Assembly: GCA_016926735.1 (NCBI GenBank)
Contig: JAFGOA010000002.1
Coordinates: forward strand, 1 to 17,990
Reading direction: 5' to 3'
DNA from: Promethearchaeota archaeon
GTDB lineage: Archaea; Asgardarchaeota; Lokiarchaeia; Sigyniarchaeales; SOKP01
DNA: 17,990 bases
The notes under the pieces were generated by a model. It saw only the letters and a list, made by a program, of their open reading frames with translations, did not search any database and was not told the DNA's origin. Of this stretch, positions 1-17,990 are shown in pieces (position 1 is the first letter of the stretch; each line of letters begins with the position of its first letter). Made by a program: the position numbers and the translations under genes.

Positions 1-56
1 TTTATTATATATAACTATATTATTTAAATAAGAAAATTCAAAAAAAAAAGATCTTT

Positions 57-2678
57 ATGTATCAACGAAATCGAAAAATAAATTTTATAATTATTCTAAT
101 TCTTATCAGTTTCATTTTAATCTCTATTTTAAACAATCTATTATTTATAAGAACTCCCTATAAATTAAAATCTATTGAATATTATGAGAAAACAATTAAG
201 AACAATGCAGATCCTATAGAGGCAGCTTATATAACTACTTATTATAATTATAGTGGACATGCATTCGATGTTTTTATAGTAAATGATTTAATTTTTATAG
301 CAGATAATATGGATGGTTTAGAGATTATTAATAGCTCAAATCCAACAGATCCTATAGGAGGATATAGATTTAATACATTTAGTTCATGTAGAGGTGTATT
401 TATTTCAGGGGATTTAGCATATCTTGCGTATGATTCAGAAGGATTAATAATTGTCAATATTAGTGATCCTTATCATCCAAAACAAGTTGGGACTTTTTCT
501 GAAGCCAATAGTAATGCACAGAAAGTATATATAGAAGGTAATATCGCATATATTGCAGATGGAACTAATGGGCTTCAGTTAATCGATATTAGGAATCCAG
601 TAATTCCAACAAAAATAGGGCAATTTGGATATGGTAATAATAATACAAAAGATATATTTGTTTCAGGTACTATAGCTTATATTGCAGATGGAACCGATGG
701 TGTTGAAATTGTGGATATAAGTGATCCTACTCTTCCAGTTCTAATTGGTCAATACTCAGATACACAAAATGACTCAAATGCTATATTCCTTTATTATGAA
801 ATATTGTATATTGCAGATGGAATTGATAAAGTTGAAATTGTGGATGTGAGTGATCCTAGCACTCCTTTTGAAATAAATAATTATAATATGGCAGGTACTG
901 CTCAAGATATAATTATTTTTGGTAATACGGGTTATTTTGCCAGTAATTCAGAAATTTTAATTGTTGACATTAGTGACCCAACAGATATTACCGTATTAGA
1001 AAGTTTTTCATACTCATCTGAAGCAAGAAGTATCTTTCTTCATAAAAATACTCTTTATATAACCCGATATTATTTTGGTTTAGATATTGTTAATGTTGAA
1101 TTAATTGAAGGGATATGTCAATCACCTCAATATCTAGGTCAATTTATTGAGAATGAGGGAACAACGACATCATTATATATAACTGGTAATATTGCTTATA
1201 TGGGAGATAATATAGGCGGTCTATATTTAATCAATATTACTGATCCAACAAATCCAACAAAAATTGGTCAGTATTCTGATGATTATAACGACACGCAAGA
1301 TATTTATGTTTCTAATAATATAGCTTATATCGCAGATGGAAACGATGGTTTAGAAATAATTAATGTCACAGATCCTTCAAATCCAATTCGAATTGGAAAT
1401 TATTCTTCAGGAAATTATTTAGCAAGAGGGATTTATGTATCTGGAAATTGTGCTTATTTGGCAGAAGCATTTTATGGTCTTAGAATTATTGATATCTCTG
1501 ATCCTACAAACCCTACATTATTAGGAAGCGTACCTTCATCTGGAGCTAAGAATATTGATCTTATAGGAAAATATGTATTTTTAACACGTTGGGGGGAGGG
1601 ATTAAATATAATCGATGTAAGTGACCCTTCAAATCCCTTTGTAGTAAGCTCTACTAATGACTATATAGGAATGTCAATGGGAATTAGAATATCACAAGAT
1701 TATGCATATGTTGCTGATTTAATAAATGGATTAGAAATAATAGATATTCATAATGTTTTTAACCCTTCTGAAATGACTCCATTTAAAGAAGGGACAACTG
1801 GTGAGCCTCAATCTGTTTTTCCATTTGGAAATAATCTATTTCTTGCCGATGGAGGTGAAGGAGTAGAAATAATTAATGTTACATCACTTAATGATATCAC
1901 AGTTCTACAAAGAACCAGCACGTTAGCAAGAAATGTATGGGTGGATAGTTCATATATCTATTATACCGCTTTTGCAGGAGGACTCAAAATTTTTACTAAT
2001 GGATATGTAAATCCATATAAAAATGATAATGATACTGATGGACTAACTGACGGCCAGGAATTATTCGAATATGGAACCAATCCAAATGATAATGATTCTG
2101 ATGATGATGATTTGAATGATGGTGATGAAATTATTTATGGAACCGATCCAAATATTTGGGATTATGATATAGATGGAATGCCCGATGGATGGGAAATAAC
2201 TAATGATCTGGAACCGACAATAAATGATGCAAATAGTGATTATGATCATGATGGAATTAACAACATAGATGAGTATAATTCAATTTATAACTTATTTGCT
2301 AATAATAATGATTCAGATACAGATGGTATGCCTGATGGGTGGGAACTTCAATATAGTTTAATTCCTGATATTAATGATGCTAATTTAGATCCCGACATTG
2401 ATAATCTTTTAAATATTGATGAATATCTCAATGGATGCAATCCACATAATGAAGATTGTGATAATGACGGATATAATGATGGAGCAGAGGTTATAGCAGG
2501 TACTGACCCCTTAAATCCAAATAGTTTTCCTGGGTCTGGAGGTAATGGGGGAATTCCTTGGTGGTTACAAGCTATTTTAGCAGGAATGATAAGTGCATTA
2601 GTTGGAATACTGATAAGAACGATTTATCACAGATATAGAACTTCTAAAGGTCCAAAAAGAAAATATAAATATAAATAA
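57..2678 (+). CDS. Membrane-anchored surface protein: LVIVD-repeat beta-propellers plus thrombospondin type-3-like Ca-binding repeats and C-terminal TM anchor
   Basis: N-terminal basic plus hydrophobic segment; about 14 repeats of ~43 aa of the form AYIADGxxGLEIIDISDPxxP (LVIVD); Asp-rich DxDxDG(L/M)xDGxE repeats at about aa 657-825; Gly linker, then IPWWLQAILAGMISALVGILI TM helix and Lys/Arg-rich tail. Confidence 0.85.
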   Translation: MYQRNRKINFIIILILISFILISILNNLLFIRTPYKLKSIEYYEKTIKNNADPIEAAYITTYYNYSGHAFDVFIVNDLIFIADNMDGLEIINSSNPTDPIGGYRFNTFSSCRGVFISGDLAYLAYDSEGLIIVNISDPYHPKQVGTFSEANSNAQKVYIEGNIAYIADGTNGLQLIDIRNPVIPTKIGQFGYGNNNTKDIFVSGTIAYIADGTDGVEIVDISDPTLPVLIGQYSDTQNDSNAIFLYYEILYIADGIDKVEIVDVSDPSTPFEINNYNMAGTAQDIIIFGNTGYFASNSEILIVDISDPTDITVLESFSYSSEARSIFLHKNTLYITRYYFGLDIVNVELIEGICQSPQYLGQFIENEGTTTSLYITGNIAYMGDNIGGLYLINITDPTNPTKIGQYSDDYNDTQDIYVSNNIAYIADGNDGLEIINVTDPSNPIRIGNYSSGNYLARGIYVSGNCAYLAEAFYGLRIIDISDPTNPTLLGSVPSSGAKNIDLIGKYVFLTRWGEGLNIIDVSDPSNPFVVSSTNDYIGMSMGIRISQDYAYVADLINGLEIIDIHNVFNPSEMTPFKEGTTGEPQSVFPFGNNLFLADGGEGVEIINVTSLNDITVLQRTSTLARNVWVDSSYIYYTAFAGGLKIFTNGYVNPYKNDNDTDGLTDGQELFEYGTNPNDNDSDDDDLNDGDEIIYGTDPNIWDYDIDGMPDGWEITNDLEPTINDANSDYDHDGINNIDEYNSIYNLFANNNDSDTDGMPDGWELQYSLIPDINDANLDPDIDNLLNIDEYLNGCNPHNEDCDNDGYNDGAEVIAGTDPLNPNSFPGSGGNGGIPWWLQAILAGMISALVGILIRTIYHRYRTSKGPKRKYKYK
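678..858 (+). repeat. Near-identical direct repeat in two adjacent LVIVD blades (678-729 and 807-858)
   Basis: 45 of 52 nt identical by manual alignment, offset 129 nt (43 codons). Confidence 0.8.
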
Positions 2679-2855
2679 TTCTGAAAATAAATCAATATTT
2701 TTCTCTTTTTTTTTAAATTTTTATTTTTTTTACAGATAAATCATTCTTTTCTTGAATCAAATTATTTGTATAATTTTAAATTTTAAAGACAGCAATTTTA
2801 ATTTCTTTTACACATTTAAAATAATTATAAATAAATAAACAATAAATAAATTAGA

Positions 2856-5054
2856 ATGAAAAAACTTAATTTTCCTTTTACCGCTATACTTGGACAAGAT
2901 AAAATGAAAATGGCGTTAATTTTAAATGTTATTGATCCTCAAATAGGAGGAGTGTTATTATCTGGCCATCAAGGAACAGGTAAATCTACAGCTGTTCGTT
3001 CATTAGTAGAGGTCATGCCTAAAATTAATATTGTTAAAAAATGTCTTTTTTCATGTGATCCTGAATCAGATTTCGATGATTTATGTTTAGAGTGTCAAAA
3101 TAGAAAGGAAAATAATAAAATTGAAATAGAAACAAGAGATATGCTTTTAGTGAATTTACCATTAGGTGTGACAGAAGATATGGTTTGTGGGTCCCTTTCA
3201 ATTGATAAAGTTCTTACAAAAGGTATTTCTGAATTACATCCAGGATTATTAGCTAAAGCCAATAGAGGAATCTTATATATAGATGAGATTAATCTTTTGC
3301 AGGATCATATTGTAGATACACTGTTGGATGCTTCCGCATCAGGAATAAATATTATTGAACGTGAAGGAATTTCTATTAGGCATCCTTCAAGATTCGTATT
3401 AGTAGGATCAATGAATCCTGAGGAAGGAGAACTTAGGCCTCAAATTGCAGATAGATTAGGTTTAGAAGTGAAAATTTTTGCACCCAAAGATCTAAAATTA
3501 AGAGCTGAGATTTCTAAAAGAGTTATATCATATAATGATAATCCAAGAGAATTTATTAAAAGTTATGAAAAAGAGCAGGAAATATTAAAAAATAAACTGA
3601 TTAAAGCTCGTAAAATAGTTAAAAAAGTAAAAATTCCTGATTCAATTTTTGAAATAGTGTCTAAGATAGTTGACGAACTTCAAGTTTTTTCTCAAAGAGC
3701 AGATTTAACATTTATAAGATGTGCTAGAGCACATGCTGCCTTTGAAGATAGAATAATAATTAATGAAACAGATATAAATATTGCAATGGATTTAGTATTT
3801 GAACATAGAATAAAATCTTTACATTATGAAATGAGCCCAGAAGAAATTAAAGGAAAAATAACGGAAGTATATGGAAAAATAAAAAAAGCATATGAAGATC
3901 CAAATATATATAAGCCAAATAAAGATACTGAGGGTCCATTAAAACATTCTGATGAACCTCAAAAAGAATTTACAAGACAATCTATTGATCCAAATAATTT
4001 GGATATTCCAGACACAAAAGAGGAAAAATTACCTCCACCTAAATATCCTGACGAAAAAAAAAGAGACTCTAGTCCTGCGGGAGGATGGAAAGTTAAAGAA
4101 TTACCTTGGAACGAACAATTCAATATAACTGAAGATAATTCACTTCCATTAATATTTAAGATGGAAAAGAAAATGTCATCCATTTTGGATAATATTCGTA
4201 AAGAAAGAAAAGTATCAAATTATGGGGGGAGAGGAATTGGAAGAAGAATAAAAATTTCCTCAAACCAAAAAGGGAGATATATATCATATAGACCACCAAT
4301 TAACTTTCAACCAAAAAGTATTGCACTTGATGCAACAATTAGAAATTATTTAAAAAATACAATATATAATACAACACAAATTGAATTTCCTCTTAGAGTT
4401 GATAAATATGATTTAATGGATAAAATATTCGAGTATCGAGCACCTTTAGCTCTTTTTTTTGTTTTGGATAGTTCAGCATCTATGTTCTATGTTATTAAAC
4501 AAATGACAGATGTAATACTCTCTTTACAAAAGGAAGGATATAGAAAGAAAGATAAAATTAGTTTAATTGTATTTAGGGGAAAAGAAGCAATTACAATTCA
4601 AAAGCCTACAGTATCTTTTCAAAATGCTATCCAAAAGCTAAAAAATATTGAAAGTAAATCCTATACACCTATGGCTGCTGGATTAAATAAATGTCTTGAG
4701 CTTATAAAAATTGAAAAATTAAAAAATAGAAATATTATACCAGTCATTTTCATTTGTTCTGATTGTGGGGCAAATATTTCTGTGAAATATCCAGATCTCA
4801 TTGCTCAAGTTGAAAATGATTATATATCAATTGTTCAAGAATTAAAAGATATCACTAAATCATTATCACATCAAAATGTACATATGGTTGTTTTAGAACC
4901 AAAAAAGAGTTATGCAACTCAAAATCTTGGAGTACATCCTTATTCAGCAGAACAAATTAAAAAAAATTTTAAAGATTATGGAAATGCTGAGATCTATCAA
5001 TTCGATAGATATAATCCTTCTTCATTAATTTTAAAATTGAAAAAGATTCTATAA
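2856..5054 (+). CDS. chlD: Mg/Co chelatase subunit, ChlD/BchD-type (ChlI-like AAA+ domain, Pro/acidic linker, vWA domain)
   Basis: FPFTAILGQ start typical of ChlI/D; Walker A GHQGTGKS; PGLLAKANRGILYIDEINLL Walker B; GSMNPEEGELRPQIADR; Pro-rich linker; vWA MIDAS DSSAS...T...D. Confidence 0.85.
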   Translation: MKKLNFPFTAILGQDKMKMALILNVIDPQIGGVLLSGHQGTGKSTAVRSLVEVMPKINIVKKCLFSCDPESDFDDLCLECQNRKENNKIEIETRDMLLVNLPLGVTEDMVCGSLSIDKVLTKGISELHPGLLAKANRGILYIDEINLLQDHIVDTLLDASASGINIIEREGISIRHPSRFVLVGSMNPEEGELRPQIADRLGLEVKIFAPKDLKLRAEISKRVISYNDNPREFIKSYEKEQEILKNKLIKARKIVKKVKIPDSIFEIVSKIVDELQVFSQRADLTFIRCARAHAAFEDRIIINETDINIAMDLVFEHRIKSLHYEMSPEEIKGKITEVYGKIKKAYEDPNIYKPNKDTEGPLKHSDEPQKEFTRQSIDPNNLDIPDTKEEKLPPPKYPDEKKRDSSPAGGWKVKELPWNEQFNITEDNSLPLIFKMEKKMSSILDNIRKERKVSNYGGRGIGRRIKISSNQKGRYISYRPPINFQPKSIALDATIRNYLKNTIYNTTQIEFPLRVDKYDLMDKIFEYRAPLALFFVLDSSASMFYVIKQMTDVILSLQKEGYRKKDKISLIVFRGKEAITIQKPTVSFQNAIQKLKNIESKSYTPMAAGLNKCLELIKIEKLKNRNIIPVIFICSDCGANISVKYPDLIAQVENDYISIVQELKDITKSLSHQNVHMVVLEPKKSYATQNLGVHPYSAEQIKKNFKDYGNAEIYQFDRYNPSSLILKLKKIL
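4054..4089 (+). other. Candidate -1 frameshift/slippage signal in the chlD linker (A9 run, downstream hairpin, -1 frame TAG at 4070-4072)
   Basis: In-frame GAA AAA AAA AGA gives A_AAA_AAA at 4055-4061; GTCCT-GCGGG-AGGAT stem-loop at 4072-4086; position is just past the AAA+ domain. Confidence 0.5.
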
Positions 5055-5168
5055 TAAAATTTTTTTCGTATTATTTTTCTATTAAATTATATTATTTGTT
5101 AAACTCTCAATTCGATCTGATCAGTTCTTTTAATTTAAAGAAAAAAAAAGAATGAGTTTTCAAAATAA
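5055..5168. terminator. Convergent intergenic region with U-rich tracts on both strands (putative archaeal terminators for chlD and copA)
   Basis: T tract from about 5060 on +; AAAGAAAAAAAAAG at 5137-5150 gives a U tract on -. Confidence 0.35.
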
Positions 5169-8033
5169 TTAACCAATTATCATATTTTTATTATGATGTT
5201 TTGGTACAGATTCTTTTCCACATTCTGGACCCATCCAGCATACTAATTGATCTCCTTGTATATGCATTGGTTTTCCACAATGCATAGGTATATCCATTTC
5301 CTGTTCACATTCTTGGCATTTTAATTTTTGAATTTTTTCTTCCACCTCCTCTGATTTTTTAATTTGATCTTTTTTATACATCAGTTTTGGATTCATATTC
5401 TTAAAATCTTTATAGATACCTGGATTATCTTTAAATTCATTTTCGCAATATAAACTACAAAAATAAAATTTCTCCTCGTTATATTCATACTCAAGGGATT
5501 GACTTGGAATAATTTGCATTCCACAAACTGGATCAAATACTTTTTCTTCTAAAAGTAATTTGGATTCTTCAATTTGTTGTTCAGTTTTTGGTTCAAAACG
5601 CTTTAAAAATAATGCATTGGTAATAACGGAAATAGAACTGGTTGCCATAAATACAGCTGCTAAATATGGAGGAAGAAAAAATCCAGTAATTCCATATAAA
5701 ATCCCTGCAGCTAACGGTATTCCAATAATATTGTATATAAACGCCCAAAAAAGATTAGTAATCATTTTTCTATAAGTTTTCTTTGATAAATTAATAGCAG
5801 ACACAACATTTCTTATATCTCCACGCATTAAGACGATGTCTGCGGTTTCTATTGCTATATCAGTTCCAGATCCTATCGCAATTCCTACATCTGCTTGAGC
5901 TAATGCAGGAGCATCATTTATTCCATCTCCCACCATAGCAATAATACGATTTTCTTTAGATTTTTGCAGTTTTTGAATATTCAGAGCTTTCTCATTAGGT
6001 AATACTTCAGCAAGTATATGATTTTGTTGAATATTGAGTTGTTCTCCAATACTTAATGCTGTTTGTATATTATCTCCTGTTATCATATAAATTTCTATTT
6101 TCATTTCTCTTAATAAATTCAAAGCATAAAGAGCCTGTTCTTTAATTTTATCTGAAATTCCAATAATTCCTTTAATTTGATTATCAATAGAGACTAAAAT
6201 GCTAGTTATTCCTTTTTGTTGTAACTCAGAAAATTTATTTTTAAAAACTTCTTCAAAGTCTATATCAAATTCAGATAGAAGTTTTTTAGTACCTATAATT
6301 ATGTATGTATTATTAATTGTTGCTCTAATACCTTTTCCCGGAGATTCCTTAAAATCTGTTGGATTTTCAAGAATTATATTTCTTTGATTAGCTTCTTCAA
6401 TTATAGCTTTACCAAGAAGATGTTCAGATCCTAATTCTGCACTTGCTGTGTAGTATAAAATATCTTTATCATCAAAACCTTGACCTTTCAGACTTTTTTC
6501 TGAAATAATAATAGATACTTTAGGTTTTCCAATAGTTAATGTTCCTGTTTTATCAAAAACAATTGTATCAATACTATTAATTGCTTCTAAAGAATCGCCA
6601 CCTTTAATAAGTAATCCATTTTCTGCACCTTTTCCGGTTCCAACTAAGATTGCTGTAGGAATAGCTAATCCTAAAGCACATGGACACGCTATAACTATAA
6701 CAGATGTAAATATTTGGAGAGCAATCTCAATTCTCACACTTAAAAGTGCGGAATATATCAGAGTACCCCAAAAATACCAATAAATGAACGCACTGATTGC
6801 TATAATTATTACAAAAGGAACGAAATAATTACTAATTTTATCAGCAAGTTGTTGTTTTGCTGCCTTTCTATTCTGAGCTTGTTTTACAAAATTAATTATT
6901 TGAGAAAGAACAGTATCTTTCCCTATTTTTTCTGTTTCAATATGAATTAATCCTGTTTGATTAATTGTAGCTCCAATTACTCCACTATCAATTGTTTTTT
7001 TAACATATCTACTTTCACCGGTTATCATTGATTCATCTACTTTAGTTTTCCCTTTTATTACTCTTCCATCGACAGGAATTTTTTCTCCTGGTCTAACAAT
7101 TATTATATCGCGTATTTCAATTTCTTCGATTGGAATCTCGATTTCCCTTCCTTGTCTTAATAAAGTAGCTGTTTTAGGTTGGAGACCTATTAGTTTTTTT
7201 ATTGCTTCTGAAGTCTTACCTTTTGTTTTATGTTCTAGATATTTTCCTACAAGTAAAAAGGAAGTTATCATACTCATAGCTTCATAGAAAGTCTTTCCCG
7301 AAATAAAAAAAGTAGTTAAAATAGAATAAATCAATGCTGTAGAAGTTCCTAAGGCTATCAATACATCCATATTTGTAGATTTATTTTTTAGTGATTTATA
7401 AGCACCTTTGATAAAAAAAGAGCTACATAATACATAATTTCCAATAGCTAAAAAGAAAAGGATTAAATTCTTTTCAAATGAATCTCTTACAAACCAAGCT
7501 ATAGGAGTAATAATTATTGAAAAAAATACAGAAATCAGTAGAATTTGAAGTCGATATTTCATTTCTTTTTTATGAATTTCTATTTCTTCATCAATAGCTC
7601 CTTTGACTTTTTCTATCTCTAGTCCTAAATTTCTTATTTTTTGATATATTTGGTTTTCTTCTAAAGTATAATCATTATATTCTATGAATAATTTAAGAGC
7701 GCTATAATTATCTCTTATTTTTAGGATACCGTCTATTAATTTAATTTCATCTACCTTTTTTTTAAACTGTTCCTCTGACAATGTACTATTGATTTTGAAC
7801 TCAACTTTTGCTAAAGATGCTTTGTATCCTAAATCTTGTATAGCTTGGTTAAATTCTTTATAACCAATTTTTTCTCGATTAAATTTTACATTTGCTTCTT
7901 CGATTGCAAAATTTACGATAGCTTCTTCAACACCATTAAGATTTTTCAGTTTATTTTCTATTTTTAATGCACAATTAGCACAAGTCATACCACTTAGTTT
8001 TATATTTATATTATCATTCGTGTTTTTACTCAT
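5169..8033 (-). CDS. copA: Cu(I)-translocating P1B-1 ATPase with N-terminal HMA, degenerate second HMA, C-terminal YHS/TRASH and an extra Cys/His domain
   Basis: GMTCANC; TGES; CPC; DKTGT; [11 protein letters not shown]; TM YN and MxxSS Cu(I) ligands; DPVCGM...[11 protein letters not shown] domain; GGTG Shine-Dalgarno-like motif at 8044-8041. Confidence 0.95.
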
Positions 8034-8087
8034 TTAGATACACCATTTTTCAATTTTAAGAATCTAAAAAATAAATTTTTACCATTT

Positions 8088-8117
8088 TGTATATATACAT
8101 AAAAGTATATATTTAAG
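8088..8117. promoter_or_regulatory. Candidate operator overlapping the putative copA TATA box
   Basis: Perfect palindrome TGTATATATACA at 8088-8099; inverted repeat ATATATAC-N6-GTATATAT at 8091-8112; CTTAAATA TATA-like box on the - strand at about 8117-8110. Confidence 0.55.
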
Positions 8118-8186
8118 CATAACTATTATAAAATAAATACTAATAAATTAAATAGGTTTCTTATTATTAATAAAGAAAATATAGGT

Positions 8187-8639
8187 TTGATAATATTGAC
8201 TGAAATTAAGGATATTAAAGTACAGAATTTAACAAAATTGTATATATTAGTTTTGTTAAATTTAAATAAACATGTTACTGGTTATTATATCATTAAAAAA
8301 TTAAGTGAAGATTTAAATAAAACTGTAAGCCCAACATATATATATGATTTTTTAAAGAAACTTAAAGCTAAAGAATATATTGAAGATGTTCCAGCTCAAA
8401 AGTCGAAAAGAAAGAAGGGTTATAAATTAACACCTACAGGGAAGGAATTTACAGAAAAAATTTTTCTTAGATTTAATAATTTAATAGAAGTAGCTGTTCA
8501 ATCAAAAATATCTATATGTGCTAGTTGTGGTGTTAAATTATATGAAAATTATCATACTGAAGAAATAAATCAAAAAAAAATGAATTTTTGTTGTAAACAT
8601 TGTGCTAGTGCTTATTTGAATTCTAATAAATCAAATTAA
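8187..8639 (+). CDS. PadR-like winged-HTH regulator with C-terminal TRASH metal-binding domain (CopT/CopR-like copper sensor)
   Basis: TGYYIIKKL...VSPTYIYDFLKKL...YKLTPTG wHTH; CASCG...FCCKHC TRASH motif; divergent from copA. The true start may be the TTG at 8196, given AGGT at 8183-8186. Confidence 0.8.
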   Translation: MIILTEIKDIKVQNLTKLYILVLLNLNKHVTGYYIIKKLSEDLNKTVSPTYIYDFLKKLKAKEYIEDVPAQKSKRKKGYKLTPTGKEFTEKIFLRFNNLIEVAVQSKISICASCGVKLYENYHTEEINQKKMNFCCKHCASAYLNSNKSN

Positions 8640-8921
8640 TTAAAAATATTTTATTCAAATAATAATGTTAAATTTTTAATATGTTTCTTTATTTGAATTA
8701 GAAAAAACTCTTTATCCATAAATCAGAAATCTATATTATAAAATTGGATAAATAAGTAATCTAGAGCTTTTAACTAAGATTTTATTAATTTTTAAAAAAC
8801 AATATAATAATCTCAACTATAAAAGATAAAAGCTATTTAAGATTAATTCACTATATTCCTATATTATTTTAAAATTTAAATTTATAATTAGATATTAATA
8901 AAATTTTAGGATTTTGTTCCT

Positions 8922-10070
8922 ATGAATAAAATTAGAATTGGAATTATTGGCATAGGAAATTGTGCTAGTTCTTTAATACAAGGGATTGAATATTATAAAA
9001 ACAAACAAATAGATAATGCTATTGGATTAATGCATTGGAATATAGGTGGATATATCCCTTTAGATATAGAAGTTGTTTGTGGATTCGATGTTGATGCTAG
9101 AAAGGTAGGGAAGGATATTTCTGAAGCTATTTTCGCACCTCCTAATTGCTGTAGCACCTTTTATGAAAAAATCCCTTATAAAAATGTAAAAATTAAAATG
9201 GGAAAAATTTTAGATAGCATAGCACCTCATATGAAATATCATGATGAAAAATTATCTTTTGTTATTTCCAAGGAAAATGAAGCAACTAAAGAGGATATTG
9301 TAAAAGAATTGACTAATACTAATTGTGAAATATTAATTAATTTTATTCCCGTAGGTTCAGAAAACGCCACAAAATTTTATGTTGAATGTGCTCTTGAAGC
9401 AAAAATAGGATTTATTAATTGTATTCCTGTATTTATTGCCAGTAATCAAGATTGGGCAAGAAGATTCGAAGCTATGAATATTCCTATAATAGGAGATGAT
9501 ATTAAATCACAAATAGGGGCAACTATTATACATCGAGTGCTTACCAATTTATTTAAAAAACGGGGTGTAAGACTCAATAGAACATATCAATTAAATACAG
9601 GAGGAAATACTGATTTTTTAAATATGATTGATAGGTCAAGATTAATTTCCAAAAAAAAATCTAAAACAGAAGCAGTTCAATCTCAAATGGATAATAGATT
9701 AAAGGATGAAAATATACATATTGGTCCAAGTGATTGGGTTCCTTGGCAAAAAGATAATAAAATATGTTTTATAAGAATGGAAGGTAATATATTTGGCGAT
9801 ATACCTATTGATCTAGAATTAAGACTATCAGTTCAAGATTCTCCAAATTCTGCTGGAGTTGTTATTGATGCAATAAGATGTATGAAATTGGCATTGGATA
9901 GAAATCAAGGAGGACTTTTATATTCACCATCGGCTTTTTTTATGAAACACCCACCTTTACAATTAACAGATGAAGATGCCTTTAAACTAGTAGAAGACTT
10001 TATAAATGGAAACCACATTGAAGAAACTCCAACAGAAATAAAAAATTACATTAAAAACAATTTAAAATAG
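8922..10070 (+). CDS. ino1: Myo-inositol-1-phosphate synthase (archaeal/actinobacterial short type)
   Basis: GIGNCASSL, GDDIKSQIGAT, YQLNTGGNTDFLN, SKKKSKT, DSPNSAG and FFMKHPP motifs. Confidence 0.95.
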   Translation: MNKIRIGIIGIGNCASSLIQGIEYYKNKQIDNAIGLMHWNIGGYIPLDIEVVCGFDVDARKVGKDISEAIFAPPNCCSTFYEKIPYKNVKIKMGKILDSIAPHMKYHDEKLSFVISKENEATKEDIVKELTNTNCEILINFIPVGSENATKFYVECALEAKIGFINCIPVFIASNQDWARRFEAMNIPIIGDDIKSQIGATIIHRVLTNLFKKRGVRLNRTYQLNTGGNTDFLNMIDRSRLISKKKSKTEAVQSQMDNRLKDENIHIGPSDWVPWQKDNKICFIRMEGNIFGDIPIDLELRLSVQDSPNSAGVVIDAIRCMKLALDRNQGGLLYSPSAFFMKHPPLQLTDEDAFKLVEDFINGNHIEETPTEIKNYIKNNLK

Positions 10071-10098
10071 AATATATTTGGCTCTGGTTTAAATTATT

Positions 10099-12576
10099 CT
10101 AATTTAATATTATAATTTTTTTTTCTTGTGGTGTAGATACTTTTTCTACTCCTAATGTTGTTACATATTCAGCTACATCAAGTAATTTTTTTGGATTTTC
10201 ATGAAAAAAACATACCTCTTTTGGTTCCAGACTTTTTATCATTTCAGTCAATTGAATTTTATCGCCATGTAATTTAATTTTAATTTGAGGAGCAAATTCA
10301 TTAATCAATAATGCTCTAATAGGTACTTTCCAAGTTTCTGATAACTCAATTGACTTTTCTTTAGGATCACTTTCTTCTGGAGGATTCAAAAGACTATACC
10401 CGGGTTCTTCATGAATTGCTCCTGCTAAGAATATAATATTATGTGGATTTCGTCCAATTATGTTTATAATATTTCTAATTATTCCATAAGATAAATCAGG
10501 TGGGTGAGATATAATAATATTATTCTTTTTTTTTAGAAATTCTAAATTATCTCGATCAAACCAACGAAATTTTATACTATTAAAAGGATTTGCTTTATCT
10601 CTTATTAATCTTGAAATTGGTCCATAAATATATTCATATCGATGATTTATTACTTGTATATTCTTTCTTACCATCATATCTACATAAATATTAGGTCTTT
10701 TATCGTACGATCTTTTTAATTGTTTCTTTCTGAAATGTCGCCAAAACGTTAACATTAAACTGATTGCTAAGCTCGAAGGATCTGCTCCAATTAAGGAACT
10801 ATCCCCATATTCTGCTTTTTGTTCTAGAAATAATATCAAACTGTGAAAATGTTGAGAAGGATTTCCATATTCTTCATATGCATTAGATCCATCTATTAGG
10901 AGAAAATCTATAGGACGAGATATTTGTTTTAAGAATCTTTGTGTTCCTGCAAATGGTGTTATATCATAATAAGTATAATCCCCAGAATAAAGAAAACGAT
11001 AATCTTTGGCTTTTACTAATAACATTAATGCTCCAGGCATATGACCAGCATGAAAAAATGAAAAATAATAATTTTTTTCTTTAAATGCTATTTTATCGCC
11101 ATTTTCTACATATATTACATTTTTAATTATATTAAGATATTCTTCATCTATAATTTCATCTTTCTGTTCTTGTTTTAAAAATTCAGAATCTCTAAGTAAA
11201 TAAAGATCTAATGTAATTCTAGAACACAATAATGGTATATTTGGATATTTTTTAATTAGATCTTTTAATCCTGAAACGTGGTCATAATGACTATGGGAAA
11301 GAAAAATAGCATCGATCCTAGGCTCAAAACCTTCTTCGTTTAGAATAGATACTTTTTGTTGAATTTCATCAGAATTAATATCTATCCTTTCAGGATCTTT
11401 TACAATGATTTCTTTTTTTCCAATTAAGTTTTTATTTGTATCAATAATATTATCTTCAATTTTAGATTCTGAATTTTCTTGGTCTTGTTCAATAATCTCT
11501 TCAAAATTACGTAATTCTTCAATATCTTCTAATTTTATTCCTTGTTCTTCTTCATTTCCAGAGAGAATTATTTTACTCTTTTCTATATTCTTTAAACATT
11601 CATTTAAATTTTCCAGATAATTATCTATATCCACTAAAAACTCTTCTGTTATCCCACAATCTAAAAGAATATTTAATTGACCAAGTCCAAGAATAATACA
11701 ATTATGATTAGGTCGTAAAGCAATAGGGTAAAGGGTTATTCGTATTTTACTTGAATCTGATAAATTGGTAGATAATGAGATATCATTAAAATAATTCTGA
11801 TCAAACCTCTTCTCTACCTTATCAATTGCAATTGAGATTTCACTATCTCCAACTGGAATTCCCGTAATATAAAAATACCAACCATATTTTATTACAAGAG
11901 CTTCTAAATTTTCATACATTTGATCCCCAATTAATGATTTAATAACAATAACCTTTTCATCATTGTAATAATTAATTTTTCTTATAGCTTCCTTTTCTTT
12001 TAGAGGAACCAATTCTGAATTAATAAAGAAGTCTTTTATTGTTTCATCAATAGGAGTTTGCTTAATTTTTCTATCCTTAATTATATTGAGATATTTACGA
12101 TATTCTTTTGTTTTATATAATGGACGCATATTTTTTTTTTCATTTATGGGTATTTCAAAAACCTCTTCTTTAAAAGTTCTGGTATTTACTGTAATCTCTT
12201 GTTTTTTTTCTTTTTTTTCAGATGGTGGTTTTTCACCATATGTTTTTATTACGAAAAAAAACCAACCATATTTATCTATCAATTTGTTTCTATTCCATAT
12301 TAGGTCTTTTCCTTTGGGAGTTACAACAATAATTATTCTTTCATTTTTCTTATAGATTATTTTGGTAATTGAATTTTTAGTGGGCTCAGAAATCAAATTA
12401 TTATCATTCGAAAAGAAATCATCCAAAACCTGATTAATATCAAGTTGAATAATATTTTTTTCTTCCATATATTTTATTTTTTGAATATAAGAGTTGATTT
12501 TAAAAGAGATTTTCAAAATATCATCTTCTAATAATTCGATCTCTTGAGTTTTGTATCTAAATGATTTCTTTTCCAT
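10099..12576 (-). CDS. Divergent metallo-beta-lactamase/beta-CASP family nuclease with long N-terminal extension
   Basis: LLDCG, SHSHYDH, AGHMPG, YSGD, LIDGS, LHGD and FFHE motifs in canonical beta-CASP order. Confidence 0.8.
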   Translation of the reverse strand: MEKKSFRYKTQEIELLEDDILKISFKINSYIQKIKYMEEKNIIQLDINQVLDDFFSNDNNLISEPTKNSITKIIYKKNERIIIVVTPKGKDLIWNRNKLIDKYGWFFFVIKTYGEKPPSEKKEKKQEITVNTRTFKEEVFEIPINEKKNMRPLYKTKEYRKYLNIIKDRKIKQTPIDETIKDFFINSELVPLKEKEAIRKINYYNDEKVIVIKSLIGDQMYENLEALVIKYGWYFYITGIPVGDSEISIAIDKVEKRFDQNYFNDISLSTNLSDSSKIRITLYPIALRPNHNCIILGLGQLNILLDCGITEEFLVDIDNYLENLNECLKNIEKSKIILSGNEEEQGIKLEDIEELRNFEEIIEQDQENSESKIEDNIIDTNKNLIGKKEIIVKDPERIDINSDEIQQKVSILNEEGFEPRIDAIFLSHSHYDHVSGLKDLIKKYPNIPLLCSRITLDLYLLRDSEFLKQEQKDEIIDEEYLNIIKNVIYVENGDKIAFKEKNYYFSFFHAGHMPGALMLLVKAKDYRFLYSGDYTYYDITPFAGTQRFLKQISRPIDFLLIDGSNAYEEYGNPSQHFHSLILFLEQKAEYGDSSLIGADPSSLAISLMLTFWRHFRKKQLKRSYDKRPNIYVDMMVRKNIQVINHRYEYIYGPISRLIRDKANPFNSIKFRWFDRDNLEFLKKKNNIIISHPPDLSYGIIRNIINIIGRNPHNIIFLAGAIHEEPGYSLLNPPEESDPKEKSIELSETWKVPIRALLINEFAPQIKIKLHGDKIQLTEMIKSLEPKEVCFFHENPKKLLDVAEYVTTLGVEKVSTPQEKKIIILN

Positions 12577-12740
12577 AGTAAATTTTATAATTTTTAATAA
12601 ATATAACTTATGATTTAATACGATTTATTGTAATAAAATTTAATTATAGTTGATTTTATTGATAATCTTGGTTTAGTAAAACCTTTATTTGAATCTTAAA
12701 ATTTAATCATAATTATATTTAAATATCAGTTTTTTTAGAA

Positions 12741-12932
12741 TTATCTTCTTTCAGTAATAACACATATATCATCTATAGAGATATACGAAATGTTGTTATA
12801 TTTATCTTCAATCATCAATAAGTTATCATTAGCTATTTCTACTAATTTTCCACTAAATTTTTCATTTAAATTTTTAATATGAATATAGACATCTAGATTT
12901 ACTAATTTTTCAAAAACACTTTTTGGGATCAT
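12741..12932 (-). CDS. Small Sm/LSm/Hfq-like fold protein
   Basis: 63 aa; helix then V-x-I-x-I..KFSGKLVEI..NLLMIED..ISYISIDDICVI pattern matches the Sm1/Sm2 strand arrangement. Confidence 0.6.
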   Translation of the reverse strand: MIPKSVFEKLVNLDVYIHIKNLNEKFSGKLVEIANDNLLMIEDKYNNISYISIDDICVITERR

Positions 12933-13067
12933 AATATTCTTTGATTTATTGTTATTATTGTATTAATTAGATAACTAAAAATAAATATTTTAGGAATATT
13001 TAGAAAAAAACATAAGAAAAAAGTTCCTTTAATAATTTATTGAAAAGATTAATATTGTATATTAGTT

Positions 13068-13640
13068 ATGAGTGGATTACATTTTGTATGGGGAATTACT
13101 GGTTCAGGATATTTAATAAAGGAATCAATAGACCTAATGAATCAATTACAGGAACACCACGAGGTTGACCTTACAGTAGCATTATCAAAAGAAGGTGCTA
13201 TCGTTGTAAAATGGTATAAACAATGGGATTATTTAAATGAAGTAGTGAAAAAAGTAAAGGTTGAGACTAGTCCAAATAATCCTTTCCTTGCTGGACCTCT
13301 CCAAATTGGTAAATATGATTTTTTACTTGTATGTCCTGTATCTGCTAATTCAGTAGCTAAAATAGTCTGTGGAATTGCAGATACCTTAATTACAAATTGT
13401 GTTGCTCAAACAATAAAAGGAGGAATTCCGGTCTATTTATTGCCATCAGATCAACATGATACTCCAATAGTCACTTCAAGAACGGATGGAACACCACTTA
13501 TTCTCAAAATTAGAGATATAGAAATGCAAAATATAAATTTATTAAAAAAAATGAGGGGTCTTACAGTATTTTCAAATTTCGAAGAATTAAAGAAATATTT
13601 TAATACAAAACTACAATTTTATAGGAAGACTTTTGATTAG
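13068..13640 (+). CDS. afpA: Archaeoflavoprotein AfpA-like FMN protein (HFCD flavoprotein superfamily, related to dihydromethanopterin reductase DmrX)
   Basis: WGITGSG, LSKEG, LAGPLQIGKYD and PVSANSVAKIVCGIADTLITN motifs; no Fe-S insert. Confidence 0.75.
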   Translation: MSGLHFVWGITGSGYLIKESIDLMNQLQEHHEVDLTVALSKEGAIVVKWYKQWDYLNEVVKKVKVETSPNNPFLAGPLQIGKYDFLLVCPVSANSVAKIVCGIADTLITNCVAQTIKGGIPVYLLPSDQHDTPIVTSRTDGTPLILKIRDIEMQNINLLKKMRGLTVFSNFEELKKYFNTKLQFYRKTFD

Positions 13641-13658
13641 ATAAACAGATAAAAAAAA

Positions 13659-14210
13659 ATGCCATACAAAGAAATTAAAATAGAACAAATAATATTCGAA
13701 CCAGATGTTCAATCTTATTGCAATACAAAAGATTATAAATGTCCAAATTATAATCATTCATGGGCCTGTCCTCCAGTATCACCATATTTAGAATATGAAG
13801 TTGCTAAATACTCAAGATTTTATTTGATATATTATAAATTTAATTTAAATGCTTATATTAATAAATATCAAAAGAAAAATTCTAGCAAGAATAATAAAGA
13901 GATATTATATTCACTTTATTCACAATATATAATAAGAGATCATTTAGAAGAAGAAATATTGAATTTTCTAAAGGAATATAAAGCAATTTATAAAGAAAAA
14001 CTAATTTTATGGGATGGATTTTGTCGAAAATGTTATAAGGAAAAACTTTCTTGTACCTATGATAAAAAAATGCCTTGTCGCTATAATCTAAGATATTCTA
14101 TGGAAGCTGTAGGCATTAATGTTGATAAAACTGTTAGAAATATAGGAATCAATATAGAATGGCCTCAAATTGAATATGTTTATAGATTTGGCTTAGTATG
14201 TTTTAAATAA
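13659..14210 (+). CDS. DUF2284-family Cys-rich predicted metal-binding protein
   Basis: C...CPNY..SWACPP, GFCRKC...C...PCRY and RYSMEAVGINV motifs; 18 nt after afpA. Confidence 0.8.
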   Translation: MPYKEIKIEQIIFEPDVQSYCNTKDYKCPNYNHSWACPPVSPYLEYEVAKYSRFYLIYYKFNLNAYINKYQKKNSSKNNKEILYSLYSQYIIRDHLEEEILNFLKEYKAIYKEKLILWDGFCRKCYKEKLSCTYDKKMPCRYNLRYSMEAVGINVDKTVRNIGINIEWPQIEYVYRFGLVCFK

Positions 14211-14250
14211 TAGAAAGAAGTTTATTATATGAGTAATACAAAGGACATGT

Positions 14251-14688
14251 TTAGATTTTAAACCTATAACTAATAGCATCTTCAGGACATAATCTAACAC
14301 AATTTAGACATCCATTACACTTAATAGAATCAATCATTTTAATTTTAATCATTTCTTTAGTATTTCTCAAATGAAATTTGTAAAATAGTTTCTGAGGATA
14401 AAAGTTTTGTCCTTTATCAATACATATTTCACATAAATTACATTTTTCAAGATCTATATTAATGGATATATTCTGTGAAAAATCTTCGCTTGATATAACG
14501 GTAATTGCATTTCTTGGACAAACTTGAATACAATTAAAGCACCCCTTACATTTAATATAATTTATATATCTGACTCCGTTTTTAAAATTAATAGCCTTAT
14601 TCTTGCAAGCACGTACACATCGTTCACATTTAATACAAATATTTTGTTCAATGTGAATTGGAATAAATTTTTCTTTAATTTGACTCAA
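14251..14688 (-). CDS. Polyferredoxin (up to four 4Fe-4S clusters)
   Basis: CIKCERCVRAC, CKGCFNCIQVCP, CNLCEIC and CNGCLNCVRLCP; TTG start. Confidence 0.85.
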   Translation of the reverse strand: MSQIKEKFIPIHIEQNICIKCERCVRACKNKAINFKNGVRYINYIKCKGCFNCIQVCPRNAITVISSEDFSQNISINIDLEKCNLCEICIDKGQNFYPQKLFYKFHLRNTKEMIKIKMIDSIKCNGCLNCVRLCPEDAISYRFKI

Positions 14689-14987
14689 TTCATAAATTAA
14701 GCATATTAATATAATTATTTATTCAAAATAAAAAAGGTAAATTTAGGATAAAAATAGTCCTTTTATATTTTAAATTAGGTCAATCTATCGAATATTTCTG
14801 TAATTCATTTATATTATTTTAATTCAAATATGTATTTATTCATTCTTTAAATTGATGAATATTCTTTAAAAAAGATAAAAAGTATAGTAACATAAATCTT
14901 AAAAGATACCTGATGAGTGAACTTTTTATTATTAGATAAAATTATGAAAAAGATGTGTTAAGATAATAAGTATATTATAATCTGTAA

Positions 14988-15782
14988 TTAACGATAATAT
15001 TGTGGATAATCTCCTTTTGAACCTTGCTCAGATAATTGTTTCCTGCTGAATTCTTGTGCTTTCTCTGCCAATTCAAGCATTTTCTGTTTAATTTCCTTTC
15101 CTTCTTCCATTAATTGAGAGATATTAATGTTTAACCCATAAATTTCATTTAAAATTGAAATAATTGAAGCTGCAGCTTCTGGAGTTGGAATTTGATATAC
15201 AGGAGCAAATAAAGCATATCCCTGCAATTTATTTGATAATGTTTCATTGAGTATAGTTGATTCTGGTCCAATGATTATTCCTTTATCAAATTTTTTTATT
15301 CCATATTGCTCAAGATAATCTACTAACTCTGCTTCAGCAGCATAATAGACTGAGAAATCATCAATTACTCCCGCTTGAGGAATACCTTGGAAAATAACTA
15401 TCTGTTTTGCTTGAACATCCTCATTTAGAGCCCAATTATTTATAGTTCTCGCCAAATCATTATAAGCAGATGATATTTCAAAAGGAACCTCACATATTCC
15501 TATGATAATATTAAATTTTGGTGAATAATATACTCTAAAAGGATGTTTGAGTACGCCAGAATAAAACACTGATATAGGGGGAAGAAATTCACTAGTAATA
15601 AAACCAATTTCTTTTATATCAGGTATCTGTTTTATAAGTGTATTTGCTATAATAGGACCTATAAGACCAATACCCGCAAAGCCTAATAAAATAGTAACAT
15701 CTTTTTTAATTTGTGTTGAAAAGTCTTCAATAACAACTTTACTTTTCCTTCCAGGATCACATATATATTCCTTAACAACCAT
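14988..15782 (-). CDS. PAC2-family proteasome assembly chaperone (PbaA/PbaB-like), copy 2
   Basis: GFAGIGLIGPI, LPP...HPFRVY, PTPEAA and L.EEGKEIK motifs; C-terminus QYYR (HbYX). Confidence 0.85.
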   Translation of the reverse strand: MVVKEYICDPGRKSKVVIEDFSTQIKKDVTILLGFAGIGLIGPIIANTLIKQIPDIKEIGFITSEFLPPISVFYSGVLKHPFRVYYSPKFNIIIGICEVPFEISSAYNDLARTINNWALNEDVQAKQIVIFQGIPQAGVIDDFSVYYAAEAELVDYLEQYGIKKFDKGIIIGPESTILNETLSNKLQGYALFAPVYQIPTPEAAASIISILNEIYGLNINISQLMEEGKEIKQKMLELAEKAQEFSRKQLSEQGSKGDYPQYYR

Positions 15783-15855
15783 ATAATATCATTAATTTTC
15801 GTTTTTATAACATTTTTTAATTTTAGATTTAAATATAACAAAGATTAAAAGTTAT

Positions 15856-16644
15856 TTATTGATAATATTGACTATATCCATCCTTTGTACCTTCAGAAAG
15901 TTGTTTACTCTGGAGTTCTTGGGTTTTTTCAGCTAATTCTAACATTTTTTCTTTAATTTCTTTTCCTTCCTCTAATAATGCGGATGTATTGATATTCATT
16001 TTGAATTTCTTATTTAATATATTAATTAGAGAAGCAGCTCCCTCAGGTGTTGGAATCTGATAAACAGGAGTGAATAATATAAGAATTTCTAATCGATTGG
16101 TTAATGCTTCATTTATAATAGTTGCTTCAGGACCAACAATGATTCCTTTTTCTACCTTTTTAATGCCTGCTTCTTCCAACTCTTTAATTAATTCGTGTTC
16201 TGAAGCATAATATACTTTAAATTCTTCAATCATACCTCCAGTGGGAATTCCTTGGAAAAGAATTACATCCTGAATATTAATATCATCAGATAATGCCCAG
16301 TTGCAAATTGTTTTAGCTAAATCACTATAGGCAGAGGGTAATTGAAAAGGAACTTCAGCAATTCCTAAGATTATATTATATTTTTGGCTATAATATAGTC
16401 GAAAAGGATGTTTAAGAACACCATCGTAAAATGTTGAAATTGGGGGTAACATTTCTGAAGTAATAAACCCAATTTCCTTTAAATCTTTTATCTGTTCTAC
16501 TAATGTATTTCCAATAATAGGACCTAATAATCCGATTCCTGCAAAACCTAATATAAGTGTTGGATTATCTTTGAATTTTACAGAGAGATCCTCTATAACC
16601 ACTTTACTCTTTTTTCCAGGAGGACATATATATTCCTTTTTCAT
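15856..16644 (-). CDS. PAC2-family proteasome assembly chaperone (PbaA/PbaB-like), copy 1
   Basis: GFAGIGLLGPI, HPFRLY and PTPEGA motifs; C-terminus QYYQ (HbYX). Confidence 0.85.
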   Translation of the reverse strand: MKKEYICPPGKKSKVVIEDLSVKFKDNPTLILGFAGIGLLGPIIGNTLVEQIKDLKEIGFITSEMLPPISTFYDGVLKHPFRLYYSQKYNIILGIAEVPFQLPSAYSDLAKTICNWALSDDINIQDVILFQGIPTGGMIEEFKVYYASEHELIKELEEAGIKKVEKGIIVGPEATIINEALTNRLEILILFTPVYQIPTPEGAASLINILNKKFKMNINTSALLEEGKEIKEKMLELAEKTQELQSKQLSEGTKDGYSQYYQ

Positions 16645-16889
16645 TTTTCCAAATTTTGTTTATTAATTGAATAAATTATAAAAGCTATATTTTTAAATTT
16701 TATTTAAAATCATAAGATTTAGTCTGATTTTAAAGTCTATATTTTTAAAAATAATTGATACTTATAATATAAAAATTAGAAAGATACTAAATTTTATGTA
16801 AATAAAATATTTTTCATTATTTTTTTTTCAATTAGTATTATCATAATAAACAAATTTAGTACTAGTCTTTAAAATTATACAAAAGAAGA

Positions 16890-17966
16890 ATGTCAAAGTA
16901 TAAAAAATCAATTTTAGTTATAGGTTTTAATACACGTCCAATAGTACAATCACTATACAGAATTGGGTTAAAAATATATGTCATTGATTTTTTTGGGGAC
17001 TTGGACCTATATCCCTATGTAGAAGATAGTATTATTATATCAAAAAGAATTAATAAGAATTATTTCAATCTAAAAGATGATTATAAAAGTCATTTAGCTA
17101 ATTTTACAATCGAATTATTAGAAAAATACCCAAATATCGATTACATACTGATTGGGAGTGGATTGGATGATTCCTTTAATGAAAGATTACTAATTAAAGA
17201 AAAAATCAAAAGAAGAAAATCTATAATTGAGCTTCATAATTCTATAGAAACAATAGTGAAAGCAAGAGACATCTTAAAAATTTATGGAATAATAAAAAAA
17301 AGAGGATATCACACTCCATCAACAAAAATTCTAATTGATTTTGATTTGAATAACGATCATATACAATATCCATTTATTCTTAAACGAAAAAATAGTTCAG
17401 GAGGAATCAATGTAAATCTAATTAATAGTAAAGCACAGTTTATAGATAAAACAAATTACATCATGACTCAAAATCAAGAAAAAGAGTGGTTGGTCCAGGA
17501 ATATATAGATGGAATAAATATAAGCAGTACTATCATATCTAATGGAAAACATGTTGAAATTATCTCAATAAATCAACAGATTATTGGTTTGAATTTTGTA
17601 AATTCACCCAAAGAATATATGTATTGTGGAAATATCGTTCCAGCAAATATATCTAAAGATGAAATTAATGATATCATAGAAATATCAAAATTTTTATCTA
17701 AATTCCTAAGATTGAGAGGCATTAATGGATTTGATTTTGTTGTTAGAGATAAAATTCCATATTTAATGGAAATAAATCCTAGAATTCCAGGTTCTCTTCA
17801 AGCATCTGAAAATGCTTTAAAAAAAAATTTATTAAAATTACATATAGATTCTTTTTTTTCAGACAAATGGAATTCAATGAAGAATTGTTTAAATTCAAAA
17901 AAAAAAAAAAAGAATTTTTCAACAAAATTAATATTTTTTTCTCCAAAAAAAAAAAAACAAAATTAA
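16890..17966 (+). CDS. ATP-grasp ligase, COG2232-like (associated with methanopterin/methanofuran C1 pathways); 3' end probably unreliable or truncated
   Basis: GFNTRP, IDFFGDLDL, VQEYIDG, YCGNIVP, GINGFDF and MEINPRIPGS motifs; the last ~100 nt degrade into A/T homopolymers. Confidence 0.75.
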   Translation: MSKYKKSILVIGFNTRPIVQSLYRIGLKIYVIDFFGDLDLYPYVEDSIIISKRINKNYFNLKDDYKSHLANFTIELLEKYPNIDYILIGSGLDDSFNERLLIKEKIKRRKSIIELHNSIETIVKARDILKIYGIIKKRGYHTPSTKILIDFDLNNDHIQYPFILKRKNSSGGINVNLINSKAQFIDKTNYIMTQNQEKEWLVQEYIDGINISSTIISNGKHVEIISINQQIIGLNFVNSPKEYMYCGNIVPANISKDEINDIIEISKFLSKFLRLRGINGFDFVVRDKIPYLMEINPRIPGSLQASENALKKNLLKLHIDSFFSDKWNSMKNCLNSKKKKKNFSTKLIFFSPKKKKQN

Positions 17967-17990
17967 ATAAAAAAAAAAAAAAAAAAAAAA

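What the first reader, a model, noticed from the sequence alone, without database searches (positions are those of the whole stretch)
10099..12932. Sm/Hfq-like gene directly upstream of a divergent beta-CASP nuclease: candidate undescribed RNA-processing module
Seen: co-oriented 63-aa Sm-like ORF and 825-aa beta-CASP ORF, 164 nt apart, flanked by genes on the opposite strand. Known: Sm/LSm rings work with beta-CASP nucleases in eukaryotes (U7 snRNP with CPSF73), and aCPSF1/FttA cleaves U-rich RNA in archaeal termination. The Sm-like protein is Hfq-sized with a short Sm1-Sm2 loop and lacks the canonical SmAP D-x-x-M-N and RG motifs, so it is not SmAP1. Inference: an RNA-binding ring partnered with a specialised nuclease, of interest if the host is Asgard. 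The gap is wide enough for separate promoters.
Basis: inference. Interest (0 to 1): 0.65.

Follow-up and report, generated by a model that had tools for sequence, protein, structure and literature searches.

The report
Sm-fold gene beside Asgard nuclease
A tiny Hfq-shaped protein gene does sit next to an extra, uncharacterised RNA-cutting enzyme gene in this Lokiarchaeial (Asgard) genome, but the pairing is confined to one small clade and the enzyme usually occurs without it, so a dedicated two-part RNA machine is unlikely.

Summary
A 63-aa ORF (12741-12932, -) lies 164 nt upstream of an 825-aa beta-CASP ORF (10099-12576, -) in an Asgard (Promethearchaeota/Lokiarchaeota) genome.

The nuclease is a lineage-specific CPSF73/aCPSF1-type paralog with an intact active site and a tandemly duplicated N-terminal domain. 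The host also has a canonical aCPSF1, two aCPSF2-like genes and four LSM genes.

The "module" reading is poorly supported:
- Adjacency holds in 8 of 30 small-gene loci, all in one clade (support 100/100).
- Elsewhere the two genes lie on different contigs.
- 25 of 56 nuclease-bearing genomes gave no small gene.
- Three genomes inside the adjacent clade have flavoprotein and nuclease as direct neighbours with no small gene between them.
- An invariant AT-rich block 55-70 nt before the nuclease ATG persists with or without the small gene, which suggests the nuclease has its own promoter.

No RNA data cover the locus. The scan had already noted this nuclease family on other DNA.

The parts
12741..12932 (-). 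Small gene (63 aa plus stop). It encodes an acidic Sm/Hfq-fold small beta-barrel, a divergent DUF6897 (MM0924-like) protein.
12577..12740 (-). 164-nt AT-rich intergenic spacer between the small gene and the nuclease. It is poorly conserved apart from one block.
   Evidence: Sequence. Alignment of 5 adjacent loci gives 52% mean column identity. Spacers are 158-254 nt in 8 adjacent loci.
12632..12647 (-). Conserved 16-nt block ATA[A/G]TTAAATTTTATT, 55 nt before the nuclease ATG. It is a candidate promoter or operator of the nuclease (inferred).
   Evidence: Found in 7 of 8 adjacent loci, 55-70 nt from the ATG against 88-169 nt from the small gene's stop. The core T-AAATTTTATT is invariant in 8 of 8 loci, including 3 without the small gene. 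There are 2 exact copies in the 3.88-Mb genome against 1 for the reversed control.
10099..12576 (-). 825-aa CPSF73/aCPSF1-type beta-CASP metallo-nuclease. It is a Lokiarchaeial lineage-specific paralog.
12241..12576 (-). N-terminal repeat 1 (aa 1-112).
   Evidence: hhalign of repeat 1 against repeat 2 gives probability 99.8%, E 5.9e-28. Mostly modelled at pLDDT 73-93. It ends in helix-strand-strand-helix-helix-strand.
11857..12189 (-). N-terminal repeat 2 (aa 130-240). This is the copy shared with the single-repeat distant homologs.
   Evidence: Distant homologs of 589-676 aa align to aa ~141-312 at 29-31% identity.
10102..11754 (-). MBL plus beta-CASP catalytic core (aa 275-825). It contains a variable acidic insert (aa ~332-411, nt 11344-11583). 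The HxHxDH motif is at aa 428-433 (nt 11278-11295).
   Evidence: Invariant D306, H428, H430, D432, H433, H512, D533, D562, H691 and H792 in 28 orthologs. Structure matches span 275-825. The insert and aa 566-772 are modelled below pLDDT 50.
13068..13640 (+). Flavoprotein gene (context). It is the divergent neighbour. In G310, G313 and G306 its ortholog abuts the nuclease directly, with no small gene between them.
   Evidence: Pfam Flavoprotein. 73% identical to the G310 neighbour. Locus layouts.

Best explanation
These are two separate genes that are neighbours in one Lokiarchaeial clade. They are not a conserved two-part machine. (1) The 825-aa gene encodes an active Zn-dependent RNase of the CPSF73/aCPSF1 branch of the beta-CASP family. 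It is an extra, family-specific paralog alongside the host's canonical aCPSF1/FttA. Its catalytic core is intact. Its N-terminus is a tandem duplication of a ~110-aa alpha/beta domain that occupies the place of aCPSF1's two KH domains and probably selects the substrate or a partner (inferred). It is most likely transcribed from its own promoter, marked by a conserved AT-rich block 55-70 nt upstream of the ATG (inferred). (2) The 63-aa gene encodes an acidic small beta-barrel with the Sm/Hfq fold. It is a divergent DUF6897 protein that lacks the nucleotide-pocket motifs of SmAP and Hfq. Its role is independent of the nuclease in most genomes. It is most plausibly a stand-alone oligomeric or protein-binding small barrel (inferred). 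Shown here: gene reality, folds, catalytic motifs, phyletic and synteny patterns. Inferred: enzymatic activity, promoter function, independence of function.
For: Synteny. The small gene is directly upstream of the nuclease in 8 of 30 small-gene loci, 5 of 30 nuclease loci and 5 of 24 named loci with 4-kb flanks. On the nuclease tree the adjacent loci form one clade, with support 100/100 and 1 change. In g4 and g6 the small gene is instead convergent with an unrelated (alpha/alpha)6-type gene in 11 of 30 loci. Phyletic pattern, hand-tallied: of 53 nuclease-bearing genomes scanned for both genes, 31 have the small gene and 22 do not. With G306, G310 and G313 this becomes 25 of 56 without it, including G071, G113 and G276 at 100% completeness. 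The profile search with a positive control (3 of 3) found none in 5 of 5 genomes rechecked. Within the adjacent clade, G310, G313 and G306 have flavoprotein and nuclease as direct divergent neighbours with no small gene. The core of the upstream block is invariant in 8 of 8 loci with or without the small gene and tracks the nuclease ATG. None of 5 distant nuclease loci and none of 12 canonical DUF6897 loci shows the pairing. No fused form appeared among 24 hits in 1.84 billion representatives. Spacers are 158-254 nt and never operon-tight.
Against: The pair has stayed together in g1, part of g5 and g73 while the gene upstream of it changed: flavoprotein in g1, a 210-aa gene in G135, G316 and G303, and a 395-aa gene in G183. 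That is what weak selection for linkage would look like. Genus g3 lacked both genes in the genomes searched (0 of 4 and 0 of 5), a mild co-absence. Sm-ring contacts with CPSF73 are a real precedent (U7 snRNP entries 9nb1 and 6v4x appear among the fold hits). Physical interaction was never tested, and co-transcription could not be examined.
Confidence: 0.65

Rival explanations
1. Facultative, clade-specific accessory. In g1, g5 and g73 the Sm-fold protein was recruited next to the nuclease and modulates it. It could act as an RNA-presenting ring, or as an acidic protein-binding regulator in the manner of the Sm-like protein Rof (YaeO), which blocks termination factor rho.
Against: The adjacency is one evolutionary event. 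Three genomes in the same clade keep the nuclease and its upstream block but have no small gene anywhere. The small gene is conserved at 40-56% identity in genera where it is unlinked, so its core function does not need the adjacency. The spacer holds a nuclease-linked conserved block.
Confidence: 0.2
2. One reading: an obligate Sm-ring plus beta-CASP RNA-processing module, an archaeal counterpart of the U7 snRNP with CPSF73.
For: Sm fold. CPSF73-type nuclease. Asgard host. Co-orientation and proximity.
Against: 25 of 56 nuclease-bearing genomes gave no small gene. The genes are unlinked in 22 of 30 small-gene loci. There is no LSM or Hfq sequence membership and no Sm1/Sm2 motif. The pairing is absent at distant homologs of either gene.
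Confidence: 0.04
3. The pair is part of a defence or mobile element, with the small gene as a cargo or indel gene and the nuclease as an effector.
For: The small gene behaves as a presence/absence polymorphism at the flavoprotein-nuclease junction.
Against: No PADLOC family matched either protein. PHROGs gave only a generic metal-dependent hydrolase hit. The nuclease is in 59 of 68 genomes of the family and its tree is resolved by genus-level groups, which fits vertical inheritance. Composition at the locus is unremarkable for this genome.
Confidence: 0.03

Closest known systems
Hfq and archaeal SmAP/LSm proteins (Sm fold)
   Different: No Pfam LSM or Hfq hit at E <= 10. hhalign against the host's own SmAPs gives <2%. 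No D-x-x-M-N or R-G motif, and no Hfq Sm2 motif (the Hfq motif is recalled). The protein is acidic and the loops corresponding to the nucleotide pocket are D/E/S-rich. Ring formation and RNA binding were not tested. RimP-C, YaeO and designed SH3-like barrels score equally well, so the fold alone does not imply an RNA chaperone.
DUF6897 (PF21838) / NCBIfam MM0924 family
   Same: It passes the Pfam gathering score (27.7 against 23.9). Distant relatives hover around the same model.
   Different: It is a divergent subfamily with only 24 clusters in 1.84 billion representatives. It falls below the NCBIfam cut-off (29.1 against 45). Canonical DUF6897 genes scoring 60-70 bits occur in other genera. 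No paper mentions DUF6897 or MM0924 in the library searched.
aCPSF1 / FttA (arCOG00543, TIGR03675), the archaeal termination nuclease
   Different: 61.5 bits against a 580.2 cut-off. The host has its own canonical aCPSF1 at 877 bits. The N-terminal repeats give no Pfam KH hit and <1% hhalign probability against 28 Asgard aCPSF1 KH regions. No G-x-x-G lies between the paired helices (sequence, helices). There is a large variable acidic insert in the MBL domain.
U7 snRNP (Sm ring with LSm10/LSm11) plus CPSF73
   Same: It combines an Sm-fold protein with a CPSF73-type nuclease. Entry titles among the fold hits state that LSM11 contacts CPSF73 (9nb1).
   Different: Here there is no evidence of contact, no conserved linkage and no guide RNA, and the Sm-fold protein lacks the Sm motifs.
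Rof (YaeO), the Sm-like inhibitor of rho
   Different: It is bacterial, no sequence relationship is detected, and the analogy is untested.

Membership tests
Sm/LSm (PF01423) and SmAP | Sm fold: N-terminal helix plus a strongly bent five-stranded antiparallel sheet | tested here: met
Sm/LSm (PF01423) and SmAP | Sequence membership with Sm1 (D-x-x-M/L-N) and Sm2 (R-G) motifs | tested here: not met
   No PF01423 hit at E <= 10. The motifs are absent but present in host SmAPs L009-L011. hhalign <2%.
Sm/LSm and Hfq | Hexameric or heptameric ring assembly | not testable with these tools
   Complex prediction never ran (queue full, then closed).
Sm/LSm and Hfq | Binding of U-rich or A-rich single-stranded RNA | not testable with these tools
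   Indirect evidence only: the family is acidic (median pI 4.95) and the pocket loops are D/E/S-rich.
Hfq (PF17209) | Sequence membership | tested here: not met
   No PF17209 hit for P0001 at E <= 10. One distant relative gave a sub-threshold 16.3 bits.
DUF6897 (PF21838) | Score at or above the Pfam gathering cut-off | tested here: met
   27.7 bits against 23.9. Genome search 27.1 bits, single copy.
NCBIfam MM0924_fam (NF041655) | Score at or above the curated cut-off | tested here: not met
   29.1 bits against 45.
beta-CASP metallo-nucleases | MBL motifs 1-4 plus beta-CASP motifs A, B and C (motif names recalled) | tested here: met
   Invariant D306, H428-x-H430-x-D432-H433, H512, D533, D562, H691 and H792 in 28 orthologs. 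The profile aligns to CPSF73 and INTS11 through motif C. The Pfam Beta-Casp and RMMBL models themselves score below cut-off (22.5 <27.7; 19.8 <21.6).
aCPSF1 / FttA (TIGR03675) | Equivalog score at or above the cut-off; one ortholog per archaeal genome | tested here: not met
   61.5 against 580.2 bits. The host's true aCPSF1 is on contig C188 at 876.8 bits.
aCPSF1 / FttA | N-terminal extension with two KH domains (Phung et al. 2013, PMC3553952, passages read) | tested here: inconclusive
   For: two N-terminal repeats each ending in helix-strand-strand-helix-helix-strand (type II KH topology is recalled). Full-length Foldseek alignments to KH-CPSF structures. Atlas lead 0.77 to a KH_TffA cluster.
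aCPSF2, aCPSF1b and aRNase J | Core-only architecture without an N-terminal extension; RNase J family score | tested here: not met
   It has a ~270-aa N-terminal extension. RNase J TIGR00649 scores 33.2 against 400 bits. The host's aCPSF2-like paralogs match only at E 1e-5 to 1e-13 on the MBL motifs.
Operon / conserved gene pair | Adjacency conserved across independent lineages, with tight spacing | tested here: not met
   8 of 30 loci in one clade. Spacers 158-254 nt. Same-clade genomes lack the small gene.

The most novel reading that the evidence does not exclude
In the g1/g5/g73 Lokiarchaeial clade an acidic, motif-less Sm-fold protein has been recruited as a regulator of a novel Asgard CPSF73-like nuclease. 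It would act either as an RNA-presenting ring or as a Rof-like protein inhibitor that occupies the nuclease's degenerate KH-like domains. This would be a prokaryotic, independently evolved counterpart of the eukaryotic Sm-ring/CPSF73 partnership.
Probability: 0.1. Interest if true: 0.65.

Novelty: new variant of a known kind. Interest (0 to 1): 0.3.

Why it matters
If the pairing were functional it would be an archaeal parallel to the Sm-ring/CPSF73 machinery of eukaryotic histone mRNA 3'-end processing, in the lineage closest to eukaryotes. The evidence here argues against a conserved module, so the lasting value lies in the two parts. The first is a family-wide, uncharacterised fourth CPSF73-type nuclease of Lokiarchaeia with a doubled N-terminal domain. 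It has 348 sequence clusters, all labelled only generically, and I found nothing on it in print. The second is a rare, acidic Sm-fold protein family with no literature. Both bear on how RNA-processing complexity grew in Asgard archaea. The nuclease family had already been flagged in this scan on another genome.

Tried and rejected
Nothing was folded, so there is no verdict on binding or ring formation.
- RNA evidence: no RNA holder was listed for 10099-12932. Two metatranscriptome runs from the DNA holder's study laid nothing on 9900-13100. This gives no information on expression or co-transcription.
- KH homology by sequence: there is no Pfam hit in aa 1-270. hhalign of the repeats against 28 Asgard aCPSF1 N-termini gave <1%. 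The second Atlas query (aa 130-250) gave no usable hit.
- VIA-align on the whole 825-aa model tested mainly aa 275-825, so the N-terminal fold remains barely tested. The beta-CASP insert (aa 566-772) was modelled below pLDDT 50.
- Defence or mobile-element reading: PADLOC gave none and PHROGs only a generic hit.
- Rosetta-stone fusion of the small protein: none among 24 profile hits. The only long protein, P0026 of 1349 aa, matched 25 residues.
- Earlier notes by place and by the small protein's sequence: nothing.
- The sigma-70 promoter and terminator scanner was not used, because archaeal promoters are not covered by it.
- In DNA of about 20% G+C, TATA-like words are too common to call a promoter from sequence alone.
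Full report
**1. Observation**

The ORF list shows a 63-aa ORF at 12741-12932 (-) and an 825-aa ORF at 10099-12576 (-). They are co-oriented and 164 nt apart. The flanking genes are on the + strand: a myo-inositol-1-phosphate synthase (8922-10070, convergent) and a flavoprotein (13068-13640, divergent). The window is contig C72 of a 3.88-Mb, 99%-complete genome. Close relatives of both proteins are labelled Candidatus Lokiarchaeota or Promethearchaeota, so the host is an Asgard archaeon.

**2. The small protein**

- By sequence it is not an LSM or Hfq protein. Its only Pfam hit above cut-off is DUF6897 (27.7 against 23.9 bits). It also has a weak RimP-C SH3 echo and a sub-threshold NCBIfam MM0924_fam hit.
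- It is a real gene. Orthologs at 40-95% identity occur in 40 of 81 genomes of the host's family. Of the 30 I extracted, 27 are exactly 63 aa. F26, G28, N47, I51, T60, E61 and R62 are invariant, with conserved D-K-Y-N-N and I-T-E-R-R signatures.
- A profile search of 1.84 billion representatives found only 24 clusters, 10 of them at E <= 1e-10, so the subfamily is narrow.
- AlphaFold2 on the 30-sequence alignment gives pLDDT 93.7, with an N-terminal helix and five strands.
- The Sm/Hfq fold is therefore supported, but the fold class also contains proteins that form no ring and bind no RNA.
- The family is acidic (median pI 4.95, net charge -5 to 0). The beta2-beta3 and beta4-beta5 loops, which build the nucleotide pocket in Sm proteins (recalled), are D/E/S-rich.
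- The host's own SmAPs carry the classic D-x-x-M/L-N and I-R-G motifs. hhalign of the family profile against each of them gives <2% probability.
- The host has four LSM-family genes and one copy of this gene.

**3. The nuclease**

- Pfam finds Lactamase_B above cut-off, and Beta-Casp and RMMBL just below. The aCPSF1 equivalog scores 61.5 against 580.2 bits.
- The family profile aligns to INTS11, CPSF73 and aCPSF1 through motif C.
- In 28 aligned orthologs D306, H428, H430, D432, H433, H512, D533, D562, H691 and H792 are invariant. This looks like an active enzyme under strong constraint.
- The host also encodes a canonical aCPSF1 (876.8 bits) and two aCPSF2-like proteins. These resemble the window's protein only around the MBL motifs.
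- The N-terminal ~240 residues are a tandem duplication: hhalign of aa 1-112 against aa 130-240 gives 99.8%, E 5.9e-28.
- Distant homologs of 589-676 aa in four other families of the phylum carry one copy of this domain plus the core, at 25-37% identity.
- The domain occurs in 348 clusters, all from Asgard MAGs. Those that carry a name are labelled only "MBL fold metallo-hydrolase" or "Cft2 family RNA processing exonuclease".
- The AF2 model (mean pLDDT 60.5) is confident for the repeats and the MBL core but poor for the acidic insert (aa 332-411) and for aa 566-772.
- Each repeat ends in helix-strand-strand-helix-helix-strand. I recall this as the type II KH order, but there is no G-x-x-G between the paired helices.
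- Against the KH reading: there is no Pfam KH hit and <1% hhalign probability against 28 Asgard aCPSF1 N-termini. An Atlas lead (0.77) points to a KH_TffA cluster.
I could test it only in part.
- By the definitions of Phung et al. 2013 (passages read), the protein fits none of aCPSF1, aCPSF1b, aCPSF2 or aRNase J.

**4. Is it a module?**

The nuclease is in 59 of 68 genomes of the host's family, and at E <= 1e-20 in 5 of 232 genomes of other families in the phylum.

Adjacency counts:
- The small gene lies directly upstream on the same strand in 5 of 30 nuclease loci (some of those loci had only ~430-590 nt of upstream flank).
- It does so in 8 of 30 small-gene loci: G000, G117, G019 and G030 (g1); G135, G316 and G183 (g5); G303 (g73).
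- It does so in 5 of 24 named loci with 4-kb flanks.
- In g2, g4, g6 and g72 the two genes are on different contigs.
- In g4 the nuclease's upstream neighbour is a ~220-aa gene.
- In g4 and g6 the small gene is convergent with an (alpha/alpha)6-type gene in 11 of 30 loci.

On a careful ML tree of 28 orthologs plus 5 outgroups, the five adjacent loci included form one clade (100/100) and one change suffices. The base of the family is unresolved, so gain and loss cannot be told apart. The three g5 genomes without the small gene, and G117, G316 and G303, were not in that tree.

My hand tally covers 61 genomes scanned for both genes: nuclease and small gene 31 (2 of them weak), nuclease only 22, small gene only 3, neither 5. 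Adding G306, G310 and G313 gives 25 of 56 nuclease-bearing genomes without the small gene. A profile search found none in 5 of 5 rechecked genomes, while the positive control hit 3 of 3.

The most telling result comes from G310, G313 and G306, which belong to the same genus as three adjacent cases. There the nuclease lies divergently next to the ortholog of the window's flavoprotein (73% identity), with a ~165-195-nt spacer and no small gene.

The spacer itself is poorly conserved except for one block, ATA[A/G]TTAAATTTTATT. The block is present in 7 of 8 adjacent loci, 55-70 nt before the nuclease ATG but 88-169 nt after the small gene's stop. Its core is invariant in 8 of 8 loci, including the three without the small gene. 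It is nearly unique in the genome. I infer that it belongs to the nuclease's own promoter or operator.

No canonical DUF6897 locus (0 of 12) and no distant nuclease locus (0 of 5) shows the pairing.

**5. What speaks for a link**

- The pair survived changes of its upstream neighbour across three genera.
- Genus g3 lacked both genes in the genomes searched, though it has a canonical DUF6897.
- Sm-fold proteins do contact CPSF73 (U7 snRNP entries), and Sm-like Rof regulates rho.
- These points keep a clade-specific accessory role alive at about 0.2.
- Binding could not be tested because the complex tool was never available, and no RNA data cover the locus.

**6. Verdict**

The functional inference of a dedicated Sm-ring/nuclease module is not supported by synteny or by phyletic pattern. 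The two genes are individually novel variants of known kinds. I found nothing in print on either. bioRxiv supplements and subscription journals were not searchable. Interest is modest (0.3). The boldest reading still open is a Rof-like or ring-type regulator of a new Asgard CPSF73 paralog, at about 0.1.

Noticed in passing
window 5169-8033 (-) and 8187-8639 (+): A P-type heavy-metal ATPase (HMA, E1-E2 ATPase and YHS domains) sits divergent from a PadR-family regulator that has a weak C-terminal TRASH-like metal-binding domain. This is probably a metal-sensing regulator-pump pair. The spacer between them is the most AT-rich part of the window (GC 0.19).
   Followed up: no
window 14988-15782 (-) and 15856-16644 (-): Two tandem PAC2-family (proteasome assembly chaperone-like) paralogs lie 73 nt apart.
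   Followed up: no
window 57-2678 (+) and 2856-5054 (+): An 873-aa protein has 11 LVIVD repeats plus bacterial TSP3 repeats. It is followed by a Mg-chelatase-like AAA+ protein with a C-terminal VWA domain.
   Followed up: no
loci L019-L043 (nuclease upstream regions in g2, g4 and g6): Where the small gene is not adjacent, a different conserved element (AAATCG, a few bases, then a run of 7-8 T) lies about 20-45 nt before the nuclease ATG, whatever the upstream gene is. Its nature is unknown; it could be a promoter, a 5'-UTR element or a terminator.
   Followed up: partly
L085 (= L053, genome G303, genus g73), about 4290-6670: The nuclease next to the small gene is broken here. It has an in-frame stop in repeat 1, lies in three reading frames, and has a short inverted fragment of aa 280-315. 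This is either a pseudogene or a MAG assembly error.
   Followed up: partly
genomes G040, G129, G147, G177 (genus g3); loci L133-L136: Genus g3 gave neither the nuclease (0 of 4) nor the window-type small gene (0 of 5). It does carry a high-scoring canonical DUF6897 gene (62-67 bits) in 4 of 4 genomes. This may be a replacement or the ancestral form.
   Followed up: partly
L012 (G000:C139, about 10590-11003, - strand): One of the host's four LSM hits is a 138-aa protein with an LSm-like N-terminus and a long C-terminal extension.
   Followed up: no
window 13068-13640 (+) and 13659-14210 (+): The flavoprotein and a DUF2284 metal-binding protein are 18 nt apart. This is the only operon-tight pair near the finding. 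The same pair flanks the small gene in G117 and G019.
   Followed up: no
L074 (genome G038) about 3127-3576: A long trinucleotide repeat gives poly-Cys and poly-Leu reading frames beside the distant nuclease homolog.
   Followed up: no
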